Shown here: piece after piece, positions 1-64,000 of the stretch
Position numbering within the stretch: the stretch's first letter is position 1
How the letters are laid out: each line of letters starts with the position of its first letter
DNA from: Oscillospiraceae bacterium
GTDB lineage: Bacteria > Bacillota > Clostridia > Oscillospirales > CAG-272
Assembly (NCBI GenBank): GCA_015063625.1
Contig: SVTT01000007.1
Span: forward strand, 12,780-76,779
Length of the DNA stretch: 64,000 nucleotides
Direction: 5' to 3'
The notes under the pieces: model-generated
The model's database searches: none
What the model was told of the DNA's origin: nothing
What the model saw: only the letters and a program-made list of their open reading frames with translations
Made by a program: the position numbers and the translations under genes

Positions 1-131
1 ATATCGCTAACAGTTTCTTATTCATATCTTCACCTACAAAGTATTATTTAACGTTCTGTTTATCGCCAGTTTCGCCTTTGTATTACAAAGGCATCGGGCA
101 AAGCCCATACCCCTAAGGTTACGCACATCCA

Positions 132-265
132 AAGGCTCCCTCCGGGAGGGAGCTGTCACCGAAGGTGACTGAGGGAGAGTGCGTTACAATGAAGTTAGCG
201 CAAAACTAAAGTCACGCAGGCTCCTTCCACCGCTAACGCGGTCCCCCTCCCTCTCGGAGGGAGGC
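132..265. repeat. REP/MITE-like multi-hairpin intergenic element
   Basis: Chain of stems: GGCTCCCT..AGGGAGCT, GTCA-CCGAAGG-TGAC, TGCGT..ACGCA, CCGC-TAAC-GCGG, CTCCCTC-TCG-GAGGGAG; non-coding. Confidence 0.65.
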
Positions 266-520
266 ATTTCGTTAGTTCCATTATATCACAAATCGGCAGA
301 GAAAACAAGTTCTCTGCCGATGTTTTCGTGCTGCTGATTCTCCGCTAAGAATGCAGAGAGAAGAGGCCGCCCTTGTTATCAGGAAATGATAGCAAGGGCG
401 GCTTTTAAGGCAGAAGCTCTGAGGAAATTCAATTTCAACGTGCATTTTCGGACCCATCGTTTTTGGATGCCCCCCATATCTGAATGCGGTAAGCTTTTTG
501 ATGAAATTTCGGAAATATGC

Positions 521-549
521 TTGACTTTCAAAAAACATCGGGTTATAAT
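521..549 (+). promoter_or_regulatory. sigmaA promoter
   Basis: TTGACT (521-526), 17 bp, TATAAT (544-549). Confidence 0.8.
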
Positions 550-624
550 GGCGGCAAAGAGCTCGGACCGGGCGGAGCTCTCCGCAATTTTTGTTTACAG
601 TCCGATGCTTGAAAGGAGAACAAA

Positions 625-1398
625 ATGTCTGAAAAGATCGTTCTGATTCTGGTTGACGGTATGCGTCCCGACGGCATGATGGAATGCGGCCACGCGTTCC
701 CTGCGGAATTTCTTAAAAAATCCTCGTATACTCTGAAGGCTCAGACTGTGATCCCCTCGGTCACGCTGCCCTGCCACGTATCGCTGTTCCACAGCGTGGA
801 TCCCGATCGCCACGGCACCATGACCAACACCTATGCCCAGCAGGTCCGTCCCATCAAGGGCATGTTTGATCAGTTTGATAAGCACGGCAAAAAGTGTGCC
901 TTTTTCTACACCTGGGAGGAGCTTCGTGATCTGAGCCGTCCCGACCATCTTCACACCGCGGTGTGCGTGAACCAGCACAAGCAGGAGGGCACCGACCGCA
1001 AGATCACCGATATCGCCCTTCAGTACATCGAAAAGGAGCGCCCCGATTTTACCTTTGTTTACCTTGGTGAGACCGACGAGCGCGGCGGCCATTCTCACGG
1101 CTGGATGAGCCCCGAGTATATGGAGTGCCTGCGCACCGCATGGGATTGCATCGAGCGCATTTACAATGAGCTTCCCGAGGGCTATACCATGATCGTGACT
1201 GCCGACCATGGCGGTCATGCACGCACTCACGGCACCACCATGCCCGAGGATATGACCACGCCCATGATCTTTAACGGGCCTCGCTTTGAGGCAGGCAAGG
1301 AGCTCTTTGATGTTTCCATCAAGGACGTTGCCGTCACCGCCGCCAAGCTGCTGGAGGTTCCCGCTGCCGACGAGTGGGAGGGCAAGGCACATTGCTGA
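625..1398 (+). CDS. Alkaline phosphatase superfamily / nucleotide pyrophosphatase-phosphodiesterase-like protein
   Basis: LILVDGMRPD, PSVTLPCH, D..GH and TADHGG motifs; RBS AAGGAG. Confidence 0.85.
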   Translation: MSEKIVLILVDGMRPDGMMECGHAFPAEFLKKSSYTLKAQTVIPSVTLPCHVSLFHSVDPDRHGTMTNTYAQQVRPIKGMFDQFDKHGKKCAFFYTWEELRDLSRPDHLHTAVCVNQHKQEGTDRKITDIALQYIEKERPDFTFVYLGETDERGGHSHGWMSPEYMECLRTAWDCIERIYNELPEGYTMIVTADHGGHARTHGTTMPEDMTTPMIFNGPRFEAGKELFDVSIKDVAVTAAKLLEVPAADEWEGKAHC

Positions 1399-1400
1399 TG

Positions 1401-1435
1401 AAAAAGAGCGCGAGATGTGATCTCGCGCTCTTTTT
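1401..1435 (+). terminator. Intrinsic terminator
   Basis: 16-bp stem AAAAAGAGCGCGAGAT/ATCTCGCGCTCTTTTT. Confidence 0.85.
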
Positions 1436-1524
1436 CTTTCTTTTGCACCATTTTTCGGCATTCTCATACAATGATATCGAGGGAGAGAACTTGCCCCTCC
1501 CAAAGCTTTGTAAGGAGGATCATT

Positions 1525-1617
1525 ATGAACAACTGTTTTGGCAATCTGCTTGGTGATAACAACTGCTGCTGGATCATTATCATTGCCCTGATCGTTCTTT
1601 GCTGCTGCTGCCACTGA
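1525..1617 (+). CDS. 30-aa Cys-rich hydrophobic mini-protein (MNNCFGNLLGDNNCCWIIIIALIVLCCCCH), probably sporulation-related
   Basis: Strong RBS AAGGAGG, own terminator, upstream CATACAAT (1465-1472) sigmaK/sigmaE-like -10. Confidence 0.75.
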   Translation: MNNCFGNLLGDNNCCWIIIIALIVLCCCCH

Positions 1618-1623
1618 CGCCCG

Positions 1624-1665
1624 ATGAAAAAGAGGGGGATCCCATGGGATCCCCCTCTTTTCATT
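1624..1665. terminator. Bidirectional terminator
   Basis: Perfect 42-bp palindrome between convergent genes, with A/T tracts. Confidence 0.85.
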
Positions 1666-1666
1666 G

Positions 1667-2746
1667 TCAGATCACGCGATCATGCGTGAGTGCATCGTCG
1701 ATGTCAACGGGTGTACCAAGCTCATCCGAGCGGAACGCCGCCTCCATCACGGTGAGCGAGCGAAGCAGCTGTGCGTGCGTGACGATCTGATTTTCCTTGC
1801 CGTCGATGGCGGCGGCAAAGTTGCGGTAAAAATCGTGCACGTCCATCACAGGACGGGGAATCATCTCCTCGTAGGTGGTCTTTTCGTCGCGGGGTGCCAT
1901 GGTCTTGGTAAAGCCTGCGGAGGTTACCACGGGGGCAACGTCCTTGTCCTCCCACGTGCGGCAGAGCACCAGACGGCACTCATCCCTCCAATCGTGAACG
2001 ACACCTGTGCCGTTCACGCCCGCAATGTAAAAGCGAGGCAGGGAGATGAAGTTGGTGGTGCCGACCTCTATGCGGGCGGTAAGTCCCCCTTCAAAATACA
2101 TATCAAGCTTGAAGCCGTCATCTACCTCGTCGTTGGTGATGTGATCGCAACGGCAATAGACCTTCTCGACGCGTCTGTCGTCAACGATGCCGAGCATCTG
2201 GTCAATGAGGTGTACGCCCCAGTCATAGATCATGCCGCCGCCGTGCTCTTTTTTTCCGCGCCAGTCGCCGGGAATGCCGCGCGAGCCCTGATAGCGGGAT
2301 TCGATGGCGGTCACGCGCCCCAGCTTTCCGCTGTGATAGGCAGTGCGTACCATCTGGTAGTCGCAGTCCCAGCGGCGGTTCTGGTGTGCGGTGAAGAGCA
2401 TGCCGGTCTGCTTCGATACAGCAATGATCTCCTCAAGATCGGCAACCGTCAGTGTTACGGGCTTTTCGGAGATGACGTGCTTGCCCGCACGCATGGCGGC
2501 GATGGCAAGGGGCTTATGCCACTCGTTGGGGGTGGCGATGGTGATAAAGTCCACACGGGGGTCGGCAAGGACCTCCTCGAAGGAAGCGTAGGCATGAATG
2601 CCGTTTTCCTCTGCCGCACGACAGCGCTCCTCCTTGATGTCATAGACGCCGAGCAGCTCCACAGCGCCTGCCTCCAGAATGTGACGGGCGTGCCAGCCGC
2701 CCATGCCGCCGTAGCCGACGATCACGCATTTCTTCAAATTTTTCAT
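1667..2746 (-). CDS. Gfo/Idh/MocA family oxidoreductase
   Basis: GYGGMG Rossmann motif, HVISEKP, NRRWD, DWGVHLID. Confidence 0.9.
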   Translation of the reverse strand: MKNLKKCVIVGYGGMGGWHARHILEAGAVELLGVYDIKEERCRAAEENGIHAYASFEEVLADPRVDFITIATPNEWHKPLAIAAMRAGKHVISEKPVTLTVADLEEIIAVSKQTGMLFTAHQNRRWDCDYQMVRTAYHSGKLGRVTAIESRYQGSRGIPGDWRGKKEHGGGMIYDWGVHLIDQMLGIVDDRRVEKVYCRCDHITNDEVDDGFKLDMYFEGGLTARIEVGTTNFISLPRFYIAGVNGTGVVHDWRDECRLVLCRTWEDKDVAPVVTSAGFTKTMAPRDEKTTYEEMIPRPVMDVHDFYRNFAAAIDGKENQIVTHAQLLRSLTVMEAAFRSDELGTPVDIDDALTHDRVI

Positions 2747-3043
2747 TGCTTTCTCCCTTCAAAAAAACTTGATGGGTGTTCACACCGTAGTGTCTTTGCT
2801 TTATTTTATTCGCTAAGGTCGCCTTTGTCAATGCACACCAAAGGCGCAAATGGGTAAAATCGTCCACAAGAATATGATAGAACAAAAAATGGTGACTTGC
2901 AAGACATTTTTGGCGAAGGATCGGACATATTTTGGTGCTTTGGGGGAGGACTTGGCGGAAAAATTCAAAAAAACCGTTGTGCGGAGCAGGGAGAGTATGG
3001 TATAATAGCAATTGAAATTAAGATCGCTTAAAAAGAGGTACAC

Positions 3044-4864
3044 ATGGCAACATCCGAAAGACAGTCGCACATCCGCAATTTTTCCATCATTGCGCATATC
3101 GATCATGGCAAATCCACGCTCGCGGATCGATTGCTTGAGGCAACGCAGACCGTTTCCAAGCGCGATATGGAGGAGCAGGTGCTTGACAATATGGAGCTCG
3201 AAAAGGAGAGGGGCATCACCATCAAGGCGCGTGCCGTTCGCCTTTCCTATACCGCGCAAAACGGGGAGATCTATGACTTGAATCTGATCGACACGCCCGG
3301 TCACGTTGACTTTAACTACGAGGTGTCGCGCTCGCTCAACGCTTGTGAGGGTGCCTTGTTGGTGGTGGACGCCACACAGGGAATTGAGGCGCAGACTCTT
3401 GCCAATGCCTACCTTGCCGTAGATTCGAACCTTGAGATCCTGCCCGTCATCAATAAGATCGACCTGCCCTCGGCGGATATCGACGGCACGCGCCGCGAGA
3501 TCGAGGACGTGATCGGCATCCCTGCCATGGATTGCCCTGCAGTTTCGGCAAAGGTGGGACTCAATATCCCCGACGTGCTGGAGCATATCATCACCGATAT
3601 TCCCGCTCCCACAGGAGATGAGGACGCTCCCTTGAAGGCGCTGATCTTCGATTCCTATTACGACAGCTATCTCGGTGTCGTGGTCTACGTGCGCGTGGTG
3701 GACGGCTGCGTCAAGAGTGGCGATACCATCAGACTGATGAGCACCGGCAAGACCTTTGAGGTGGTGGATGTAGGTGTCATGGATCCCTTCGGTCTGTCAA
3801 AGCGCGAGGAGCTTCGCGCAGGCGAGGTGGGTTATCTGACCGCCTCCATCAAGAGTGTGGGTGACACGCGCGTGGGCGATACCGTCACGCTTGCCGAGCG
3901 CCCCGCAAAGGAGGCTCTGCCCGGCTTCAAGGCAGTCCAACCCATGGTCTATGCGGGCATTTACCCCGCAGACGGATCGCGTTACGGCGACCTGCGCGAT
4001 GCGCTTGAGAAGCTGCAGCTTAACGATGCGGCGCTTTCCTTTGAGCCCGAAACCTCCGTGGCACTCGGCTTTGGCTACCGTTGCGGCTTCCTGGGGCTCC
4101 TCCATATGGAGATCATTGAGGAGCGCCTTGAGCGCGAATTCAATCTGGATCTGATCACCACTGCCCCCAGCGTCATTTATGAGATCACCAAGCGTGACGG
4201 CGAGATGGTGCGGATCGATAATCCCACCAACTACCCCGATCCTGCCGAGATCGAGTCGGCGGCAGAGCCCATCGTGCGCGCCTCCATCATCACACCCACC
4301 GACTATGTGGGTGGGCTGATGGATCTTTGCCAGGATCGCCGCGGAGAGTTTGTTGATATGAAATATCTGGATCAGCAGCGCGTGGAATTGCACTACCGTC
4401 TGCCCCTTAATGAGATCATTTACGACTTTTTTGATGCCCTGAAGAGCCGTTCGCGCGGCTATGCCTCGCTCGATTACGAGCTGGAGGGATACGTGGAGAG
4501 CAAGCTTGTCAAGCTTGATTTTCTCCTGAACGGCGAGCAGGTCGATGCGCTTTCCTTCATCGTTCATGAGGAAAAGGCGTACGGCCGTGCGCGCAGGATC
4601 GCCGAGAAGCTGAAGGACAACATTCCGCGTCAGCTCTTTGAGATCCCGATCCAAGCGGCGATCGGCTCAAAGATCATTGCACGAGAAACCGTGAAGGCGA
4701 TGCGAAAGGACGTGCTTGCCAAGTGCTACGGCGGTGATATCACCCGTAAGAAGAAGCTGCTTGAAAAGCAAAAAGAGGGCAAGAAAAAGATGCGCCAGCT
4801 CGGCTCGGTGCAGGTTTCTCCCGAGGCGTTCATGGCGGTCCTCAAGCTTGACGATGATGACTGA
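3044..4864 (+). CDS. lepA: Elongation factor 4 (LepA)
   Basis: [45 protein letters not shown]. Confidence 0.98.
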
Positions 4865-6008
4865 AAGCACGCTGGGGCTCTATCTCCATATCCCCTTTTG
4901 TCTTGGGAAGTGTGCCTATTGCGATTTCCATTCCGGCAAGGCAAGCGCGGCGACACGCGCGGCGTACGTCGCCGCGCTTTGCCGTCAGCTTGAAAAAAAC
5001 GCACCCCGTGCGGCTGCATATACGGTTGACACCGTGTATATCGGGGGAGGTACGCCTACGGTGCTTTGTGCCGAGCCGCTTTCTCTTATTTTAGATGCCG
5101 TGGCGGCGCATTACCGCCTTGCCGCGGATGCCGAGATCACGGTGGAATGCAATCCTGCCACGGGAGATAAGGCGCTGTTTGATATGCTTGTCGCCAAGGG
5201 CGTGAACCGCCTCAGCATCGGCTTGCAGAGCATACACGAGGCAGAGCTGCACGCGCTTGGGCGGTTGCATGATTTTGCCGACTTTTGTACGACCTACGAG
5301 ACAGCCCGCCGTGCGGGCATTTCCAATATCAACGTGGATCTGATGCTGGGCATTCCGCATCAGACTCTATCCTCGCTCGGTGCAACGCTGGATGCCGTGC
5401 TGGCGCTTTTCCCTGATCATCTCTCGGCGTACGGGCTTCGCCTTGAGGAGGGGACCCCTCTTTACGAGCGCCGAGAAGTGCTGACCCTGCCCGATGACGA
5501 CACCGTGGCGGATATGCAGGAGCTGACAGCAAGGCGGCTTGCAGGGGCAGGCTTTTTGCATTATGAGGTCAGCAATTATGCGCGCAACCGCCGCTTCTCG
5601 CGCCACAATCTCCGCTATTGGAGATCCTTACCGTATCTCGGCTTTGGCGCAGGTGCACATTCCTATTTCGAGGGCGTGCGCTTTTTCACCCCTCCCGATA
5701 ACGCGAGCTATCTTGCTGCCGTGGCGGCGGATGACCGTGCGGCGCTTGAATGTGAGCCGCACACCATTGAGGGCGAGGAGCTGCGCGACGAGTACGTCAT
5801 GCTGCGTATGCGCCTGTTCGAGGGCATTGATGAGGCGGAGTTCAAGGCGCGCTTCGGCGCCTCCTTTGAGGAGGTCTACGGCTCCCTTTCCCGATTGGAG
5901 AAGGGTGGGCTTTTGAGGCGCGAGGGAGGGCGGATCGCCTTCACCGAGCGCGGCATGTACGTCAGTAACACCATTCTTGCGGATTGGCTTTCCTTCGGGG
6001 AAGCATGA
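4854..6008 (+). CDS. hemW: Radical SAM heme chaperone HemW (HemN-like)
   Basis: LYLHIPFC...C.YCDF, GGGTPT, YEVSNY; overlaps the lepA stop; start moved from the ORF track. Confidence 0.9.
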
Positions 6009-6024
6009 TCGAAAGGAGCTTATC

Positions 6025-7101
6025 TTGACACGTCTGTGTGCTTTTCGCGAGCGCATGCCGCAGGAGATCGGCGCGGCGCTCATCTCGTCCCCTCAAAATC
6101 AGTTTTATCTTTCCTCCTTCCATTTCAGTGACGGCTATTTGCTTGTGCTCCGTGACGAGGCCTTTTTGCTGACCGATCCTCGCTATGCCGAGGCAGCAAG
6201 GCGTGAGGCGTCCGCGGAATTCACCGTCGTACTTTCAGAGAAAGGGATGCTTTCTCACGTGGCAGAGCTGCTCGCCGAGCGCGGCGTGAACTCGCTTTGG
6301 CTGGAGGAAGCGCACGCCACCCTTTCGCTGTGCGACAGACTCAAGGAGCTTCTTGTCGGTGTTACCGTAAGGGGAGGTGCCTCCCGTGAGATCTCCTCTC
6401 TGCGTGCCGTGAAGGACGAGGCGGAGATCGATGCGATCATGCGTGCGCAGGGGATCACCGATCGCGCCTTTTCTCACATCCTATCCTATCTGCGCCCGGG
6501 TGTGCGCGAGCTTGACGTGGCGTGCGAGCTGGAGTATTTTATGCGCAAGCAGGGCGCGCAGGCGCCTGCCTTCGATACCATTGCCGTGTCGGGCAGCGCA
6601 TCCTCGCTCCCACATGGCGTTCCCCGTGACCGCGTGCTGGAGAGGGGCTTTCTTACCATGGATTTCGGCGCCCGTTTTGGGGGATATTGCTCGGATATGA
6701 CCAGAACCGTCGTCATCGGCAGAGCCGATGGAGAGATGAAGCGGCTTTACCGCACCGTGCTGACGGCACAGCAGGCGGCGTTGGATGCCGCCGCTGCGGG
6801 ATACGCGCTCTCTGCGCTGGACGGTGTGGCGCGCGAGATCATTGACGGCGCGGGCTATCGCGGCTGCTTCGGTCACTCGCTCGGCCACGGTGTGGGCATC
6901 GATATTCACGAGGCACCTCGGCTGTCGGCACGCACACCGGTGGAGGAGGTGCTGATGCCGGGTCACGTGGTGACGGTGGAGCCGGGAATTTATCTTGAAG
7001 GAAAATACGGCTGCCGTATCGAGGATATGATCGCCGTGCGTGCAGATGGAAGCATTCTCAACCTGACGGCGAGCACCAAGGAGCTCATTGAGGTGCTTTG
7101 A
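6025..7101 (+). CDS. Xaa-Pro aminopeptidase (M24 family)
   Basis: DFGA, SDMTRT, GHGVGIDIHE, TVEPGIY, RIED; TTG start after GAAAGGAG. Confidence 0.92.
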   Translation: MTRLCAFRERMPQEIGAALISSPQNQFYLSSFHFSDGYLLVLRDEAFLLTDPRYAEAARREASAEFTVVLSEKGMLSHVAELLAERGVNSLWLEEAHATLSLCDRLKELLVGVTVRGGASREISSLRAVKDEAEIDAIMRAQGITDRAFSHILSYLRPGVRELDVACELEYFMRKQGAQAPAFDTIAVSGSASSLPHGVPRDRVLERGFLTMDFGARFGGYCSDMTRTVVIGRADGEMKRLYRTVLTAQQAALDAAAAGYALSALDGVAREIIDGAGYRGCFGHSLGHGVGIDIHEAPRLSARTPVEEVLMPGHVVTVEPGIYLEGKYGCRIEDMIAVRADGSILNLTASTKELIEVL

Positions 7102-7631
7102 TGAACGTATTGGTGCTTTCGGATTCTCACGGCAGGCGGGATCGTCTTTCCCTTGCGCTGGAGCGCACCGGGGCGCACACGGTGCTCTTTCTCGGTGACG
7201 GTCTTCGTGATCTTGACGAGGTGGATGAGCGCGTGACGGTGTATGCCGTGCGGGGCAACTGTGATTGGTATTCTGCTTGGGATGCCCCCGACCGCCGCGT
7301 GGAGATCCTTGGCGGCTATCGCCTGTTTCTCTGCCACGGTCACACCTACGGCGTCAAGAGTGGGCTTGACCGCGCCATCCTTGCGGCGCACGAGGCGAAT
7401 GCCGACGTTCTGCTTTACGGACACACGCACATTCCGTTTGAAAGGACGCTTGCGGCGGGAACCGTGCTTTCCCCCGACAGGGTGCTTCAAAAGCCACTGC
7501 TGGTGGTCTGTCCCGGCAGCATCGGTCATCCTCCCTGCGGTTCTTTTCCCTCGTTTGCCACACTGGAGCTGCGCCCCGAGGGGGTGCTTGCGGGCTTCGG
7601 CAAGCTCACTGCCCACTCCGATCGCCCGTAG
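7101..7631 (+). CDS. YfcE/YsnB-like metallophosphoesterase
   Basis: SDSHG, GD, RGNCD, HGH, GHTH motifs. Confidence 0.88.
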   Translation: MNVLVLSDSHGRRDRLSLALERTGAHTVLFLGDGLRDLDEVDERVTVYAVRGNCDWYSAWDAPDRRVEILGGYRLFLCHGHTYGVKSGLDRAILAAHEANADVLLYGHTHIPFERTLAAGTVLSPDRVLQKPLLVVCPGSIGHPPCGSFPSFATLELRPEGVLAGFGKLTAHSDRP

Positions 7632-7770
7632 CCTTGCGCTCCGACTCTTGATCATACTCTCGCCGATGGCGATACGCCACAGCATGGAGATCCGCAGTGA
7701 TCCTCCATGCCGTGGCGCTTTTTTACTGATACGGTGCTTTCGGTGCGCGGTGTGATTTTTCGGAAAACGC

Positions 7771-7830
7771 TTGACAGATCTCCCTCTTTTGGTGTATACT
7801 GTAAGCAGAACATTTGAACAATTGTTCAAA
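7771..7830 (+). promoter_or_regulatory. sigmaA promoter plus ArsR/SmtB-type operator
   Basis: TTGACA (7771), TATACT (7795), perfect palindrome TTTGAACAATTGTTCAAA (7813-7830). Confidence 0.8.
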
Positions 7831-7849
7831 CGACGAAAGGAGGTGTGCT

Positions 7850-8215
7850 ATGAATCGGGAGCAGGTGCCAAGCTGTGAATTTTTGCACGCGCATCGGGAT
7901 GTGGTTGCCCGCGTCAAGGGGCGCTTGCCGAGCGATGATGCGCTGGGCGATCTTGCCGAGCTTTATCACATCTTCGGGGACAGCACGCGCATCCGTATAC
8001 TGTATGCGCTGTTTGAAAGTGAGCTTTGTGTGTGCGATATCGCTACGCTGCTGGGGATGACCGTATCTGCCATCTCTCACCAGCTGCGCCTTTTAAAAAG
8101 TGCCTCGCTGGTCAGGTGGCGGCGCGAGGGAAAGACGGTGTTTTATGCTCTTGCCGATGATCATGTGCGGCGCATTCTTGATCAGGGCATGGAGCACGTG
8201 AACGAAGAGCATTGA
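7850..8215 (+). CDS. ArsR/SmtB (CadC/CzrA-like) metal-sensing repressor
   Basis: FGDSTRIRIL, ELCVCDIA, SAISHQLR, DDHV motifs. Confidence 0.92.
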   Translation: MNREQVPSCEFLHAHRDVVARVKGRLPSDDALGDLAELYHIFGDSTRIRILYALFESELCVCDIATLLGMTVSAISHQLRLLKSASLVRWRREGKTVFYALADDHVRRILDQGMEHVNEEH

Positions 8216-8227
8216 AAGGAGAACGTG

Positions 8228-8452
8228 ATGAGAAGGGTATTTCGGATGGAGGAGCTGGAGTGCGCGCATTGCGCGGCACGCATGGAGGAGGGGATCCGCA
8301 AGCTGAAGGGCGTCAAGGAGGCATCGGTGAATTTTCTGACCGCCAAGCTGACGCTTGATGTCGAGGATGATATGTTTGAAAAGGTGCTGAAGGAGGCAGA
8401 GAGGATCTGCCGTAAGATCGAACGGCACTGCCGCATCGTCGCCGAGTCATGA
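8228..8452 (+). CDS. HMA-domain metal-binding protein
   Basis: LECAHCAARME motif, 74 aa, upstream of the P-type ATPase. Confidence 0.88.
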   Translation: MRRVFRMEELECAHCAARMEEGIRKLKGVKEASVNFLTAKLTLDVEDDMFEKVLKEAERICRKIERHCRIVAES

Positions 8453-10338
8453 GTCGACGGCAAAGACGTACCGCGTGGCGCATCCTTGCGTCGTCCCTGC
8501 TGCTGCTTGCCGCATTTGCGGCAGAGCGTCTGCTGCCACGCGATCTCGGCACTCTGCCAACGCTGCTGCTGTATTTGCCCGCCTATCTGACGGCGGGCTA
8601 TGACGTATTGCTGGCGGCGGGACGAAGCATTTTGTCGGGACAGGTGTTTGACGAGCATTTTTTAATGGCGATCGCCACGCTTGGTGCACTTTCGATCGGA
8701 TTTTTGCCGGGGGGAGGGCACGAGTTTGCCGAGGCGGTCTTTGTGATGGTCTTTTACCAGGTGGGTGAGCTGTTCCAGAGCGTGGCGGTTTCAAGAAGCC
8801 GTCGCTCGATCGCGGCGCTGATGGATATCAAGCCCGAGACCGCACGCGTGCTCCGCGACGGTACGGAGCAGGAGATCTCTCCCGAGTCTGTTGCCGTGGG
8901 TGAAACGGTGCTGGTGCGCCCCGGAGAGCGCATTCCGCTTGACGGTGTGATCCTCGAGGGGATCTCGGATGTCAGCACGGTGGCGCTGACGGGTGAATCG
9001 CTTCCCGTTTCGGTACGGGAGGGTGACACCGTGATGGGGGGCAGCACCAATCTTTCGGGGCTTCTGATGATTCGCGCTCTGCGCCCCTTTGCCGAGTCCT
9101 CGGCTTCGCGTATCCTCGCGCTGATGGAGCATGCCTCTGCCAAAAAATCAAAAAGCGAGCGCTTCATCACGCGCTTTGCACGGTATTATACCCCTGCGGT
9201 GGTGGTGGCGGCGATCCTGCTTGCCATTCTGCCTCCGCTTGCCTCGGGTGCGTTTTCTGCCGCATTTCCCGTGTGGCTTGCCCGTGCGCTCACCTTTTTG
9301 GTGATCTCCTGCCCCTGCGCGCTGGTCATATCGGTCCCTCTCTCCTTTTTCGGAGGACTTGGCGGTGCCGCGCGCTTCGGCGTGCTGGTCAAGGGTGCCG
9401 ACAGCCTTGAAATGCTGGCGGGTGTGCGGACCGTGGTGTTTGACAAAACGGGAACGCTGACCAAGGGAAGACTGGCTGTGACGCGCGTTGTCGCTCTGAG
9501 GGGAGATGAACGGGAGCTGCTCGCCCTTGCCGCATCGGCGGAGGCAAGCTCCAATCATCCTGTGGCGCTGGCGCTGCGGGATTCGTTGCCGGCTGCCGTC
9601 ACACCTGCCACCGAGCTGCGTGAGCTGGCAGGCAGGGGCGTGATCGCCAAGGTCGCGGGTGAGGAGATCGCCGTAGGCAACGCGCTTCTGATGGAGGAGG
9701 CGGGTGTGGTATTTACCCCTGCCAACGAGATAGGGACGGTGGTTTACGTGGCACGTGAAGGCACTTATCTCGGGTATATCCTGATCTGCGATCAGATAAA
9801 GGAAAGCGCGGAGGCAAGCGTTTGTGCACTGCGTCATGTGGGTGTCACGCGTACCGTGATGCTCACGGGCGACCGAAAGGCAGTCGCCGATGCCGTCGCA
9901 CGGGCAGTCGGCATCGATACGGTGCATGCCGAGCTGCTGCCCGAGGAAAAGCTGACTGCGGTAGAGGGCATGCTTGCCGCGCACGATGGGAGCAGAGTTG
10001 CCTTTGTGGGTGACGGTATGAACGATGCTCCTGTGCTTGCCCGCGCCGATGTCGGCATTGCTATGGGTGCGCTTGGCTCGGATGCTGCGATCGAGGCGGC
10101 AGATGTGGTGCTGACCGATGATGATCCCACCAAGGTCGCACGCGTGATCAGACATGCACGCCGTACTCTTTCGATCGTGCGGCAGAACATCGTGCTCGCG
10201 CTGACCGTCAAGGGGGCGGTGCTCATTCTCTCCGCATTCGGACTGCTCGGTGCGTGGCAGATGCCCTTCGCTGTTTTCGCTGATGTGGGCGTGGCGGTGA
10301 TCGCCATTCTCAACGCCATGCGTGCGCTCAAAGCATAA
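8449..10338 (+). CDS. cadA: Heavy-metal translocating P1B-type ATPase (Cd/Zn/Pb type)
   Basis: TGES, CPC, DKTGT, SNHP, GDGMNDAP. Confidence 0.93.
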   Translation: MSRRQRRTAWRILASSLLLLAAFAAERLLPRDLGTLPTLLLYLPAYLTAGYDVLLAAGRSILSGQVFDEHFLMAIATLGALSIGFLPGGGHEFAEAVFVMVFYQVGELFQSVAVSRSRRSIAALMDIKPETARVLRDGTEQEISPESVAVGETVLVRPGERIPLDGVILEGISDVSTVALTGESLPVSVREGDTVMGGSTNLSGLLMIRALRPFAESSASRILALMEHASAKKSKSERFITRFARYYTPAVVVAAILLAILPPLASGAFSAAFPVWLARALTFLVISCPCALVISVPLSFFGGLGGAARFGVLVKGADSLEMLAGVRTVVFDKTGTLTKGRLAVTRVVALRGDERELLALAASAEASSNHPVALALRDSLPAAVTPATELRELAGRGVIAKVAGEEIAVGNALLMEEAGVVFTPANEIGTVVYVAREGTYLGYILICDQIKESAEASVCALRHVGVTRTVMLTGDRKAVADAVARAVGIDTVHAELLPEEKLTAVEGMLAAHDGSRVAFVGDGMNDAPVLARADVGIAMGALGSDAAIEAADVVLTDDDPTKVARVIRHARRTLSIVRQNIVLALTVKGAVLILSAFGLLGAWQMPFAVFADVGVAVIAILNAMRALKA

Positions 10339-10340
10339 AG

Positions 10341-10386
10341 AAGCACCTGTGGCACACGATTTGCGTTGTGTGCCACAGGTGCTTTT
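10341..10386 (+). terminator. Intrinsic terminator
   Basis: 17-bp stem AAGCACCTGTGGCACAC/GTGTGCCACAGGTGCTT followed by T tract. Confidence 0.8.
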
Positions 10387-10469
10387 GCGATAATGGGGAT
10401 GTTTTGGTCTAAATTGAACCTGTGCAAATTGCTTTGCGGCGATCTCGTTATAAAGCGAGGTCCTTGCCC

Positions 10470-11459
10470 TCAAATACTGTCGGTCTGATTGTTAAAGAGC
10501 ACGGTGCTGCCCTCATGCTCAAAGGCAAAGGGGACCTCAATGAGGCCGCCGAGCGCCGCACGGATGGCAGGGTGTCGCTCCTCAGGCGCATAAAACAGCA
10601 AAAAGCCACCGCCGCCTGCGCCCAGCAGCTTGCCGCCCAGCGCACCTGCCGCAACGGCACGCTCGTAGAGCGTGTCGATGGCGCTGTTGGAGATGCGGTC
10701 GGTAATGCCGCGCTTGATCTGCCATGCCTCGTGCAGCAGTCTGCCGAAATCGTCAAGGCTCGCCGTGCCCTCAAGGATGGCTTGTGCGGTGCTTGCCATC
10801 TCCTTCATGGCAAGGAGATCGGCAGTCTTTTTCTCAAGCGCCGATTGATGTGCGGTCTGCAGTTCTGCCGAAAAACGCGAAAAACCGGTGAAAAACAGCA
10901 TCAGGCGGTCCTGCAATGCCTGCTTTCTCTCGGGCGTGATCGCAACGGGGGTCACGCGAAAGCCGTCGCCGTCAAGGTCGATACGGTTAAAGCCGCCGAA
11001 AGCTGCCGCGATCTGATCCTGCACGCCGCCGCACTCGCGGCAAAGCACGCGCTCAAGATGGATCGCCTCCTCGGCAAGGGCTGCCTTGTCGCACACCTCC
11101 TTGCGCGATGCATGTATGCCGTGGATCAATCCTACGGCAAAGGAGCTGCTGGTGCCAAGACCCGTTCGCGCGGGCAGATCCGCCTCATAGGTCAGGCGCA
11201 CGTGCTCCACGCCGTAATGGCGCATTGCCTCGCGGATGGCGGGGTGCTCGATCTCATCGATCTCGCGCACACGCTCGATCCTGCTGTAAGCAAATTCGCT
11301 GCGGTAATCAAAAAAAGGGGGCAGGGAGCGCAGCGTCACATAGCAATATTTGTCAAAGGTGGCGGAAAGGACCGTGCCGCCGTGCTGACGGTAAAAGTCC
11401 TCGAAATCAGTGCCGCCGCCGAAGAAGGACATGCGGAAGGGCGTTTTGGTAATGATCAT
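10470..11459 (-). CDS. GHMP kinase, HddA (heptose-7-phosphate kinase)-like
   Basis: TPFRMSFFGGGTD, GLGTSSS, GGVQDQ, GGKLLGAGGGGF. Confidence 0.82.
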   Translation of the reverse strand: MIITKTPFRMSFFGGGTDFEDFYRQHGGTVLSATFDKYCYVTLRSLPPFFDYRSEFAYSRIERVREIDEIEHPAIREAMRHYGVEHVRLTYEADLPARTGLGTSSSFAVGLIHGIHASRKEVCDKAALAEEAIHLERVLCRECGGVQDQIAAAFGGFNRIDLDGDGFRVTPVAITPERKQALQDRLMLFFTGFSRFSAELQTAHQSALEKKTADLLAMKEMASTAQAILEGTASLDDFGRLLHEAWQIKRGITDRISNSAIDTLYERAVAAGALGGKLLGAGGGGFLLFYAPEERHPAIRAALGGLIEVPFAFEHEGSTVLFNNQTDSI

Positions 11460-12442
11460 CCGACAACAACCTCTTCCTTCGCGTCCTCGGGAGCTTTTGT
11501 GGGAGCGCTCGGCGTCTCCTCGGACTGTCGGGGAGAAGCGGGCACGGCAAAGCGAATGGCGTGGGGCAGGATGTTGATGGTAAAATCACTGCTCTCCACG
11601 ATCTCTCCGTCAAGCGTGTAGGCAAAGCCGTCGGGAGCCGTGACATGCACTGACTTGCCGCGACGGTAGGTGATGATGTTTTTAAAGCGGGGATCGTCAA
11701 GATGCTCGCCGTTTTTATATTTGCTGATCAGGCGGATAAAGGACGGGTAGGAGAGGGGCTTGACGAGGCAGATCTCAAGAAATCCGTCGTCGTTGACCGA
11801 ATGGGGGGCACAGCAATAGGCGCCGCCGACGTATTTTCCGTTGGAAACCGTGCAGAGAAGGGATTTTCCCTCGGTCAGCAGCTCGCCGTCCACCGATACC
11901 GTGAACTCGTTTTTCATCGAGGTGAAGAGTGCCTTGACAATGCCCGTGGTATAGGCGTGCTTGCCGCCGATCAGCTTTTTGTGCTTGACCCGTGCCATGG
12001 TGCGCGCCACGGCGGTGTCAAAGCCAAAGTTGGTCACGTTCAGGGAATAGCGGTCGCCGATCTGCATGATGTCAACGGGGGTCTCTCTTGCCGCGATCAA
12101 TGCATCGATATCGAGAAAGCGGTCGGCACCGCCGTAATATTTGACATAATCGTTACCGCTGCCGCAGGGATAGCAGGTCATCGAAGCGTGGGGGAAGCCC
12201 ACGATGCCGTGCAGAACCTCGTTGGCGGTGCCGTCGCCGCCGCAGGCGTAAAAGCGGAGCGACTCATCGGGCTCTGCCTCGCAGCGTGCTCTGACAAATG
12301 CCGTGGCATCCTTTTCTGCCTTGGTGGGATAGAATTCGAACAGCAGATGGGCATAATCGGTATTCATTTTTTTGCGCAGCCGATCCATAGCGGCTCTGTT
12401 GTCCTTCCCGGCGGCGGGATTGTAGATAAAGATATGTTTCAT
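11456..12442 (-). CDS. Diacylglycerol/lipid kinase family protein (YegS/BmrU-like)
   Basis: NPAAG, CGGDGT, GSGND, LDGE motifs. Confidence 0.9.
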   Translation of the reverse strand: MKHIFIYNPAAGKDNRAAMDRLRKKMNTDYAHLLFEFYPTKAEKDATAFVRARCEAEPDESLRFYACGGDGTANEVLHGIVGFPHASMTCYPCGSGNDYVKYYGGADRFLDIDALIAARETPVDIMQIGDRYSLNVTNFGFDTAVARTMARVKHKKLIGGKHAYTTGIVKALFTSMKNEFTVSVDGELLTEGKSLLCTVSNGKYVGGAYCCAPHSVNDDGFLEICLVKPLSYPSFIRLISKYKNGEHLDDPRFKNIITYRRGKSVHVTAPDGFAYTLDGEIVESSDFTINILPHAIRFAVPASPRQSEETPSAPTKAPEDAKEEVVVG

Positions 12443-12648
12443 ATAAAAACTCCTTGCGCCGATGCTTTGTATTCATGATAACATAAAATGTTTTGTTTTT
12501 CAAGTAAAAAACAAGGTTTTTGGCGAAATGGCGGAATTTGTCGCATCACGGAAGGACAAATTGAAAAAAAGGGTTGCGGCAGACAGCCGTATGTGGTATA
12601 ATGATATCACTACCGTCGGTCTTTTATCACTGCGAAAGGAGGGTGCCG

Positions 12649-13185
12649 ATGCCGTCGTTTACCAAAAAAGCAATCGTGGAGACCTTTTTGCATCTGGTCG
12701 CAAAAAAGCCGCTTGAAAAGATCACCGTGCGCGACGTGGTGGATGAGTGCGGCATTAACCGGAACACCTTTTACTACTATTTTCAGGATATTTATGCAGT
12801 GCTGGAGGGACTTTGCGATACCGCGATCGAGGAGATCCCCCACGGATGCGGTGTAGGTGAAGCGCTTTCTGCCTTTTTCGGTATCCTTGCCGAATTTTCA
12901 CTGACGCACATGCGTGCCGTACAGCACCTGCTTGCCTCGGTCGGTCGGGACGGCGCGGAGCGCTATTTTGCCGAGGGGCTTGATGCGGTGATCGATGGGG
13001 CGCTTGCCCGTTCGGGGGAGAAGGATGCTGTTGAGCGCCGCTTTACCGTGCTTTTTTTGCGCCATGCGGTGATCGGGATTTTCGCCGACTGGCTTGCCGA
13101 TGACGGCAAGCGCGAGATCGGTTCCGTGGCAGCGCGCATTGCGGCGATCACCGATCGCACGGTAAAAAATACAGACAAATCTTGA
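12649..13185 (+). CDS. TetR/AcrR family regulator
   Basis: KITVRDVVDECGINRNTFYYYF HTH; RBS AAAGGAGG. Confidence 0.9.
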   Translation: MPSFTKKAIVETFLHLVAKKPLEKITVRDVVDECGINRNTFYYYFQDIYAVLEGLCDTAIEEIPHGCGVGEALSAFFGILAEFSLTHMRAVQHLLASVGRDGAERYFAEGLDAVIDGALARSGEKDAVERRFTVLFLRHAVIGIFADWLADDGKREIGSVAARIAAITDRTVKNTDKS

Positions 13186-13211
13186 AAAATGCCCAAATAT
13201 CGGATAAAACG

Positions 13212-13248
13212 AGCCCCGTGCCCAAAAAACAGGCACGGGGCTTTTTTT
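13212..13248 (+). terminator. Intrinsic terminator
   Basis: AGCCCCGTGCC/GGCACGGGGCT stem plus T tract. Confidence 0.8.
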
Positions 13249-13312
13249 GCCCGAGGCTCTCATACCAAATCTATCGTATAATGAGGACATCACAGCGAGA
13301 TAGGAGGGTAAC

Positions 13313-13719
13313 ATGGGGATCTTCCGTGCGATCGGACGCTTTTTTCGTCATTGTCGGGTCGTATTCGCAAGAACGGTCCTGATCCTTCTCGTCTATCTTC
13401 TATATGACCCAAAGGTGTATTTCGTGGACAAACGGGTGATGCGGCTTCGCAGGCTGCGGCGCTCCGCGGTGCTGACGTGCAACCATTTGCGCGGCTGCGA
13501 CGGTGCAGTGATCTTGGGTCTGCTTGCCCGCAGCCTCGCGGCACGTTCGCATATGATCAAACCGGTAGGGGTCGGCGCCTTCGACGCCCCGTGTGTCGGC
13601 TATACATTATGGAGGGCACACCTTATTTCCCGGAGGGCGGTGTGATACCCGTCGAATACAAGGAGGAGCAATGCCGCATCCTCTATGAAAAAACGACCGT
13701 GCTGCGTATGCTGCTGTAA
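13313..13719 (+). pseudogene. Degenerate lysophospholipid acyltransferase (PlsC-like)
   Basis: NHLRGCD (NHxxxxD) in one frame and YFPEG in another frame; far shorter than a full enzyme. Confidence 0.6.
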
Positions 13720-13751
13720 GAGAAGCGCAGCAAAAGAAAGAGAGGCAGATC

Positions 13752-14321
13752 ATGAAAAGAGCCAATATCGTGAAGGAAGCTAAGATCACCCATGTCGTCG
13801 TGTCGGCGCTGCTACTGCTGTCGGGCGTGTTTTTCATTGCCTGGCCCGAGCTTTACAGTGCCTCGGTACGCTGGCTGGTGGGTGCAAACTTTATCGTCAT
13901 GGGCGGTGTCCGCGTGCTCGGATATTTTGCCAACGATCTTTACCGCCTTGCCTTTCAGTATGACCTTGCTGTAGGCGGACTCAGCGTGATCCTCGGCGTG
14001 CTGATCCTCATTTGCCCCGCAGACGTGCTGGAAACGCTGCCGTACGTGATCGGCGTGTTCGTCATCCTCGACGGACTTTTGAAGCTCCAGACCGCTTTTG
14101 ATGCCAAGGCGTTTGGCATGAAGCAGTGGATCGGACTTCTCATCTCCGCCGCCCTGCTCGGCGCTTGTGGCATTGTGGTTCTGATCGGCACCTCCGAGTG
14201 GAATCGCATTATACTCGTGGGTGTGGCGCTGATCGCCGACGGTGCGGAGAACATCTGGAACACCATGGCGACCGTGCGCGTGCGGACCAAGAAAAAGGAT
14301 CGCTTTGAGGATCTGCTTTAA
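13752..14321 (+). CDS. HdeD/DUF308-like membrane protein
   Basis: About six hydrophobic helices in a repeated two-helix pattern. Confidence 0.7.
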   Translation: MKRANIVKEAKITHVVVSALLLLSGVFFIAWPELYSASVRWLVGANFIVMGGVRVLGYFANDLYRLAFQYDLAVGGLSVILGVLILICPADVLETLPYVIGVFVILDGLLKLQTAFDAKAFGMKQWIGLLISAALLGACGIVVLIGTSEWNRIILVGVALIADGAENIWNTMATVRVRTKKKDRFEDLL

Positions 14322-14354
14322 ATCTGAAATCCATAGAAAAAGGAGTACATAAAG

Positions 14355-15239
14355 ATGAAGCCCATCAAAATTTTCACCGATTCCTGCTCGGATCTCGGTG
14401 CTGACATTCGAATGAAATACGATATCGATTATATGAAGATGTGCACCGTGGAGGACGGCAAGGAAACCCCTGCCGATCTCGACTTCCCCTATTATACGCC
14501 TCACGAGCTTTACGACGTGATGCGCGGCGGAAAGCGCATCCTTACCACACAAGTCCCGATGGCGGAGTTCAAGACGCGCTTTACCGAGGCGCTGGACGAG
14601 GGCTTTGATATCCTCTATATCGGCTGTGCACTGCCTCTTTCCAGCTCGGTCAATACGGGAAGCATGGTGGCAAAGCAGCTGATGGCGGAGCGCGAGGGCG
14701 CGGATATCCGTTGCGTTGATGCCACCAATTCCTGCCTTGGAGAGGGACTTTTGACCGTGTATGCGGCAACGCTGCGTGCGGCGGGCAAGAGCCTTGACGA
14801 GATCGTTGCCGAGATCGAGGAAAAGAAGCATGAGATCAATCAGTTCGTCACGGTGGGCTCGCTTGACATGCTGAAAAAGGCGGGGCGCGTCAAGGGATCT
14901 GCTGCCTTTTTCGGTAATCTGCTCGGCGTCAAGCCCGTGATCATCTCGGATCGAAACGGTCAGAACGTGCCCATCTGCAAGGTCAAGGGGCGCAAGGCAT
15001 CTCTTGATAAGCTGGTCGAGCTGACAAGGGAGTCGGTGATCGATCCCGCCTCGCAGACGGTGTTCATTGCGCATGCCGACTGCCTTGAGGATGCCGAGTA
15101 TCTGAGGGATCGTCTGATCTCCGAGGTCGGCTTTTCCGATGCCTATGTCAATTTTATCGGTCCCATCATCGGCGCCTGCATCGGTCCCGGTGCCATCGGC
15201 GTATTCGCCTTTGGCAAGAAGGTGGAGATGGCGGTCTGA
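14355..15239 (+). CDS. DegV family fatty-acid-binding protein (FakB-like)
   Basis: IFTDSCSDL, LSSS, GEGLL, KAGR, GPIIGACIGPG. Confidence 0.92.
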   Translation: MKPIKIFTDSCSDLGADIRMKYDIDYMKMCTVEDGKETPADLDFPYYTPHELYDVMRGGKRILTTQVPMAEFKTRFTEALDEGFDILYIGCALPLSSSVNTGSMVAKQLMAEREGADIRCVDATNSCLGEGLLTVYAATLRAAGKSLDEIVAEIEEKKHEINQFVTVGSLDMLKKAGRVKGSAAFFGNLLGVKPVIISDRNGQNVPICKVKGRKASLDKLVELTRESVIDPASQTVFIAHADCLEDAEYLRDRLISEVGFSDAYVNFIGPIIGACIGPGAIGVFAFGKKVEMAV

Positions 15240-15269
15240 TCGGCTTTCATTACGTCAAAGGAGCAAAAC

Positions 15270-16937
15270 ATGGCAACATATGAACTGAACGGCACACTGT
15301 TTGCGGATATGGTGCGCGGCGGCGCGGGCAATCTGCGCGCCAATGCGCAGGTCGTCAATGATCTGAACGTCTTTCCGATCCCCGATGGAGATACCGGCGA
15401 TAATATGAGCCTGACGATGGAGGGGGGCGATGCGGCACTGCGCGGTGTAGCATCGGGCTCTATCTCCTATATCGCAGAGAAGCTTGCGGGCGGCATGCTG
15501 CTCGGTGCGCGCGGCAACTCGGGTGTGATCCTTTCTCAGCTCTTTGCGGGTATCGCAAAGGGGCTTGAGGGGGTGGAGAGTGCCGATGCGGCAGCGCTCG
15601 GAAGGGCGTTCCAGAGTGGCGTCAGGCAGGCGTACGATGCGGTCATGACCCCTACGGAGGGAACCATTCTCACCGTGGCGAGAGAGGCGACCGAATACGC
15701 CGTGGCACGCATTACCCCCGAGAGCACGCTGGAGGACTTCTTTACCGACTTCATCCGTGAGATGCACGACTCGCTTGCTCATACCCCCGATCTTTTGCCG
15801 ATCCTTAAGGAGTCCGGTGTGATCGACAGCGGCGGTGCGGGGCTTGTTTACGTCATTGAGGGAATGTATAAGATCCTGCGCGGCGAGAAGGTGGAGCAAC
15901 GGGCTGCCGCGGCATCCGCTGATGCTGCGCCTGCGCCCGATCTCTCGGCGTTCAATGCCGATAGCGAGATGCAGTTTGGCTATTGCACCGAGTTTCTTCT
16001 GCAGCTCCAGAACAGCAAGGTGGATGCCGAGCGCTTTGACGTGGAAACCGTCAAGGAGGCACTTTGCGAGCTTGGCGGCGAATCGGTGGTTGCCTTTAAA
16101 ACGGGCACGGTGATCAAGGTGCACGTACATACCATGTTCCCGGGCAGAGTCATGGAGCGCTGTCAGCAATACGGCGAATTCCTGACGCTGAAGATTGAAA
16201 ATATGGCGCTTCAGCACAGCGAGGCGAGGGTGGAAAACCGCTTTGGTGCCCCTGCGGCGTCCAAGCAGGAGCATAAGCGCTTTGGCGTGGTCGCCGTTGC
16301 GACGGGAGAGGGGATCAAGGAAACCTTTCTTTCGCTCGGTGCAGATTTCATCGTCGAGGGCGGCCAGACCATGAATCCCTCCTCGGAGGATTTCCTGCAG
16401 GCGTTTGAGCTCGTGAATGCCGATACGGTGTTCGTTTTACCCAATAACAGCAACATCGTGCTGACGGCAAAGCAGGCGGGAGAGCTCTACAAGGGTGCCG
16501 ATGTACGTGTGCTCAACAGTAAGACCGTGGGTGAGGGCTATGCCGCCCTCACGATGCTGGATTTTGAAAGCGAAGATGCCGATGCCATCGAGGAAGGTCT
16601 GAATGACGCCATGTCGGGTGTGGTGACGGGAATGGTCACGCGCTCGGTGCGCGATTCCCATCTTGGAGGAATGGACATCGCCAAGAATGATTATATCGGC
16701 TTTGCGGGCAAGCAGATGCTGTCCGATGCCGCCACGGTCAGCGATGCGGCGTGCGGGCTTCTCGGTGCACTGGATATGACCGACCGCGAGGTGCTGATCG
16801 CCATTTGCGGAAAGGATGCCAATGCCGCCGACATGGATGCCGTACGGCGCTTTGTTGCCGAAAAATATCCTGCCACCGAGCTGTTTGAGATCGACGGCGG
16901 TCAGGATATCTATCCCTTCATTTTTGTTCTGGAATAA
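15270..16937 (+). CDS. DAK2-domain fatty acid kinase subunit A (FakA/YloV-like)
   Basis: LNVFPIPDGDTGDNM, GARGNSGVILSQ, EGTILTV, YCTEF, GGQTMNPS. Confidence 0.93.
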   Translation: MATYELNGTLFADMVRGGAGNLRANAQVVNDLNVFPIPDGDTGDNMSLTMEGGDAALRGVASGSISYIAEKLAGGMLLGARGNSGVILSQLFAGIAKGLEGVESADAAALGRAFQSGVRQAYDAVMTPTEGTILTVAREATEYAVARITPESTLEDFFTDFIREMHDSLAHTPDLLPILKESGVIDSGGAGLVYVIEGMYKILRGEKVEQRAAAASADAAPAPDLSAFNADSEMQFGYCTEFLLQLQNSKVDAERFDVETVKEALCELGGESVVAFKTGTVIKVHVHTMFPGRVMERCQQYGEFLTLKIENMALQHSEARVENRFGAPAASKQEHKRFGVVAVATGEGIKETFLSLGADFIVEGGQTMNPSSEDFLQAFELVNADTVFVLPNNSNIVLTAKQAGELYKGADVRVLNSKTVGEGYAALTMLDFESEDADAIEEGLNDAMSGVVTGMVTRSVRDSHLGGMDIAKNDYIGFAGKQMLSDAATVSDAACGLLGALDMTDREVLIAICGKDANAADMDAVRRFVAEKYPATELFEIDGGQDIYPFIFVLE

Positions 16938-16942
16938 ACAGC

Positions 16943-16978
16943 AAAGCATGCGGATGCTCGGCATCCGCATGCTTTTTT
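16943..16978 (+). terminator. Intrinsic terminator
   Basis: 15-bp stem, TCG loop, T tract. Confidence 0.8.
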
Positions 16979-17072
16979 CAAAAGAGTAGGACGCGCTCCG
17001 CCTATTGACAAACCGCGTCTGTATCCGTTATAATGTAACGGAAGAAATATGATCCGAGAAGGAGGAAAAAGG

Positions 17073-17531
17073 ATGTCTTTTTTGAGTCGTAAAACCAAAA
17101 AGGGTCTGAAGCGGCTGCACGGCACCACCAAGTTCTGTATGCTGCTGGCGCTGATCGTGGGAATCGGTATCGGCGTTTTCGGCATGAGCTATGTGTCAAA
17201 GAACGATCGTTTTCTGCTGAAGGGCGAGAGTGCTTATTCCATTGATATGGCACCTGCCGACACTGAGGATCCCACCCCGTATTTTTATACCGAGGAGGGC
17301 GTTGAGGCGGTTTGCTTCGGACGCGACGTGTCGGATAAGCTCACGGTTACCACCGATCTTGAAAAGGACGCCGAGGGCAGATACATCATCCCCACCGATA
17401 AGGAGGGAGTTTATACCATTACCTATTCGGTGAATAGTCCCAAATTCGGAGAGAGTGCGCCCAACGGTGCCATTCTTCGAATTCGTACCTTTACTGTCAC
17501 TGCAGCGGAGGAGGATGGAAGAAATGGCTAA
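17073..17531 (+). CDS. Hypothetical membrane-anchored protein
   Basis: RBS GGAGG, basic N-terminus and one TM helix; promoter TTGACA(17005)/TATAAT(17029). Confidence 0.7.
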   Translation: MSFLSRKTKKGLKRLHGTTKFCMLLALIVGIGIGVFGMSYVSKNDRFLLKGESAYSIDMAPADTEDPTPYFYTEEGVEAVCFGRDVSDKLTVTTDLEKDAEGRYIIPTDKEGVYTITYSVNSPKFGESAPNGAILRIRTFTVTAAEEDGRNG

Positions 17532-18630
17532 AAGAAGCAAGTTTTCGGCACCGTTGACCGTCCTTTTGTCGCTTGCCTGCCTTGTGGCGGGTACGGCGAT
17601 CGGTCTGCTTGGCAGGGCATTTTTTGATGCCTCCACCTACAAGAGCGATGAAAAGCCCCGCACCGTGGTGGAGGGCGCATTGCAGATCCACTTTTTGGAG
17701 CTTGGCAATAAATATACGGGCGACTGTACTTATATCAAGGCGGGCGAGACCGACATTCTGATCGATGCGGGCTCGCGCTCGACCAGCGTTCCCACCATTA
17801 AGGAGTATATCGACCAATATGTGACCGACGGCAAGCTTGAGTACGTCATCGTCACCCACGCCCATCAGGATCACTATGCGGGCTTTTCGGTCACCGACGG
17901 CAGCATTTTCGATCTCTATGAGTGCGAGGTCATCATTGATTTTGCCAAGACCAATCAGGAGGACCGCGACACCTCCAACATGTACGGCCGTTACATCAAC
18001 GAGCGCGAGGCAGAGGTCGCCGCAGGTGCCACGCACTATACTGCGGCGCAGTGCCGCGAGAACGGCAACCATACCTTTGATCTCGGCAGCGGCATCACGA
18101 TGGAGATCCTTGACAGCTATTACTACTACAACGAGGCGCCCTCCGAGAACGATTATTCGGTCTGCACCCTTATCACCTACGGCGATGACAGCTATCTCTT
18201 CACGGGTGACCTTGAGGAGGAGGGTGAGGAGCATCTTGTCACCATGAACGAGCTGCCCGAGGTCACGGTCTACAAGGCGGGACACCACGGCTCCAAGACC
18301 TCCTCCTCCGCAGCATTGCTTGAGGTCATTCAGCCCGAGATCGTTTGTGTGTGCTGCTGCTGCGGCAGCTCGGAGTATACCGACACCGACGCCAACCAGT
18401 TCCCGACGCAGGCGTTTATCGACCGTGTTGCGCTCTATACCGATCGGGTCTACGTGACGACCATGTGCATGGATTACGACGAGGGAACCTTTGCCTCGAT
18501 GAACGGCAATATCACGGTTGTGACCGATAAAAACGGTGTGCGCGTTGTCTGCGGCAGCGGCGACGATCGTGTTCTGAAGCAATGGGAATGGTTCGCAGAG
18601 CACCGATCCTGTCCCGACGCCTGGAAATAA
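17524..18630 (+). CDS. ComEC/Rec2-type MBL-fold hydrolase, membrane-anchored
   Basis: THAHQDH, ENDYS, FTGD, GHHGS motifs; N-terminal TM helix. Confidence 0.85.
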   Translation: MAKRSKFSAPLTVLLSLACLVAGTAIGLLGRAFFDASTYKSDEKPRTVVEGALQIHFLELGNKYTGDCTYIKAGETDILIDAGSRSTSVPTIKEYIDQYVTDGKLEYVIVTHAHQDHYAGFSVTDGSIFDLYECEVIIDFAKTNQEDRDTSNMYGRYINEREAEVAAGATHYTAAQCRENGNHTFDLGSGITMEILDSYYYYNEAPSENDYSVCTLITYGDDSYLFTGDLEEEGEEHLVTMNELPEVTVYKAGHHGSKTSSSAALLEVIQPEIVCVCCCCGSSEYTDTDANQFPTQAFIDRVALYTDRVYVTTMCMDYDEGTFASMNGNITVVTDKNGVRVVCGSGDDRVLKQWEWFAEHRSCPDAWK

Positions 18631-18702
18631 GCGTCATTCCCCCGTGGCGATGCCTTCGCCGCGGGGGAGCTCCGTTTCAACATAAAATTCCGAGGTAAAA
18701 AT

Positions 18703-19191
18703 ATGTCGATTGAAAAAGCAAAAGCATATCTTGCGGCACGGGGCTATGCCGATCGCCTGGTTGTCCACGACGTCGAATGTGATACGGTGGCGCATGCCGC
18801 TGCAGTCATTGGCTGTGAGGAAAAACAGATCGCCAAGACCATGACCTTTCTCTCGGAGGAGGGCGCGGTCGCCATCGTGACGGCGGGGGATGCCCGTATC
18901 AAAAACGGAAAGTACAAGGCGTATTTCGGCACAAAGGCGAAAATGGTGCCCTTTGAGGACGTGACCCGTGTGATCGGTCATGAGCCGGGCGGCGTTTGTC
19001 CCTTTGGACTTGCCGATGGCGTGCGTGTCTTTCTTGATATCTCACTGAGGCGCTTCGACACGGTGCACGCCGCAGGCGGTGGCAGGAGTGCCACGGTCCG
19101 TCTTTCTCCCGATGAGCTGGAGGCAGTGCTGCCCGAGGCACCGTGGGTCGATCTTTGCGACGGCTGGTGTGACGATGAGGCTGCCGAATAA
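18703..19191 (+). CDS. YbaK/EbsC family aminoacyl-tRNA deacylase
   Basis: QIAKT, GHEPGGVCPFG. Confidence 0.9.
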   Translation: MSIEKAKAYLAARGYADRLVVHDVECDTVAHAAAVIGCEEKQIAKTMTFLSEEGAVAIVTAGDARIKNGKYKAYFGTKAKMVPFEDVTRVIGHEPGGVCPFGLADGVRVFLDISLRRFDTVHAAGGGRSATVRLSPDELEAVLPEAPWVDLCDGWCDDEAAE

Positions 19192-19879
19192 AGCAACGCT
19201 GAAAACCGCGTTTTTGGATACGGTTCCCGTTATGACGGGATATCTGGTGCTGGGCATGGGCTTTGGTGTCATTCTGCAAACGCGGGGCTATGGGATCATG
19301 TTTGCGGCGGCAATGAGCATTTTGATCTATGCGGGCTCGATGCAGTACGTGGCGATCGATCTTATTACGGGTGGGGCAGGGCTGCTGACGGCAGCTCTCA
19401 CCACCCTGACCGTCAATGCCCGTCATCTCTTTTACGGCATCTCGATGATTGGCAAATATCGGCACGTGGACAAAAAGGGTTTTCTCATTTTCACCCTCAC
19501 TGACGAAACCTATTCGCTCGTGTGCAGTGATGCCGCCGCCGAGAAGCAGGAAGAAAGCGGCGGACGGTATTACTTTCTCGTGTCGCTTTTTGACTATGCC
19601 TATTGGGTCACGGGCAGCGTGATCGGCTCGCTGCTCGGCGCGCATCTGCCCTTTTCGACCGAGGGGATCGATTTTGCGCTGACCGCACTGTTTCTCACGG
19701 TTTTTACCGAGCAGTGGCTGAGCACCAAGCGGCATGCTCCCGCACTGATCGGACTTGCGCTGTCTGTCATCTCGCTTGTCATCTTCGGTGCCGACAGCTT
19801 TTTGCTTTTCGCTATGCTTTTCATCACCGCTGCACTTGCCTTGATGCACGTGCGGGAAAGGAGAGCATCGCATGAGTGA
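19175..19879 (+). CDS. azlC: AzlC family branched-chain amino acid exporter subunit
   Basis: YAGSMQY, NARHLFYG, LTDETY, GIDFALTALF. Confidence 0.9.
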   Translation: MRLPNKATLKTAFLDTVPVMTGYLVLGMGFGVILQTRGYGIMFAAAMSILIYAGSMQYVAIDLITGGAGLLTAALTTLTVNARHLFYGISMIGKYRHVDKKGFLIFTLTDETYSLVCSDAAAEKQEESGGRYYFLVSLFDYAYWVTGSVIGSLLGAHLPFSTEGIDFALTALFLTVFTEQWLSTKRHAPALIGLALSVISLVIFGADSFLLFAMLFITAALALMHVRERRASHE

Positions 19880-20198
19880 TATCAATGTGATCCTGATGAT
19901 CGCCGTCATCGCAGCGGTGACCGCCCTGTTGCGCTTTTTGCCCTTTCTGATCTTCAAAAACGGGCGCACCGGTCCTTTGTTTATCGAATATCTCGGCAAA
20001 ACTCTGCCCTATGCCATTATGGGCATGCTGGTGGTCTTTTGCCTGAAAAACGTCACCCTCATCAGTGCCCCTCACGGCTTGCCCGAGCTGATCGCCTCGG
20101 CAGTGGTGATCGGACTTCACGTCTGGCGGCGCAACACCCTGCTCAGCATTTTGGGGGGCACTGCCACCTATATGCTGCTGGTGCAGCTGGTGTTTTGA
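19872..20198 (+). CDS. azlD: AzlD family branched-chain amino acid exporter subunit
   Basis: LRFLPF, LPYAIMGMLVV, WRRNTLLSI; overlaps azlC. Confidence 0.9.
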   Translation: MSDINVILMIAVIAAVTALLRFLPFLIFKNGRTGPLFIEYLGKTLPYAIMGMLVVFCLKNVTLISAPHGLPELIASAVVIGLHVWRRNTLLSILGGTATYMLLVQLVF

Positions 20199-20291
20199 CC
20201 GACCTCAGAGTATTTTCCTCAAATTTGCAAGAAGTCTGCTTGCCTTTCACACAAAAAATGGCAGGAACGCTGTTCTCAGCGCCCCTGCCGT

Positions 20292-20405
20292 TTTTTCGAG
20301 ATCTCGGAGCTGCTGCATTTCGATAATCCGCAGTATTTTTCGCGCGTATTTCGGCGTATCAACGGGATGTCGCCCGCCGAATTCAAGAATTCTCTTGAAC
20401 GATGA
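20292..20405 (+). pseudogene. Isolated C-terminal fragment of an AraC regulator
   Basis: Reads EISELLHFDNPQYFSRVFRRINGMSPAEFKNSLER*; no start codon or N-terminal domain upstream. Confidence 0.8.
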
Positions 20406-20544
20406 TTGACAAGGGAAAATCGTTTGTTAAAATGAAATAAGGACAGCTTGGGAGGACACCTGGATGCGCCTTGTTGCCGATCATGATGACATTTTTGGAA
20501 TTTTTTTCAGGGCTTGAAGAAAATCTCCCTTTCTTGGTGGTATA

Positions 20545-20655
20545 GCAACCTGCGAAAGGGCGGAAATCTTGAATATTGGAGATGCAGCGGTTGCGGCAGG
20601 TATTATCGGGATCAAGCCGCTGTCTGCGAAGCAACTCTTGATTCGGTGACCGTTT
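20545..20655 (+). pseudogene. Frameshifted remnant of a Cys/Trp surface-protein repeat
   Basis: ATCER / GNLEYWRCSGCGRYYRD across a 1-nt frameshift at about 20560. Confidence 0.5.
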
Positions 20656-20751
20656 TTGAGCGACAGCTTTGGGGCAAGGACTGTGGCGGTCTGCGAGGCG
20701 ATCGTTCGCTCCTCCGAGAGTGGAAAGCCCGAGCAGGTCGGCTTCTGAAGC

Positions 20752-20792
20752 AAAAAGGCAGGCTACCGCCACAGCGGTAGCCTGCCTTTTTT
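20752..20792. terminator. Bidirectional terminator
   Basis: 18-bp stem flanked by A and T tracts. Confidence 0.8.
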
Positions 20793-20821
20793 GTGCATCG
20801 ACCGAAATGTCGGTGCAGGGA

Positions 20822-21436
20822 TCAGCCCTCAATCTTTTCAAAATCCTCCTTCGGATGCTTGCAAAGGGGGCAGATGAAATCGTCGGGCAGCTCCTCTGCT
20901 TCAACCTCATAGCCGCAGATCCTGCAGCGCCAGACCGTTTTGCCGACAGGCTTTTTCTCGTCGGGCTTCGGCTTGATGTGCGCGTGGTAGTAAGCATAGG
21001 TTACGGAGGGGGCATCCGAGAGGGTGAGAGCATCGGTGACGTCGGCAATGAACAACGTGTGTGTGCCAAGGTCAACCGTGTCATGGACCTTCGCGCAAAT
21101 CACCGCATTGGTGCCATTTGTGATATAGGTAACACCGTTTTGCGCACGCGCGAAGTCGCTGTAATCTGCAAATTTGTCGGTGTCCCTGCCACTCTGAAAT
21201 CCAAAGCGCTCAAACACGTCAAATTTGGCATCCTCCGAGAGGATCGAAACGTTGAATATGCCCGTTTTCAAGATCATATCATGGGTAAAATTTTCCTTGT
21301 TTACCGCAAGCGTGATGCGGTTCGGCGTGGTGGTCACCTGCATTGCCGTATTGGTAATGCAGCCGTTATCCTTGCCGTCCCTCGCGGTTACGACAAAAAG
21401 ACCGTAGGAAAGCTTGTACATTGCCTTGTTATCCAT
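20822..21436 (-). CDS. Flavin reductase-like protein with C-terminal rubredoxin-like domain
   Basis: SYGLFVV, GCITNT, FGFQSG, GTHTLF; WRCRICGY...CPLC. Confidence 0.88.
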   Translation of the reverse strand: MDNKAMYKLSYGLFVVTARDGKDNGCITNTAMQVTTTPNRITLAVNKENFTHDMILKTGIFNVSILSEDAKFDVFERFGFQSGRDTDKFADYSDFARAQNGVTYITNGTNAVICAKVHDTVDLGTHTLFIADVTDALTLSDAPSVTYAYYHAHIKPKPDEKKPVGKTVWRCRICGYEVEAEELPDDFICPLCKHPKEDFEKIEG

Positions 21437-21438
21437 AA

Positions 21439-22185
21439 TTAGCTCCTCATCAATCCGTCAACCGAGAGGACGACACCCGTGATATAGGATGCCTCGTCGG
21501 AGGCGAGAAATACAAATGCGTTTGCAATATCGGCAGGGGTGCCGAGGCGGCGCAGCGGGATGCGTGCGATCATCGGCTCGATCACCGATTTCGGCACTGC
21601 CTTCATCATATCGGTTTCGGTAATGCCGGGTGCCACGGCATTGACGCGGATGCCGCGTGGACCAAGCTCACGCGCGAGCGAGAGAGTAAAGCCGTTCACC
21701 GCAAATTTCGAGGTGGGGTAGGCAACGCCTGCGGGCTGACCCGAAATGCTGACCATGGAGGAGGTGTTGAGGATCACGCCTGCACCGACGGCGCTCATGT
21801 GCTCGCACACCGCCTTGGAGCAGTGATAAATACCCGTTACGTTCAGATCCATTACCTTGGCAAAGATATCCTCGGTGTATTTGTCAAAGGGGGTGCTCTC
21901 GGAGATGCCCGCGTTATTGACAAGGATATCGATTTTACCGTACCTTTGCACAACACCGTCAAAGGCAGCTTTCACCTCATCGTAGCTTGAAAGATCGGGC
22001 CAAATGCCCTCGACCCTTGCCGCAGGATCGGCAGCCTTGAGTGCTGCCACTGCCTTGTCTGCGGTTTCCCTTCTGCTTGCGCACAGTACCACTGTGGCGC
22101 CCTCGCGCAAAAATGCTTCAACGGTGGCAAAGCCAATGCCGCGGCTGCCGCCTGTTACAATGGCTACCTTGTTTTCCAGTCTCAT
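21439..22185 (-). CDS. SDR oxidoreductase, 3alpha-hydroxysteroid dehydrogenase-like
   Basis: TGGSRGIG, NNAG, YPTSK; SSMVS..GQP..YP.SKFAVNG pattern. Confidence 0.8.
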   Translation of the reverse strand: MRLENKVAIVTGGSRGIGFATVEAFLREGATVVLCASRRETADKAVAALKAADPAARVEGIWPDLSSYDEVKAAFDGVVQRYGKIDILVNNAGISESTPFDKYTEDIFAKVMDLNVTGIYHCSKAVCEHMSAVGAGVILNTSSMVSISGQPAGVAYPTSKFAVNGFTLSLARELGPRGIRVNAVAPGITETDMMKAVPKSVIEPMIARIPLRRLGTPADIANAFVFLASDEASYITGVVLSVDGLMRS

Positions 22186-22392
22186 CGTCAATTCTCCTTT
22201 CATAAAACACATTGATGCCTATTACCATTATAAAACATCATTCTGCCAAAATCAAGCGGCATATACCGTTTTTTGCACATAATTTTGTTTAAGATACGGG
22301 CAATGTACAAAAGCCGAGCACGTGATAGCGGGATGTCCTTAACGGACAGATCATACTATCGCATGCTCGGCTTTTGCGTTGTGGGCTCGGCA

Positions 22393-23247
22393 TCAGAGAT
22401 CCGCGAAGGTTTTGATCGCCTTCTTGACGTCCTCCTTCATTGCCTTCATTGCGGCGAACTCCACATCGTGCAGATAGCTGGATCTGCCCGAGGCGATCTC
22501 CGCCTTGGCTGCCTCATAGCCTGCCTTGGACATGTAGGAATAATAGTTGATCTTGCGGATGCCCTCCTTGATGGCGGTCTTGAAGCCCTCCTCGGAAACG
22601 CCGCTGCCACCGTGCATGACAAGGGGCAGACCGGTTGCCAGAGCAACGGTTTTGACCACGTCAAAATCAAGCCTTGGCTGTGCGGTATAAAAGCCGTGTG
22701 CCGTGCCGAAGGCAATGGCAAGGGCGTCCACGCCGGTCTCCTTGCAGAAGGCGTGTGCCTCTGCGGGGTCGGTATAGTAGTCCTCTTCCTTCAGGGGCGC
22801 GGTGCTTCCCTCCTTGCTGCCTGCCTCACCCGTGACGAGTCTGCCAAGCTCTGCCTCCACGCTGACGCCCATGGCGTGTGCCATCTCGGTCACCTGCTTG
22901 GTAAGCTTAAGGTTTTCCTCATAAGGGAGGGCGGAGGCGTCGATCATCACCGAGGTGAAGCCGATGCGGAGCGCGCGGTAGATCATTTCAAGCGATGTGC
23001 CGTGGTCAAGGTGTACGCAAACGGGCACCTTGGCGTTCTTTGCGGCGGCGATCATGGCAGGGCCCACGATCGAGATGTCGTTATAGACGTTATGGACCTC
23101 TGCGTGTGCGATGATCACGGGCTGATTCAATTCTTCAGCCGCGGCGATCACTGCCTGCAGGCTGTCAAAGCCCGTGGCGTTGAACATGCCGATGGCGATC
23201 TTTTCGCGCTCGGCGATCTCAAGGATCTCTTTCAAATTTACTAACAT
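22393..23247 (-). CDS. Class II ketose-bisphosphate aldolase
   Basis: HLDH, VEAELG, GTAHG, HGGSG. Confidence 0.92.
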   Translation of the reverse strand: MLVNLKEILEIAEREKIAIGMFNATGFDSLQAVIAAAEELNQPVIIAHAEVHNVYNDISIVGPAMIAAAKNAKVPVCVHLDHGTSLEMIYRALRIGFTSVMIDASALPYEENLKLTKQVTEMAHAMGVSVEAELGRLVTGEAGSKEGSTAPLKEEDYYTDPAEAHAFCKETGVDALAIAFGTAHGFYTAQPRLDFDVVKTVALATGLPLVMHGGSGVSEEGFKTAIKEGIRKINYYSYMSKAGYEAAKAEIASGRSSYLHDVEFAAMKAMKEDVKKAIKTFADL

Positions 23248-23248
23248 A

Positions 23249-24217
23249 TCAGTTCCTCATCAAATCTTCCTTGCACGTGGGCAAGAATTTTTCTTCGCAA
23301 AGACCGCTTGTGGCATCCGCCTCGGAGAGCGATGCCACTGCTGCTGCCTCGGCAAGTATCAGGATCTCCTCGTCAGTGGCACCGCGTTCAATGGCGATCA
23401 GCGCGCCCGAGCAAAAGGCGTCACCCGCACCGGTTTTACCCTTGACGTAGCCGCGGGGCAGCTCGTAGGATGGGCGGACCGTCAGGCTGCCGTTTCGATT
23501 GCAGCAGATGCCGATCTCGGGCATATGGATAATGACGCGCTCGCGCACACCCATCGAGAGAAGCTTTTGTGCCATCTCCCCAAGATTGTCGGGGGTTGGA
23601 GCTATGCCGCAGAGCTTGCCTGCCTCCAGCTCGTTGATGATCAGATTGTCAACGAAGGTCAGACAGGGAATGACGCAGGTATAGCGATCCGAATTTTCAC
23701 TGACAAGGTCAATGGAGGTGGTCATGCCCCGCTTCTTGGCTTCCTCAAGGATCCTTCTCCCCTCTCCGCCGTCCACCTTCTCCAAAAGAAGGAAGTAGCC
23801 GAGGTGGAGCATTTTTACGGGCAGGCGATCCCACGGTACATCCTCCGCGCCAAAGGAGGCGCAGGCGCCGGGATAGGTGAAGAAGGTGCGCTGTCCCCCC
23901 ACGATGCTCATGACGTCGGTAAAGCTGGTCGACTCGGTGCTGCTGACCGTGACGGTGGATACGTCCACGCCCGCCTCCTCCATTTTGGCAACGGCAAGGC
24001 GACCGAGATCGTCGTCACCCACCTTGCCCACGGCATAGACGGGTAGCCGCGGGGCGATTTTTTTGATGCCGATGCCGTTGTTCGGTACCAGACCCCCGAG
24101 GGCGCGCCGTACCGAACGGATCTGTGTCAGCTCGCCGAGATCGGGGTAAGCCCCGATCTCGTAGATATTGTCGACAAGAAGCGTGCCGACCACTGCAATG
24201 CCTTTTTTCTCAGTCAT
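23249..24217 (-). CDS. PfkB family carbohydrate kinase
   Basis: GKVGDDDLG, NELEA, TGAGDAF. Confidence 0.9.
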   Translation of the reverse strand: MTEKKGIAVVGTLLVDNIYEIGAYPDLGELTQIRSVRRALGGLVPNNGIGIKKIAPRLPVYAVGKVGDDDLGRLAVAKMEEAGVDVSTVTVSSTESTSFTDVMSIVGGQRTFFTYPGACASFGAEDVPWDRLPVKMLHLGYFLLLEKVDGGEGRRILEEAKKRGMTTSIDLVSENSDRYTCVIPCLTFVDNLIINELEAGKLCGIAPTPDNLGEMAQKLLSMGVRERVIIHMPEIGICCNRNGSLTVRPSYELPRGYVKGKTGAGDAFCSGALIAIERGATDEEILILAEAAAVASLSEADATSGLCEEKFLPTCKEDLMRN

Positions 24218-24218
24218 A

Positions 24219-25166
24219 TCAGTTACACTCGGCAACCAGAGGACCTGCCAGCTCGTTCATGAAGAAGAGCTTGCCCGCCAGCGTGGGAATGTAGGAGGAG
24301 GTGATCCAGGGGGTCTTGCCGTAGCGCAGGGTCATCCAGAGGGACATGCCCTGCCACTGCATGCCGCGACCGAGGATGCCGTCAGCACCGCCGATGGCGT
24401 AGTCAGCCTGCAAAAACAGGCCGGGGCCGATGGTGTTGGCACGGCAGGGAACGAGGGTGGTGCGGGACTTGAAGCTGGTGAGGGCATTTTGCTCGACCGT
24501 CAGAGGATGGATCCTGGCGGCGATGCGGTAGGGTGCCTTCTCCCACTCTGCGGCGCTCTCGTAGTCAGCTGCAAAGGTGGGCTCCCAGAATGCGATATGG
24601 CACATTCTGCCGATGCCGTAGACCAGCACCAGCTTTGCACCCTCTGCCTTCAGAGCGGCGATCTTCTGGGGGTAGGTGGGGAGATTGTCCTTGGTGGCAA
24701 AGTTGCGCTGTGCGGCGGGCACGGTGAGCTCGCCAAGGGGATTGAAGAGGGCATTCTCCATCGCGTACTGGAAAGCACCGGGGTTGTCGGAGGCAAGGGT
24801 GTTGCCCTCGGCATCCGCCCACTCGTCCATATTGAAGGTATAGACGTGCTCGCAGGAGACCTTCCATTCCTTGAGGAAGTAGACGACCCACTTATACATG
24901 CCCATGGGACCGACGGGAAGGATCATGGCAAGCTTCTCGCCGCGCTCCTTTGCCAGCTTGATCTGAAGCGCCATCTCGTGACCCATATAGGTCTCAAACT
25001 CGGTCAGATTCTCACAGCGGACGGGGGTAAAGCCGTCGTTCCAGTGAGCCTGACGCTCGGTGATCTTCTCGGGTGCGTCGATGCACGCATCGATCTTGTC
25101 AAAATCCCAGCCTGCGGGATAAAAGCCCTCAAGTGCAGAGCCTTTTACGGTATCGTTGAATTTCAT
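24219..25166 (-). CDS. NagB/glucosamine-6-phosphate isomerase-like protein (divergent)
   Basis: [24 protein letters not shown] resembling NagB GIG.NGHIAFNEP. Confidence 0.7.
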
Positions 25167-25204
25167 CTTGATGTTCCTCCGTGTATCATATTGATGAGCT
25201 GCGA

Positions 25205-25909
25205 TCAGGGCAGCAGACGCTTAGTGGTACCCTTAAGGTATACCTGACACTGGCGGAAGCCCTCTGCGTAGTCGGCGCCGCACTGATAGCCGCGGTAACG
25301 GCTACAGGTCTTGACCATGTCGGGGAAGTCGATGTGGTCGTGGTCGCGCATCCAAACGATCTGGCTTTCGTGGCAATTGAGCATTCGGAGCTTGAGGTCG
25401 ATCTCCTCGGAGATGTCCACATACTCGGTGGGGACAAAGTTGACGCCCGCAAGGGTGTCCATGTAGTAGATGGGAACGAGCTTGGCAGCGTTCTTTTCCT
25501 TGCTTGCGTAGTTGGGCAGGGTGGCTGCAAAGCTGGCGTCGAACACAAGGCGGGATACCGCGGTGTGGTCGGGCATGTAGTCGTCGGGATTGTGGGTGAT
25601 GATGAAGTCGGGGTTTGCGTACTTGATCACGTCCACGATACGGTCGCGTGCTTCCTTGTTGTTGTCGAAAATGTCAAGATCGCTGAAGTCGGCACAGATG
25701 ACCTCAATGCCCGCAAGAGAGCCTGCCTTTTTCGCCTCGCCCTTTCGCATGACTGCCAGCTCGTCGGGCGGAATGATGACATGACCGAGGTTGCCGTTTG
25801 AAACGTGGCAGACGATGACTCTGTCACCTCTCTTGACGCATTTTGCCAGAGTGCCCGCGCAGGCGATCTCAATATCGTCGGGATGGGCACCGATTGCCAA
25901 TACATTCAT
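25205..25909 (-). CDS. PIG-L/LmbE family N-deacetylase
   Basis: AHPDDIE and PDH Zn-binding motifs. Confidence 0.9.
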
Positions 25910-26053
25910 GATAGTTCCTCCTTGCTTTTTTGATCGGAATATGCTACAACTTCATTTTAACTTCAACGCACGCATTACGCAATGGGCTTCAGTCGTGAAA
26001 AAGAGTAAAAAAATCTACTTGATTTTTTTCCGCTCTTATGTTATCCTTTAGGT

Positions 26054-26935
26054 ATGAGCGCGAAACGGTATTTCAGACATAAGCTGCAAAACCTCATTGT
26101 GGTCAGCAAGGTCGTCACCATTCACTACTTTGAATTTGATAAAAATTTCCGTGTGGAGGGGGAGGCACACGATTTCTGGGAGCTGGTGTATGCCGACAAG
26201 GAGAGCATCATTTGCACGGCAGACGGGAAAGAGATCGAGCTTGCCGAGGGAGAGGTGCTGTTCCATAAGCCCAATGAGTTTCACACGCTTGCCGCCAACG
26301 GCAAAAGGGCACCGAACGTCTTTATCATTTCCTTTGAATGCAAATCCGAGGCGATGCGCTTTTTCGAAAATCGAAGGCTGCGCCCCGAAAAGTCGTTTGT
26401 CGGGTTTATTTACAGCATTCTTGAGGAGTCAAAGAAGACCTTCGATATTCCGTATTCCACCCCCGAGCTGAAGAAGCTCAAGCTGCTTGCCTCGCCCACG
26501 CTGGGGGGAGAGCAGCTGATCAAAAATTATCTGGAGCTCTTCCTCATCAACCTGATGAGATCGCTGACCGAGACCGAACGGGGCAATGAGATCTTCTTGG
26601 CAAAGGAGGAGCTTGACAGCAAGCCCGTGAAGGACGTGCTGCGTATTCTCCGCGAGCACGTGGAGGGCGAGCTTTCGGTCGATGAGGTCTGTGCCGCCGT
26701 CGGGTATAGCCGCGCTTACGTTTTTAAGGAATTCAAGGCGTACTACATGGCGCTCAAGATCGAGCGCGCCAAGCAGTATTTACGGGAAGGAGAGCTGAGC
26801 GTCAAGCAGATCGCACTGCGTCTTTGCTTTGCCGATCCCAACTATTTTTCAAAGACCTTTAAGCGCCACACGGGCTTCTCTCCGGGTGTATATCAGAAGC
26901 GTTCCTTCGCGCACGGCGTGCGAAAAAAACAGTAA
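26054..26935 (+). CDS. AraC family regulator (cupin plus HTH), with an apparent short in-frame deletion
   Basis: HDFWELVY cupin; FADPNYFSKTFKRHTG second HTH. Confidence 0.88.
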   Translation: MSAKRYFRHKLQNLIVVSKVVTIHYFEFDKNFRVEGEAHDFWELVYADKESIICTADGKEIELAEGEVLFHKPNEFHTLAANGKRAPNVFIISFECKSEAMRFFENRRLRPEKSFVGFIYSILEESKKTFDIPYSTPELKKLKLLASPTLGGEQLIKNYLELFLINLMRSLTETERGNEIFLAKEELDSKPVKDVLRILREHVEGELSVDEVCAAVGYSRAYVFKEFKAYYMALKIERAKQYLREGELSVKQIALRLCFADPNYFSKTFKRHTGFSPGVYQKRSFAHGVRKKQ

Positions 26936-26963
26936 CAATATCCGAAAAAGGAGAATGAGTGAT

Positions 26964-27929
26964 ATGAAATTGACATTTGATCAGATCAAGAGCGTGACCG
27001 TCGGTGCTCTTTCGGTAAAAAGCACCGATAAGGGTATCGAATTTGACCGCTTTACCCCTTTGCAGGTCGCCGCATGGTATGCGCTTGAGCACGTGCTTGG
27101 CGAGCGCGCCGAAGCCACCACAGGCGTGCGTCTTGATTTTTATACCGATGCCAAGGAGCTCCGCCTTTCCTTTACATCCGGCAATAAGATCGAGGTGCTG
27201 GTGGATGGGCTCTTCCGTGAGCAGTTTTTGATGGAGGAGAAGAGAAAAGAGGGCGAACGCGCCGTGTTTGCGATCACCGATCTTTTGGGCAAGCCCCTTG
27301 AGAGAGCGCGTGTTACCGTAGTGCTTTCCTCCCATGACCGTGCCGTTCTGGATGCGCTTGAGCTGGTGGATGCCACCTATATCGAGCCTGTCAAGCATGA
27401 AAAAAAGATCCTCTTCATCGGCGACTCGATCACCCAGGGCTGGGCATCGCAGTATGATTCGCTTTCCTACGCGTGGCGCTTGACCAATTTCTTTGATGCC
27501 GACAGCATCATTCAGGGTGTGGGCGGAGGCTTTTACCACCGCAGCTTTCTTGATGATATCGATTTCGATCCCGAGATCGTCTTCCTCGCTTACGGCACCA
27601 ATGATTTCGGGCATTACCCCACCAAGGACGCCATGCGTGCCGAGGTGCGAGCCTTCCATGACGGTATTGCCGAGCGCTACGGCGACAAAAAGGTGTTCGT
27701 CATCTCTCCCATCTGGCGCGGACGGCAGGAGAAGCCGATGGGCAGCTTTGCCGAGTGCCGTGAGATCGTGATCGACGAGGCAAGGCGTCACGGCTTTGTC
27801 CACGTTGACGGACTCTCGCTGGTTCCCGCAGGCCCCTCCTTCTTCTTTGACCGCGACCTGCATCCCGACGATCTCGGCTTTGCCTTCTACGCCGAGCGTC
27901 TGCTGAAGGAGATCCTCCCCCAGCTTTGA
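26964..27929 (+). CDS. SGNH/GDSL hydrolase (acetylesterase-like)
   Basis: GDSITQG, GTND, DLHP blocks. Confidence 0.88.
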   Translation: MKLTFDQIKSVTVGALSVKSTDKGIEFDRFTPLQVAAWYALEHVLGERAEATTGVRLDFYTDAKELRLSFTSGNKIEVLVDGLFREQFLMEEKRKEGERAVFAITDLLGKPLERARVTVVLSSHDRAVLDALELVDATYIEPVKHEKKILFIGDSITQGWASQYDSLSYAWRLTNFFDADSIIQGVGGGFYHRSFLDDIDFDPEIVFLAYGTNDFGHYPTKDAMRAEVRAFHDGIAERYGDKKVFVISPIWRGRQEKPMGSFAECREIVIDEARRHGFVHVDGLSLVPAGPSFFFDRDLHPDDLGFAFYAERLLKEILPQL

Positions 27930-28302
27930 GGAGAGCTTGAGCAAAAAAGAAAAACGATGCGTGAAAAAAGCGTCTTATGCCAAGATCGGCGTAAGACGCT
28001 TTTCGCTCATTTCTTTTTTCAAACTTGATTATCGCAGGTAGTTGCTCTTTTCGGTCATCTTGATTTGAACCGATATCGAACACTTGGTGAACGGCTCATC
28101 CGCCAAAGCTTTATGCCGAAATATATCGGTCGTAACGTCGAGCTTGATATATGTCGCTATGGTCGTAAAGCAGGCAGAGAGCGCTATGGGCAAGGCGCCC
28201 CCTTTGCTTGCTATGCAGAACGAGAGAAAGGCGGTGCGTACGCACCGCCTTGAAATATGCGGAATTTCGCAAGGCGTGCAACGTTGCCCTGCTCGCTTGA
28301 GG

Positions 28303-29064
28303 TCAGCGACCGCCGCGGCGACCGCCGCTTCTGCCACCGCCACTGCCGCCGCTTCTGCCGCCGGAGGAATTGCTTTGTACGCGCACACGTGTCACGTAGC
28401 TGCCCACGAAACGGTCCTCGCGCGCTGTGAGGCTCAGTCTGGCGTAGCGCTCCAGCGGATAGCTCTCGCCCCGTGCCCTTCTGCGGTAGGAAACGAGAAC
28501 GCAAACGATCGCGATCACTGCTGCGATCACACCCACGACCGCGCCCGTGATCACGGCGACCAGGGGCCTTGATCGCTGGTATTCGTAGGCGGCTTGATCA
28601 GCCAAGATCAGAAAGGCACGCGCACCCTCGTAGAGCCTGCCGTTCTTGATGGCGGAAAAAACGCTCAGATCGTCCAAAATGCGATCCACGTCGGCGTCCG
28701 AAAGCATTTTTTCGGCATCGTTGTAGGTATAAAGGTCATAGTAATAGGTGCTCTTACCCCCCGATCTGACCTCGCGGATCACAAGACCCACAGCGGCGGC
28801 GTATGGCTCGATACCGCAGATGTCAAAGACGTAGGAATCGGAGGGGTAGTCACCGGAGGAGTCGGCGGGATAGGTCATCACGAAGTAGTGAATATCCCTT
28901 GCCTGCAGCTGCTCACCGAGGATCATGAGAGCAAGTCCCTCGTCATCCGAGAAAAGCTGTGCCTGCTCGGTTACCGTTACCCTGCTGCTTTCAGCGGCAA
29001 AAACGGGGAGAGCCGCCGAGGAAAGGAGCAATAGCGCGAGAAGGAGTGTGATGATTTTTTTCAT
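28303..29064 (-). CDS. TPM-domain membrane protein (YdjH-like)
   Basis: Signal peptide, TM helix, Gly/Ser-rich tail SSGGRSGGSGGGR. Confidence 0.75.
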   Translation of the reverse strand: MKKIITLLLALLLLSSAALPVFAAESSRVTVTEQAQLFSDDEGLALMILGEQLQARDIHYFVMTYPADSSGDYPSDSYVFDICGIEPYAAAVGLVIREVRSGGKSTYYYDLYTYNDAEKMLSDADVDRILDDLSVFSAIKNGRLYEGARAFLILADQAAYEYQRSRPLVAVITGAVVGVIAAVIAIVCVLVSYRRRARGESYPLERYARLSLTAREDRFVGSYVTRVRVQSNSSGGRSGGSGGGRSGGRRGGR

Positions 29065-29077
29065 ACCGTCACCCCCC

Positions 29078-30166
29078 TTAAAGCAGGAAGAAGCGTACGA
29101 GTGCCGCCAGCACGCCCGCCACAGCACCGGTGATCGCACCGAGCAGGGAAAGGCGCTTTGCGCAAACGGGAAGCTCGCCATAGACCTTGCCCGTGTAGCC
29201 GTTCATGGCATAGGTATAGGTCTTGCCCTTGTGGTGGTAATTGAGAAGCCAGATGGGCATGAGGGTATATTCCCAGTGCAGACTGCGCGTCAGCATCCTG
29301 GGCTCCTGCGGCGTCACGGTGGCATAGCCGTCAATGGTATTCCGAAGCAGGGTGGTGGCATATCGGGTCATGCGCGCGCGTACGGCATCACGGACCTCTG
29401 CTTGCTCGATGTCGCGCTTTTTGGCAACGAAGCCCGACAGATATGCCATCGAAAAGTCCTGCAAGGAGTCGGACGGATAGGGAAGAATGCCGTCAAGCAT
29501 CGTACGGTCCTCCTCGCGGAGAGCAGGTGTTACGATGTCCTCAAAATGGATCTCACCCTCTCTGCGTACGTGGAAGTTGGAGGTTTCGGTATAACGGTAA
29601 TCTCCCTGGCGCCACGTCCGAACACGCGTAGCACGCGCCACCATGGCGGCGGAGGTGTCGGCATCGGTGACCCAGAAGGGGTAGTAGATGCCCGCAATAT
29701 GCTCCAGCTGCTTTTTGGAAAGGAAGGAACGGGGCACAAATTTTTTCTTGCCCGCAAATTCGAGGAAGCGCTTTTGCGCGGCTTCCTTGTCAAAGCGGAA
29801 GGGAATGATCTTGTGCGGCTTCATCTGCCCCGAAAGCCGTCCCGCAAGGATGACGGGGTTGTGGCAATAGGGGCACTCGGTGGCGGCGGTGGTGTCGTCT
29901 GCCACAACGTCCGCACCGCAGGCGGCGCAGTGATAAGTGCCCAGCTGCTCGCAGAACTCCTCGTCGGGGATCCCGCTCTCGTCGGCGGCGCGCTCCGCCG
30001 CCTCGGACGCCGCATCCTCCGCCGCACGGGCGGTTTCCGTGGCGGAAAGCTCCTGCTCGGTGAACTCCGAAAGGCAATATTCACAGCAGAATTTTTGCTT
30101 ATCTGGCGAAAAGGAAAGCCCTGCCGAGCAGTTTGGGCAATGGTATGTAACCGCAGTATTCGTCAT
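29078..30166 (-). CDS. Double Zn-ribbon membrane protein (YdjG-like)
   Basis: CPNC..CEYC and CAAC..CPYC; PIW; C-terminal TM helix. Confidence 0.75.
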   Translation of the reverse strand: MTNTAVTYHCPNCSAGLSFSPDKQKFCCEYCLSEFTEQELSATETARAAEDAASEAAERAADESGIPDEEFCEQLGTYHCAACGADVVADDTTAATECPYCHNPVILAGRLSGQMKPHKIIPFRFDKEAAQKRFLEFAGKKKFVPRSFLSKKQLEHIAGIYYPFWVTDADTSAAMVARATRVRTWRQGDYRYTETSNFHVRREGEIHFEDIVTPALREEDRTMLDGILPYPSDSLQDFSMAYLSGFVAKKRDIEQAEVRDAVRARMTRYATTLLRNTIDGYATVTPQEPRMLTRSLHWEYTLMPIWLLNYHHKGKTYTYAMNGYTGKVYGELPVCAKRLSLLGAITGAVAGVLAALVRFFLL

Positions 30167-30168
30167 AG

Positions 30169-31434
30169 TCAATCTCTCTTTTTGCCGCATTCGGCACAGA
30201 ATTTGCCGCGGTTTTTGGTGCCGCAGTCAGTGCAGAACCATGTGTCGTCAGCAGGCGCCTTGGTGCCGCATTCGGCACAGAATTTCCCACTGTTATGCTT
30301 ACCGCATTGGGGACACCTCCAGCCTTCCTCGGCAGTCGGCTTGGGTGCACCGCACTCGGCACAGAATTTTCCGCTGTTCTGCTTGCCACAGGCACAGGTC
30401 CAGCCCGCCTCGGCGGCAGACCTTTTCTCGGCATCACGTGCCATCTGAGCGCGGTTGGTCTCGGAGAATGCGCCAAAGCCCCCTGCGGCGCTCATGCCCA
30501 TTCCCATGCCCATAAAGGCGGTGGCAGAGCCGTTTGCATTGCTGCCCGCCGCTTCAATGCCACGCGCCATCGCACCCTGCACGTAGCCCTCGCGCACACC
30601 GGCATCACCCAGCATCGCGCCTTGATTGCGCATGTTGATCAGCTTCTTGGATTCCTCGTCATAGGAGATGTTGGCAAGACCCACAGAGAGCACCTCAAAG
30701 CCGCGCAGATTCTTGAAATCCTCGTCAAGCTCGGTCGCCATGTAGCGTGACAGCTCTCTTGATTTGCTTGCCACGTGCGAGATCCTGATGCCGTCGGCAG
30801 ACATCTTGTTGATGGCTGCCTGAAGTGCCTCGAGAAATTCGTCAAGATACTGCTCGTTGATGTCGGTGATCTCGACGCGGTCACGGTTGCGGGGGATCGC
30901 CTCGGCGTAGAATTTAAGGGGGTTGGTGATCTTGATGGAGTACGTGCCGAATGCGCGCAGGAAAAGCTCGGAATTGTAGAAATTGTCAAAGTAATTGACG
31001 GGGTTCTTGGTGCCGAACTTGATGCCCTTGATCTCCTGCAGGTTGATGAAGAACGCCTTTTGCGAGGAGGAGGGAACGCCGCCGTATTTGACGCGGCGGA
31101 ATGCCTCGGCAAGGCTGTCGCCGAACTCGCCCGCAAAGAGCGAGGGCATGGAGGAATTGTCCACCTTATAATAGCCCGGCTCTGCGGTGAAGTCCACCAC
31201 CTTGCCGCCATCCACCAGCATCATGAACTGGTTGTCGTAAACATGAATGATCGAGCCGTTTGAAATGGTGTCCGCCGTGCCTTTTTTGTTGGAATTCCGC
31301 TTGTCGTTCCGTCTGACCGGTACGCCCTTGGCAAACACGGTGGTGTCGCCCATGCTGTCGGCTTCGATGACCTCCTGCCAAGTGTCGGCAAGACCGCCGC
31401 CCATGGCAGAAAGGACTGCTTTGATAATGCCCAT
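30169..31434 (-). CDS. SPFH-domain protein with C-terminal Zn ribbons (YdjI-like)
   Basis: KFGTKNP, LRAFGTYS, three W.C..CG..N.GKFCAECG repeats. Confidence 0.8.
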   Translation of the reverse strand: MGIIKAVLSAMGGGLADTWQEVIEADSMGDTTVFAKGVPVRRNDKRNSNKKGTADTISNGSIIHVYDNQFMMLVDGGKVVDFTAEPGYYKVDNSSMPSLFAGEFGDSLAEAFRRVKYGGVPSSSQKAFFINLQEIKGIKFGTKNPVNYFDNFYNSELFLRAFGTYSIKITNPLKFYAEAIPRNRDRVEITDINEQYLDEFLEALQAAINKMSADGIRISHVASKSRELSRYMATELDEDFKNLRGFEVLSVGLANISYDEESKKLINMRNQGAMLGDAGVREGYVQGAMARGIEAAGSNANGSATAFMGMGMGMSAAGGFGAFSETNRAQMARDAEKRSAAEAGWTCACGKQNSGKFCAECGAPKPTAEEGWRCPQCGKHNSGKFCAECGTKAPADDTWFCTDCGTKNRGKFCAECGKKRD

Positions 31435-31782
31435 GATCAGTATCCTCCGTTGATGTATTGATAAGATTTTTCCGAGGGGGGTGAGCCATAATCAAAAAGC
31501 GGAGCAGCCTTTCGGCGCTCCGCTGTCGGCGCGAAGCGCGCCTTTTGCTGTTTTTTCAAAACCCGCCAAGCCGTGTAGACCGAAAAGAGAGAACCCTATA
31601 TTACAAGGGGGTGCCCTGCCGTGCGCTTTACTGCTCCCAGCGTCCTTTGTCCCATCGAGACAAGTCAATCGAAGTGGGGAAAGGGAGGTCTGCAAACCGC
31701 GCTCGGACTCTCTCCGGGCTCCATGTCATGTGTGTCGGCTCCACCAAACGGTCATCACGCACTCAGCAGGCGGAAATCAAAA

Positions 31783-32109
31783 TTACTTGTCGTTCTTTTC
31801 TTCGGCGTCGTAATCGATCTCGTCAAAGAGAATGTCGTCAAAGTAGTCGGCAATGTCGTCAAATTCGTCGTCGTCCTCGACCGAAACAAGGGAGGTCTCG
31901 CCGTTTTCGACCACGCTCTTGAGGATCACGTAGCCGCACTCGGCATCCTCGCTTTCATAGTCCTCTGCAGGCGCAAAGGCATAGTACTCGGTACCGTTCT
32001 TTTCGCAGGTGCCGAGCAGGATAAATTCGTGCTCGTTGCCCTCCTCGTCGGACAGCAGATAGACCTCTACTTCCTCCTCGGGCAGGTTGTTCTTTTCTTT
32101 TTCGTTCAT
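31783..32109 (-). CDS. DUF1292 family acidic protein
   Basis: Small and acidic; L.DEEGNEHEF...YYAF...VEDDDEFD pattern. Confidence 0.8.
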   Translation of the reverse strand: MNEKEKNNLPEEEVEVYLLSDEEGNEHEFILLGTCEKNGTEYYAFAPAEDYESEDAECGYVILKSVVENGETSLVSVEDDDEFDDIADYFDDILFDEIDYDAEEKNDK

Positions 32110-32202
32110 GTGATGTCACCTCGCTTACAGTATCATTCTATCCGATTTTTCCCCAAAAGTCAAGGGGAATGCAATGGATTCCTGAATTTTACGGTTTGGT
32201 GC

Positions 32203-33609
32203 TCAGGGCAGCACCGAGAAGGGCAGAACGTCGGCAAAGCTGCTTTCGCTGCTGAGCCCCTCCTTGCCAATGATATAGTACAAATGTTCATTGTTGTCAG
32301 TTTCCACGAGCGCGAGCGCATAGCCGTCCTTGAAGAAGGGGGTCAGGAGAAGGATGCTTTCAAGCTCGGGCTCGATCACGGGGGTTCCGGTTTTATCGAT
32401 ATAGGCGTAGACCGATTCGGTACCGACCGTTTCCAATTCGACCGCGGCATAACCGTTCATGAAGGTTCCCGCCTGCTTGAAGGAGGGCTCGATCACGAAT
32501 GTGCCGCTTTTGTCGATATAGCCCCAGGCTTCCTTTTCGGCGTCGGAGCAGACGGCGGCAAGTCCGTTTTCGGCAAAGGAGAGCGCCTTGTCGAATTTCA
32601 GATCGACCTTGACGTCGCCCTTTTTGTTGATGAAGCCGTATTTGTCCTTCAGCTTGACCAGCGCGAGATCCTGGGCAAAGGATTCGGCATAGTCGTAGGT
32701 GGGGGTGACCACGTAGATGCCCTCGCGGTCGATAAAGCCGTACTTGCCGTCCTTGGCAACCAGTGCCAATCCGTTGTCGGTGAAGGGCTCGATGAGATCA
32801 AACTGCGGATTGACCTCCCACTCACCCTTTTGATTGATCAGACCCCATTTGCCGAAGGCGTAAACGGCGGCGAAGCCGTTGTGGTCAAAGTCGACGGCGG
32901 CGTCAAAGCGAGGATCGATCACGTAGATGCCGCGGGTGTTGATATAGCCGTACTTGCCGCCGATCTGCACGAGGGCAAGACCCTCCTCGGCAAAGGGGCG
33001 CGCAAAATCGAACTGCGGATTGATGACCATATCTCCCTTTTTGTTGATATAGCCCCAGGAGCCGTTTGATTTCACTGCGGCAAAGCCGCTGTCGTCAAAG
33101 CTTGCGGCTTCTTCAAATTCGGCGGGAATGACAAGCGTGCCCTCCCTGTCGATATAGCCCCATTTCTTGCTGCTGATCTCTACGGCGGCAAGACCGTTTT
33201 CAGCAAATTCATATGCGGTGAGATATTTTGCCTTGATCTGGAAGGTGCCGTTCGGATCCACGTATCCCCAACGGAGATCGCCGTTGTCGTTGTGGACGGC
33301 GACAGGGAGCAGACCCCCGTTGAAGAGGGGAAGATCAACCTCGCCTTTTTTGGGGCTGCTGACCGAAAACAGGATCACGAGGAAGACGCTGATGCCCACC
33401 AGAAGAAAGAGCGTGATGGCGGCGGGGATAGGAAAGAAGCCGCGCTTCTTTTTCGGCGGCTCGGCAGGGGGGGCTTGCTCGGTCTGCTGATCTGCCGTAT
33501 GCCGGGCAGGCGCTTGCTCAGCATCAACCCTTTCTCCCTCGACGGCAGCCGTGTCTGCCACAGTCGGATCGTCAGGGGCGCTGTTTTGATGCATCGGTTC
33601 TTGGTTCAT
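32203..33609 (-). CDS. WG (KWG)-repeat surface protein
   Basis: About nine F...GLA.V...K(W/Y)G(Y/F)I(D/N)..G repeats after one TM helix. Confidence 0.9.
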   Translation of the reverse strand: MNQEPMHQNSAPDDPTVADTAAVEGERVDAEQAPARHTADQQTEQAPPAEPPKKKRGFFPIPAAITLFLLVGISVFLVILFSVSSPKKGEVDLPLFNGGLLPVAVHNDNGDLRWGYVDPNGTFQIKAKYLTAYEFAENGLAAVEISSKKWGYIDREGTLVIPAEFEEAASFDDSGFAAVKSNGSWGYINKKGDMVINPQFDFARPFAEEGLALVQIGGKYGYINTRGIYVIDPRFDAAVDFDHNGFAAVYAFGKWGLINQKGEWEVNPQFDLIEPFTDNGLALVAKDGKYGFIDREGIYVVTPTYDYAESFAQDLALVKLKDKYGFINKKGDVKVDLKFDKALSFAENGLAAVCSDAEKEAWGYIDKSGTFVIEPSFKQAGTFMNGYAAVELETVGTESVYAYIDKTGTPVIEPELESILLLTPFFKDGYALALVETDNNEHLYYIIGKEGLSSESSFADVLPFSVLP

Positions 33610-33847
33610 GCGATTCTCCTTTCACATTTCACAGCAGCACGTGCACGGTCGCGCGCAAGCGCGCAACTCTCGCACGTGCGAATTTTCATACTAAAGTATA
33701 TCACAATAATCAATGGTTGTCAACGAAAAATGCCGCTTTCTTCAAGCAGACGGACAAAACGGATATTTTGGAATCCAATTTGAACCGAATTGGAAAACAA
33801 ATGGAGATTTTATTCAAAAAATAGAAAATAAAAGTTTGAAATTGGAA

Positions 33848-33885
33848 AATTGCCCCTGCGTAGCATGTGCTGCGCAGGGGCAATT
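33848..33885 (-). terminator. prfC terminator
   Basis: 18-bp near-perfect stem just past the prfC stop. Confidence 0.7.
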
Positions 33886-33899
33886 GTTGAAAAAAGGAA

Positions 33900-35498
33900 T
33901 CATTCGATGCGGTCAAAGTCCTCGAGCACGAGAGAGGGGTTGTTGTCAAGCGCCCACTTGATGCTCCACTGACCCGTGAACACGAGATAATCCTTACCGC
34001 GTACGTCCTGAATACGACGGGTGTCGGAGGCGAGGTTAAGGCGTGTCACGTCGCCGTCATAGGAGGCGATGCGCTGGATATACTGATAGGGCAGCTCGCG
34101 GTGCAGATACTCCACGCCGTATTCGGACTTCATGCGGAATTTCAGTACGTCGTATTGCAGCACACCGATCACACCCACGATCACGCGCTCAAGACCTGCA
34201 TTCGGCTCAAAGAAGATGCGGATCGCACCTTCCTGCGCGATCTGGTTCATGCCCTTGGCAAATTGCTTGCGCTTCATCGAGTCGATCTGCTCCACCATGG
34301 CAAAATGCTCGGGGGCAAAGGTGGGGATGCCCGCAAAGCAGATCTTCAGATCCTTGGCGGTCACGGTGTCGCCGATCGAGAAGATGCCGGGGTCAAACAC
34401 GCCGATGATATCGCCGGCATACGCTTCCTCGATGCCTGCGCGCTCCTCTGCCATCATTTGCTGGGGCTGTGAGAGCTTCACGGGCTTGCCTGCCTGCACG
34501 TGATAGTATTCCTTCCCGCGCTCAAACTTGCCCGAGCAGATGCGCAAAAAAGCGATGCGGTCGCGGTGCGCCTTGTTCATGTTCGCCTGGATCTTAAAGA
34601 CGAAGGCGGAGAAGCGGTCGTCAAACGGGTCGACCGTATTGCCATCGGACACGCGGGGCAGAGGCGTGGGCGTGAGGGAGAGGAAGTATTTGAGAAAGTC
34701 CTCAACGCCGAAGTTATTGAGCGCCGAGCCGAAGAAGACGGGGCTCAGCTTGCCCGAGAGAATGGCATCTGTATCGAAATCGAAGGAGGCGCCGTCAAGG
34801 AGCTCCACCTGCTCCACCAGCTCTCGGCGCAGATTTTCGCCGATGAGCGCGTCAAGCGTGTCGGTGTCGCCGATGTCGCAGGCAACCGTGTCAAGGCGGT
34901 TCCGTCCGCCGTGACCGTTCGAAAAGGTGTGAATGGCGTGCTCGCGGCGGTCATAAACGCCCTTGAAGGTCACGCCGCAGCTGATGGGCCAGTTCATCGG
35001 GTAGGTGCCGATGCCGAATTCGCGCTCCAGCTCGTCCAGCAGATCGAAGGGGTCGCGTGCCTCGTGGTCAAGCTTATTGATAAAGGTAAAGATCGGAATG
35101 CCGCGCTTGGCACAGACGTGAAAGAGCTTTCTTGTCTGGGGCTCGATGCCCTTTGCCGCATCGATGACCATGACGGCGCTGTCTGCCGCCATCAGCGTGC
35201 GGTAGGTATCCTCCGAGAAGTCCTGGTGACCGGGGGTGTCGAGAATGTTGATGCAGTAGCCGTCGTAGTTGAACTGCATGACCGAGGAGGTCACCGAGAT
35301 GCCGCGCTGCTTTTCGAGCTCCATCCAGTCCGAAACGGCGTGGCGGTCGCTCTGCTTACCCTTCACTGAGCCTGCCGATTGAATGGCGCCGCCGTAAAGC
35401 AGCAGCTTCTCGGTCAGCGTGGTCTTGCCCGCGTCAGGGTGAGAGATGATGGCAAACGTGCGTCTGCGCTCAATTTCTTTTCTTGTTCTTTCGTCCAT
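33900..35498 (-). CDS. prfC: Peptide chain release factor 3
   Basis: ISHPDAGKTTLTEKLL, SDWM, DTPGHQDF, HRDR. Confidence 0.97.
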   Translation of the reverse strand: MDERTRKEIERRRTFAIISHPDAGKTTLTEKLLLYGGAIQSAGSVKGKQSDRHAVSDWMELEKQRGISVTSSVMQFNYDGYCINILDTPGHQDFSEDTYRTLMAADSAVMVIDAAKGIEPQTRKLFHVCAKRGIPIFTFINKLDHEARDPFDLLDELEREFGIGTYPMNWPISCGVTFKGVYDRREHAIHTFSNGHGGRNRLDTVACDIGDTDTLDALIGENLRRELVEQVELLDGASFDFDTDAILSGKLSPVFFGSALNNFGVEDFLKYFLSLTPTPLPRVSDGNTVDPFDDRFSAFVFKIQANMNKAHRDRIAFLRICSGKFERGKEYYHVQAGKPVKLSQPQQMMAEERAGIEEAYAGDIIGVFDPGIFSIGDTVTAKDLKICFAGIPTFAPEHFAMVEQIDSMKRKQFAKGMNQIAQEGAIRIFFEPNAGLERVIVGVIGVLQYDVLKFRMKSEYGVEYLHRELPYQYIQRIASYDGDVTRLNLASDTRRIQDVRGKDYLVFTGQWSIKWALDNNPSLVLEDFDRIE

Positions 35499-35789
35499 AT
35501 CAAAATCCTTTTAAAAATGACAATTACAATATATTGTACCGCATTTTCACCGCTTTCGCAAGGGGGAAGAGAAAATAAACGCGAAAATCTTCCTTTTTAT
35601 ATATGAGTGGAGGAGGGCGAGCCGCCCCGTGCTCGGGAAGGCGTGCCTGGCGGTGTCAAGGCGGCGATTTATTATTGACAACGCTCTTTTTTAACATCTT
35701 TTTTGCATTCTCTCCCTTTTCCCTCCAAAGGTGACAAAGATGCCAAAATGTGAACGGTTTTTTTGTGTATTATTTTTTGGGGAAAGGGG

Positions 35790-35878
35790 TTTACATTTTT
35801 GAGCACGCATGGTATACTATCTACGGTCTGCCACAAGATATAGTGGCAAGTTGGAAAAAGGTTGTCTAAATGTGGGGG
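35790..35878 (+). promoter_or_regulatory. nrdD promoter with NrdR box(es)
   Basis: TTTACA-17-TATACT; CCACAAGATATAGTGG (35831-35846) matches the NrdR consensus; weaker box 32 bp downstream. Confidence 0.7.
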
Positions 35879-35907
35879 CGGGACGCTCGCTCGGGAGGGA
35901 GAGAAAA

Positions 35908-38091
35908 ATGAAAATCATTAAAAGAAACGGCTCTGAGGTAACGTTTGACAGAAAAAAGATCTGTCGTGCGATCGAGAAGGCGAACGAGAGTGGCGAGGGA
36001 AAGCCCGAGCTGACCGCCCGTCAGATCGACTATATTTCCTTTGTGATCGAGGATTATTGCAACGAGGTGGGACGCGCACTGTCCGTGGAGGAGATCCAGG
36101 AGCTGGTGGAGACCCTTATCATTCAGCAAAATGCGCCCGAAACGGCAAAGCGCTATATCCGTTATCGCTTTACGCGCAACCTGGCGCGCCGTGCCAACAC
36201 CACTGACGAGAATATTCTTTCTCTCATTGAATGCAACAATGAGGAGGTCAAGCAGGAGAACTCCAACAAGAACCCCACGGTCAACAGCGTCCAGCGTGAC
36301 TATATGGCGGGCGAGGTCTCCAAGGACCTGACGCGCCGTATTCTCCTGCCGGAGGATGTGGTGAAGGCACATGAGGAGGGCATCATCCATTTCCATGATG
36401 CCGACTATTTTGCACAGCATATGCACAATTGCGATCTTGTCAATCTTGAGGATATGCTGCAAAACGGCACCGTCATCAGCGGCACGCTGATCGAGAAGCC
36501 CCATAGCTTCTCCACCGCCTGTAACATCGCCACACAGATCATTGCGCAGGTCGCCTCCAATCAGTACGGCGGACAGAGCATCTCGCTCACGCATCTTGCC
36601 CCCTTCGTGCAGGTGTCCCGTGAGAAGATCACTCGCGAGGTCTATGCCGAAATGGAGAGCCTTGGCATCGCACCCGGTGAGGAGAAGATCTCCGAGATCG
36701 TGGAAAAGAGATTGCTCGATGAGATCCGCCGCGGCGTACAGACCATTCAGTACCAGGTCGTGACCCTGCTCACCACCAACGGACAGGCCCCCTTCGTTAC
36801 CGTCTTCATGTACCTCGGTGAAGCAAAGGATCCCCAGCTGAAGAATGACCTTGCCCTCATCATCCGCGAGGTGCTCACGCAGCGTCATCGCGGTGTCAAG
36901 AACGAGGCGGGCGTGTACGTTACCCCTGCCTTCCCCAAGCTCATCTACGTGCTGGAGGAGGACAATATTCACGAGGGCGCACCCTATTACGAGCTGACCA
37001 AGCTTGCCGCAAAGTGCACGGCAAAGCGCATGGTGCCCGACTATATTTCCGAGAAAGTCATGAAGCAGCTGAAGGTCGACGATAACGGCGACGGACAGTG
37101 CTATACCTGCATGGGCTGCCGTAGCTTTCTCACCCCGTTTGTGGACGAAAACGGAAAGGCGAAGTATTACGGTCGCTTCAATCAGGGTGTCGTGACCATC
37201 AATCTGGTCGATGCCGCCTGCTCCGCCACCATGGAGGGCAGAGATGTTGAGCGCTTCTGGAAGATCCTTGACGAGCGCCTTGAGCTTTGCCATCGCGCAC
37301 TGCGCTGCCGCCACGAGCGCCTTGAGGGCACGCTTTCGGATGCAGCCCCTATTCTCTGGCAGTACGGCGCACTGGCACGTCTTGAAAAGGGTGAGCCGAT
37401 CACCAAGCTTTTGCACGGTGGCTATTCCACCATCTCGCTCGGTTACGCGGGACTTTGGGAGTGTGTCTATGCCGTGACGGGCAAAAAGCTGATCGATCCC
37501 GAGGGCGAGAAGTTCGGTCTTGAGGTCATGCAACGCCTCAATGACGCCTGCAAGCGTTGGAAGGAAGAGGAGAATATCCACTACTCGCTGTACGGTACGC
37601 CCCTTGAGTCTACCACCTATAAGTTTGCCAAGTGCCTGCAAAAGCGCTTCGGCAAGATTCCCGGGGTGACCGATAAGAGCTATATCACCAATTCCTATCA
37701 CATCCACGTCACGCAGGATATCGACGCCTTTGACAAGCTGGCGTTTGAATCTAAGTTCCAGGCACTCTCGCCCGGCGGCGCCATCAGCTATGTTGAGGTG
37801 CCCAACATGCAGGATAATCTGGATGCGGTCATGGAGGTCATGAAGTTTATCTACAACAATATCATGTATGCCGAGCTTAATACCAAGAGCGACTATTGCC
37901 AGGTCTGCGGCTATGACGGCGAGATCATGATCGTGGAGGATGACGGCAAGCTGGTCTGGGAGTGCCCGCACTGCCATAACCGCGATCAGAACAAGATGAA
38001 CGTGGCACGCCGTACCTGCGGCTATATCGGCTCTCAGTATTGGAATCAGGGCCGTACGCAGGAGATCCGTGAGCGTGTGCTCCACCTTTGA
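35908..38091 (+). CDS. nrdD: Anaerobic (class III) ribonucleoside-triphosphate reductase
   Basis: ATP-cone IIKRNG, MGCRS, CQVC..CPHC, RRTCGY glycyl-radical motif. Confidence 0.97.
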   Translation: MKIIKRNGSEVTFDRKKICRAIEKANESGEGKPELTARQIDYISFVIEDYCNEVGRALSVEEIQELVETLIIQQNAPETAKRYIRYRFTRNLARRANTTDENILSLIECNNEEVKQENSNKNPTVNSVQRDYMAGEVSKDLTRRILLPEDVVKAHEEGIIHFHDADYFAQHMHNCDLVNLEDMLQNGTVISGTLIEKPHSFSTACNIATQIIAQVASNQYGGQSISLTHLAPFVQVSREKITREVYAEMESLGIAPGEEKISEIVEKRLLDEIRRGVQTIQYQVVTLLTTNGQAPFVTVFMYLGEAKDPQLKNDLALIIREVLTQRHRGVKNEAGVYVTPAFPKLIYVLEEDNIHEGAPYYELTKLAAKCTAKRMVPDYISEKVMKQLKVDDNGDGQCYTCMGCRSFLTPFVDENGKAKYYGRFNQGVVTINLVDAACSATMEGRDVERFWKILDERLELCHRALRCRHERLEGTLSDAAPILWQYGALARLEKGEPITKLLHGGYSTISLGYAGLWECVYAVTGKKLIDPEGEKFGLEVMQRLNDACKRWKEEENIHYSLYGTPLESTTYKFAKCLQKRFGKIPGVTDKSYITNSYHIHVTQDIDAFDKLAFESKFQALSPGGAISYVEVPNMQDNLDAVMEVMKFIYNNIMYAELNTKSDYCQVCGYDGEIMIVEDDGKLVWECPHCHNRDQNKMNVARRTCGYIGSQYWNQGRTQEIRERVLHL

Positions 38092-38095
38092 TCGC

Positions 38096-38623
38096 ATGCA
38101 TTACGGTGTCATTAAAAGGAGGGATATTGCCAATGGACCGGGCGTGAGAGTTTCACTGTTCGTGTCGGGCTGTACCCATCATTGCAAGGGATGCTTTAAC
38201 GAGGAAACCTGGGATTTTCAATTCGGAGAGCCGTTTACCCCCCAAACGGAGCAAGAGATCCTCGAATATATGTCAGCTGACTATATCGGCGGCTTCTCGC
38301 TTCTCGGGGGAGAGCCCTTCGAGCCCGAGAATCAAAGGGCGCTTTTGCCCCTGCTGCAAAGGATCAAGGGAGAATACCCGAAAAAGACCGTCTGGTGCTA
38401 CACGGGCTATCTGCTTGACAAGGAGCTGATGCGCGACAGCCGCGCAAGATGCGAGGTCACCGACGAGATGCTCTCATTGATCGACGTGCTGGTGGACGGC
38501 AGATTCGTGCAGGAAAAAAAGGACATCCGCCTGCGCTTTCGCGGCTCCTCCAATCAACGCCTCATTGATATGAACCGTACCCGTGAGGCGGGTGAGATCG
38601 TTCTATGGGACGAAACGCAATAA
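38096..38623 (+). CDS. nrdG: Anaerobic RNR activating enzyme
   Basis: NGPGVRVSLFVSGC.HHC.GCFN, RGSSNQR. Confidence 0.96.
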   Translation: MHYGVIKRRDIANGPGVRVSLFVSGCTHHCKGCFNEETWDFQFGEPFTPQTEQEILEYMSADYIGGFSLLGGEPFEPENQRALLPLLQRIKGEYPKKTVWCYTGYLLDKELMRDSRARCEVTDEMLSLIDVLVDGRFVQEKKDIRLRFRGSSNQRLIDMNRTREAGEIVLWDETQ

Positions 38624-38759
38624 GCAATCAAATAGGACGCGTGTGCTCTGCCGATCGGTACGAAAGGGCACGCGCGTCGCAGTTTTTCTGTCGAATCTTT
38701 TTTTGAAAAACAACTTGAAAAAGAGAGGGAGGTATGTTATAATAGCCATATCGTATTTT

Positions 38760-38835
38760 GGGCTCGTAGCTCAGCCGGGAGAGCGCTGCGTTCGCAACGC
38801 AGAGGTCGAGGGTTCGATCCCCTTCGGGTCCACCA
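38760..38835 (+). tRNA. tRNA-Ala(CGC)
   Basis: 76-nt cloverleaf, anticodon loop TTCGCAA, TTCGA T-loop, CCA; promoter TTGAAA-17-TATAAT upstream. Confidence 0.95.
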
Positions 38836-38990
38836 GCGGCAAGCTGCCGCTCCCGATGATCGGGGGAATGCGGTGCTATGCCGAGCCTCATACCACGATG
38901 GCGGTGTTCGGCTTTCAAGCCTTACCTCCACCGACGGCAAGCTGCCGTAACCAAAAATGGGGGGCGTGCGGCGATTCTCCCAAACAGTAT

Positions 38991-39067
38991 CTACCCGTGG
39001 CACAGCTGGATAGCGCGTCAGACTCCGACTCTGAAGGTCGAAGGTTCGAATCCTTTCGGGTAGGCCA
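38991..39067 (+). tRNA. tRNA-Arg(CCG)
   Basis: 77-nt cloverleaf CTACCCG/CGGGTAG, anticodon loop CTCCGAC, TTCGAAT T-loop, CCA. Confidence 0.95.
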
Positions 39068-39108
39068 AACAGAAAAGAGGGGGCTTGTCCCCCTCTTTTC
39101 TGTTTGGC
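39064..39108 (+). terminator. tRNA terminator overlapping the CCA end
   Basis: Perfect 20-bp stem GCCAAACAGAAAAGAGGGGG/CCCCCTCTTTTCTGTTTGGC. Confidence 0.8.
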
Positions 39109-39262
39109 TTGCTCGGAGGGCAAGAGAAACTTCGCAGCGGACAAAGTCCGCGGCGAAGGCAAGTTGCAAGGCAACTTGACAGCAGCCGCAAGGCTGCGTG
39201 GCGAATAGCCGCCGAGAGGCGGCGTCCTTTCGGGTAGGCCAAACAGAAAAGAGGGGGGCTTG

Positions 39263-39573
39263 GGGCACCTACCGTAAAGCAGTTTCATATCAAAACACAA
39301 AAGGGACGAGAAAACCTCGTCCCTTTTGCACACGACCTTGCCTGCAAGGAATAGTGTATGATACCGTATTTTGTTTTCGGGTGGTTTACGCAAAAGTGAT
39401 GTTACTCACTTCGTTCGTAATGATGTTGCTCCCAATAGTCGCAACGATGTGATGTTTGCCCACTGTGCCGTAGGCACTACATCACAGCCGAAGGCTACAT
39501 CATTAGGCAAAGCCGACATCACTTGCCTAAGGGCAAACATCGTTCGGCGCACCTGCTTTATCGCAGGTCGCCG
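39263..39573. mobile_element. 311-bp MITE-like insertion in the terminator loop of unit 2
   Basis: TTG on both sides (39260-62, 39574-76); imperfect terminal inverted repeats of about 20 bp; no ORF. Confidence 0.5.
39398..39543. repeat. Multibranch element with 4xGATGT then 4xACATC
   Basis: Motifs separated by mini-hairpins; 11-bp stem GATGTTTGCCC/GGGCAAACATC. Confidence 0.75.
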
Positions 39574-39847
39574 TTGTCCCCCTCTTTTCTGTTCGGCTTG
39601 CTCGGAGGGCAAGAGAAACTTCGCAGCGGACAAAGTCCGCGGCGAAGGCAAGTTGCAAGGCAACTTGACAGCAGCCGCAAGGCTGCGTGGCGAATAGCCG
39701 CCGAGAGGCGGCGTCCTTTCGGGTAGGATTTGTTATCCCCCTTGTGGGTGCTTTTCTTTTGCTAAATCACTTGTTTTTTTCCTCGTTTTGTGCTATAATC
39801 ATCGTTAATAAGCCAATCGAACCAAAAAGATCAGGGAGGAACTTAAC

Positions 39848-41770
39848 GTGACGTTTGCTTCTGTTATGGCTCTTGGGGCAAAGGTGCTGGGATGCGCCGT
39901 CGTGATATATATCCTTGCGGGCTTTCTTGTTTCCTTCAAGCGCCTCTTACCCATCCTTGCCATTGCATCGGGCGTGGGAACGGTCATTGCGATCTCCCAC
40001 ATACAAAAAAACGGTGCGGAAAGCCTTTTGTGGTTACCCATTGTCCTGTCGCTTCTGACGCAGCTGTTCTATCAGGGCGAGGGGTATCTGAACCCCAGAA
40101 TACACGAGAATCTGTATCAGCTGGTAAGCGTAGAACGAAAATGGAATTCTCTGTTTGCCGAATACGACGACTATGAATTGCATTTTTCTCCCGTTGAAAC
40201 GGGTGGCTTTGTCGAAAACACGCTGCTTCTCGGCATCCTGTTTGGGCTTTACTACAACGCCTTTATCTTTTCAGGAACGTTCAGCGAGGCGGCGTACATC
40301 CTGCCCCTGTATTTTCTTTTGATGTCGGTTCTCGACCTGCTGATGGCTTTCGGCATCCTGCGCCTTTCGGCGTTCTTTTATTGGGCGGCAAGAATTTTAA
40401 TGATCATTCTGTCGGTAGCCATTGCCTTTCTCGCCCCCTTTTCAAAGGACGACAGATCCCTTAATATCGAAGAATTATACGAGCAGTGCGCCCCACTTGT
40501 CAGGTTGGATTATACAACCTCTTATGCGGTTTCATACGAATACAGCGTCAAGTCAAGCAACGGCTACCAGCCGCGCGACAATGAAAGCGCAAGCTTTATC
40601 TACGATGCGGCTCTGGACGTCGGCGCAGAATACGATACGGTCTCTGCGGGCAGAATGTACGACAAAGTTTATATGAAGAATTCTCATTTTGACAATAAGC
40701 TCGTTCAGCTGGGCAACTTTGCGCCCTCGCGCCTTGACCTGGATTTCAAATTTATGCGCTACACCGAGGAGGTCGGCGGCCCGTTTAAATACAGAACGCT
40801 TAACGCGGTGGACTTTGCCCCTTACTGCGAGCTCACAATGCAAAAATTAGAGCATATCGGCGGCACTCCAATCGAGTATAACGACGACGAGCACCTGCTT
40901 AAAATTACCTATATTGCAAATTATGACAGCACCTACGTCCCCGAGGGCGACATAGAAAGCTATTCGGTTATCTGGTGCTTCAACACCGACGATGACAGAA
41001 ACGCCGTTTCGCTTTCCTATATCAACTTCACCGTATACCTGCGCGAAACCGAAAAGCAGGAGATACGGTACACTCCCCTTCACGACGGCAACACAGGGCT
41101 TGACGATCTGTTTGAGCGTGACGGATCTCTCAAAAACTATACCTATAAGGAAGGCGAGATCTACGGTATCGATTTTAACGAGATCATCAGCTCGCTCAAC
41201 GGTACAAGCGGTTCGTTTGACGATTACGATTTCAAAATGACCGAAACCTATAACAACGTTTCCTCGCTGTACGCATACGATGCCCAAACCGGAATCGTTG
41301 CGTTGTTCAAAACCAATTTTGCCAATGCCGATAATGCGCTTAGCAACGAGGATTTCACAACCTATCCCCCCGATTATTATATTGTAAACGCAAACCGCTC
41401 CAAATATGGCTCGGATCACGCGCTGATCGGAACACAGAGCAGCTCTGCCTTCAAGCAATATACCTACGATGATGGCATTGCCTCAAATGCAATCAGCAAG
41501 GTTTTCAGCGGAACCATGACTCTTGCCAACATTGTGGTTTACGTAACGCCTAACGGATACTTGGGGCACATCGAGCTTGTAGACCGAAACGAGGAGCTGG
41601 GCGTTGACGTCACATACTATTTCGGCCTAAGCCAATATATGAATAACGACAGATATTATTTCAATTCGCTTGATGCCCGCTTTACGTACGAGGGGCGGGA
41701 ATATTCTATGCGGCTTTATGCAAGCAGTAATTCTTTTGTCAACATCCCTGCACCGAGCAACGAAAAATAG
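39848..41770 (+). CDS. Hypothetical 640-aa protein: multi-TM N-terminus plus large Tyr/Asn/Asp-rich soluble domain
   Basis: GTG start with RBS AGGGAGG, extended -10 TGCTATAAT; visibly AT-richer than neighbouring genes. Confidence 0.85.
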   Translation: MTFASVMALGAKVLGCAVVIYILAGFLVSFKRLLPILAIASGVGTVIAISHIQKNGAESLLWLPIVLSLLTQLFYQGEGYLNPRIHENLYQLVSVERKWNSLFAEYDDYELHFSPVETGGFVENTLLLGILFGLYYNAFIFSGTFSEAAYILPLYFLLMSVLDLLMAFGILRLSAFFYWAARILMIILSVAIAFLAPFSKDDRSLNIEELYEQCAPLVRLDYTTSYAVSYEYSVKSSNGYQPRDNESASFIYDAALDVGAEYDTVSAGRMYDKVYMKNSHFDNKLVQLGNFAPSRLDLDFKFMRYTEEVGGPFKYRTLNAVDFAPYCELTMQKLEHIGGTPIEYNDDEHLLKITYIANYDSTYVPEGDIESYSVIWCFNTDDDRNAVSLSYINFTVYLRETEKQEIRYTPLHDGNTGLDDLFERDGSLKNYTYKEGEIYGIDFNEIISSLNGTSGSFDDYDFKMTETYNNVSSLYAYDAQTGIVALFKTNFANADNALSNEDFTTYPPDYYIVNANRSKYGSDHALIGTQSSSAFKQYTYDDGIASNAISKVFSGTMTLANIVVYVTPNGYLGHIELVDRNEELGVDVTYYFGLSQYMNNDRYYFNSLDARFTYEGREYSMRLYASSNSFVNIPAPSNEK

Positions 41771-41830
41771 CAAGCGTTTCACGATGTCTTAAATTAGTCA
41801 TTGCCCTGCAAGGGGCAATGACCCCTATAT

Positions 41831-41966
41831 CTACCCATGGCACAGCCGGATAGCGCGCGAGACTCCGACTCTGAAGGTCGAAGGCAAGTTGCAAGGCAAC
41901 TTGACAGCAGCCGCAAGGCTGCGTGGCGAATAGCCGCCGAGAGGCGGCGTCCTTTCGGGTAGGCCA
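41831..41966 (+). pseudogene. Decayed tRNA-Arg(CCG) copy with a 65-nt insert replacing the T-loop
   Basis: 41831-41884 equals tRNA 38991-39044 with 4 substitutions; 41950-41966 equals the tRNA 3' end. Confidence 0.88.
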
Positions 41967-42010
41967 AGAAAAAGCGACAAAATCCGACGGAATTTTGTCG
42001 CTTTTTCAAC

Positions 42011-42180
42011 TAAATCCGTCCTTTGGAACGGGATAAATCCAACTAAGTTGGGTGAAATCGCTTCGCAATGAAATCCCGCTTTCGCAGGGGGAGAGGACGG
42101 ATTTAATTTCATCTGAGGCGGTACGCCCAAGATTTCATCCAAACTTGTTTGGATTTCATCCTGCAAAGCAGGATTTCATT
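42011..42180. repeat. Multibranch element with 4xAAATC then 4-5x(G)ATTT
   Basis: 11-bp stem TAAATCCGTCC/GGACGGATTTA; motifs separated by mini-hairpins. Confidence 0.75.
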
Positions 42181-42373
42181 AAACTGCACACAAGTTCAAA
42201 TCCATATCGAAAAGCGAAAAATATGTTTTATCGCCACTTTAAAAACGGCAAGCTTCGACAGAAGCTTGCCGTTTTTTGCTTTTTACCTCTTTACTCCTTA
42301 CTCGAAACTGATCGATCAATTGACAGGTAAGGGTGAATGATGAAAAGGTGCCGATGTGGATTTTCGCTTCTTT

Positions 42374-43360
42374 TCAGATCACGCCGATCAGGCGCAGCAG
42401 GAAGGATGAGAGGAAGATCGAGAGGGCGGAAACAAGGGTGGTAAAGACCACCAGCTGTCCCGCAAGCGTGGTATCGCTATCCATTTCCTGTGCCATCGGG
42501 ACACTGGATACCGCAACGGGGGTGGCAAATACCGAAACGAACACCGCAAAGTGGGCGGCTGAAAAATAGCGCCCGAGGAGCAGGACGGCACCACTCAAGA
42601 AGACAAGCGGCGAGAGGACGGTGCGTACGGTTACGCCAAACAAGAGCTCCTTGCGGTAGCCTGCAATGGCACGGAATTCAAACTGCGCACCCAGAGCCAG
42701 CAGAGCAAGCGGCGTGGCAACATTCGACAGGAATTGCAGTACGTCAAAGAGGACAGGCAGCTCCGAGAGGCGAAAATCCACACCGTTAGCCGCCAAAACA
42801 CCTCGGATCGCGAGAACCGCCAGTGCCAGTGCAATGCTTTCGATCAACGGATTTTTGACGATATCGAGCAGCATCTTTTTTACACTGACGCGTTTGCCGT
42901 CGGTGCGGAAGAGTGACAGACTGACGACGGCAAGAATGTTGTAAAGCGGAATGATAGCGGCGGAAAGCAGTGCCGCTGCCACCACGCCCGCCGTGCCGCA
43001 GAGCGCCTCGGCAAGCGGAACGCCGATCAAGGCGTTGTTGGAGCGAAAGGTGGATTGCAGAAGTGCTCCGCGCCGCCGCTGCTCCCGCGTGATCAGTACG
43101 GTGAGGGGCAGGCAGACGAGAAAGGTGAGAAGCACGGCGGCAAGTGCGTAGAGCATGAAGCCGAGCTCCATGTCACCCGGATCCTCAATGCGGTAAATAT
43201 TGAGAAACAGCATGGCGGGCAGAAAGAGGCGAAAGACCAGCTTGTTGGTGATTTGTGCGTAGCTCTGCGAGATCAGCCCCGTGCGCTTTAGCAGATAGCC
43301 GATGGCAACCATAGCAACGATGGGCATGATGGCACTCACGGCAAAGAGCAGGGAATCCAA
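42374..43360 (-). CDS. AEC (auxin efflux carrier/malate permease) family transporter
   Basis: LFLPAMLF, FRSNNALIGVP, TPLALLALG; about ten TM helices. Confidence 0.88.
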   Translation of the reverse strand: MDSLLFAVSAIMPIVAMVAIGYLLKRTGLISQSYAQITNKLVFRLFLPAMLFLNIYRIEDPGDMELGFMLYALAAVLLTFLVCLPLTVLITREQRRRGALLQSTFRSNNALIGVPLAEALCGTAGVVAAALLSAAIIPLYNILAVVSLSLFRTDGKRVSVKKMLLDIVKNPLIESIALALAVLAIRGVLAANGVDFRLSELPVLFDVLQFLSNVATPLALLALGAQFEFRAIAGYRKELLFGVTVRTVLSPLVFLSGAVLLLGRYFSAAHFAVFVSVFATPVAVSSVPMAQEMDSDTTLAGQLVVFTTLVSALSIFLSSFLLRLIGVI

Positions 43361-43412
43361 GGTGATACTCCTTTCCGAATCAATTCAAATATGGGAAAAA
43401 CAGAGGCTGCCT

Positions 43413-43919
43413 TCAGCTAAGCGGCTTATCAAAGGCGGGCAGGAGGGTCAGATAAAAGCGCGTGTGCTCGGCATTGGCACCTCTGAGCTCCACGGTGTAA
43501 TCCAGATAGAGCTTGCCCGCTTTTTCAAGCGTGTTATGTACGTGTCGGGTCTGCACCGCGACCTCGAAGGGCATGACGGGTGTTTCGTAGACGCAGAGAT
43601 GACGCTTGTCCTTCTCAAAAACCAGCGCGGTGCGTGCGGTGCCGTTGCGCACCATGGAGATCAGACCGGGGGTGTTTTTGTGGAAAAATATCGTGGTGGT
43701 TGAGCCCTGCATACCCGTCAGCTCGCTTTCGCGGTAGGAGATGGTGACACAGCTGCCGTCATCACGGTAGCTGCCCTCCATCATCAGCTCAAGATGCTGG
43801 CTCTCCTCCTCGGGGGCAATATCCTGCACGGGCAGATACTGCCCTGTGGGGGTCTCAAAGAGTGAGCCCTTGATCTCGCATCGGTCGGTGATGATCTGAA
43901 TACGAACCTTTTTCAGCAT
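43413..43919 (-). CDS. DUF1934 family protein
   Basis: ISYRESELTG, YETPVMPFEV, LYLDY beta-barrel pattern. Confidence 0.75.
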   Translation of the reverse strand: MLKKVRIQIITDRCEIKGSLFETPTGQYLPVQDIAPEEESQHLELMMEGSYRDDGSCVTISYRESELTGMQGSTTTIFFHKNTPGLISMVRNGTARTALVFEKDKRHLCVYETPVMPFEVAVQTRHVHNTLEKAGKLYLDYTVELRGANAEHTRFYLTLLPAFDKPLS

Positions 43920-44755
43920 AAGGAGTTCCTTTTTCTTCTTCCTGTTTTTTCAAGATAAAGGGCGGCGTGCAGCACACGGTCGGTCTGCATCAGGTCAAAG
44001 CCGCGGTCAGCGACCCAGCCCCAGCTTCCTTCGGGATCACCGAGGATGGCACGGTCGTCGGTATGCGTTCCCGCAATGACCTCGCGATAGTTGTACACGA
44101 TGGTGTTGCACCATACAAGAGCCCCCATACGGTGTTGATTTTCGATGTATTCGCGGGAGGCCACGCGAGCATTGTCGTCGGCAAAGAGAACCTCCGTGCC
44201 CACAAAGCGGATCCTGCGATCCTTCAAGGGAGAGAGCTCCTCCTCTTCCCTGATGATTGCCATATAGGGCATATCTGCACAATGCTCCTCCACAACGTCC
44301 AGCAGGGCGGCATTGGGTCTTGTTTTGACCAGCACCTGCTCGGTCATGCCGTGATCGCGGATGGCAGCCGAGATCTCCCGCGGATATTTCCAGAATTTGT
44401 CGACGTTGATGTAGCATCTGCCCTTGAAGCGATCCAGCACGTCATCCAGCGTTTCGATGCCGAACTGCGTGGGGCAGTCGTCGATATTGATGTAGCGCAG
44501 CTGCTTTACGAAGTCAAAGGGCATCTGTGGGATCCTTCCCGTATAGCCGAGAAGCTCGCGCTCCATGCCCGGGTGGAAGATGACCAGCTTTCCGTCGGCG
44601 GTGCGATCCACGTCGATCTCGATCATATCGGCGCCCTCGGCAAGTGCTGTTTCATAAGCGGGAATGGTGTTACAGGGAATGTTGCCACCCCATACGCCGC
44701 GGTGAGCTACCAGCAGCATGTGATTTTTTGCGGAAGCGTGCAGATCAAAATTCAT
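43913..44755 (-). CDS. Glycerophosphodiester phosphodiesterase family protein
   Basis: VAHRG, IEIDV, INVDK, QTD. Confidence 0.9.
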   Translation of the reverse strand: MNFDLHASAKNHMLLVAHRGVWGGNIPCNTIPAYETALAEGADMIEIDVDRTADGKLVIFHPGMERELLGYTGRIPQMPFDFVKQLRYINIDDCPTQFGIETLDDVLDRFKGRCYINVDKFWKYPREISAAIRDHGMTEQVLVKTRPNAALLDVVEEHCADMPYMAIIREEEELSPLKDRRIRFVGTEVLFADDNARVASREYIENQHRMGALVWCNTIVYNYREVIAGTHTDDRAILGDPEGSWGWVADRGFDLMQTDRVLHAALYLEKTGRRKRNSLC

Positions 44756-44954
44756 GAAGGGCTCCTTTTTGCTTGGTGGTCAAGGGTATTATAGCATTTT
44801 GCTCCTCCAAAAGCAATAGTGGAGAGGGAATTGCCCCAGAAAACGAAAAACTTTCGTACCAACAAGTGTTGACCGCACTCCTTGATTGTGATATGATAAA
44901 CGGCGGAGCTGGGGACATGCGCTCCCTTTCTTTAATCGATATCACGGAAGGTGT

Positions 44955-46238
44955 ATGATGAAAACCGAAGCAAAAAGGGACGAATACCGCTTCAGTCGGT
45001 TGATGTTCATTCTGGTGGCGGCACTTGAATATTTTGTGGCGCTGACGGTTGGGGGTGCGTATCTTGCCAAGCTGACGGCATATGTCGGCATGAGCGATGC
45101 CATGACGGGTATTCTGACTGCCTTTGTTTCGCTTGGCTGCAGCATGCAGATCGTGGCGATCTTCTTTACAGGGCTTCGCTCTGCCAAAAAATTGGTTTGT
45201 GCGGCAAACGTGGCGGATCAGGCGCTCTTTGCATTGGTCTATCTGACCCCGCTTTTCCCGATCCCTGCCGCGCATCGCAGCATGCTTTTACTGGTGCTGC
45301 TTCTGGTGGCGCACCTGGTCATGAATGTGGTGCACTCTCCGAAGATCAACTGGATGATGGCGCTGGTCGACGATGATAAGCGCGGCGTTTTCACCGCCAA
45401 CAAGGAGATCGTTTCTCTGGTGGGCGGTATGCTCTTTACCTTCCTGATGGGTGCTGTCATCGATACGTTTGAGGCAAGAGGAGAGCTGCTTTCGGCCTTT
45501 GCTTTCTGCGGTATCACGATCTTTGTGCTGATGCTTCTCCACACCCTCGCCCTGTTCCTTTCCAAGGAAAAGACGGTGGAGAAAACAGCCGTGCGCGTCC
45601 CGATCAGGCGTATGATCTGCAACAAAAATCTTCTGAAGGTCATGCTGTTTGCGGTGCTTTGGCACATCGCGCAGTACGCGACGACCCCCTTTTACGGCTC
45701 GTACGAGGTGGGCGCGCTCGGCTTTTCCATGACCTTCGTGGCGGTGCTTTCGGCTGTGTGCAGTCTTACACGCGCTTTGTGCTCCCGTCCGATCGGGCGG
45801 TTTGCCGACCGCCATTCCTTTGCCACCATGCTCATTCCCTGCTTTGCCATCTGGGGTGTCGGTTATTTCATCAATATTTTTACGGTTCCAGCCAACGGAA
45901 AGGTGTTGTTTTTTATCTATTCGCTACTGAATGCCATTTCCATGGGCGGTATCAACGGCGGTACCATCAATCTGATTTATGATTACGTTCCGCATGAGCA
46001 GCGTGTGGCGGCGCTGGCACTGCAAAATTCGATTGCGGGTGTCTGCGGCTTTCTGACGACCCTGGCGTTCAGCCGTCTGGTCGATCACATTCAGGCAAAC
46101 GGAAATACCTTTCTTGGCATAAGGGTCTATGCGCAGCAGGTGCTCTCGCTGTTCGCATGCGTAATGATACTGCTGGTGATAGGATATCTCCTCCTTGTGA
46201 TCCGAAAAATGCACCGCGTTGGACCGAGCGAATCCTGA
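44955..46238 (+). CDS. MFS transporter
   Basis: About 12 TM helices; GRFADR loop motif. Confidence 0.85.
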   Translation: MMKTEAKRDEYRFSRLMFILVAALEYFVALTVGGAYLAKLTAYVGMSDAMTGILTAFVSLGCSMQIVAIFFTGLRSAKKLVCAANVADQALFALVYLTPLFPIPAAHRSMLLLVLLLVAHLVMNVVHSPKINWMMALVDDDKRGVFTANKEIVSLVGGMLFTFLMGAVIDTFEARGELLSAFAFCGITIFVLMLLHTLALFLSKEKTVEKTAVRVPIRRMICNKNLLKVMLFAVLWHIAQYATTPFYGSYEVGALGFSMTFVAVLSAVCSLTRALCSRPIGRFADRHSFATMLIPCFAIWGVGYFINIFTVPANGKVLFFIYSLLNAISMGGINGGTINLIYDYVPHEQRVAALALQNSIAGVCGFLTTLAFSRLVDHIQANGNTFLGIRVYAQQVLSLFACVMILLVIGYLLLVIRKMHRVGPSES

Positions 46239-46375
46239 TACATCCGGGGGCTGTTGCACTTGATGCAGCAGCCCCTTGTTTTTCTTTTTCATTTCTTTTT
46301 ACTTGACAAGCGTATGATTCGGATATATAATAAATAGGTATTGTGATTGATTTCATCGTGAACGAGGTGCTTGAT

Positions 46376-47656
46376 ATGGATCTGAAAAAAATATTGAATT
46401 CTCTTGAAAACTGCCCCTGCGGCAGAAAGCATACCATTGCCACCGAGTTGGTCGAGATCGGCAGCGGTGTTTCCGGGAGAGTGGGTGAGATCCTGGCGGG
46501 AGCAGGCTTTCCCAAGTCGTTGCTTTTGGTCAGTGACCGTAATGCACTTGCCGCGGCAAGCGGCGTGGTTGAGAGCCTTGAGAGTGCAGGCTTTTCGCTG
46601 AAAAAGCTGATCTATGACAATATGATGTACGCTAAGATCGAGCAGGTGCGCGAGGTTGAGGCGCTTTGCGAGGACGTGGAGGGTGTGATCTCGGTCGGCA
46701 CGGGCTCGGTCAATGACATCTGCCGTGTGGCGTCCTACAGAAGGGGGAAGAAGTTCTGCATCTTTGCCACGGCTCCCTCGATGGACGGCTTTGCCTCGGA
46801 TACCGCGCCCATCGTGGAAAACAATTTCAAAAACTCCTATTTCGTCGAGCAACCCTCGGTCATTCTCGCCGATACTGCAGTGCTTGCCAAGGCGCCCGTT
46901 GAATTGAAGGCGGCGGGCTTTGGCGATATGATCGCAAAATATATCGGGATTCTCGATTGGCGCATTGCCAACCTTCTGATCGATGAATATTATTGTCCTG
47001 CCATTGCAGACATCACCATGCAGGGTGTGAATAAGATCGTGGCGCTTGCCGATAAGGTAAGGGGGGAGGACGAGGAAGCAGCCGGTAGCATCATGGAGGG
47101 ACTGATCCTTTCTGGCATCGGTATGAAGCTTGCAAAATGCTCCCGTCCCGCATCGGGTGCCGAGCATGTGGTGTCCCACTACTGGGAGTGCTACAAGCTT
47201 GCCAGAGGCATCTGGCCCGAGTTCCACGGCAAAAAGGTGGGTGTGGCATCTGTGCTCATCAACCGCATCTATCACAACATTGCCGACCGTGTGGTCGATA
47301 TCGATCCCATCCCCGATCCCACCGACTGGGATGAGGTGAAGGCGGCGTTTGATCCTTCGCAGCTTGAGGATCTGATGAAGCTGAACACCCCCACCATCAC
47401 CGATAAGGTCGATCCCGCGCGTCTGAAAAGGATCTGGCCCGAGGTGCGGCGCCTGATCAAGGAGATCCTGCCGACCGACGAAGAGATGATGCGTATGATG
47501 AAGGCAGCGGGTGCGGTGACTGAGCCTGCCGACGTGCACGTGTCCGACGAGCTGCTTGAAAAGGGTCTGAAATACCATTCTTACATGCGTTACCGCATTT
47601 TGCTGACCCGCCTGCTGCCCATGATGCAGCTGGATATTATGGATTTTGTCAAATAA
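46376..47656 (+). CDS. sn-glycerol-1-phosphate dehydrogenase (AraM/EgsA-like)
   Basis: GTGSVNDICR, APSMDGFAS, AGFGDM, SGAEH, HG..VG; promoter TTGACA(46303)-17-TATAAT. Confidence 0.85.
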   Translation: MDLKKILNSLENCPCGRKHTIATELVEIGSGVSGRVGEILAGAGFPKSLLLVSDRNALAAASGVVESLESAGFSLKKLIYDNMMYAKIEQVREVEALCEDVEGVISVGTGSVNDICRVASYRRGKKFCIFATAPSMDGFASDTAPIVENNFKNSYFVEQPSVILADTAVLAKAPVELKAAGFGDMIAKYIGILDWRIANLLIDEYYCPAIADITMQGVNKIVALADKVRGEDEEAAGSIMEGLILSGIGMKLAKCSRPASGAEHVVSHYWECYKLARGIWPEFHGKKVGVASVLINRIYHNIADRVVDIDPIPDPTDWDEVKAAFDPSQLEDLMKLNTPTITDKVDPARLKRIWPEVRRLIKEILPTDEEMMRMMKAAGAVTEPADVHVSDELLEKGLKYHSYMRYRILLTRLLPMMQLDIMDFVK

Positions 47657-47668
47657 TACGGAGAAGGA

Positions 47669-48880
47669 ATGAAATATCTCTTTTTTGATATCGAATGTGC
47701 CAATTGCTATAACAACTGCGCCAAGATCTTCAGCCTTGGCTATGTGATCACCGACGAGAACTTCAATATCCTGCACGACAAGGAGGATGTGCTGATCAAT
47801 CCGCGCGATCGCTTTGACTGGTACGTTGCCAAGAAAATGATGGCATATCCGCGCAGTATTTTTTCGGCTAAGCCGCCGTTCCCCGATTTTTACGAGTTCT
47901 TCAAGACGCTGTTTGAGGATCCCGAAACCATCGTGATCGGCTATGCCGTGACCAACGACGTGCATTTTTTACAGGACGATTGCAAGCGCTACGGTCTGAC
48001 GCCCTTTACCTACCGCTTTTACGACGTGCAGCAGATCTATGCGCGCCAGCCCGAGAACAACACCGCCAAGAATCTTGAGGATTCCTTGCTCTCCTGGTGC
48101 GGCATCGAGGCGGAAAACCTGCACCGCAGCGATGAGGATGCTTATAACACCATGCTGATCCTGAAGGCGATCGCCGCCTACCACGGCACCGATCTGCCGG
48201 GCATCCTTGCAATGTACCCCGAGTGTGGGGGCGAGACCCATGAGTTTACCATGGATTACGGCTGGAAAAAGCCGGAGGGCGAGGCGGGCGCCAAGAAAAA
48301 GCGCCATCGCGGCGGCAAAAAGCACGGCAAGAAGAAGGAGGAGCAGACCTCTGCCGAGCCCGATACCGCCAATATGATGGAGCGCGGCTCGCACAATGCC
48401 GAGCTGTTCGTGCGCTATCTTGATACCGTGAAGCCCAAAAAGACCCGCAAGCCGCCGCTTCTTTCGGGGCATACCGTCACCGTCAGCCTTGGCTATCAGC
48501 GTTACCATTTTAACGAGATGCTCTATCTCGTGCAGATGATCGTCAATGCGGGGGGACGCTATACGCTTTCCACGCGCGATGCCGATACCCTTTATACCTA
48601 CGATTGCGGCGAGGAGGGGGATTCCCGTCTTGCCGTTGCCGAGGAGATGCAGGCGGCGGGCGAGGAGATCGAGATCTATCCCATTAAAATTTTGTTTGAC
48701 ATGCTGGAAACCGGTGAGGTCAAGCTTTCCCGCAAGCCGAAAATGGATCTTTCCTATCTGGAGGATGAGAAAGAGGAAGAGGGAGAACAGATCCTCCCCG
48801 AGGAGATATCATCAGAGGATCGGGAGGATGGCACCGTTGATGCCTACCTTGATCAAAGCGACGATTCTTTGCCGATTTGA
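47669..48880 (+). CDS. DEDDh 3'-5' exonuclease with a possible BRCT-like C-terminal domain
   Basis: FFDIE, ND..FL, HRSDEDA; Lys-rich linker; acidic tail. Confidence 0.75.
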   Translation: MKYLFFDIECANCYNNCAKIFSLGYVITDENFNILHDKEDVLINPRDRFDWYVAKKMMAYPRSIFSAKPPFPDFYEFFKTLFEDPETIVIGYAVTNDVHFLQDDCKRYGLTPFTYRFYDVQQIYARQPENNTAKNLEDSLLSWCGIEAENLHRSDEDAYNTMLILKAIAAYHGTDLPGILAMYPECGGETHEFTMDYGWKKPEGEAGAKKKRHRGGKKHGKKKEEQTSAEPDTANMMERGSHNAELFVRYLDTVKPKKTRKPPLLSGHTVTVSLGYQRYHFNEMLYLVQMIVNAGGRYTLSTRDADTLYTYDCGEEGDSRLAVAEEMQAAGEEIEIYPIKILFDMLETGEVKLSRKPKMDLSYLEDEKEEEGEQILPEEISSEDREDGTVDAYLDQSDDSLPI

Positions 48881-48984
48881 ATGTGTGACGCCCTGTGGCA
48901 CTGCCGCAGGGCGTCTGCTTTTGCTCTGCAAAAAAGAAGCCCACCGTTGACCGTGCGGTCAACGGTGGGCATAAGCTTTTTTGA

Positions 48985-51900
48985 TCAGAAGCTTGCGTTG
49001 TAAAGGATCTTCGCCTTGGGTCTGTCGGTTCCTGCCCAGTGTTTGTGCCAGCCTGCGGGAACGCCAAAGAAGGGCTTCTTGGCGCGGCAGTAAACGGTTG
49101 CCTTGCCGCACTGATCAAAGACCTCCTCGTCGATGGTTCTGACCGACGACGGGATATATGCCTCGCGCAGATTGGAGCAGCGCGCGAAGGCGTGACGCTC
49201 GATGACGGCAAGCCCGTAGGGGAATCTTACGGTTGTCAGCGAGGTGCATTCGGCAAAGCAGAGTGTGCCGATGCTGACCAGTGTGGAGGGGAAGGGCAGT
49301 GCCTGAAGCGAGGTGCAGTGGTAGAAGGACTTGTCGCCGATATGCGTGATACCCTCGGGGAAGGTCACGGTCTTGAGCGAGGTGCAGCCGTCAAAGGCGT
49401 AATTGCCGATCCTCTTGAGCGTGCCGGGGAAGACCACGCTTGTCACAGCGGTGTTGCCGTTGAAGACATAGGAGTCCACCTCGGTCACACCCTCGGGAAT
49501 GACCACATCGCCGCCCTTGCCGCGATAGCGCTTGAGAATGCCGCCCTCAATGGTGAAATCAGCACGGTTGTAAGAGGGTGCACTGCTGCTGACGGGCGCG
49601 GCAGCCCTGGCAACGGCGGGAGCACCGCCCGAGCCCTCTACGTCTGCGCGTACCACCTGTACACGCTCGGGATTCGAACCGAAAATGCTCTTGTCAAAGC
49701 GCAGAGAGGAGGGAACGATGATCTTTTTGAGGTTGTTGCAGCCGCTGAAACAGTAGTTTTCGATCTCGGTCACGTTGATGGGCACGATGAATGCCTCGAT
49801 CGCATTGGCGGAGGAGAAGGCACCCCAGCAAAGCTTCTTTACGGTCGAGGAGAGAGAAACGTCAACGAGGTTCTGCGCATAGGAGAAGGCGTTACCGCGG
49901 ATCTCCACGACGCCCTGGGGAACGGCATAGCCCGTATCGATCTTGCCGGCGGGGTAAGCGATCAGGGAATCCATCTGCTTGTTGAAGAGCACGCCGTCGC
50001 ACTCCGCATAATTGGGGTTGCGCGGGTCAACGCGGATCGCCTGCAGGCTGGTGCACTGGAGGAATGCAGAGGAGCCGATCTCGGTGATGCCGGCGTGGAT
50101 CGAGATCTCCTTCACCTTCTTGCATTCGGAGAAGGCGCTGGAGCCGATCTTGGTGACGGTCTCGGGAATGGTGATCTCCTCGAGGTTGTTACAGTACATG
50201 AAGAGCCCTTCGGGGATCTCCTCAAGCCCTGCGGGAATGTGCAAATGGCAAAGAGCACGGCAGGTCTTGAAGGCGCCCTGGCCGATATAGGTGACGTTAT
50301 CGGTGATGTTCAGCTCCTTGAGCTTCATGCAGCAAAGGAAGGCTTCCTCATCGATGTAGTTGATCGAATCGGGCAGCTTCAGCTCAAGCAGCTCGGAGCA
50401 GAAGCCGAAGGCGTTGGCGCCGATGCGCTTGACACCGTCGGGAACGACCACCTTCTTGAGGGTCTTGTTCTCGGCAAAGACGTTGTCGCCGATCCTGGTA
50501 ATGCCCGCGGGGAGAACGATGCATTCGTCCTTGCCCGTGTAGCCCTTGAGAACGCCGTTGACGATCTGATAGTCGTCGGGATTGGTCACACCCTCCTCAA
50601 GCTCGGGGGGGAGAGCCGCGGCGCCGTCAAAGTAGTCAAACTTGATGTGGCTGACCTCGTCGCCGAAGATGGCGTTGATGTCAAAGCCGTTGGAGATGGT
50701 CACGCGCTTGAGGGAGGTGCAGCCCGCAAAGGCGTTCGAGCCGATCTTGGTTACAGCAGAGGGGATCGTGATCTCGGTGAGTGACGAGCATCCCTTGAAT
50801 GCCGAGCTTTCGATGGTCTTAAGGCTTTCGGGCAGCTCCACCGAGGTCAGCTTGGCACAACCGTTAAAGGCATAACCGCCGATGAATTCCACGCCCTCGC
50901 AGATCGAGATACGGCGCAGGTCGGTGTAGGTCGCAAACGCCTCGGCACAGATCGAGGTGGTGCCGTCGGGCACGATATAGGAAAGTCCCAGCTTGTCGCC
51001 GGCACGGCACAGGCAGTTGCCGATGTAAAGACAGCCGTCGCGCCAGTTGTGCCTGTCATTGAAGTAGGCGGTATCGAGAAAGGCGTCGGCGTGAATGTCC
51101 ACCACGCCGTCGTGCACCGAGACCTTGGAGAGGTTGGTGCAGCCCGCGAAGGCGCGCTGACCCAAGAATTCGATGCTGTCGGGCAAATAGATCTCGGTCA
51201 GCTCGGTGCAGCCCGCAAACTCATCGGTGGAGATGGTGGTCAGCGTGTCGGGGAAGTTGATGCTCTTGATCTTTTTCTTGGCAGAGGATTTCTTGAATGC
51301 CCAGGAGGTGCTCTTTGCACCGTCGGGGATCACCACGTCACCGCCCTCGCCGCGATACTCCTTGATCGTGCCGCGCTGGTCGATGTCAAAGTCATCAAGA
51401 TTCGGCTCGGGGCGCTTTCTCTGCGCACGGGGGGCGTTTTCGGCAACCTTCTTCACCAGCTCCTCTGCGGTAGCGGCAAATTTGTCGCCCGCACAGGTCG
51501 AGCAGAATTTTGCCGTTGCAAGGTTTTCCGCACCGCACTTGACGCAGTATTTGACGGTGGCGGCAGTCTTCTTTTCCTCGGGGTTGATAAAGCGCTTGAC
51601 GAACTCATTGATCTTCTGCGAGGCATCAAAGCTCTTCATATTGACGCCCTGGATCTTGCCGGGAATGCCGGGAATGCGCTCGACCACGTTGCCGTCAAAG
51701 GCGATCATGATGCTGTTCTTTGCCTTCTCCTTGTCATTGAGCATGGCGAAGTAGCGGCTGTATTCATTTTGCACCCAGGGCGTGCGCAGGTAGTCCTCGT
51801 TGCTGCACACCAAAAGGAAGCTCTTTGCCGTGCAGAGGGCGTAGAGGATGAGCGCCTCGTAGTCCTCGCCCACGCGGTCGCCGATATCCTTTTCGGAGTA

Positions 51901-52500
51901 GAAGGGCTTGGCACCGGATGCACTGATGCTGTCGTAAAGCTTCATGGCAAGCATGCTGTCCTGGGTGTAGCCGCCACCCTCCTCGGAAACCTTTACGCAG
52001 ATGAAGGTGTCGTATTTCACACCCTCCTTGGCAAGGTTATAGAACTGGGTGCGGATGTAATCGATCTCTGCGGCACGTGCCTCATATTCCTTTGCCTGCT
52101 CCTCGGTGGCGAAGGAAAGTGCCTTTTGGTAATTCTTGTCCTCGGAGAATTTTTTGGTGCCGAGGTTGTAGCAGATCGCCTGCCAGCGCTGGTTGACGAC
52201 GTCCTTGACGTACTTGATCTGGTTGGCGGCAAGTGCCATGCCAAAGAACGCCTTGGATTCCTCGGGATCCAGCTCTGCTGCCTTCTGGTAGGCGGTGTAA
52301 GCGCGCTCGAATGCCGAGTTGGTCAGCTCGCTGTCGCCGTTATAGAGGTGATGCAGGACCTCATCCGTCTGGTCTTCTTTTGCTAAAATATTGGTGTACG
52401 CGCAGTAACGGCAACGGCAAAGACCGCCCGATGCAGCCGCCATATCCAGCGGTGCTCCGCATGCCGCACATTCAAAAACGCGAACCGTAAGTTCTGCCAT
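48985..52500 (-). CDS. Zn-ribbon/TPR/TIR/Zn-ribbon/BspA-type LRR protein
   Basis: CAAC..CRYC; TPR-like YQKAAELDP; TIR YDTFIC...WVQNEY; CVKC..CSTC; more than 20 I...AF.GC..L..I.IP repeats; own promoter TTGACA-17-TATCAT. Confidence 0.85.
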   Translation of the reverse strand: MAELTVRVFECAACGAPLDMAAASGGLCRCRYCAYTNILAKEDQTDEVLHHLYNGDSELTNSAFERAYTAYQKAAELDPEESKAFFGMALAANQIKYVKDVVNQRWQAICYNLGTKKFSEDKNYQKALSFATEEQAKEYEARAAEIDYIRTQFYNLAKEGVKYDTFICVKVSEEGGGYTQDSMLAMKLYDSISASGAKPFYSEKDIGDRVGEDYEALILYALCTAKSFLLVCSNEDYLRTPWVQNEYSRYFAMLNDKEKAKNSIMIAFDGNVVERIPGIPGKIQGVNMKSFDASQKINEFVKRFINPEEKKTAATVKYCVKCGAENLATAKFCSTCAGDKFAATAEELVKKVAENAPRAQRKRPEPNLDDFDIDQRGTIKEYRGEGGDVVIPDGAKSTSWAFKKSSAKKKIKSINFPDTLTTISTDEFAGCTELTEIYLPDSIEFLGQRAFAGCTNLSKVSVHDGVVDIHADAFLDTAYFNDRHNWRDGCLYIGNCLCRAGDKLGLSYIVPDGTTSICAEAFATYTDLRRISICEGVEFIGGYAFNGCAKLTSVELPESLKTIESSAFKGCSSLTEITIPSAVTKIGSNAFAGCTSLKRVTISNGFDINAIFGDEVSHIKFDYFDGAAALPPELEEGVTNPDDYQIVNGVLKGYTGKDECIVLPAGITRIGDNVFAENKTLKKVVVPDGVKRIGANAFGFCSELLELKLPDSINYIDEEAFLCCMKLKELNITDNVTYIGQGAFKTCRALCHLHIPAGLEEIPEGLFMYCNNLEEITIPETVTKIGSSAFSECKKVKEISIHAGITEIGSSAFLQCTSLQAIRVDPRNPNYAECDGVLFNKQMDSLIAYPAGKIDTGYAVPQGVVEIRGNAFSYAQNLVDVSLSSTVKKLCWGAFSSANAIEAFIVPINVTEIENYCFSGCNNLKKIIVPSSLRFDKSIFGSNPERVQVVRADVEGSGGAPAVARAAAPVSSSAPSYNRADFTIEGGILKRYRGKGGDVVIPEGVTEVDSYVFNGNTAVTSVVFPGTLKRIGNYAFDGCTSLKTVTFPEGITHIGDKSFYHCTSLQALPFPSTLVSIGTLCFAECTSLTTVRFPYGLAVIERHAFARCSNLREAYIPSSVRTIDEEVFDQCGKATVYCRAKKPFFGVPAGWHKHWAGTDRPKAKILYNASF

Positions 52501-52590
52501 GGGAATACCCTCCGTTCGTAAATAAAGTATACATATTAATGATATCACAGAGTGACGGTCTTGTCAACAAATTTGATCGCAAAAATACAA

Positions 52591-52626
52591 AAAGCTCCCT
52601 GTGCGCCATTTGGCGCACAGGGAGCA
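52591..52626 (-). terminator. rlmH terminator
   Basis: GCTCCCTGTGCGCC/GGCGCACAGGGAGC stem with A tract on the + strand. Confidence 0.75.
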
Positions 52627-52637
52627 CATGCCTTTTG

Positions 52638-53117
52638 CTATTTGTGATATTTTCCGCCCGCAAGAATGGAAAGACTGCGGTAAACGGCTTCAAGCAGCAC
52701 CGCCCGCATCATCTGATGGGGGAAGGTGAGCCTTGATACCGAAAGGCGCAGCTGTGCCGCAGCCTTCACGGAGGGGGAAAGCCCGTGTGAGCTGCCGATG
52801 ATCAGGGTGAGCGCACCGTTGGTCTGCATGATATCGGCAAGTCGGTCGGCAAGCTCCTCGGAGGAGAGCTGCTTGCCCTCCACGCAAAGCGCCACAACAA
52901 AGGATCGGGGCAGGAGAGAGGAAAGGATGTCGGCGCCTTCCTTTTCAAGCGCGGCGTCGATCTCTCTCCTTGAGGGGTTCTCGGACAGGCGGTATTCCTT
53001 CAGTTCCGTGATCTCCACCTTGGCATACGCGCCAAGGCGCTTTTGGTATTCGCAGACAGCGTCACGCCAATAGGATTCCTTCAGCGTGCCGAGCGCGATC
53101 AGACGGATATGTAGCAT
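52638..53117 (-). CDS. rlmH: 23S rRNA pseudouridine-1915 N3-methyltransferase
   Basis: IIGSSHGL, TFPHQMMR, GKYHK C-terminus. Confidence 0.95.
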   Translation of the reverse strand: MLHIRLIALGTLKESYWRDAVCEYQKRLGAYAKVEITELKEYRLSENPSRREIDAALEKEGADILSSLLPRSFVVALCVEGKQLSSEELADRLADIMQTNGALTLIIGSSHGLSPSVKAAAQLRLSVSRLTFPHQMMRAVLLEAVYRSLSILAGGKYHK

Positions 53118-53130
53118 GATATCGTTCCTT

Positions 53131-53937
53131 TCAGAGCTCCGTGGCATGCACGGGATCGGCGGCGCGCACGCGGACGTCACAGCCTGCCAGTGCCGCGCGC
53201 ACCTCGGAGAGTGCCAGCTCGGGGAGATTGTTGGTTTCCGAAAGGTGGGCGAGCAGCAGGCGTTTCATGCCACAAGTGGCAAGACGGGTGCAAAAAGCCG
53301 CACAGTCGGTGTTGGAAAGATGTCCGTGACGCGAGGCGATCCGCTTCTTCAAAAAATAAGGGTAAGGACCTGTTTTCAGCATCTCTTCATCGTGGTTGCA
53401 TTCAAGCACCACTGCCTCGCAGCCAAAAAGGCCCTCCTCGACCGCGGGAGTGATGCCCCCAAGGTCGGTGGCATAGCCGATCGAACGGCCCTTGCAGGAG
53501 ATGCGGTAGCCGACGCTGCCCGCACTGTCGTGCAGGGTAGGGAAGGAGGTGACGGTAAAGGGACCGACCGTCAGGGCAAAGACAGGGGGATGAATGACAA
53601 GGTGCTCTCCCATCCCCTCGCCAAGCTCGGCGATCAGCCGTTCTGCCGAGGCGGCGGTGGTGTGCACGGGCACGGGGTGATGCTTCAAAAAAACGGCCAG
53701 CGCCGAGGTGTGATCGCGGTGCTCGTGCGTGAGAAGGATCGCCGAGACCGTATCGGGCTCGGTGCCCGCCTCCTGCAGTGCTGCGGTCAGCGCCCTTGCC
53801 GAGCGCCCCGCATCGATCAGGAGGGCAGTGCCCTCGCAGGTCAGAAGCGCCGCGTTGCCGGTCGAGCCGGAATAGAGCATACGAAGAGAATAGGGCGCCG
53901 AGGACGGCGCCCCAATGGAACGGATTTCGGTATTCAT
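53131..53937 (-). CDS. MBL-fold hydrolase, YycJ/WalJ-like
   Basis: SGSTGN, THEHRDH, HDS, ECNHD, GHLSN, HLSETNN. Confidence 0.9.
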   Translation of the reverse strand: MNTEIRSIGAPSSAPYSLRMLYSGSTGNAALLTCEGTALLIDAGRSARALTAALQEAGTEPDTVSAILLTHEHRDHTSALAVFLKHHPVPVHTTAASAERLIAELGEGMGEHLVIHPPVFALTVGPFTVTSFPTLHDSAGSVGYRISCKGRSIGYATDLGGITPAVEEGLFGCEAVVLECNHDEEMLKTGPYPYFLKKRIASRHGHLSNTDCAAFCTRLATCGMKRLLLAHLSETNNLPELALSEVRAALAGCDVRVRAADPVHATEL

Positions 53938-53938
53938 G

Positions 53939-54367
53939 TTAGTTCCTCAGGAAAAGATCAATGATAAAGAGGTCGACCGCATCGATCAAAAAGGTCAGCA
54001 CAAGAGGAAAGATCACAGTCAGCATCCATCTGGAGCGCGTCAGTCGCCTTTTGCCTTCCTGCAAAAAGGCATCCTTTTTTTCCTCGCTCCAATCGTCGGG
54101 CAGCTGCTCTCTTTCGACCCCGTTTTGGTAGAAAAATCGGTTGACGATGAGAAACGCGACCGTGAATCCGAGCAGGATCGCCAGGTAGGCGATCATCACC
54201 GCAAAGGCAAAAAAGGTGCGGTCGGTCATCTCGGCGTAAAGGAGCGATATGCGGTAAAGGCAGAAGAAAAGAAGCGTGTTGATGCAAAGCAGGGCGAGAT
54301 ATCGCTTTTTGTCGCTTCGGTTACCCACCTCGGGGGTGGAGGATCGGTCCGGCCGTTTTTTTGTCAT
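53939..54367 (-). CDS. Hypothetical membrane protein (three TM helices)
   Basis: Hydrophobic segments; lies between co-oriented genes. Confidence 0.7.
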   Translation of the reverse strand: MTKKRPDRSSTPEVGNRSDKKRYLALLCINTLLFFCLYRISLLYAEMTDRTFFAFAVMIAYLAILLGFTVAFLIVNRFFYQNGVEREQLPDDWSEEKKDAFLQEGKRRLTRSRWMLTVIFPLVLTFLIDAVDLFIIDLFLRN

Positions 54368-54387
54368 ATCGGATCCCCTTGCGGCAA

Positions 54388-55671
54388 TCAGCAGACGAGA
54401 GTTGCGCCCTCGCCGCGAATACGCAGAACCATGCAGGAGCCCTCGCCGAACACGCTCTCCATGAGTGCGGCGAAGCCCTTTACGTCCTCTGCTCTGACAA
54501 ACGCCTGCACGGTGCCGGCAAAGCCACCGCCGTGAACGCGCCACGCCGCACGCTTGTCCGAAAGATAGCGCTCGGCAAGGCAAAGAGCGAGGGAAAGGCC
54601 CTGCTCAGCCACGTTCTTGGTGGTGTAGACGTTCTGGAGATAGCAGAAGGAGGAGCGTCCCGAGGCGATCACGTTGTCGAAGAAGGCGTCAAGGTCGCCT
54701 GCCTTCAGCGCGGCGCTTTGCAGGGCAACACGGCGGTTTTCCGCAAAGAAGTGCAACGCACGGAGGATGGCACGGTCGCCCACACGCTCGCGCAGAGTGG
54801 GAATGGCGACGATCACGGCGTCCTCGTCGGTCTCGCGGAGCACGGATTTGCCCATGGCGGCGGCGACAGCCTTCATTTCGGTGGGCACTGCGGCGTAGTC
54901 GGGGGTGAGATCGGCGTGGTTGCCGCCCGTGTTTACGATGCAAAGGTTGTAGCCGGCGGCGGTGATGTCGAAGTCGATCTTTTCGATCACGGGGGCGCCC
55001 TCGGTTTCAAAGTCGATGGCAACGATGCCGCCCACGGCACAGGCGGTCTGGTCCATCAGACCGCAGGGCTTGCCGAAAAATTCGTTTTCGGCATACTGCG
55101 CGATCTTGGCGATCTCCACGTTGTCGATCCTGCCGTCGTTGTAGAGATGGTTTTCGATATTGCCGATCATATCCTCAAACGCTGCCGAGGAGGAAAGTCC
55201 CGAGCCCTTGAGAACGCTGGAGGTGGTATAAGCCACAAATCCCCCCGTACGGTATCCGTTTTTCGCTAATCCCGCGCACATTCCCGCAATGATGGCATCC
55301 GAGCGTCCGAAGCGCTCCTCGCGAGGAGCCTTGAAGCCGGCAAGGTCAACGGTGTCCTCGGGGAAGCCCTCGGATTTCACGCGGATCACACCGTCCTCTG
55401 TGGCAGAGGCGACGGCAATGATGTCAAGGTCGATCGAGGCGGCAACGACGCGACCGCGGTTGTGGTCGGTGTGATTGCCGGAAAGCTCACTGCGCCCCGC
55501 CACCGAGAACAGGCGGATGTCGCGGTCCTTACCGTAAAGCGCTTCAAATTCGGCGATCGCCTTTTTGTAGCGCTCCTTTTGCGCCGTAATGGCATCGGCA
55601 CCGTAAAGTGCACCAAGGCGCGCGTCCAGCGCACCGTTTTTCAGTTCCTTCATCATGTCTGCTGTTTTCAT
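54388..55671 (-). CDS. galK: Galactokinase
   Basis: GR.ELSGNHTDH, GSGLSSSA, CGLMDQ, GGGFAG. Confidence 0.9.
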   Translation of the reverse strand: MKTADMMKELKNGALDARLGALYGADAITAQKERYKKAIAEFEALYGKDRDIRLFSVAGRSELSGNHTDHNRGRVVAASIDLDIIAVASATEDGVIRVKSEGFPEDTVDLAGFKAPREERFGRSDAIIAGMCAGLAKNGYRTGGFVAYTTSSVLKGSGLSSSAAFEDMIGNIENHLYNDGRIDNVEIAKIAQYAENEFFGKPCGLMDQTACAVGGIVAIDFETEGAPVIEKIDFDITAAGYNLCIVNTGGNHADLTPDYAAVPTEMKAVAAAMGKSVLRETDEDAVIVAIPTLRERVGDRAILRALHFFAENRRVALQSAALKAGDLDAFFDNVIASGRSSFCYLQNVYTTKNVAEQGLSLALCLAERYLSDKRAAWRVHGGGFAGTVQAFVRAEDVKGFAALMESVFGEGSCMVLRIRGEGATLVC

Positions 55672-55686
55672 GTATCGTTCCTCCGA

Positions 55687-56619
55687 TTATTCAAGTCCCA
55701 TTTGTCCCATCAGCTTGCGGTTGAATTCCTCCGCGGTGTTGTAGCCCATCTTCTTCTGACGGTTGTTCATTGCCGCGATCTCCAGAATGATGGCAAGGTT
55801 TCTGCCCGGCTTGACGGGAATGGTGATGCTGGGCACACGGTTGCCGAGAATGTCCATGGTTTCGTTGTCAAGTCCGAGGCGGTCATACATCTTGCCCTGG
55901 ATCCAAGGCTCCAGATTGATCACAAGGTCAATGCTCTGCGTGTCCTTGACGGCGCCCATGCCGAAGATGCGGCGCACGTCCACAATGCCGATGCCGCGCA
56001 GCTCCACGTAATGACGGATGATGGGGGGCGCAGAGCCAACCAGCGTTTTGGCGGAAACGCGCTTGATCTCTACGGCGTCGTCGGCAATGAGGCGGTGTCC
56101 GCGCTTGACCAGCTCAATGGCGGTCTCGCTTTTTCCGACGCCCGAATCACCGAGCAGCAAAAGTCCCTCGCCGTAGACCTCCACGAGAACGCCGTGGCGC
56201 GTGATGCGCGGTGCAAGCTGGAGGTTGAGGTAGGCGATCAGCGTTGCCATGAAGGAGCTGGTCTTCTCCTTGGTGACCAGAAGGGGAACACCGTATTTTG
56301 CTGCCCATTCCTTCATGTGAGCGAAGGCGGAGAGCGAGGTGGTCAGAATGACGGCGGCGGGCTTCAGACGGAATAGGTTTTCCAGCTTTGCGGCACGCTC
56401 CTGCTCGTCACACAGCTCAAGATAGCGGTGCTCTGCCATGCCCACGATCTGGATGCGGCTGGTTTCAAACATCTCAAAAAAGCCTGCAAGCGCAAGCCCC
56501 GGGCGGTCGATCTCGGTGTTGGTGATCATGATCCGTTCCGCCTCGTCGGGCAGACAGATCGGCTCAAGCGAGAGCTCCTTGATCAGAGCCGCGAGTGAAA
56601 TACTGTATGTTTCTTGCAT
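55687..56619 (-). CDS. hprK: HPr kinase/phosphorylase
   Basis: HGVLV, GDSGVGKSE, LIADD, ELRGIGI, PGRNLA. Confidence 0.96.
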   Translation of the reverse strand: MQETYSISLAALIKELSLEPICLPDEAERIMITNTEIDRPGLALAGFFEMFETSRIQIVGMAEHRYLELCDEQERAAKLENLFRLKPAAVILTTSLSAFAHMKEWAAKYGVPLLVTKEKTSSFMATLIAYLNLQLAPRITRHGVLVEVYGEGLLLLGDSGVGKSETAIELVKRGHRLIADDAVEIKRVSAKTLVGSAPPIIRHYVELRGIGIVDVRRIFGMGAVKDTQSIDLVINLEPWIQGKMYDRLGLDNETMDILGNRVPSITIPVKPGRNLAIILEIAAMNNRQKKMGYNTAEEFNRKLMGQMGLE

Positions 56620-56797
56620 GGCAGCCTCCTTGCTTGGCAAATACAGGTCGGTAGCTCCATTATAACACAGTTTTTTCGAAAAGCAAATAGGAATTTTATT
56701 TTTTTTGACGTTGCACACTTTTCGCGCGAGAATTCACGGAATATTCACATCTTTACTTTATAATAATACAATCCGATTGTTGCAAAGGAGTTTTTGC

Positions 56798-57955
56798 ATG
56801 AAAAAAACGATTCGCGCGCTTGCGCTGATGCTGGCACTTTTGTCGGTGCTCTGCTCGTTTGCCTCCTGCGCGGCATCCCGCCGTGTTTACGCCTCTCCCG
56901 TGGCAAGCAAGGCGGTTGCCGTGGCAGGCGAGGTGGAGGTGCTTTATGAGGAGCTTTATTACATTGCCATGAACCGTCTTGCCGAAATGGAGGAGGAGCA
57001 CGGTGACGTGCTTTCCGACCCCGCGCTGGTCGCCGAGCTTGAGGGCTTCGTTTGGGAGAATCTGCTGACGCGCGAGACCGCGCTGGTGGCAGTCGGCTAT
57101 GATTACGGCATCAACGTGCACGACGGCAATATCAAGGAGCAGGTCGGGGCAATGTTTGAGAGCATTCTTGAAACCGAATATGAAAACGACCGTGCCGCCT
57201 ACATCGAGGCGCTCGGTCTGATGCATATGACCGATCATTACGCGCGCACCAGCTTCGGGATCCAGGATTTTCTCGCGACCGAGATCGTGCTTGCCATGCT
57301 GCAAAGGGGAGAGCTGGATACCACCGATGCCACCGCGCTGGAACGGGTACAGAGTGACGAATTTGTGCGCACCGTGCACGTCTTTATCAGCAAGACCAAC
57401 GGCATTTACAGTGACGAGCAAAACCGCGCCAACGCCCTTGCGCTTCGTACCGCCATTGCGGCAGAGAGCGATGCGGATGCACGCTACGATGCCATGCGGG
57501 ATGCCATCGGCGGAAAATACAACAACGATTTCGGCGATACCGTCGGAAACGGCTACTACTTCACCAAGGGCGAGATGGACAAGGCATATGAGGACGCCGC
57601 CTTTTCACTCGCGGAATACGGCGTCAGCGACGTCGTGGAGACCGATGATGGCTATTACGTGATCATGCGCTTACCGAAGAATGAGGAATATATTGCCTTG
57701 CATCTCCAGCAGCTGAAGGAAAAGTCCTATTTTGTGGTGCTCAACGAAAAGGTGGAGCAGAAGCTGGTCGGCATGACGCTTGAAAAGACCGAGTTTGGTG
57801 AGGAGCTGGATTTTACCGATCTCCCGACGCTTGACGTGGAGGGCGGAAGCCGCATGATCCTGATCGGCGGTATTGCAGGGGGTGCCGTCCTGCTTGCGGT
57901 GATTCTGATCGTGGTGGTACGCAGCTTCCGTAAGAGGAAAGCCGCGAAGGCATAA
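56798..57955 (+). CDS. Parvulin-type peptidyl-prolyl isomerase lipoprotein (PrsA-like) with C-terminal TM anchor
   Basis: Lipobox FASC; GEM..AYEDAAF.L....VS.VVET..GYY.I. Confidence 0.75.
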   Translation: MKKTIRALALMLALLSVLCSFASCAASRRVYASPVASKAVAVAGEVEVLYEELYYIAMNRLAEMEEEHGDVLSDPALVAELEGFVWENLLTRETALVAVGYDYGINVHDGNIKEQVGAMFESILETEYENDRAAYIEALGLMHMTDHYARTSFGIQDFLATEIVLAMLQRGELDTTDATALERVQSDEFVRTVHVFISKTNGIYSDEQNRANALALRTAIAAESDADARYDAMRDAIGGKYNNDFGDTVGNGYYFTKGEMDKAYEDAAFSLAEYGVSDVVETDDGYYVIMRLPKNEEYIALHLQQLKEKSYFVVLNEKVEQKLVGMTLEKTEFGEELDFTDLPTLDVEGGSRMILIGGIAGGAVLLAVILIVVVRSFRKRKAAKA

Positions 57956-57996
57956 ATCGATACCGTGCAGAGATTTTTTGAAGGGAGGAGCAGCGT

Positions 57997-58734
57997 TTGA
58001 TCGAGGTCGTACTTGAATATCTGTTTTTGTTCTGCTTCTGTGCGACGTGCGGATGGCTGATCGAGGTGGTCTATCGCGGGTTCAGACACCGTAAGGTGGT
58101 CAATCCCGGCTTTTTGACGGGCACCTGTCTGCCGATCTACGGCATCGGCGGCGCCGTTCTCTATTTTCTCTCGGAGCTGAAGCTCCGAGCCCTGCCAAAC
58201 GAATATCTCCGCGTGGCGGTCATTCTTCTGATGGCGGTGGCGGTCATGACCCTTATCGAGCTGGTGGGAGGGCTGATCGCACTCAAATATTTCCGCATCC
58301 GCCTTTGGGATTACTCGGGCGAATGGGGCAATTTTCAAGGGGTCATCTGCCCGAAATTCTCTCTTTTCTGGGGGCTGATCTGTGCTGCGTATTATTTTTT
58401 CCTGTACGCGCCCTTGCACGATGTTGCCTCGCGCGTGATCGAGCTCCCGCTGCTGATCCTTGCCGTGGGTGCTTATCTCGGCGTGCTTGCGGTCGATCTT
58501 GCACATTCCCTGCGTCTGATGCAGCGCATCCGTCGCTATGCCGCGCAGATGCGCACGCACATCAATCTGGATCAGATGAAGGCGAGCGCAAAGGAGCATT
58601 TTCGTGTACAGTCGGGCAAGAAAGAGCCCTTCAACTTCTATCGCATGGTCAATCGTTATATGGCGGATATGCACGGCTACCGTGAGCAGATCCAGCAAAA
58701 ATGGGGAGATAAAAATGGGCAGGCAAAAAATTGA
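57997..58734 (+). CDS. Putative ABC transporter permease (CmpB/TMEM229-like)
   Basis: GWLIE, NPGFL.G..LPIYG, LWDYS..WGNF.G.IC. Confidence 0.82.
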   Translation: MIEVVLEYLFLFCFCATCGWLIEVVYRGFRHRKVVNPGFLTGTCLPIYGIGGAVLYFLSELKLRALPNEYLRVAVILLMAVAVMTLIELVGGLIALKYFRIRLWDYSGEWGNFQGVICPKFSLFWGLICAAYYFFLYAPLHDVASRVIELPLLILAVGAYLGVLAVDLAHSLRLMQRIRRYAAQMRTHINLDQMKASAKEHFRVQSGKKEPFNFYRMVNRYMADMHGYREQIQQKWGDKNGQAKN

Positions 58735-59203
58735 TTACACGCTTTTTTATGAGGTGCTGCGCGAGGTGGTCCCCACGGCGCGCTACCGCCAAATGAAGCA
58801 GTATATTTCACATTCCGACATCACGGTCTATCAGCACTGCATCAAGGTCGCACACAAGGCGTATACACTTGCCTTCAAGCTCGGTGTGCGCTGTGATCTC
58901 CGCGCTCTGGTGCGCGGTGCACTGCTCCATGACTATTATCTTTACGATTGGCACGATCCCAATAAAGGATTTCGCTGGCACGGCTTCAAGCACCATCGCT
59001 TTGCCCTGCAAAACGCAAGTGCCGATTTCGATCTGTCCGAGAAGGAGAAGAATATCATTCACTCGCATATGTTTCCCCTGACGGTCTGGTGCCTGCCCAA
59101 GAGCCGCGAGGCATGGCTGGTCACGCTTGCCGACAAGTGCATCGCCACCGAGGAGACCTTAAAGAAATACAAGGACAAAAGGGCGCAGGAGAGCGCCGAA
59201 TAA
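58715..59203 (+). CDS. HD-domain phosphohydrolase
   Basis: QHC..V, LLHDY, H, HMFP, ADK. Confidence 0.88.
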   Translation: MGRQKIDYTLFYEVLREVVPTARYRQMKQYISHSDITVYQHCIKVAHKAYTLAFKLGVRCDLRALVRGALLHDYYLYDWHDPNKGFRWHGFKHHRFALQNASADFDLSEKEKNIIHSHMFPLTVWCLPKSREAWLVTLADKCIATEETLKKYKDKRAQESAE

Positions 59204-59226
59204 GCTGCGGCAAAGGAGTTTTTATC

Positions 59227-59715
59227 ATGCAAAGAGTTTCAAAGGAGAATTACTATCTCGATATCGCTCAGACTGTGGCGGAGCGCAGCACCTGCCTGCG
59301 TCGCAAGTTCGGTGCCATCATCGTCAAGAACGATGTCATCGTTTCCACGGGCTATAACGGTGCCCCTCGCGGCAGAAAGAATTGCAACGACCTCGCCTTT
59401 TGCCAGCGCGAGAAGCTGGGTATTCCGCGCGGAGAGCGATACGAGCTTTGTCGCTCGGTGCATGCCGAGCAGAATGCGGTGATCTCCGCCCCCCGTGAGC
59501 AGATGCTGGGAGCCACCCTTTATATGGCATGTATCTCGCCCGAGGACGGCTCGCTGTTTGCGGGCTGCAACAGCTGCATGATGTGCAAGCGCGTGCTGCT
59601 CAACGCGGGGATCGAAACGCTGGTGGTGCGTGATACCCCCACCGAGTACCGTGTGATCCGTGTTGCCGATTGGATCGAGGACGACGATTCTCTGACGGGA
59701 AAGTTCGGGTACTGA
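59227..59715 (+). CDS. dCMP deaminase / ComEB family Zn-dependent deaminase
   Basis: STGYNG, HAEQNA, C.MC. Confidence 0.9.
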   Translation: MQRVSKENYYLDIAQTVAERSTCLRRKFGAIIVKNDVIVSTGYNGAPRGRKNCNDLAFCQREKLGIPRGERYELCRSVHAEQNAVISAPREQMLGATLYMACISPEDGSLFAGCNSCMMCKRVLLNAGIETLVVRDTPTEYRVIRVADWIEDDDSLTGKFGY

Positions 59716-59719
59716 TCGT

Positions 59720-60361
59720 ATGAAACGCTGGATCGCAGCTTTGCTGCTTGCCGTGCTCTGCCTTTCCTCCTGTCAAAGACCTGCGGAATTTACGCAGAGT
59801 GAGCAGGGGTTTGTCAGCACCGATACCGAAACAGGCATCTCCTATCGGGCGCTTGATCTTTGCTTTCAGGCGGTCGCTACTGACCGCGTCGTGGGTGTTT
59901 ACAGTGACCCACACGCCGATTATGATCGCACCTATTTTGCCGTCAGCGGTCAGGATACAGCTCTTTTCCTCGTCGATGACGAGGGCGGCGTCTGGTACGC
60001 GGGCGCCGACACGATCTCCCCCGAGAGCTGGGAGCTTTCGATGATCGGGGTCTGTGAGGAGGAGTCGATCAGCGTGGAGATCCGTCGCTTTGAAAAGGGA
60101 AGCGACGATGCCCTGATCGGTGACATCCGCGCGCTCTGGTTCTCGGGCGAAGCGGTGTCGCTCCCGAGCGGCGCTCCCATCCTTCGCCGCGGCATCCGAT
60201 TTGCCACTGCGGCATACAACGGCATCTTTTATTGCTTTGACTATCTGGTCTTTTCCGATGGCAGTGCTTATTTTTACGAGCTCCTTTCGGGGCGTGCGGT
60301 TTCGGTTCCCGCCGAGCTTGCGGAAAGGCTGCCTGCTCCGCAGGCAGAGGGGGAGCGGTGA
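59720..60361 (+). CDS. Hypothetical lipoprotein
   Basis: MKR plus hydrophobic stretch plus LSSC lipobox. Confidence 0.7.
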   Translation: MKRWIAALLLAVLCLSSCQRPAEFTQSEQGFVSTDTETGISYRALDLCFQAVATDRVVGVYSDPHADYDRTYFAVSGQDTALFLVDDEGGVWYAGADTISPESWELSMIGVCEEESISVEIRRFEKGSDDALIGDIRALWFSGEAVSLPSGAPILRRGIRFATAAYNGIFYCFDYLVFSDGSAYFYELLSGRAVSVPAELAERLPAPQAEGER

Positions 60362-60909
60362 TGACGACGTGCAGTACCATGCCCCTGCGTGGGGAAAGCG
60401 GGCAGCAGGCGCCTCGGCCGAGAAGGATCCTGTTTGTTTGCACAGGAAATACCTGCCGTTCTCCGATGGCGGCGGCATTGCTGTATGACAGAGCCCGACG
60501 TCGGGAGCTTTGCTCCGCCGTCGATCCCGATGCACCGCCGCTGCCCCCCATGACCGTGACCTCGGCAGGGCTTTATGCCGAGGAGGGAGCGCCCATCACG
60601 CCAGACGCCGTGCGGGCGCTGCGCGAAGCGGGAGTGCCCTCGCTGCCCGACCACGATTATGCCGCGCACCGTGCAAGATCGGTCACGCCCGAGCTGATGC
60701 ATGAGGCAGATGAGGTCATCGCCATCAGTGCTTCGCACGCGATGGGGCTTTTGATGCGCTTTCCCGAATGTGCCGCCAAGATCACCACGCTGCCCCTTGA
60801 TATCAGTGACCCCTTCGGCGGAGATCTTGAGCGTTACCGAGCCTGTCTTTCCGAGATCTCCTATGCGCTGTCGCTTCATCATTTTTCCTTCGGAGAGGGA
60901 GAGTCATGA
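60361..60909 (+). CDS. Low-molecular-weight protein Tyr/Arg phosphatase (YwlE-like)
   Basis: CTGNTCRSPMA P-loop, SAGL, DPFGG. Confidence 0.9.
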   Translation: MTTCSTMPLRGESGQQAPRPRRILFVCTGNTCRSPMAAALLYDRARRRELCSAVDPDAPPLPPMTVTSAGLYAEEGAPITPDAVRALREAGVPSLPDHDYAAHRARSVTPELMHEADEVIAISASHAMGLLMRFPECAAKITTLPLDISDPFGGDLERYRACLSEISYALSLHHFSFGEGES

Positions 60910-61349
60910 GGATCGAGCGCCTTTCGAGGGAGCATATCGACGCCGTGGCTGCGCTGGAGGCTCGTTGCTTTTCGGAGCCATGGAGCGCTCATGCCCTGCT
61001 GCGCCTTGTTGAGGGTGACGGGATCGGGCTGGTGGCGCTGACCGACGGGGGAGAGCTGATGGCGTACGTGGGTGCGCTGCTTGTGCTGGACGAGGCACAG
61101 ATCACCAACGTTGCCACGCAGGAGGAGCATCGGAGAAGGGGCGCCGCGACGGCGCTGCTTGCCGTACTGACTGAGGTGGTAGAGCAAAGGGGTGTGCGTG
61201 AGCTTTCGTTGGAGGTGCGGGAATCCAACCTCTCGGCGATCTCGCTCTACCGCCGCGCAGGCTTTGCCGTGGCGGGACGTCGCCCCGGCTTTTATACGCA
61301 TCCGAGAGAGGCGGCACTTGTCATGCTGCACAGGCTCGGAGAAGACTGA
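60906..61349 (+). CDS. rimI: Ribosomal protein S18 alanine N-acetyltransferase (GNAT)
   Basis: FSEPWS, ITNVA, LEVRESN, RPGFY. Confidence 0.9.
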   Translation: MRIERLSREHIDAVAALEARCFSEPWSAHALLRLVEGDGIGLVALTDGGELMAYVGALLVLDEAQITNVATQEEHRRRGAATALLAVLTEVVEQRGVRELSLEVRESNLSAISLYRRAGFAVAGRRPGFYTHPREAALVMLHRLGED

Positions 61350-61365
61350 TGAAAACAGGTGGATT

Positions 61366-62382
61366 ATGTACATTTTAGGAATGGAAAGCTCGTGTGACGA
61401 AACCTCTGCCGCGGTTGTGGCGGTCGAGGAAGGGCGATTCAGGATCCTTTCCAATATCGTCGCCTCGCAGATCGAAACGCACCGTGTTTACGGCGGCGTC
61501 GTTCCCGAGATCGCCAGCCGTGCACACATTGAGGCGATCACGGGCATCACCCGCGAGGCGCTCTCGACTGCGGGTGTGGGTGTCGGAGAGCTTGGGGCGG
61601 TGGCGGTCACGGCATTCCCGGGACTGATCGGCGCTCTGCTCGTGGGGGTAAATTTCGCCAAATCCCTCGCCTTTGCCAACAGCATCCCACTGGTGGCAGT
61701 AAACCATATTAAGGCGCACGTGGCGGCTGCTTATCTTTCGCACGAGGCATTAAAGCCTCCCTTTCTCGCATTGGTCGTTTCGGGAGGACATACCTCAATC
61801 TTTGATGTGACCGATCCCACCGATTTTCGGGAGATCGGATCTACCCGTGACGATGCGGCGGGCGAAGCGTTTGATAAGATCGGCAGAGTGATCGGACTTC
61901 CTTACCCGGGCGGAGCAGCACTTGACCGCCTTGCCTATGAGGGGGACGGGAAGGCGATCCGCTTACCCTCACCCGCACTGGGGGGAGAAACGCTTGATTT
62001 TTCCTTCAGCGGGCTGAAGACCGCCGCGCTCAACCATATCAACACCTGCCGACAGGGTGGCGTTGAGGTGGCGCGTGCCGATCTTGCGGCATCCTTCACC
62101 CGTGCCGTGGTGGAGGGCATTGCGCAAAAGGCAGAGCAGGCGCTGACCCTTACCGGCAGGAAAACGCTGGTGCTTGCAGGGGGCGTTGCTGCCAATTCTC
62201 ATCTGCGTCGCCGCCTTGGCGAGTTGGTGCTGCTCGCGGGCGCACAGCTTGTTGTCCCTCCCGTTTCGCTCTGCGGTGATAACGGTGCCATGGTGGCGGC
62301 AGCAGGCTATTTTGAGTTTCAAAGCGGACGGCTTGCGGACGTTTCTCTCAACGCCTCGGCACTCGACCACCCCGAGCCTTGA
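61366..62382 (+). CDS. tsaD: tRNA threonylcarbamoyladenosine biosynthesis protein TsaD
   Basis: ESSCDET, GGVVPE.ASR.H, SGGHT, DDAAGEAFDK, GGVAAN, DNGAM. Confidence 0.97.
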   Translation: MYILGMESSCDETSAAVVAVEEGRFRILSNIVASQIETHRVYGGVVPEIASRAHIEAITGITREALSTAGVGVGELGAVAVTAFPGLIGALLVGVNFAKSLAFANSIPLVAVNHIKAHVAAAYLSHEALKPPFLALVVSGGHTSIFDVTDPTDFREIGSTRDDAAGEAFDKIGRVIGLPYPGGAALDRLAYEGDGKAIRLPSPALGGETLDFSFSGLKTAALNHINTCRQGGVEVARADLAASFTRAVVEGIAQKAEQALTLTGRKTLVLAGGVAANSHLRRRLGELVLLAGAQLVVPPVSLCGDNGAMVAAAGYFEFQSGRLADVSLNASALDHPEP

Positions 62383-62477
62383 TCCCGCCGTTGCCGAAAA
62401 CCTTGTCAAGAGGTTTTTGAAAAAAAGATCAAATTCGGCACTTTGGATAAAGGCTCGCGAAAAATGGTAAAAAACGG

Positions 62478-62662
62478 TTTTCCACAATGGTTTTCCACAG
62501 CTTTGTGGAAAAGTGACCTTCATACACGATTTTATACGCTGATCTGCATAAAATTTCCTCCTGCCCGATTTTCGACGCTTGATTTCAGCCTGTTTCTCCT
62601 AATTTCTGTGGAAAACTCTGTTGAAAATGTGGATAACTTTTATTCATGTGTGCTGTGGAAAA
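62478..62662. promoter_or_regulatory. DnaA-box cluster (7 boxes)
   Basis: TTTTCCACA at 62478 and 62491; TGTGGAAAA at 62504, 62607 and 62654; TGTTGAAAA at 62619; perfect TGTGGATAA at 62628. Confidence 0.8.
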
Positions 62663-62783
62663 GTAAAAAAACGGCAAATTGGCGGTTGCTTTTTTAAACG
62701 CGACATGCGAAAACCGCATTGTGCAAAGTTACAAAAATGAGTGTTTTTTAAAAGTTTTTTCGGCAAGAAAGGAAGGATCTGTC

Positions 62784-63470
62784 ATGAAAAAGGATGTTGC
62801 GAACCGTCGTGATCTTGACCTTCAAAATGAAGTCAGCCCCGCTGTGATCAAGCGGCTGCCGCGCTATTTTCGTTATTTGCGTGAGCTGATCCGAAACGGC
62901 AAGCTCCGCATCAGCTCGGGTGAGCTTTCCGAGATGATGAACGTGACCGCCTCGCAGATCAGACAGGACCTGAATCGCTTCGGCGGCTTTGGTCAGCAGG
63001 GCTATGGCTATAACGTCAACTATCTCTATGCCAAGATCTGTGAGATCCTCGGCGTGGGAGAGGGCTATTCCGCCATATTGATCGGTGCGGGCAACCTCGG
63101 CAGAGCACTGGTCGGCAGTCCGATGTTTGAGAAGCGCGGAGTGGATATCATCGGCATTTTTGACGTTAATCCCGAAATGGTCGGCAGGACCGTGGGAGGG
63201 GTTTCGGTCATGCACATGGATGAATTTGAGCCCTTTTGCCATCGGCATGCGGTAGATATTGCAGTCCTGACGCTCCCTAAGGAATACGCAGTGGAAACGG
63301 CAGACCGCGTTGTGAAAAGCGGCGTGCCCGGCATTTGGAATTTTACGGGCAAGGAGCTTGATCTTGCCGAGGCTGATACGGTGACCGAAAATGTGCATAT
63401 CGGTGATTCCCTGATGACGCTTTGCTATGAATTGCGCTGCCGCGATAATGAGAAAAATAAGGGGCGTTAA
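62784..63470 (+). CDS. rex: Redox-sensing repressor Rex
   Basis: RLP.Y.R.L, QIRQDL, GQQGYGY, GAGNLG. Confidence 0.96.
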   Translation: MKKDVANRRDLDLQNEVSPAVIKRLPRYFRYLRELIRNGKLRISSGELSEMMNVTASQIRQDLNRFGGFGQQGYGYNVNYLYAKICEILGVGEGYSAILIGAGNLGRALVGSPMFEKRGVDIIGIFDVNPEMVGRTVGGVSVMHMDEFEPFCHRHAVDIAVLTLPKEYAVETADRVVKSGVPGIWNFTGKELDLAEADTVTENVHIGDSLMTLCYELRCRDNEKNKGR

Positions 63471-63474
63471 GACA

Positions 63475-64000
63475 ATGAAATTGGATTTTCTTTACGGCAA
63501 TCATGTGATCCTCCTGCCCGAGGCGGTCATCGGATGCCTTGAAAAGGCGACCAAAAAGGATATCAAGGTGCTGCTTGCGCTGGCATCGATGCCGCTTTCG
63601 CGCGTGGATCTCTCGGCGAGTGTTTCGCATGCTGTGGGCAGTCTTTCCATGACTGAGCAGGAGATCGAGGCATCCATTGCCTTCTGGCGCGGTGCAGGGG
63701 TGCTTGACGTGACCGAGGACGGTTACCGCTGCGTCGATACCGTTCAGACTCGCGCGGGGGAGGGCGCTATGCCTCCCGCGGCGGCAGCTACCTTGCCGAA
63801 GAAGGGACCGCTGCTGCCGGAGTCCCGAAAAGCGCGCCCTGTATCGGACCGCGGCTTGCCGGTCTATTCCTCGGACGAGCTGGCGAATATTCTTGAAACG
63901 AGAGCCGATTTTTCCGCGCTGGTGGATGCCTGCCAGCAGACGCTGGGTAAGATCTTCAACACCGCGGAGGTGGGCATCATCGCAGGATTGATCGATCATC
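63475..64000 (+). CDS. DnaD-domain replication protein (truncated by the window end)
   Basis: IAFWRGAG and QQTLGKIFN pattern typical of clostridial DnaD-like proteins; open to the edge. Confidence 0.65.
   Translation, partial: MKLDFLYGNHVILLPEAVIGCLEKATKKDIKVLLALASMPLSRVDLSASVSHAVGSLSMTEQEIEASIAFWRGAGVLDVTEDGYRCVDTVQTRAGEGAMPPAAAATLPKKGPLLPESRKARPVSDRGLPVYSSDELANILETRADFSALVDACQQTLGKIFNTAEVGIIAGLIDH

Follow-up and report, generated by a model that had tools for sequence, protein, structure and literature searches.

A conserved operon of an uncultured gut Clostridia bacterium, encoding a PIG-L deacetylase, a NagB-like protein, a PfkB kinase and a class II aldolase in this order on the minus strand, has in our assessment an even chance of serving, under AraC induction, the catabolism of an N-acetylated amino sugar that is taken up unphosphorylated and receives its phosphate only at a late step. 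With slightly less confidence, we propose that the NagB-like family might be, to our knowledge, the first isomerase-deaminase for unphosphorylated 2-amino-2-deoxy sugars, founding a 'phosphorylate-last' pathway. The operon resides in a 64,000-nt stretch (hereinafter, the window) of Oscillospiraceae bacterium (CAG-272; Clostridia; assembly GCA_015063625.1, 93.7% complete; contig SVTT01000007.1, positions 12,780-76,779).

Features of the operon and its surroundings (coordinates are those of the window)
Feature	Coordinates	Strand	Remarks
PIG-L/LmbE-family zinc N-deacetylase	25205..25909	-	234 aa; operon gene 1
NagB-fold protein (predicted fold)	24219..25166	-	315 aa
PfkB-family sugar kinase	23249..24217	-	322 aa counted from ATG at 24217
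Class II (zinc) aldolase	22393..23247	-	284 aa
AraC-family regulator	26054..26935	+	293 aa; PF12833 and PF00165 in C-terminal part; divergent from operon
SGNH/GDSL protein	ORF 26829-27929	+	likely start 26955
Intrinsic terminator closing the operon (RNA fold)	22300..22377	-	hairpin, then UUUUGU
Candidate AraC operator, upstream of operon promoter	25995..26024	-	core AGTAGATTWTTTTACTCTTTTT

All six genes named in the original prediction are present, and the tight packing that it described is confirmed: the PIG-L and NagB-like genes are 38 nt apart, and the NagB-like/PfkB and PfkB/aldolase junctions both read AAC-TGA-T-ATG, with a 1-nt gap. For the kinase, the ATG is a likelier start than the listed TTG at 24235, which would overlap the upstream gene. 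The araC gene is divergent from the operon as described, but the SGNH gene, which had been placed in the same arrangement, is not: it has the orientation of araC and follows it after 20 nt. Following the aldolase stop codon, the predicted terminator hairpin has a dG of -46.1 kcal/mol and a z score of -8.2, with none of 200 shuffles being as stable (fold of 22290-22392, minus strand), and the promoter-like site of the short-chain dehydrogenase (SDR) gene, at 22255-22227, is located beyond it. The AGTAGATTWTTTTACTCTTTTT site is conserved in 12 orthologous araC/PIG-L intergenic regions, and a position weight matrix scan of the whole assembly scores it at 40.1, compared to 19.7 for the next best site, making it a candidate AraC operator for the operon. 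No transporter was found in the AraC regulon predicted by this whole-assembly scan, which counts against the pathway proposed below.

Gene neighbourhoods were compared in 80 loci, taken from 587 stretches that matched in species-representative genomes, with denominators varying by gene. The PIG-L gene adjoins the NagB-like gene in 70 of 75 loci, PfkB is downstream of it in 57 of 75, an aldolase gene is beside it in 37 of 68, and a divergent araC gene accompanies the module in 52 of 67. The four-gene arrangement, recurring across these loci, is not due to chance. Co-occurrence in other genomes had been set beforehand as the check on the original prediction, and the genes indeed widely co-occur, upholding the view that they constitute a catabolic module, conserved and linked to AraC, for an N-acylated amino sugar. 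By contrast, the SGNH esterase is found at none of the 80 loci and the SDR at one, and neither is a member of the module; hence, the suggestion that the sugar is possibly O-acetylated, which drew on the esterase, has no comparative support. In gut Clostridia, the NagB-like family counts hundreds of species-level members; Atlas clusters that look alike occur most often in Planctomycetota. We found no study of the enzymes of this module in the literature. Related loci encode SSF, MFS and ABC transporters as well as N-acylglucosamine 2-epimerase. In seven of the 80 loci, the place of the aldolase is taken by an MtlD-like dehydrogenase (best match, mannitol-1-phosphate 5-dehydrogenase), and these loci are left unexplained by the simple pathway scheme proposed below.

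The first enzyme is, as predicted, of the PIG-L type, with a PF02585 score of 95.4 bits against a cut-off of 28.2 and the zinc-site motifs AHPDDIE and MPDH. Its best NCBIfam match, BshB1 (TIGR04001), scores 135.2 bits, below the equivalog cut-off of 182.5, and in the PDB it is closest to BshB1 (6p2t), archaeal diacetylchitobiose deacetylases (8bgn and 3wl4) and BC1534 (2ixd), enzymes that act on unphosphorylated GlcNAc derivatives. BshB1 being the best match in both collections could point to a biosynthetic role, with a BshB-like deacetylase involved in bacillithiol-type thiol metabolism rather than in sugar catabolism. We consider this highly improbable: besides falling short of the BshB1 cut-off, the gene shares its AraC-regulated transcript with kinase and aldolase genes, and sugar transporters and epimerases are linked in related loci.

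The second protein, described in the original prediction as a divergent NagB homologue, matches that description. It has no Pfam match, PF01182 being absent even at an E-value of 10, and reaches only 45 bits (E = 8e-12) with the nagB model TIGR00502, against a curated cut-off of 236.9 bits. Nevertheless, a profile of its family matches PDB NagB with an E-value of 1.8e-18, and the top Foldseek matches of its AF2 model (pLDDT 95.2) are all NagB, with target-normalised TM scores of 0.73-0.84 at approximately 20% identity. Model and profile together indicate a NagB alpha/beta fold and true homology to NagB and AgaI. Equivalents of the catalytic D72, H143 and E148 (E. coli numbering) are kept, and the motifs NMDEW and HIAFWEP, which align with NMDEY and HIAFNEP of NagB, are present in 64/64 and 63/64 orthologues, respectively, whereas D141 of NagB is replaced by Met. 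The protein also carries an N-terminal extension of about 55 aa. Automatic annotation names it 'glucosamine-6-phosphate isomerase'.

Several departures from NagB concern the 6-phosphate of the substrate, the ligands of which we take, from E. coli NagB structures, to be the T41-G-G-T44 loop, Arg172 and Lys208. In the NagB-like protein, T41 is replaced by Val, G43-T44 are deleted, leaving the TGGT loop two residues shorter, R172 is replaced by Thr and K208 by Gly; across the family, Thr stands for R172 in 60 of 64 orthologues and Gly for K208 in 61. All three elements are conserved in E. coli NagB, in AgaI and in this genome's own NagB; R172 and K208 are also found in the Borrelia and human NagB chains, and R172 in the Vibrio chain. 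Provided that these roles are correctly assigned, all the NagB phosphate ligands appear to be lost. No Arg or Lys is invariant across the NagB-like family, but the close clade retains a few basic residues (R241 before ANT and the R in G-RG), which could form a new anion site in these proteins.

An enzyme so altered might not deaminate at all and might instead serve as an isomerase, epimerase or lactonase for a sugar that is still acylated or has no amino group. The 6-phosphogluconolactonases share the NagB superfamily and appear among its lower-ranked Foldseek matches, the replacement of D141 would fit such a change, and lactones or keto-sugars could be produced by the Gfo/Idh/MocA oxidoreductases encoded next to the NagB-like gene in 13 loci. 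However, the NMDE(W/Y) and HIAFWEP motifs are NagB-type rather than lactonase-type, in line with the top structural matches, and an N-deacylase of some kind is linked to the NagB-like gene in several lineages, including ceramidase-like (locus L104) and M20 (L030) proteins and, in L109, an Amidohydro_1 protein beside a 24-29%-identical paralogue in a cluster that further contains an IolB-like gene, PfkB and an aldolase without the DPR motif. Given that this linkage makes sense only with a free amine as the next substrate, we judge a non-deaminating role to be quite unlikely.

The kinase is a clear member of the PfkB family (PF00294, 92.6 bits against a cut-off of 25.8) with the GAGD anion-hole motif (TGAGDAF), but reaches no equivalog model: it scores 81 bits with the ribokinase model (cut-off 299.65) and 46.6 with that of IolC (cut-off 300). 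Ribokinase (6ilr) is its first PDB match and YdjH (3h49) the second. The aldolase (PF01116, 290.7 bits) conserves the zinc-ligand/DHAP-site motifs HLDHG, AHG and HGGSG and is 40% identical to E. coli YdjI, compared to 34% for KbaY. FbaA, KbaY and the housekeeping FBA of this genome all contain a DPR motif and an S-x-G loop; the DPR segment is deleted in the window's aldolase, as it is in YdjI, and is absent from 35 of 36 locus-linked aldolases, in which S-x-G has become AEV. The Ser61 loop and Lys325/Arg331 (DPR segment) of FbaA are presumably the ligands of the distal C6-phosphate; on that assumption, the aldolase seems to lack the C6-phosphate ligands of bisphosphate aldolases. A PfkB kinase next to a DPR-less class II aldolase is the arrangement of YdjH and YdjI, whose annotations are ketose 1-kinase and ketose-1-phosphate aldolase, respectively. 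The aldolase also passes TIGR00167, 'ketose-bisphosphate aldolase' (241.8 bits against 215.6), which counts against the ketose-1-phosphate model.

In the pathway that we propose, PIG-L would remove the N-acetyl group from the sugar, either free or bound in a small glycoside. The NagB-fold enzyme would then act on the unphosphorylated 2-amino-2-deoxy-aldose, yielding ammonia and a free 2-ketose by NagB-like chemistry, that is, ring opening by His, abstraction of the C2 proton by Asp and imine hydrolysis. The PfkB kinase would phosphorylate the primary hydroxyl beside the keto group, and the YdjI-like aldolase would split the resulting ketose-1-phosphate into DHAP and an aldehyde without phosphate, such as glyceraldehyde. 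We infer the order of these steps and the regiochemistry of the kinase, as well as the nature of the sugar, which, as originally stated, cannot be named from sequence; the candidates are GalNAc, ManNAc, a 6-deoxy-HexNAc or a HexNAc-uronate. A canonical NagA and NagB pair encoded elsewhere in the genome makes GlcNAc a less likely candidate. The varied N-deacylases beside the NagB-like gene in other lineages appear to favour the deacylate-then-deaminate logic.

An aga/Nag-like route would instead start from HexNAc-6-P made by an unlinked kinase, proceed through PIG-L and the NagB-like protein to a ketose-6-P, and end in phosphorylation at C1 by PfkB and aldol cleavage of the 1,6-bisphosphate; in a variant, PfkB would be a hexosamine 6-kinase and a housekeeping PfkA would make the bisphosphate. 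The four families do parallel AgaA, AgaI, a PfkB-type kinase and KbaY, the TIGR00167 match fits a bisphosphate, and a ROK kinase and two PfkA genes present in the genome could fill the missing steps. In addition, NF002557 (653 positions), described as glucosamine-6-phosphate deaminase-like, matches both the NagB-like protein (at 37-180) and PIG-L (at 373-411), albeit weakly (27.8 and 16 bits, respectively, against a cut-off of 384). Such 6-phosphate/1,6-bisphosphate chemistry, implied by the original prediction, nevertheless fits poorly with the loss of all three phosphate-binding elements from the NagB-like protein, with an aldolase that resembles YdjI more than KbaY and has neither the DPR arginine nor the S-x-G loop, and with the apparent mode of entry. 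Searches of the assembly found no Enzyme I, glucose-type EIIC or mannose-type EIIC, and the operon, as had been noted, includes neither a transporter nor a separate hexosamine kinase, so that no PTS or dedicated kinase of the aga type delivering HexNAc-6-P was recognized. This lack of a PTS, the SSF, MFS and ABC transporters of related loci and the unphosphorylated substrates of the PDB-nearest PIG-L enzymes favour unphosphorylated entry, and we regard the aga-like route as unlikely, if far from negligible.

In the gut, mucin, chitin, bacterial walls and capsules provide amino sugars, which are a major source of carbon and nitrogen, and the well-studied bacterial nag and aga routes pass through hexosamine-6-phosphates. 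If correct, the 'phosphorylate-last' pathway, consisting of a PIG-L deacetylase, a free-sugar deaminase, a ketose 1-kinase and a ketose-1-phosphate aldolase, would bypass these common intermediates, and both the enzyme activity and the topology of the pathway would be new. If the family acts on free amino sugars, the 'glucosamine-6-phosphate isomerase' annotation would be wrong for thousands of sequences, and a substrate would be added to the metabolic models of uncultured Clostridia that are abundant in the ruminant and human gut. Being predicted to be small, soluble and easy to express, the proteins make the question directly testable.

Among known systems, the module resembles the E. coli aga/gam (GalNAc/GalN) and nag (GlcNAc) pathways in combining de-N-acetylation (AgaA/NagA), deamination/isomerisation to a ketose (AgaI/AgaS/NagB), phosphorylation (PfkA/PfkB) and class II aldol cleavage (KbaY/GatY). 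It differs in that the deacetylase is PIG-L-type rather than an amidohydrolase, only one kinase is encoded in the operon, no PTS was found in the assembly, the NagB-like protein and the aldolase seem to lack their respective phosphate ligands, and the intermediates probably carry no phosphate before the ketose stage. With E. coli YdjH/YdjI (L-glycero-L-galacto-octuluronate 1-kinase and octuluronate-1-phosphate aldolase), the module shares the adjacent kinase and aldolase genes, the loss of DPR and the 40% aldolase identity, but the identity of the kinase to YdjH is only 25%, the distal pocket of the aldolase has A-E-V where YdjI has G-T-G, and the ydj cluster, which acts on a sugar acid, includes no deacetylase or deaminase. 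IolC/IolJ of the myo-inositol pathway offer a parallel for the final steps, with PfkB phosphorylating beside the keto group and a class II aldolase then releasing DHAP and an unphosphorylated aldehyde, whereas the IolB, IolD and IolE genes are missing from the window's operon and the IolC model is matched weakly. The layout of the NF002557/PRK02122 matches is consistent with a fused NagB-PIG-L architecture, as opposed to the two separate genes of the module, the NagB-like part of which belongs to a different subfamily. Finally, in the Thermococcales chitin route (Dac, GlcN kinase and GlmD), the PIG-L-family Dac, among the best PDB matches here, deacetylates an unphosphorylated GlcNAc-type sugar first in the cytoplasm, as is proposed for the module; there, however, phosphorylation of the free amino sugar precedes deamination, which is carried out by a SIS-domain enzyme, and no aldolase takes part.

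Scanning the prokaryotes with one genome for each species, we recovered at least 587 stretches encoding a relative of the NagB-like protein. We scored gene order in the best 80 of these loci (77-91% identity), counting a gene only where the contig extends far enough, and these counts define the core of the module as the PIG-L deacetylase, the NagB-like protein and the PfkB kinase, with or without the class II aldolase, under AraC (see table). An aldolase match of any kind is present in 42 loci, 15 of which have the type seen in the window and 27 another type (~42% identical). The SGNH esterase and the SDR, the latter with its own promoter-like site beyond the operon's terminator, were rejected as parts of the module on the basis of their occurrence and are chance neighbours; the flavin reductase adjoining the SDR was rejected as well, no occurrence having been found in the 80 related loci.

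Genes of the operon and its surroundings, with their occurrence among the best 80 of at least 587 related loci
Feature	Coordinates	Strand	Match or remark	Position scored	Loci
PIG-L deacetylase	25909-25205	-	PF02585, 95.4 bits	just upstream of NagB-like gene	70/75
NagB-like protein, 315 aa	25166-24219	-	no Pfam match; weak NCBIfam nagB matches		
PfkB kinase	24217-23249	-	no equivalog model matched	just downstream of NagB-like gene	57/75
Class II aldolase	23247-22393	-	PF01116, 290.7 bits	downstream of NagB-like gene	37/68
AraC regulator	26054-26935	+	divergent from operon	divergent	52/67
SGNH/GDSL protein	26955-27929	+	20 nt 3' of araC	anywhere in locus	0/80
SDR			next gene after operon	anywhere in locus	1/80

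The gene arrangement described in the original prediction was confirmed, except that the SGNH gene, which it had also placed divergently from the operon, lies 3' of araC in the same orientation. The two are possibly co-transcribed; the SGNH/GDSL protein has a ~150-aa N-terminal domain of no known family and, not found in any of the 80 related loci, is a lineage-specific neighbour. Farther along (28303-33609), the window encodes an SPFH/Band-7 protein with a zinc ribbon (30169-31434), a nine-repeat WG-repeat protein (32203-33609) and two further proteins without clear family, all of which appear unrelated to the module.

Both the NagB-like/PfkB and the PfkB/aldolase junctions read AAC-TGA-T-ATG, and the identical ten bases AACTGATATG, a stop and a start codon one base apart, stand at 24215-24224 and 23245-23254 on the minus strand, a repeated layout suggestive of translational coupling. 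Directly 3' of the aldolase stop lies a hairpin (dG -46.1 kcal/mol, z -8.2) followed by a U-run. The araC/PIG-L intergenic region contains a conserved sequence with the core AGTAGATTWTTTTACTCTTTTT, a candidate operator that is unique in the assembly. When a PWM built from this conserved sequence was scanned over the whole assembly, the operon's own site scored 40.1 and the next best 19.7; the scan yielded the former alone and no transporter for the candidate AraC regulon, which seems to consist of the operon only. The AraC proteins beside the closest orthologues of the NagB-like protein (88-92% identity; loci L003-L006) are just 34-37% identical to that of the window, whereas an AraC ~60% identical to it accompanies slightly more distant modules (L010, L012, L013 and L028); regulator and enzymes have been reshuffled.

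The NagB-like family is narrow and lies outside every Pfam model; grouped at 50% identity, it comprises 644 clusters at E <= 1e-3, 101 of them reaching 1e-30; in the ESM Atlas, unnamed look-alike clusters of the protein are commonest in Bacillota and Planctomycetota. The family profile matches PDB NagB chains (E = 1.8e-18), and the AF2 model of the protein (pLDDT 95.2) superposes on NagB of Borrelia, Vibrio, E. coli, human and B. subtilis with target-normalised TM values of 0.73-0.84 at ~20% identity. We compared the family, residue by residue, with E. coli NagB, E. coli AgaI and the genome's own canonical 242-aa NagB. In the alignment, the NagB-like protein keeps Asp72 (NMDEW) as well as His143 and Glu148 (HIAFWEP); T41 is replaced by V, G43-T44 are deleted, and R172 and K208 are replaced by T and G in 60 and 61 of 64 orthologues, respectively. 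Loop 41-44, R172 and K208, which from E. coli NagB structures we take to be the ligands of the substrate 6-phosphate, are conserved in all three canonical sequences; both R172 and K208 are also present in the Borrelia and human PDB chains, and R172 in that of Vibrio. No invariant Arg or Lys was found across the wider NagB-like family. The simplest reading of these replacements is that the protein would be a NagB-type isomerase-deaminase acting on a substrate without phosphate. A role other than deamination for this NagB-fold protein appears improbable, as it fits poorly with the recurrent association of the gene with N-deacylases of four different kinds.

The aldolase was aligned with E. coli FbaA, KbaY and YdjI and with the genome's housekeeping FBA (contig C25). 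Every bisphosphate aldolase aligned has the DPR segment (FbaA Arg331, with Lys325 nearby) and the S/T-x-G loop (FbaA Ser61), which presumably hold the C6 phosphate. The DPR segment is absent from YdjI, from the window's aldolase and from 35 of 36 locus-linked aldolases, and the S-x-G position reads A-E-V in the locus-linked aldolases and G-T-G in YdjI.

In our best model, to which we give about even chances, HexNAc, free or as a small glycoside, would be deacetylated by the PIG-L enzyme, the product deaminated and isomerised to a free ketose by the NagB-like enzyme, the ketose phosphorylated at C1 by the PfkB kinase, and the resulting ketose-1-phosphate cleaved by the aldolase to DHAP and an aldehyde. 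An aga-like route via 6-phosphates and a bisphosphate is distinctly less probable, as it calls for an unlinked kinase and for phosphate sites now missing from the two key enzymes, the NagB-like protein and the aldolase. A bacillithiol-type role of the module is very improbable: the PIG-L protein falls under the BshB1 cut-off, and the kinase and aldolase would be left out of account. The route through a free ketose does not, for its part, account for an MtlD-like dehydrogenase (best match mannitol-1-phosphate 5-dehydrogenase), which occupies the position of the window's aldolase in 7 loci.

Other genes are optional extras: a Gfo/Idh/MocA oxidoreductase (13 loci), whose gene often separates the PIG-L gene from the NagB-like gene, and, in some loci, xylose-isomerase-like TIM epimerases, a Zn-ADH, a CE4 deacetylase, and SSF and MFS transporters. 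A DUF4838 protein, encoded in 6 loci, has no PDB or NCBIfam match and hence gives no clue to a glycoside. Of 401 sampled genomes of the phylum, 12 match the NagB-like protein at E <= 1e-25, and in 8 of these E is below 1e-90. Loci from other families of the phylum (L102, L103 and L107) keep the PIG-L/NagB-like pair without kinase and aldolase, next to ABC transporters, Gfo/Idh/MocA and TIM-barrel genes, and in L101 the NagB-like gene adjoins an N-acylglucosamine 2-epimerase. Together with the MtlD-like protein and an enolase-superfamily dehydratase, the oxidoreductase and both kinds of epimerase are suggestive of epimer or keto-sugar interconversion.

In the 54%-identical locus L102 (199-2726), the first genes of the operon, ahead of an ABC transporter, encode a sulfoquinovose-isomerase-like protein (312 bits with the SftI model, under the cut-off) and an enolase-superfamily sugar-acid dehydratase, which hints that some versions of the module may handle sugar acids or 6-substituted sugars. 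L104 (181-6313) and L105, from a different family of the same phylum, encode a NagB-like clade ~33-38% identical to the window's protein, its gene flanked by ABC permeases on one side and by a neutral-ceramidase-like amidase and a solute-binding protein on the other. In L104, gene and amidase adjoin within an ABC transporter operon. In this clade a deacylate-then-deaminate logic apparently recurs with another amidase. A paralogous cluster, L109 (6696-17464), encodes an Amidohydro_1 (NagA-like) protein, Gfo/Idh/MocA, a NagB-like paralogue (24-29% identical), a TIM-barrel epimerase, an FAD oxidase with a CCG iron-sulfur subunit, a DPR-less class II aldolase, PfkB, KduI/IolB and an FGGY kinase, and resembles a hybrid between amino-sugar and inositol/uronate pathways.

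The window's contig, C24, is part of an assembly of 1.76 Mb in 28 contigs that is 93.7% complete; its relatives are uncultured gut Clostridia of ruminants and other animals. PTS enzyme I and glucose- and mannose-family EIIC were not found in this assembly, and sugars therefore probably enter the cell unphosphorylated. Canonical NagA, over its cut-off, and canonical NagB are encoded on contigs C16 and C21, respectively; the module thus adds to the standard GlcNAc-6-P route rather than replacing it, and probably serves another sugar. The genome also has one ROK kinase, two PfkA genes and one housekeeping FBA. On C16 (G000:C16:42434-44535; L112:8435-10536, minus strand), the NagA gene adjoins that of a PfkB kinase passing the 1-phosphofructokinase equivalog (307 versus 292 bits), although the genome search turned up no PTS as a source of fructose-1-phosphate. 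The kinase might receive ketose-1-phosphates made by the module, or use tagatose-6-P as its substrate.

Full-text literature searches yielded no account of the module and no confirmation of the residues taken as phosphate ligands. New here are the apparent loss of these ligands by two enzymes (NagB-like protein and aldolase), the setting in a PTS-less genome that has canonical NagA/NagB elsewhere, the removal of the SGNH gene and the SDR from the module, and the candidate operator. An inositol pathway was rejected for the window's operon, which has no IolB, IolD or IolE genes. The window's kinase matches no equivalog model, and YdjH is its second-best PDB match (25% identity); the aldolase shares 40% identity with E. 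coli YdjI, which by its RefSeq product name cleaves a ketose-1-phosphate, and 34% with KbaY. Given these matches and the lack of DPR in common with YdjI, the kinase/aldolase pair is closer to the ketose 1-kinase and ketose-1-phosphate aldolase pairs YdjH/YdjI and IolC/IolJ than to LacC/KbaY.

What the first reader, a model, noticed from the sequence alone, without database searches (positions are those of the whole stretch)
41831..41966. tRNA-Arg copy whose T-loop is replaced by three hairpins; the tRNA part has decayed but the insert is pristine
Seen: nt 1-54 of the tRNA carry 4 substitutions, three of which break acceptor or anticodon-stem pairs. TTCGAA is replaced by the 65-nt H3-H5 block, and the T-stem and acceptor 3' strand with CCA remain. 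The 88 bp from 41879 to 41966 are identical to 39154-39241. Inference: either recent targeted insertion or conversion at the T-loop of an older tRNA duplicate, or deletion through the shared 6-bp CGAAGG microhomology. A tRNA-like RNA with an expanded T-arm is also possible.
Basis: partly seen in the sequence, partly recalled or inferred. Interest (0 to 1): 0.7.

Follow-up and report, generated by a model that had tools for sequence, protein, structure and literature searches.

The report
tRNA-Arg copy fused to tRNA-linked hairpin module
This is a real but non-functional copy of a tRNA-Arg gene whose T-loop is occupied by three hairpins from a genus-wide family of structured repeats that sit behind tRNA genes; it shows that every such repeat is built as a mimic of its own tRNA's T-arm.

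Summary
The exact 136 nt occur in eight further contigs from other samples. The three hairpins (H3-H5) are the 3' half of a roughly 150-nt structured module. I found about 92 copies in 27 of 40 species of this genus, behind 15 tRNA isoacceptors, and none in about 360 sampled genomes of other genera.

The new point is that H3-H5 sit inside a T-arm mimic in every module. The cognate tRNA's T-stem 5' strand lies just before H3, and tRNA nt 60-76 follow H5. The chimera is an in-register join of a tRNA-Arg copy (nt 1-54) to that mimic.

It is the only such join among about 100 module hits and 40 genomes. I read it as a one-off recombinant (deletion or short-patch conversion), not a tRNA. It lies in the 3' UTR of a species-specific gene. 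Its four "decay" substitutions partly match alleles of other species, so its 5' part has a different history from the pristine 88 bp. The closest known analogue is the E. coli tRNA-linked repeats. The function of the modules remains unknown.

The parts
38991..39067 (+). Intact resident tRNA-Arg(CCG). It is the source or homologue of the 5' 54 nt and 3' 17 nt of the chimera.
   Evidence: ARAGORN and Rfam RF00005 at 58 bits. An identical allele occurs in at least 13 species of the genus.
39070..39120 (+). Terminator hairpin followed by a reverse copy (39105-39120) of the tRNA 3' end. Together with 39052-39083 it forms a 32-bp inverted repeat.
   Evidence: the repeat finder I2, 84% complementary; all mismatches are G.U on this strand.
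39130..39159 (+). H2 of module E1. Its 3' strand, CGAAGG (39154-39159), copies the T-stem 5' strand of the tRNA.
   Evidence: Covariation in helices 1-2 of model R1/R2. The T5' copy matches the cognate tRNA in 51 of 69 modules.
39160..39224 (+). The 65-nt Y block of module E1: H3 39160-39178, H4 39182-39197, conserved GTGGCGAATA 39198-39207, H5 39208-39223, G 39224.
   Evidence: 96.5% of cells paired, and 30 of 32 pairs changed on both sides across 23 modules; slid controls gave 47% or less.
39225..39241 (+). Forward copy of tRNA nt 61-77 (T-stem 3' strand, acceptor 3' strand, CCA) that closes module E1.
   Evidence: Repeat family D2, 100%.
39574..39727 (+). Module E2 (99% identical to E1). 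It ends at GGGTAGG. Its last 85 bp (39643-39727) form a perfect direct repeat with 41879-41963, and the two repeats flank the gene.
39848..41770 (+). A 640-aa membrane-anchored protein gene with no Pfam family and low GC. It is absent from 38 of the 39 other genus genomes. The chimera lies in its 3' UTR.
41797..41822 (+). GCAA-loop hairpin after the gene, with no T-run, so it is not an intrinsic terminator.
   Evidence: Sequence; not listed among the terminator-like sites.
41831..41884 (+). Pseudo-tRNA-Arg 5' part (nt 1-54): acceptor 5' strand, D arm, anticodon arm with CCG, variable loop and T-stem 5' strand. It carries 4 substitutions.
   Evidence: Repeat family D3, 93%; allele comparison. 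This is the only 1-54 partial hit in 40 genomes.
41885..41949 (+). The Y block (H3 41885-41903, H4 41907-41922, GTGGCGAATA 41923-41932, H5 41933-41948, G 41949) in the place of T-loop letters TTCGAA.
   Evidence: 100% identical to E1 and E2; covariance-model hit of 78.8-89.5 bits.
41950..41966 (+). T60, T-stem 3' strand, acceptor 3' strand, discriminator base and CCA.
   Evidence: Repeat family D2.
41968..42007 (+). Intrinsic terminator (16-bp stem followed by a T-run). It ends the gene-plus-chimera transcript.
   Evidence: the repeat finder I7; terminator scan.

Best explanation
The locus is a dead tRNA-Arg(CCG) paralogue joined in register to the 3' half of a tRNA-linked structured module.

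Shown. The modules of this genus are built as: terminator, reverse copy of the tRNA 3' end, H2 whose 3' strand copies the tRNA's T-stem 5' strand, the Y block (H3, H4, GAATAG, H5), then tRNA nt 60-76. Each module therefore carries a T-arm whose loop is replaced by Y.

Inferred. A tRNA gene and a module share homology on both sides of the loop: 6 bp (CGAAGG) on the left and 17 bp on the right. Recombination between a tRNA-Arg copy and a module could have acted in one of two ways. Either it deleted the 109 bp between the two CGAAGG copies (T-loop, 3' end, terminator, reverse copy and H2 5' part, a stretch that folds into a 32-bp hairpin and so favours slippage). Or it copied Y into the T-loop by short-patch conversion. 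Either route yields exactly tRNA(1-54)-Y-tRNA(61-77).

The product is not a working tRNA and has no promoter of its own. It is carried passively in the 3' UTR of a species-specific gene and is fixed in the sampled population. Its module part is probably kept identical to E1 and E2 by conversion among the three copies. Its 5' part derives from a different or mosaic tRNA-Arg allele.
For: - The anatomy and the 88-bp identity hold.
- The T-arm mimic is a family rule. The T5' copy is exact in 51 of 69 modules against 5.9 expected, and the tail matches at 8.5/10 against 5.2.
- A second module family splits the T-loop itself, as T5'+TTCG, insert, (CG)AAT+T3'. It lies behind tRNA-Arg in five species and behind tRNA-Glu in this genome.
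- The modules are real structured elements with strong covariation. They are restricted to this genus: 27 of 40 genomes, and none of the about 360 sampled genomes of other genera in the order.
- There is only one chimera among 100 model hits, and only one partial tRNA-Arg 5' hit in 40 genomes. That fits an accident rather than a designed RNA.
- The stretch between the two CGAAGG copies contains the 32-bp inverted repeat I2.
- The same repeats drive other rearrangements. E1 and E2 are tandem (489-bp period), and one sample carries a single-module variant (L141).
- There is no promoter upstream and a terminator downstream.
- Three stem pairs are broken, ARAGORN and Rfam are negative, and the cloverleaf fold is at -48.2 against a minimum of -60 kcal/mol.
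- The asymmetry of 4/54 against 0/88 substitutions has p about 0.02. The substitutions match allele states of other species.
Against: - No precursor was found, neither a full tRNA' plus module nor an intact tRNA' without Y. All eight further contigs carry the finished chimera. The direction of the event (deletion, conversion or insertion) is therefore unproven.
- Six bp is very short for recombination.
- The copy starts within 3 nt of the mature tRNA 5' end and ends at CCA. Such neat boundaries are not predicted by a random DNA duplication.
- Fixation and perfect conservation of the 136 nt in every sample would also fit a function.
- No RNA data could be obtained.
Confidence: 0.55

Rival explanations
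1. Primary insertion. The 65-nt Y block is itself a mobile or homing cassette that enters tRNA T-loops at the DNA level. The chimera is then the only surviving fresh insertion into a full-length tRNA copy. Ordinary modules would be older insertions in which only the T-arm and 3' end of the disrupted copy remain.
For: - Y is always flanked by the cognate T-stem strands.
- A second family interrupts the T-loop after TTCG.
- The same genome holds a full-length tRNA-Lys(CTT) copy with hairpins in the D loop and the anticodon loop.
- Modules are patchily distributed over 15 tRNAs. Y blocks are hardly more alike within a tRNA type (0.66) than between types (0.61), which suggests movement between tRNA loci.
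- Earlier notes from this scan describe similar loop-wedged repeats in other lineages (leads only).
Against: - The parts 5' of the T5' copy (H1/reverse copy, the GAGAA linker, H2) are also homologous between modules at different tRNAs. The spreading unit is therefore larger than Y.
- No enzyme candidate was found. No TnpB occurs in the genus, and Y1 transposase is absent from this genome and from the module-rich genomes G032, G013 and G009.
- There is only one full-length example in 40 genomes.
Confidence: 0.2
2. Functional tRNA-like RNA. The acceptor stem plus T-stem form a minihelix that RNase P and the 3'-end enzymes process. This would release a stable RNA with an expanded T-arm, or define the 3' end of the upstream mRNA, as tRNA-like elements do elsewhere.
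For: - The acceptor stem (6 of 7 bp), the T-stem and CCA are retained.
- The element lies between a terminator-less hairpin and the only terminator of the gene.
- All 136 nt are identical in every sample.
- G.U outnumbers A.C 92 to 32, and there are 26 GNRA loops on the tRNA-sense strand against none among the commonest loop classes on the antisense strand. This suggests the modules fold as RNA.
- E. coli tRNA-linked repeats are transcribed by terminator read-through and processed (PMC8144298).
Against: - It is unique in the genus.
- Three stem pairs are broken without compensation.
- The cloverleaf fold is 12 kcal/mol above the minimum, and the fold z-score is only -2.8.
- Identity across samples may only reflect one clonal species population (over 99.9% identity across 4-5 kb).
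Confidence: 0.12
3. Attachment-site scar. The gene was brought in by a tRNA-targeting integrative element or circle. The chimera is a hybrid att site made when the 85-88-bp module homology recombined (Campbell-type) with E2.
For: - Perfect 85-bp direct repeats (39643-39727 and 41879-41963) flank a low-GC gene that is nearly unique to this species.
- A second single-gene segment in this genome lies between tRNA-Lys copies.
- The 5' part carries allele states seen in other species.
Against: - No integrase or other recombinase lies in or beside the segment.
- Homologues of the gene elsewhere lie in ordinary chromosomal contexts, not at tRNAs.
- The module part is 100% identical to the resident copy, although modules differ by 27-35% between species. 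A foreign att site is therefore unlikely.
Confidence: 0.1
4. Assembly artefact that joins repeats.
For: The region is repeat-rich. Some public contigs join the neighbouring 311-bp repeat to another locus (C2).
Against: Eight further contigs contain the exact 136 nt with both unique flanks. k=141 exceeds the 88-bp repeat, and unitigs from four runs cross the joint.
Confidence: 0.01

Closest known systems
E. coli tRNA-linked repeats (TLRs; tyrT/tyrV 178-bp repeats, RtT RNA, rrA/rrB/rrF)
   Same: Non-coding units lie directly behind tRNA (or rRNA) genes, with 1-5 tandem copies per locus. Each ends in 18-19 bp identical to the 3' end of the upstream gene. They lie between two terminators, and the three studied units (rrA, rrB, rrF) are transcribed by read-through. 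Their function is unknown (PMC8144298).
   Different: There is no sequence or Rfam relation; RF00391 was not hit even at E<=10. The modules here also copy the T-stem 5' strand and carry a reverse copy of the 3' end. They hold four or five covarying hairpins and are confined to one genus of gut Clostridia. As far as I know, a fusion to a full tRNA 5' part is not described for TLRs.
tRNA-gene attachment sites of integrative elements (T-loop class of tyrosine integrases)
   Same: The tRNA segment from the T-arm to the 3' end is duplicated, the intact tRNA is kept on one side, and an accessory gene lies between the repeats (established knowledge of att sites in tRNA genes).
   Different: No integrase is present. 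The T-loop, which is the usual crossover site, is absent and replaced by 65 structured nt. The partial copy here keeps the 5' part of the tRNA, not only the 3' part.
Palindrome-stimulated deletion between short direct repeats, and quasipalindrome template switching
   Same: Two 6-bp direct repeats flank a strong hairpin (a 32-bp inverted repeat). This is the classical substrate for replication slippage (established knowledge from E. coli genetics).
   Different: The mechanism is inferred only. No precursor allele was found.
Non-canonical tRNA introns (archaeal bulge-helix-bulge introns in the T-loop)
   Same: A tRNA gene is interrupted in the T-loop by a structured insert.
   Different: The host is bacterial and no splicing endonuclease is expected. 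The stems of the tRNA part are broken. The same insert occurs in about 90 places that are not tRNA genes.
REP/BIME, BOX, Correia-type intergenic hairpin repeats
   Same: They are short, gene-less, hairpin-rich, multi-copy, lineage-restricted and lie at gene ends.
   Different: Those repeats are not tailored to the neighbouring gene. Here three segments of each copy match the adjacent tRNA.

Membership tests
tRNA (Rfam RF00005 / ARAGORN) | Cloverleaf with a 7-nt T-loop, scored by a covariance model | tested here: not met
   There was no hit at 41831-41966 with ARAGORN, with Rfam at gathering score, or at E<=10. Three stem pairs are broken and the T-loop is absent.
   The chimera scores 89.5 bits with R1 and 78.8 bits with R2. 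The core is 100% identical to E1 and E2.
   The chimera lies 2.8 kb from the tRNA. It has tRNA nt 1-48 where other modules have the reverse copy and H2.
E. coli tRNA-linked repeats / RtT RNA (RF00391) | 3' end identical to the 3' end of the upstream tRNA; tandem units behind the tRNA | tested here: met
   Seventeen nt are identical to the tRNA-Arg 3' end, and E1 and E2 are tandem. This is a resemblance in layout only.
E. coli tRNA-linked repeats / RtT RNA (RF00391) | Sequence and structure homology to the Rfam model | tested here: not met
   RF00391 was not among the matches at E<=10 over 38700-42300.
IS200/IS605 ends or TnpB omega-RNA | Presence of TnpA (Y1) or TnpB in genomes that carry the element | tested here: not met
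   PF07282 was found in 0 of 40 genomes. PF01797 was found in 15 of 40, but not in G000, G032, G013, G009 or G033, which hold 3-9 modules each.
Integrase-type att site in a tRNA gene | A site-specific recombinase gene adjacent to the repeat-flanked segment | tested here: not met
   The only ORF between the repeats is the 640-aa protein with no Pfam hit. The neighbours are nrdD, nrdG, an AEC transporter and DUF1934. Phage_integrase was not searched genome-wide.
Bulge-helix-bulge tRNA intron | BHB motif at both exon-intron junctions and a splicing endonuclease in the genome | not tested
   Considered unlikely because the insert is a multi-copy module found outside tRNA genes.

The most novel reading that the evidence does not exclude
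The Y block, or the whole module, could be a small enzyme-less or trans-mobilised element that homes into the T-arm of tRNA gene copies, using the T-stem strands as its address. The chimera would then be the one preserved full-length intermediate. It would show how these tRNA-tailored modules, and by analogy the unexplained E. coli tRNA-linked repeats, are born. The modules might in addition be processed by RNase P and 3'-end enzymes as tRNA-minihelix-bounded RNAs.
Probability: 0.2. Interest if true: 0.75.

Novelty: new variant of a known kind. Interest (0 to 1): 0.5.

Why it matters
tRNA-linked repeats have been known in E. coli since 1978 and still lack an explanation. This genus offers a much richer case: about 90 covarying copies behind 15 tRNAs.

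The chimera makes the construction principle visible. Each repeat carries a T-arm of its own tRNA with the loop replaced by structured RNA or DNA. That turns a vague statement ('the repeat shares the tRNA 3' end') into a testable model of how such elements arise, move between tRNA loci, and generate tRNA pseudogenes and small gene-carrying segments.

For annotation, it warns that tRNA-like fragments near tRNA genes in gut Clostridia are by-products of these modules, not split or intron-containing tRNAs.

Tried and rejected
- Rfam over the region at E<=10. It found only the two real tRNAs, sub-threshold Gut-1 matches beside the locus, and spurious miRNA hairpins.
- IS200/IS605 or TnpB guide-RNA idea (scaffold plus a 3' 'guide' equal to the tRNA 3' end, with the T-loop as target motif). 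Rejected: no TnpB in the genus, and Y1 transposase does not co-occur with modules.
- Phage and plasmid records. No match to the module.
- RNA evidence. The only candidate run (X13) does not contain this organism.
- Search for a donor context of the 640-aa gene. Homologues at 33-57% identity lie in ordinary loci, not next to tRNA-Arg.
- Search for an empty-site allele. One low-depth contig in run X4 joins 39077 to 39738, giving a perfect terminator right after tRNA-Arg. Two scans of JGI metagenome contigs for that joint found nothing. It remains a weak lead.
- The 95-nt 'tRNA-Met' on C1 is an ARAGORN false positive inside a coding region.
- MAFFT alignments of the modules were not structure-aware. 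They were replaced by covariance-model alignments.
- A test of strand asymmetry in the outer helix (reverse copy against forward copy) was uninformative, with G.U 47 and A.C 45.

Full report
**Observation.** Window 38991-39067 is an intact tRNA-Arg(CCG). Window 41831-41966 repeats its first 54 nt with four changes (G7A, T17C, T28C, C29G in raw numbering). It then has 65 nt where the tRNA has TTCGAA, and then the last 17 nt of the tRNA, TCCTTTCGGGTAGGCCA. Three of the changes unpair the acceptor or anticodon stem. Positions 41879-41966 are identical to 39154-39241. Neither ARAGORN nor Rfam, even at E<=10, calls the locus a tRNA.

**The joint is real.**
- Logan unitigs of runs X1, X2, X3 and X5 cross 41884/41885 without a difference.
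- The 85-nt repeat unitig has roughly three times single-copy depth.
- The exact 136-mer with unique sequence on both sides is present in ENA MEGAHIT k141 contigs from three samples and in JGI contigs from five metagenomes.
- Some of those contigs join the neighbouring 311-bp repeat to another locus of the genome, C2. One sample (L141) has a single module between tRNA-Arg and the gene. The surroundings therefore vary or are hard to assemble, but the chimera itself does not vary.

**What the 65 nt are.** In this genome the block occurs three times, all in this locus. It is the 3' half of a module of about 150 nt that follows tRNA-Arg.

I built a covariance model of the core (H2 to H5) and iterated it. 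The helices covary strongly: 96.5% of cells are paired, and 30 of 32 pairs changed on both sides. Slid controls reached at most 47%. The alignment is model-fitted, which inflates these figures somewhat.

The improved model finds about 92 copies in 27 of 40 species genomes of the genus. It finds none outside the genus among 401 genomes sampled from the order, although stricter filters applied in that search.

The modules lie 40-66 nt behind tRNA-Arg(CCG, ACG), Trp, Leu(TAG), Tyr, Ser(TGA, CGA, GGA), Gln(CTG, TTG), Pro(TGG, CGG), Thr(CGT), Lys(TTT) and Glu(CTC). They always sit on the tRNA's strand, after its terminator hairpin, and often in tandem.

On the tRNA-sense strand, G.U pairs outnumber A.C mismatches 92 to 32. 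There are 26 GNRA loops, against none among the commonest loop classes on the other strand. This mildly favours folding of that strand as RNA.

**The key structural rule.** In every module the 5-7 nt immediately 5' of H3, which also form the 3' strand of the lower stem of H2, are the T-stem 5' strand of the cognate tRNA:
- CGAAGG for the common tRNA-Arg allele, and GCAGG for the G022 allele and for Leu;
- CGTGGG for Trp and Ser, CTAGG for Gln(CTG), GTCGG for Gln(TTG);
- GCAAG for Pro(CGG), and CGGAG for Lys.

Immediately after H5 come G, then T60, then the T-stem 3' strand and the acceptor 3' strand of the same tRNA.

The numbers support this. The T5' copy is exact in 51 of 69 modules, against a mean of 5.9 (maximum 13) in 1000 reassignments to another tRNA type. 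The 10 nt after H5 match tRNA nt 60-69 at 8.5/10, against 5.2. Most misses are Tyr modules with 4 of 5 matches.

A second module family, invisible to my model, sits behind tRNA-Arg(CCG) in G034, G016, G062, G002 and G005, and behind tRNA-Glu(TTC) in this genome. It splits the T-loop itself: T5'+TTCG, insert, (CG)AAT+T3'. At least ten further tRNAs of this genome have a forward copy of their 3' end 125-380 nt downstream.

So 'T-arm with the loop replaced' is how these modules are built.

**What is special about 41831-41966.** Other modules have a reverse copy of the 3' end, a GAGAA-type linker and the 5' strand of H2 ahead of the T5' copy. This locus instead has tRNA nt 1-48 in perfect register.

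I compared the 75 nt upstream of H3 of all 100 model hits with all tRNA 5' parts found in the fetched loci. Only this locus matched. A search of the 40 genomes with the tRNA itself found full-length genes and only one 1-54 partial hit, this one. The join is therefore a one-off in the genus.

The same genome does hold a second loop-interrupted tRNA copy. On C9, minus strand, about 38749-38863 and 39 nt after tRNA-Lys(CTT), lies a full-length tRNA-Lys copy. It has a 21-nt hairpin in the D loop and another in the anticodon loop. It is followed by a single-gene segment and a second tRNA-Lys.

**History of the two halves.** The resident tRNA-Arg allele is identical in at least 13 species, whereas Y blocks differ by 27-35% between species. 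Yet the chimera has 4 differences in its 54 tRNA letters and none in its 88 module letters (p about 0.02).

A7 is the state of the allele of G030, G061, G062, G021 and G008, where it pairs with T66. C28G29 is the state of the alleles of G025, G026, G063 and G022, where it is compensated. The 5' part therefore looks like a different or mosaic allele rather than a randomly eroded copy. The module part is either very recent or kept uniform by conversion with E1 and E2, which themselves differ at 1 of 154 positions.

**Context.** The chimera lies 60 nt after a 640-aa membrane-anchored protein gene. That gene has no Pfam family and 47-49% GC against 53-58% around it. It is absent from 38 of the other 39 genus genomes. 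Its homologues elsewhere are not next to tRNAs.

There is no promoter-like site before the chimera. The hairpin after the gene has no T-run, and the only terminator follows the chimera. The chimera should therefore be transcribed as part of the mRNA's 3' UTR. Perfect 85-bp direct repeats (39643-39727 in E2 and 41879-41963) flank the gene.

**Mechanism.** The most economical reading is recombination between a tRNA-Arg copy and a module through their shared T-arm flanks.

One route is deletion of the 109 bp between the two CGAAGG copies. That stretch contains a 32-bp inverted repeat (tRNA 3' end plus terminator against terminator plus reverse copy), which is the classical substrate for slippage across a hairpin. 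The other route is a short conversion patch that copies Y into the T-loop, using 6 bp on the left and 17 bp on the right. I could not find either precursor allele, so the direction remains inferred.

Three rivals stay open at lower odds:
- a primary, targeted insertion of Y into T-loops;
- a processed tRNA-like RNA;
- a hybrid attachment site of a gene-carrying circle.

The guide-RNA/IS200-IS605 idea was tested and rejected. Phage and plasmid records hold nothing similar.

**Comparison with known systems.** The closest described thing is the E. coli tRNA-linked repeats. There are 22 units at ten loci, with 1-5 per locus. Each ends in 18-19 bp identical to the 3' end of the upstream tRNA or rRNA gene. 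The three studied units (rrA, rrB, rrF) lie between two terminators and are transcribed by read-through. Their function is unknown (PMC8144298).

The present modules share that layout but not the sequence; RF00391 was not hit. They go further by copying the T-stem 5' strand and by adding an inverted copy. Earlier notes of this scan describe the same module family here and similar tRNA-tailored repeats in other lineages. I used them as leads only, and re-derived the family, its distribution and its association with tRNAs independently.

**Verdict.** This is a real, fixed, non-functional tRNA-Arg/module recombinant. Its main value is that it exposes the T-arm-mimic design of an undescribed, genus-restricted family of tRNA-linked structured repeats. 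The function and mode of spread of that family remain open.

Noticed in passing
G000 contig C9, minus strand, about 38749-38863 (outside the window): A full-length tRNA-Lys(CTT) pseudo-copy lies 39 nt after the real tRNA-Lys. It has a 21-nt hairpin inserted in the D loop and a second 21-nt hairpin in the anticodon loop. It is followed by a single esterase-like gene and a second tRNA-Lys(CTT) with the same downstream sequence. ARAGORN does not call it.
   Followed up: partly
L164-L167, L163, L100 (G034, G016, G006, G005, G062, G002) and G000 C19 downstream of tRNA-Glu(TTC) 88286-88360: A second family of tRNA-linked modules that my model R2 does not detect. It has a reverse copy of the 3' end, then T-stem 5' strand + TTCG, a structured insert ('tttccccgcccgaagatcgg...'), then (CG)AAT + T-stem 3' strand. 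The insert therefore sits inside the T-loop.
   Followed up: partly
G000 genome: tRNA-Leu(TAG) C1, Leu(CAG) C19, Leu(GAG) C21, Arg(ACG) C22, Lys(TTT) C11, Gly(GCC) C28, Asn C9: Perfect or near-perfect forward copies of each tRNA's 3' end lie 125-380 nt downstream. Several are in tandem units and keep an intact T-loop. These are further module families in the same genome.
   Followed up: partly
window 42007-42079 (+), 42127-42207 (-), 39474-39545 (-): Sub-threshold matches to Rfam Gut-1 RNA (RF01706): 45.9, 42.3 and 24.6 bits against a gathering score of 50. They fall in the 'motif/anti-motif' multi-hairpin elements beside the locus.
   Followed up: no
window 39259-39573; G000 C2 about 10094-10170; L143 3630-3672: The 311-bp insert in the terminator loop between E1 and E2 is a multi-copy repeat, with very high depth in metagenomes. 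Its start recurs on contig C2, and public contigs (L140, L168-L170) join the C2 flank to it. Its terminal hairpin GGCGACCTGCGATAAAGCAGGT also follows a homologue of the 640-aa gene in another organism.
   Followed up: partly
window 38829-38971: The spacer between tRNA-Ala and tRNA-Arg holds a second copy of the tRNA-Ala 3' end plus its GCAAGC hairpin (TCCACCAGCGGCAAGCTGCCGC and TCCACCGACGGCAAGCTGCCGT, 98 bp apart). Relatives have a shorter spacer.
   Followed up: no
window 39077/39738 (run X4): One low-depth contig joins 39077 to 39738 with CA between. This gives a perfect 12-bp terminator (AGAAAAGCACCC-CTTGT-GGGTGCTTTTCT) directly after tRNA-Arg. It suggests that 39736-39760 is the right half of an ancestral tRNA-Arg terminator and that the module array is an insertion into it. 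Two metagenome scans did not confirm this.
   Followed up: partly
L141 (ENA ERZ27248314): This is a variant with only one module (E1 type) between tRNA-Arg and the 640-aa gene. It lacks the 489 bp that hold the 311-bp insert and the second unit, so module copy number may vary within the species.
   Followed up: no
L152 and L163 (G062): One genome of the genus carries two different tRNA-Arg(CCG) alleles: the common allele, and the A7/T66 allele with T-stem CGCGG.
   Followed up: no

Follow-up and report, generated by a model that had tools for sequence, protein, structure and literature searches.

A soluble TIR-LRR protein encoded beside rlmH belongs to a large gut Clostridia family with a conserved N-terminal TIR module

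TIR domains are a link between the immune systems of bacteria, plants and animals. In bacteria and plants, those that carry the catalytic glutamate commonly produce cADPR isomers, as is the case for Thoeris ThsB, AbTir and plant TIRs. To our knowledge, the bacterial TIR domains characterised so far (Thoeris, the CBASS and Pycsar effectors, SPARTA, TIR-STING and the STAND proteins) all work with the help of a partner protein, through a nucleotide signal or by means of an NTPase switch. In a window of 64,000 nucleotides, the whole stretch of DNA analysed here, from an Oscillospiraceae bacterium, a gene adjoining rlmH was predicted from sequence to encode an intracellular one-component sensor-effector that combines a TIR domain with leucine-rich repeats (LRRs), in the manner of eukaryotic TIR-LRR receptors. 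The present study compares this protein, its homologues and its chromosomal context with the described systems.

The open reading frame was confirmed at positions 48985..52548 of the minus strand, on which all features below lie unless stated otherwise. Starting from the ATG at 52500, it gives a complete coding sequence (48985..52500; 1171 aa plus stop codon), and the identical protein was found in the same context in five metagenome contigs. This ATG is taken as the real start because a putative ribosome-binding site, GGAGGG (52508..52513), lies 7 nt upstream and is preceded by a likely promoter, and because the homologues begin at the same residue. The promoter would be of the sigma-70 type (52539..52567), with TTGACA, a spacing of 17 nt and a TG-extended TATCAT (11 of 12 matches). 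Intrinsic terminators, each with a 14-bp stem and a T run, are predicted downstream of the gene (48939..48970) and downstream of rlmH (52594..52625), and the latter separates rlmH from the TIR-LRR gene. As far as its sequence tells, the gene has a promoter and a terminator to itself and is transcribed alone.

The protein, labelled P0001 in the homologue comparisons, consists of a Zn ribbon, TPR-like helices, a TIR domain, a probable second Zn ribbon and three capped LRR solenoids of the BspA type. No signal peptide, transmembrane (TM) helix, sorting signal or surface anchor was detected in it: the N-terminus is the Zn ribbon, and no hydrophobic segment exceeds a 19-residue Kyte-Doolittle value of 1.57, a maximum located inside the TIR core. 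The first Zn ribbon (residues 9-38; 52387..52476) is formed by C11, C14, C30 and C33, which are invariant in 27/27 family members (alignment A1). Its beta strands appear in the structural model, and a PDB profile search gave weak similarity to the Zn ribbons of RNA polymerase subunit P and L37Ae. Residues 46-159 (52024..52365) comprise TPR-like helices together with a beta hairpin and one long helix; TPR matches were obtained in PDB and in Pfam, where the match at residues 63-91 is weak. The AlphaFold (AF2) model of residues 1-312 has a pLDDT of 91.3 and a pTM of 0.87. According to this model, residues 46-159 would pack against the TIR domain to make one compact module. The second ribbon (residues 318-336, CVKCG...CSTC; 51493..51549) is the sole weak point of the anatomy and is called probable from its CxxC...CxxC sequence: the Zn_Ribbon_1 match reaches 23.1 bits, just under the Pfam cutoff of 25, and the pLDDT is low. 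This ribbon is kept, and at times multiplied, in homologues. In the full-length model (pTM 0.38), four folded units are joined by flexible, low-confidence linkers, residues 308-361 being a short Zn ribbon and linker. The Pfam matches of P0001 include no STAND, NB-ARC or NACHT NTPase, and the NCBIfam matches were confined to adhesin models, to which the LRRs matched in part and far under the cutoffs.

The TIR domain covers residues 163-310 (51571..52014). TIR_2 (PF13676) matched residues 180-291 with 31.6 bits against a gathering cutoff of 28, and P0001 gave the only TIR_2 match, at 36.7 bits, in a six-frame search of its genome. Sequence similarity to solved TIR domains is marginal. With the whole module, the PDB sequence-profile search was dominated by a single TPR motif and a TIR appeared only at E 0.07, and with a TIR-only profile the E-value was 0.014 (RUN1), so that the call was settled only by the fold search. 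Foldseek returned SARM1, AbTir, MyD88, MAL, TIR-STING, L6, RPP1 and the SPARTA TIRs as best PDB matches of the 1-312 model, with probability 1.0 and target-normalised TM scores of 0.55-0.66; almost all top matches were TIR domains, in line with a flavodoxin-like alpha/beta fold. We therefore regard the TIR assignment as solid at the level of the Pfam match and the modelled fold. The original prediction had pointed to a glutamate in the motif WVQNEY that matches the catalytic glutamate of TIR NADases. This residue is E246, its codon lies at 51763..51765 as predicted, and in alignments it falls on the catalytic Glu of RUN1 ('WCLDE') and on that of TIR-STING ('WSKFE'), within the W-x-x-x-E motif of the alphaC region. 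It is invariant in alignment A1 and retained in 212/217 family members. Also invariant are F166, C168, K170, P199-E203, Y214-A216 and W242-R249, which surround the TIR core and the active-site helix. Such a glutamate is also frequent in the TIRs of TLR1/2/6/10 and is an imperfect predictor of NADase activity (PMC7075850).

The remainder of the protein is made of three BspA-type LRR blocks, each opened by an N-terminal cap: block 1 (residues 362-625; 50626..51417; cap DFDIDQRGTIKEYRGEGGDVVIPDG), block 2 (residues 638-954; 49639..50589; cap DYQIVNGVLKGYTGKDECIVLPAG) and block 3 (residues 975-1171; 48988..49578; cap DFTIEGGILKRYRGKGGDVVIPEG), which ends in a C-terminal PAGWHKHW motif. The caps start at residues 370, 643 and 981, the latter two being found also by pattern match, and the full-length model folds the blocks as three solenoids separated by low-confidence linkers. 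LRR_5 (PF13306) matched with an E-value of 4.6e-138 over six stretches, and the repeat period is 23 aa or 69 nt, including in the DNA of block 2. The closest structures are gut-bacterial cell-surface proteins, namely 4gt6 (Foldseek E 3e-17), 4h09, 4fs7 and PcpA. Thus the original prediction was borne out as to protein length, lack of signal peptide and TM helix, order of domains, Glu at the catalytic position and three separately capped blocks, with the second Zn ribbon as probable only. When P0001 is compared with its colinear homologue P0002, identity is 78% in the N-terminal module and 57% overall, which points to a more rapid divergence of the LRRs. Strain-level diversification of the LRRs is not visible, the protein being identical in the five contigs.

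The family was defined by the N-terminal module of ∼310 aa, which is always N-terminal and carries the motifs CxxC...CxxC, FICVKV, PF[YF]SE, DYEALILYAL and WVxNEY, all found in P0001. At a profile match of E<=1e-30 and clustering at 50% identity, the family comprises 3,925 clusters (at least 3,900), and P0001 scores 483.6 bits against its profile. The C-termini vary widely and include LRR_5, TPR, Flg_new, FNIP, RCC1, DUF6273, M23 and CBM25 domains. About half of the members have TM helices, with the TIR predicted inside and the LRRs outside, and the other half are soluble like P0001. Among the TM-less members, 97 of 106 carry LRR_5, indicating that the soluble TIR-LRR is a stable and common form. 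P0004, P0007 and P0008 are predicted to have the LRRs outside, one TM helix and the TIR inside; in P0004 and P0007, a Lys-rich flank before the helix and an Asp-rich flank after it place the TIR module on the predicted cytoplasmic side. P0001 thus falls within the branch that lacks TM helices. The hosts of this very large family are gut Clostridia with small genomes (Oscillospirales and Christensenellales MAGs). The architecture had been considered uncharacterised, and indeed a literature search, which covered few subscription journals, yielded no account of a bacterial TIR-BspA-LRR family. However, it is far from rare, with thousands of clusters, and about half of them are membrane proteins. 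Genomes of one genus have between 0 and 8 copies, and this together with the patchy distribution is typical of conflict genes.

In PADLOC, P0001 matched 0 families at E<=1, ThsB models included, which means that it is absent from the catalogue of defence proteins. When 266 neighbours taken from 46 loci were clustered all against all, no partner gene recurred, nothing being present in more than five loci, and neither a partner nor secretion genes were found among the neighbours of P0001 itself, in agreement with the original prediction as regards the partner. PADLOC and Pfam searches of the first 133 of these neighbours (23 loci) gave scattered PADLOC matches and mostly housekeeping functions, an uncontrolled tally that is to be read as no obvious defence-island signal and not as proof of absence. 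Of the ThsA effectors (SIR2 or Macro-TM, with SLOG), the SIR2 type was covered by a SIR2_2 search, which found no such gene in the genome. The module was absent from the INPHARED phages, the PLSDB plasmids and the IMG/VR viral contigs.

Our best reading, which we hold to be about equally likely to be right or wrong, is that P0001, a soluble, cytoplasmic, single-chain TIR-LRR protein, acts as a ligand-activated NADase sensor-effector. The architecture, the fold, the Glu, the family and the context are observed, whereas ligand binding, oligomerisation, NADase activity and any anti-phage role are predicted. The ligand of the LRR blocks would be intracellular and may be a multimeric protein from a phage or another invader, and its binding would gather the TIR modules of several P0001 molecules; the flexible linkers between the four folded units suit such ligand-driven clustering. 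A composite active site may then form and hydrolyse NAD+, as in SARM1, AbTir and the plant TNL resistosomes, while the N-terminal Zn-ribbon/TPR part probably keeps the TIR inactive until the ligand is bound. The likeliest output would be direct NAD+ depletion, leading to growth arrest or an abortive response, and not a signal passed on to another effector, since the gene has no partner next to it and the genome no ThsA of the SIR2 type. The retained Glu, the conserved TIR module joined to variable C-terminal repeats, the faster divergence of the LRR part, the commonness of the soluble form, the lack of a partner and the variable copy number all fit this sensor-effector reading, whereas the PADLOC result and the neighbourhoods without defence-island enrichment speak against a defence role. 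The identity of the protein in the five contigs, the marginal sequence similarity to solved TIRs and the imperfect predictive value of the Glu also count against the reading. That the ligand is intracellular is an assumption, because BspA-type LRRs are otherwise found at the cell surface and are predicted outside in the TM-bearing members.

Alternatively, the TIR could be a non-catalytic assembly or adaptor domain, the role classically assumed for MyD88 and MAL, which are among its fold matches besides enzymes. P0001 would then scaffold partners bound to its LRRs, for instance envelope or division components, and the members with TM helices would arrange surface proteins from within the cell. 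The many members with extracellular-type domains (M23 peptidase, Flg_new, CBM25) after the TM helix suggest the envelope more than immunity, and the housekeeping neighbourhoods and the lack of PADLOC matches point the same way. However, the Glu and the motif W-V-x-N-E-Y are near-invariant although members of the family share only 40-50% identity elsewhere, a pattern that favours selection for catalysis, and the sole Glu-less paralogue of the genome is also much more diverged overall. We consider a non-catalytic TIR unlikely. Still less probable is the synthesis by the TIR of a signalling nucleotide, such as a cADPR isomer, for an effector encoded elsewhere in a Thoeris-like manner. It would accord with the common products of TIRs that have the Glu and with AbTir being one of the best fold matches, but it is opposed by the lack of a recurrent neighbour, of a SIR2_2/ThsA-type gene and of a match to the ThsB models, and by the single TIR_2 match of the genome.

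Non-classical export, by which P0001 would be a BspA-type adhesin or a Tcp-like effector directed against host TLR signalling, appears very unlikely. The similarity of the LRR blocks to surface proteins and the gut-commensal hosts speak for it; moreover, the known bacterial Tcp proteins also have no signal peptide, and S. aureus TirS lies within an SCC element adjoining rlmH. Against it stand the missing export and sorting signals and secretion genes, the two Cys4 Zn ribbons (the second one probable), the requirement of the TIR for cytoplasmic NAD+, and the predicted cytoplasmic side of the TIR module in P0004 and P0007.

The location next to rlmH had also raised the idea of an integration hotspot comparable to that of the staphylococcal SCC elements at rlmH (orfX). 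The rlmH gene (52638..53114; Pfam SPOUT_MTase 1.2e-47), a core gene for a SPOUT methyltransferase found in 26/26 relatives, lies directly upstream of the TIR-LRR gene. The other flank of the junction is a core gene for a DEDDh-type exonuclease-like protein (47669..48880, plus strand), convergent with rlmH. Across the genus the junction holds four different cargoes, and in two genomes (G004 and G002) it is empty, the exonuclease-like gene abutting rlmH directly. Three different and unrelated TIR genes adjoin rlmH in three species, while the closest homologues of the P0001 gene occupy three other chromosomal sites. The junction is a hotspot in a weak sense only. The inserted unit is a single gene neatly bounded by its promoter and terminator, placed beyond the rlmH terminator, and its GC content matches the flanks. 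As originally noted, no recombinase was found within ∼5 kb on either side (ten annotated neighbour proteins), and the repeat search gave no att or flanking direct repeats, only short chance-level ones, the stop codon and terminator of rlmH being intact. The junction is thus not SCC-like: variable cargo directly downstream of rlmH is shared with SCC, whereas a Ccr recombinase, att sites and insertion into the 3' end of rlmH are not. That the gene is site-specific cargo of an SCC-like mobile element is, in view of these data and of the absence of the module from the phage, plasmid and viral collections, most improbable and already largely refuted.

More broadly, it is conceivable, but on the unlikely side, that gut Clostridia hold a large and previously unrecognised germline-encoded repertoire of TIR receptors, with two branches built on one catalytic module. 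The membrane branch, whose LRRs or other binders face outward and whose TIR faces the cytoplasm, would be a prokaryotic counterpart of the Toll-like receptors reporting extracellular ligands, for example adsorbing phages or neighbour cells, by NAD+ cleavage; the soluble branch, with P0001, would be NLR-like without an NTPase switch. If so, the paralogues (0-8 per genome) and the swapping of sensors would together make up a bacterial repertoire for pattern recognition. A conserved and apparently catalytic TIR fused directly to variable LRR, TPR or other binders would, if true, be the simplest receptor-effector design yet seen, and would bear on the possible origin of the LRR-plus-TIR pairing in Toll-like receptors and TNLs. 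As the family has both soluble and membrane-spanning forms, it offers a direct test of whether ligand-induced proximity alone activates a TIR NADase. Should the TIR be non-catalytic, the family would still be a large unexplained class of envelope-associated proteins. In either case, an abundant unstudied gene family is flagged in small-genome gut Clostridia.

The comparison with known systems can be summarised as follows. With Thoeris (ThsB and ThsA), P0001 shares a bacterial TIR with the catalytic Glu and a possible role in conflict, but it has neither a ThsB match nor a SIR2_2 ThsA or conserved operon, is far larger than ThsB and carries its own putative sensor. The BspA-type surface proteins (F. 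prausnitzii 4gt6, E. ventriosum 4h09, B. ovatus 4fs7, PcpA and TpLRR) have the same LRR_5 repeats and capped blocks, whereas P0001 has no signal peptide or anchor and its LRRs are fused to a cytoplasmic TIR module. The TIR NADases (SARM1, AbTir, TIR-STING, the SPARTA TIR-APAZ, RUN1 and RPP1) have in common with P0001 the fold, the W-x-x-x-E Glu and the fusion to a sensing part. However, the TIR of P0001 sits in a family-specific Zn-ribbon/TPR-like module without an ARM/SAM, STING, APAZ/Ago or NB-ARC partner domain, its sequence similarity to them is marginal and its activity is a predicted one. Toll-like receptors present the same pairing of LRR and TIR, and the TM-bearing P0004, P0007 and P0008 would also have their orientation; P0001 differs in having no TM helix, a reversed order with the TIR N-terminal and another type of LRR, and the resemblance does not imply homology other than that of the domains. 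Finally, unlike the plant TIR-NB-LRR proteins and the bacterial NLR-like/Avs STAND proteins, P0001 has no NTPase between the TIR and the LRRs, which are of the BspA/LRR_5 type in three separate solenoids, but it shares with them an N-terminal TIR effector, a variable C-terminal repeat sensor, several paralogues per genome and an intracellular location.

P0001, the protein encoded on the minus strand at 48985-52500, has the anatomy claimed for it by the original prediction, namely 1171 aa with a Zn ribbon, TPR-like helices, a TIR domain, a probable second Zn ribbon and LRRs in this order. Pfam searches detected LRR_5 (4.6e-138, six stretches), TIR_2 (31.6 bits, cutoff 28), a weak TPR match at residues 63-91 and the second Zn ribbon at residues 318-336, slightly under its cutoff (23.1 versus 25 bits). 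The similarity to TIR domains of solved structure was marginal (RUN1, E 0.07 with a profile of the whole module and 0.014 with one of the TIR domain alone). We therefore aligned the N-terminal modules of 27 family members and modelled residues 1-312 (pLDDT 91.3, pTM 0.87). The predicted structure consists of Zn-ribbon strands (residues 27-38), TPR-like helices (46-92), a hairpin (95-110), long helices (122-158) and an alpha/beta domain (163-310). Its top PDB matches in Foldseek were almost all TIR domains (probability 1.0, target-normalised TM score 0.55-0.66), among them SARM1, AbTir, MyD88, MAL, TIR-STING, L6, RPP1 and the SPARTA TIR-APAZ, which agrees with the earlier TIR call. In profile alignments, the family-invariant W242-V-x-N-E246 aligns with W-C-L-D-E of RUN1 and W-S-K-F-E of TIR-STING; this position is the well-established catalytic Glu site of TIR NADases (see also PMC7075850). 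The codon of Glu246 lies at 51763-51765 (minus strand), exactly where it had been placed within WVQNEY. The model and alignments together establish a predicted TIR fold with a conserved catalytic-position Glu in a compact N-terminal module.

The LRR part contains at least 20 repeats following the caps, with a period of 23 residues matched by a 69-nt periodicity in the DNA. Cap motifs begin at residues 370, 643 and 981, and the three separately capped blocks described previously appear as three solenoids in a full-length model (pLDDT 84.9, pTM only 0.38). In this model, the confidently folded units (residues 7-307, 362-625, 638-954 and 975-1171) are separated by low-confidence linkers (308-361, 626-637 and 955-974), and no fixed TIR-LRR contact is predicted; the LRR part is thus modelled as three independent solenoids on flexible tethers.

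The suggestion that P0001 is an intracellular sensor-effector is plausible. The LRRs would bind a cytoplasmic ligand, composite active sites would form between TIR domains through ligand-driven clustering, in the manner of SARM1, AbTir and TNL resistosomes, and NAD+ would then be hydrolysed. Depletion of NAD+ itself would be the likeliest output, because a SIR2-type ThsA was not found in the genome carrying the window and no partner gene recurs. We give the whole reading about an even chance. The protein could instead be a non-catalytic scaffold, which we regard as unlikely: the catalytic-position Glu is kept in 212 of the 217 family sequences in hand, and the second module paralogue of the same genome, in which it is lost, is highly diverged overall. 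This paralogue is fused to DUF6273 and reads LTNLYSRF at the catalytic position (contig C19, L115:6388-8244, plus strand).

As anticipated, the locus showed no partner gene, recombinase or att duplication. When 266 neighbours were clustered, none occurred at more than 5 of 46 family loci; PADLOC gave only scattered matches among 133 neighbours, and the Pfam tally was mainly housekeeping. The three closest homologues are found at three different other housekeeping loci with no neighbour in common. Given the missing SIR2-type ThsA and recurrent partner, we consider a Thoeris-like signal acting on a distant effector improbable. Neighbours common to up to 5 of the 46 loci were a Zn-ribbon plus SPFH/Band_7 protein, a small coiled-coil protein and AAA-type ATPases (L045:3201-6301, L061:11514-13733, L071:1079-2253), which may represent a subfamily-specific association.

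More than 211 proteins share the module in a word-indexed search with residues 1-365, and an exhaustive profile search of representatives clustered at 50% identity retrieved 3,925 with E<=1e-30 and 8,002 with E<=1e-3. In the latter search, the module was always at the extreme N-terminus of proteins of 420-2,618 aa. The C-termini vary (LRR_5, TPR, Flg_new, FNIP, RCC1, M23 peptidase, CBM25, DUF6273 and L7/L12-C); the family is accessory, multi-copy and has exchanged C-termini. TM helices are absent from 106 of the 217 members, of which 97 have LRR_5; thus, the soluble TIR-LRR form of P0001 is the commonest single architecture. The other 111 have from one to more than three helices C-terminal to the module, and wherever a TM-bearing member has LRR_5 (17 sequences), the LRRs lie C-terminal to the last helix. 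Single-pass members, for instance P0004 and P0007, have a Lys-rich flank before the helix and an Asp-rich one after it, which predicts that the TIR domain is inside and the LRRs outside. A TLR-style membrane form of this predicted topology exists in close relatives, e.g. P0004, whose module is 63% identical to that of P0001. The LRRs of P0001 have their nearest solved structures among BspA-type proteins from the cell surface of gut bacteria (F. prausnitzii 4gt6, E. ventriosum 4h09, B. ovatus 4fs7), together with PcpA and TpLRR. Export of P0001 to the surface or into host cells nevertheless seems quite improbable, as a hydrophobicity scan of the whole protein revealed neither a TM helix nor a signal peptide, in line with the original prediction; the highest 19-residue window (1.57) lies within a TIR core strand.

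Named carriers are gut MAGs and isolates, including Oscillospiraceae SIG661 (four copies, 63-68% identity), 'Christensenella'/Christensenellaceae MAGs, Ca. Coproplasma and Pumilibacter muris, with MAGs recovered from the gut of rabbit, mouse, chicken, sheep and human. In many of these carriers there are 4-6 copies, some of them in tandem. Three tandem genes (1284, 520 and 1205 aa), none encoding a TM helix, lie on a contig of a human-gut Clostridia MAG (L041:140-9324) and show local paralogue expansion. Genomes of the window's genus contain 0-8 TIR_2 genes, and that of the window (1.76 Mb) has one TIR_2 match. Its Glu-less paralogue is directly preceded by a 1236-aa protein with three TM helices and LRR_5 (L115:2605-6315, plus strand) and followed on the other strand by a Zn-ribbon-Trypsin_2 protease (L115:8653-9576, minus strand); this trio could be a 'split' version of the architecture. 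The two closest homologues, P0002 and P0003 (loci L013 and L014), flank from opposite ends the same syntenic block of ~9 genes (Trypsin_2, HTH_5, HMA, P-type ATPase, pseudouridine synthase, SmpB, SpoIIR, asparaginase, DAPDH, FBP aldolase), inverted relative to the TIR gene. Recombination between paralogues could explain this inversion.

The TIR-LRR ORF extends over 48985..52548 (minus strand). The ATG at 52500 is the true start, because it is preceded by a GGAGGG ribosome-binding site (52508-52513) and a near-consensus promoter (TTGACA-17 nt-TG-TATCAT, 52539-52567), and because homologues align to the module from their own residues 2-7. The rlmH stop (52638), a terminator with a 14-bp stem (52594-52625), the promoter, the ribosome-binding site, the coding sequence and its own terminator (48939-48970) follow in this order, and a further terminator serves the convergent exonuclease-like gene. 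The gene is therefore read, from its sequence signals, as a self-contained transcription unit.

A convergent arrangement of rlmH with the exonuclease-like gene is kept in six genomes of the genus, and the junction holds four cargoes and two empty sites. In relatives G004 and G002 the genes are direct neighbours, separated by gaps of about 65 and 12 bp that contain a single hairpin terminator. The cargoes are the TIR-LRR gene in the window's genome, a paralogue only 28% identical and in the opposite orientation in G013, a lipoprotein, an aldolase-like and a DeoR-like gene in G005, and a short XRE-type HTH gene with a small membrane-protein gene having its own strong promoter in G010 (L025:9440-10400). 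Moreover, a 761-aa protein lies directly downstream of rlmH in G001 (L023:3584-5869, minus strand); its TIR_2 domain (45 bits, residues 177-292) precedes TPR_10/TPR_12 repeats, and it is unrelated to the Zn-ribbon module family. Large secreted proteins occupy this position in G003 and G008. These differing cargoes mean that the junction is truly variable, and TIR genes have been taken in at least three separate times. The hotspot proposed at rlmH is thus partly upheld, but an SCC mechanism is rejected, since neither a recombinase nor an att repeat was found at the junction and rlmH and its terminator are intact. An SCC-like mobile origin of the gene, suggested by its position, is very unlikely: its GC content matches that of the flanks, and the module was not found in phage, plasmid or viral-contig collections. 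It is more economical to regard the junction as a permissive gap between convergent core genes. Independent metagenomes contain the identical protein in an unchanged context.

Housekeeping genes surround the TIR-LRR gene: rlmH and the genes for an MBL-fold protein, galactokinase and HprK lie to one side, and those for the DEDDh-type exonuclease-like protein, Fe-ADH_2, MFS and GDPD to the other. The MBL-fold gene (53131-53937, minus strand) weakly matches anti-Pycsar Apyc1 (22.4 bits, cutoff 50); as it is kept beside rlmH across most of the genus, it is most likely an ordinary YycJ/WalJ-like hydrolase rather than an anti-defence gene. The adjacent 214-aa ORF (53939-54583, minus strand) has no Pfam match, is conserved across the genus and overlaps the 3' part of galactokinase (54388-55671, minus strand) by ~195 nt. 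Metagenome calls give a 142-aa product, so it probably begins at a more downstream codon. The DEDDh/RNase T-like exonuclease gene (47669-48880, plus strand), with a long Lys/Glu-rich low-complexity C-terminal half, is 72-79% identical in five relatives and always follows Fe-ADH_2 where visible.

The architecture had been considered uncharacterised, and this held: no paper describing a TIR-BspA-LRR family was found in the literature searched, PADLOC and NCBIfam have no model for it, and source records label members only 'TIR domain-containing protein' or 'leucine-rich repeat protein'. The main interest lies in the size of the family and in the coexistence of soluble and TLR-like membrane forms. 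P0001 is a putative TIR sensor-effector that lacks an NTPase, nucleotide-signal or Argonaute partner and has BspA-type LRRs fused to it instead.
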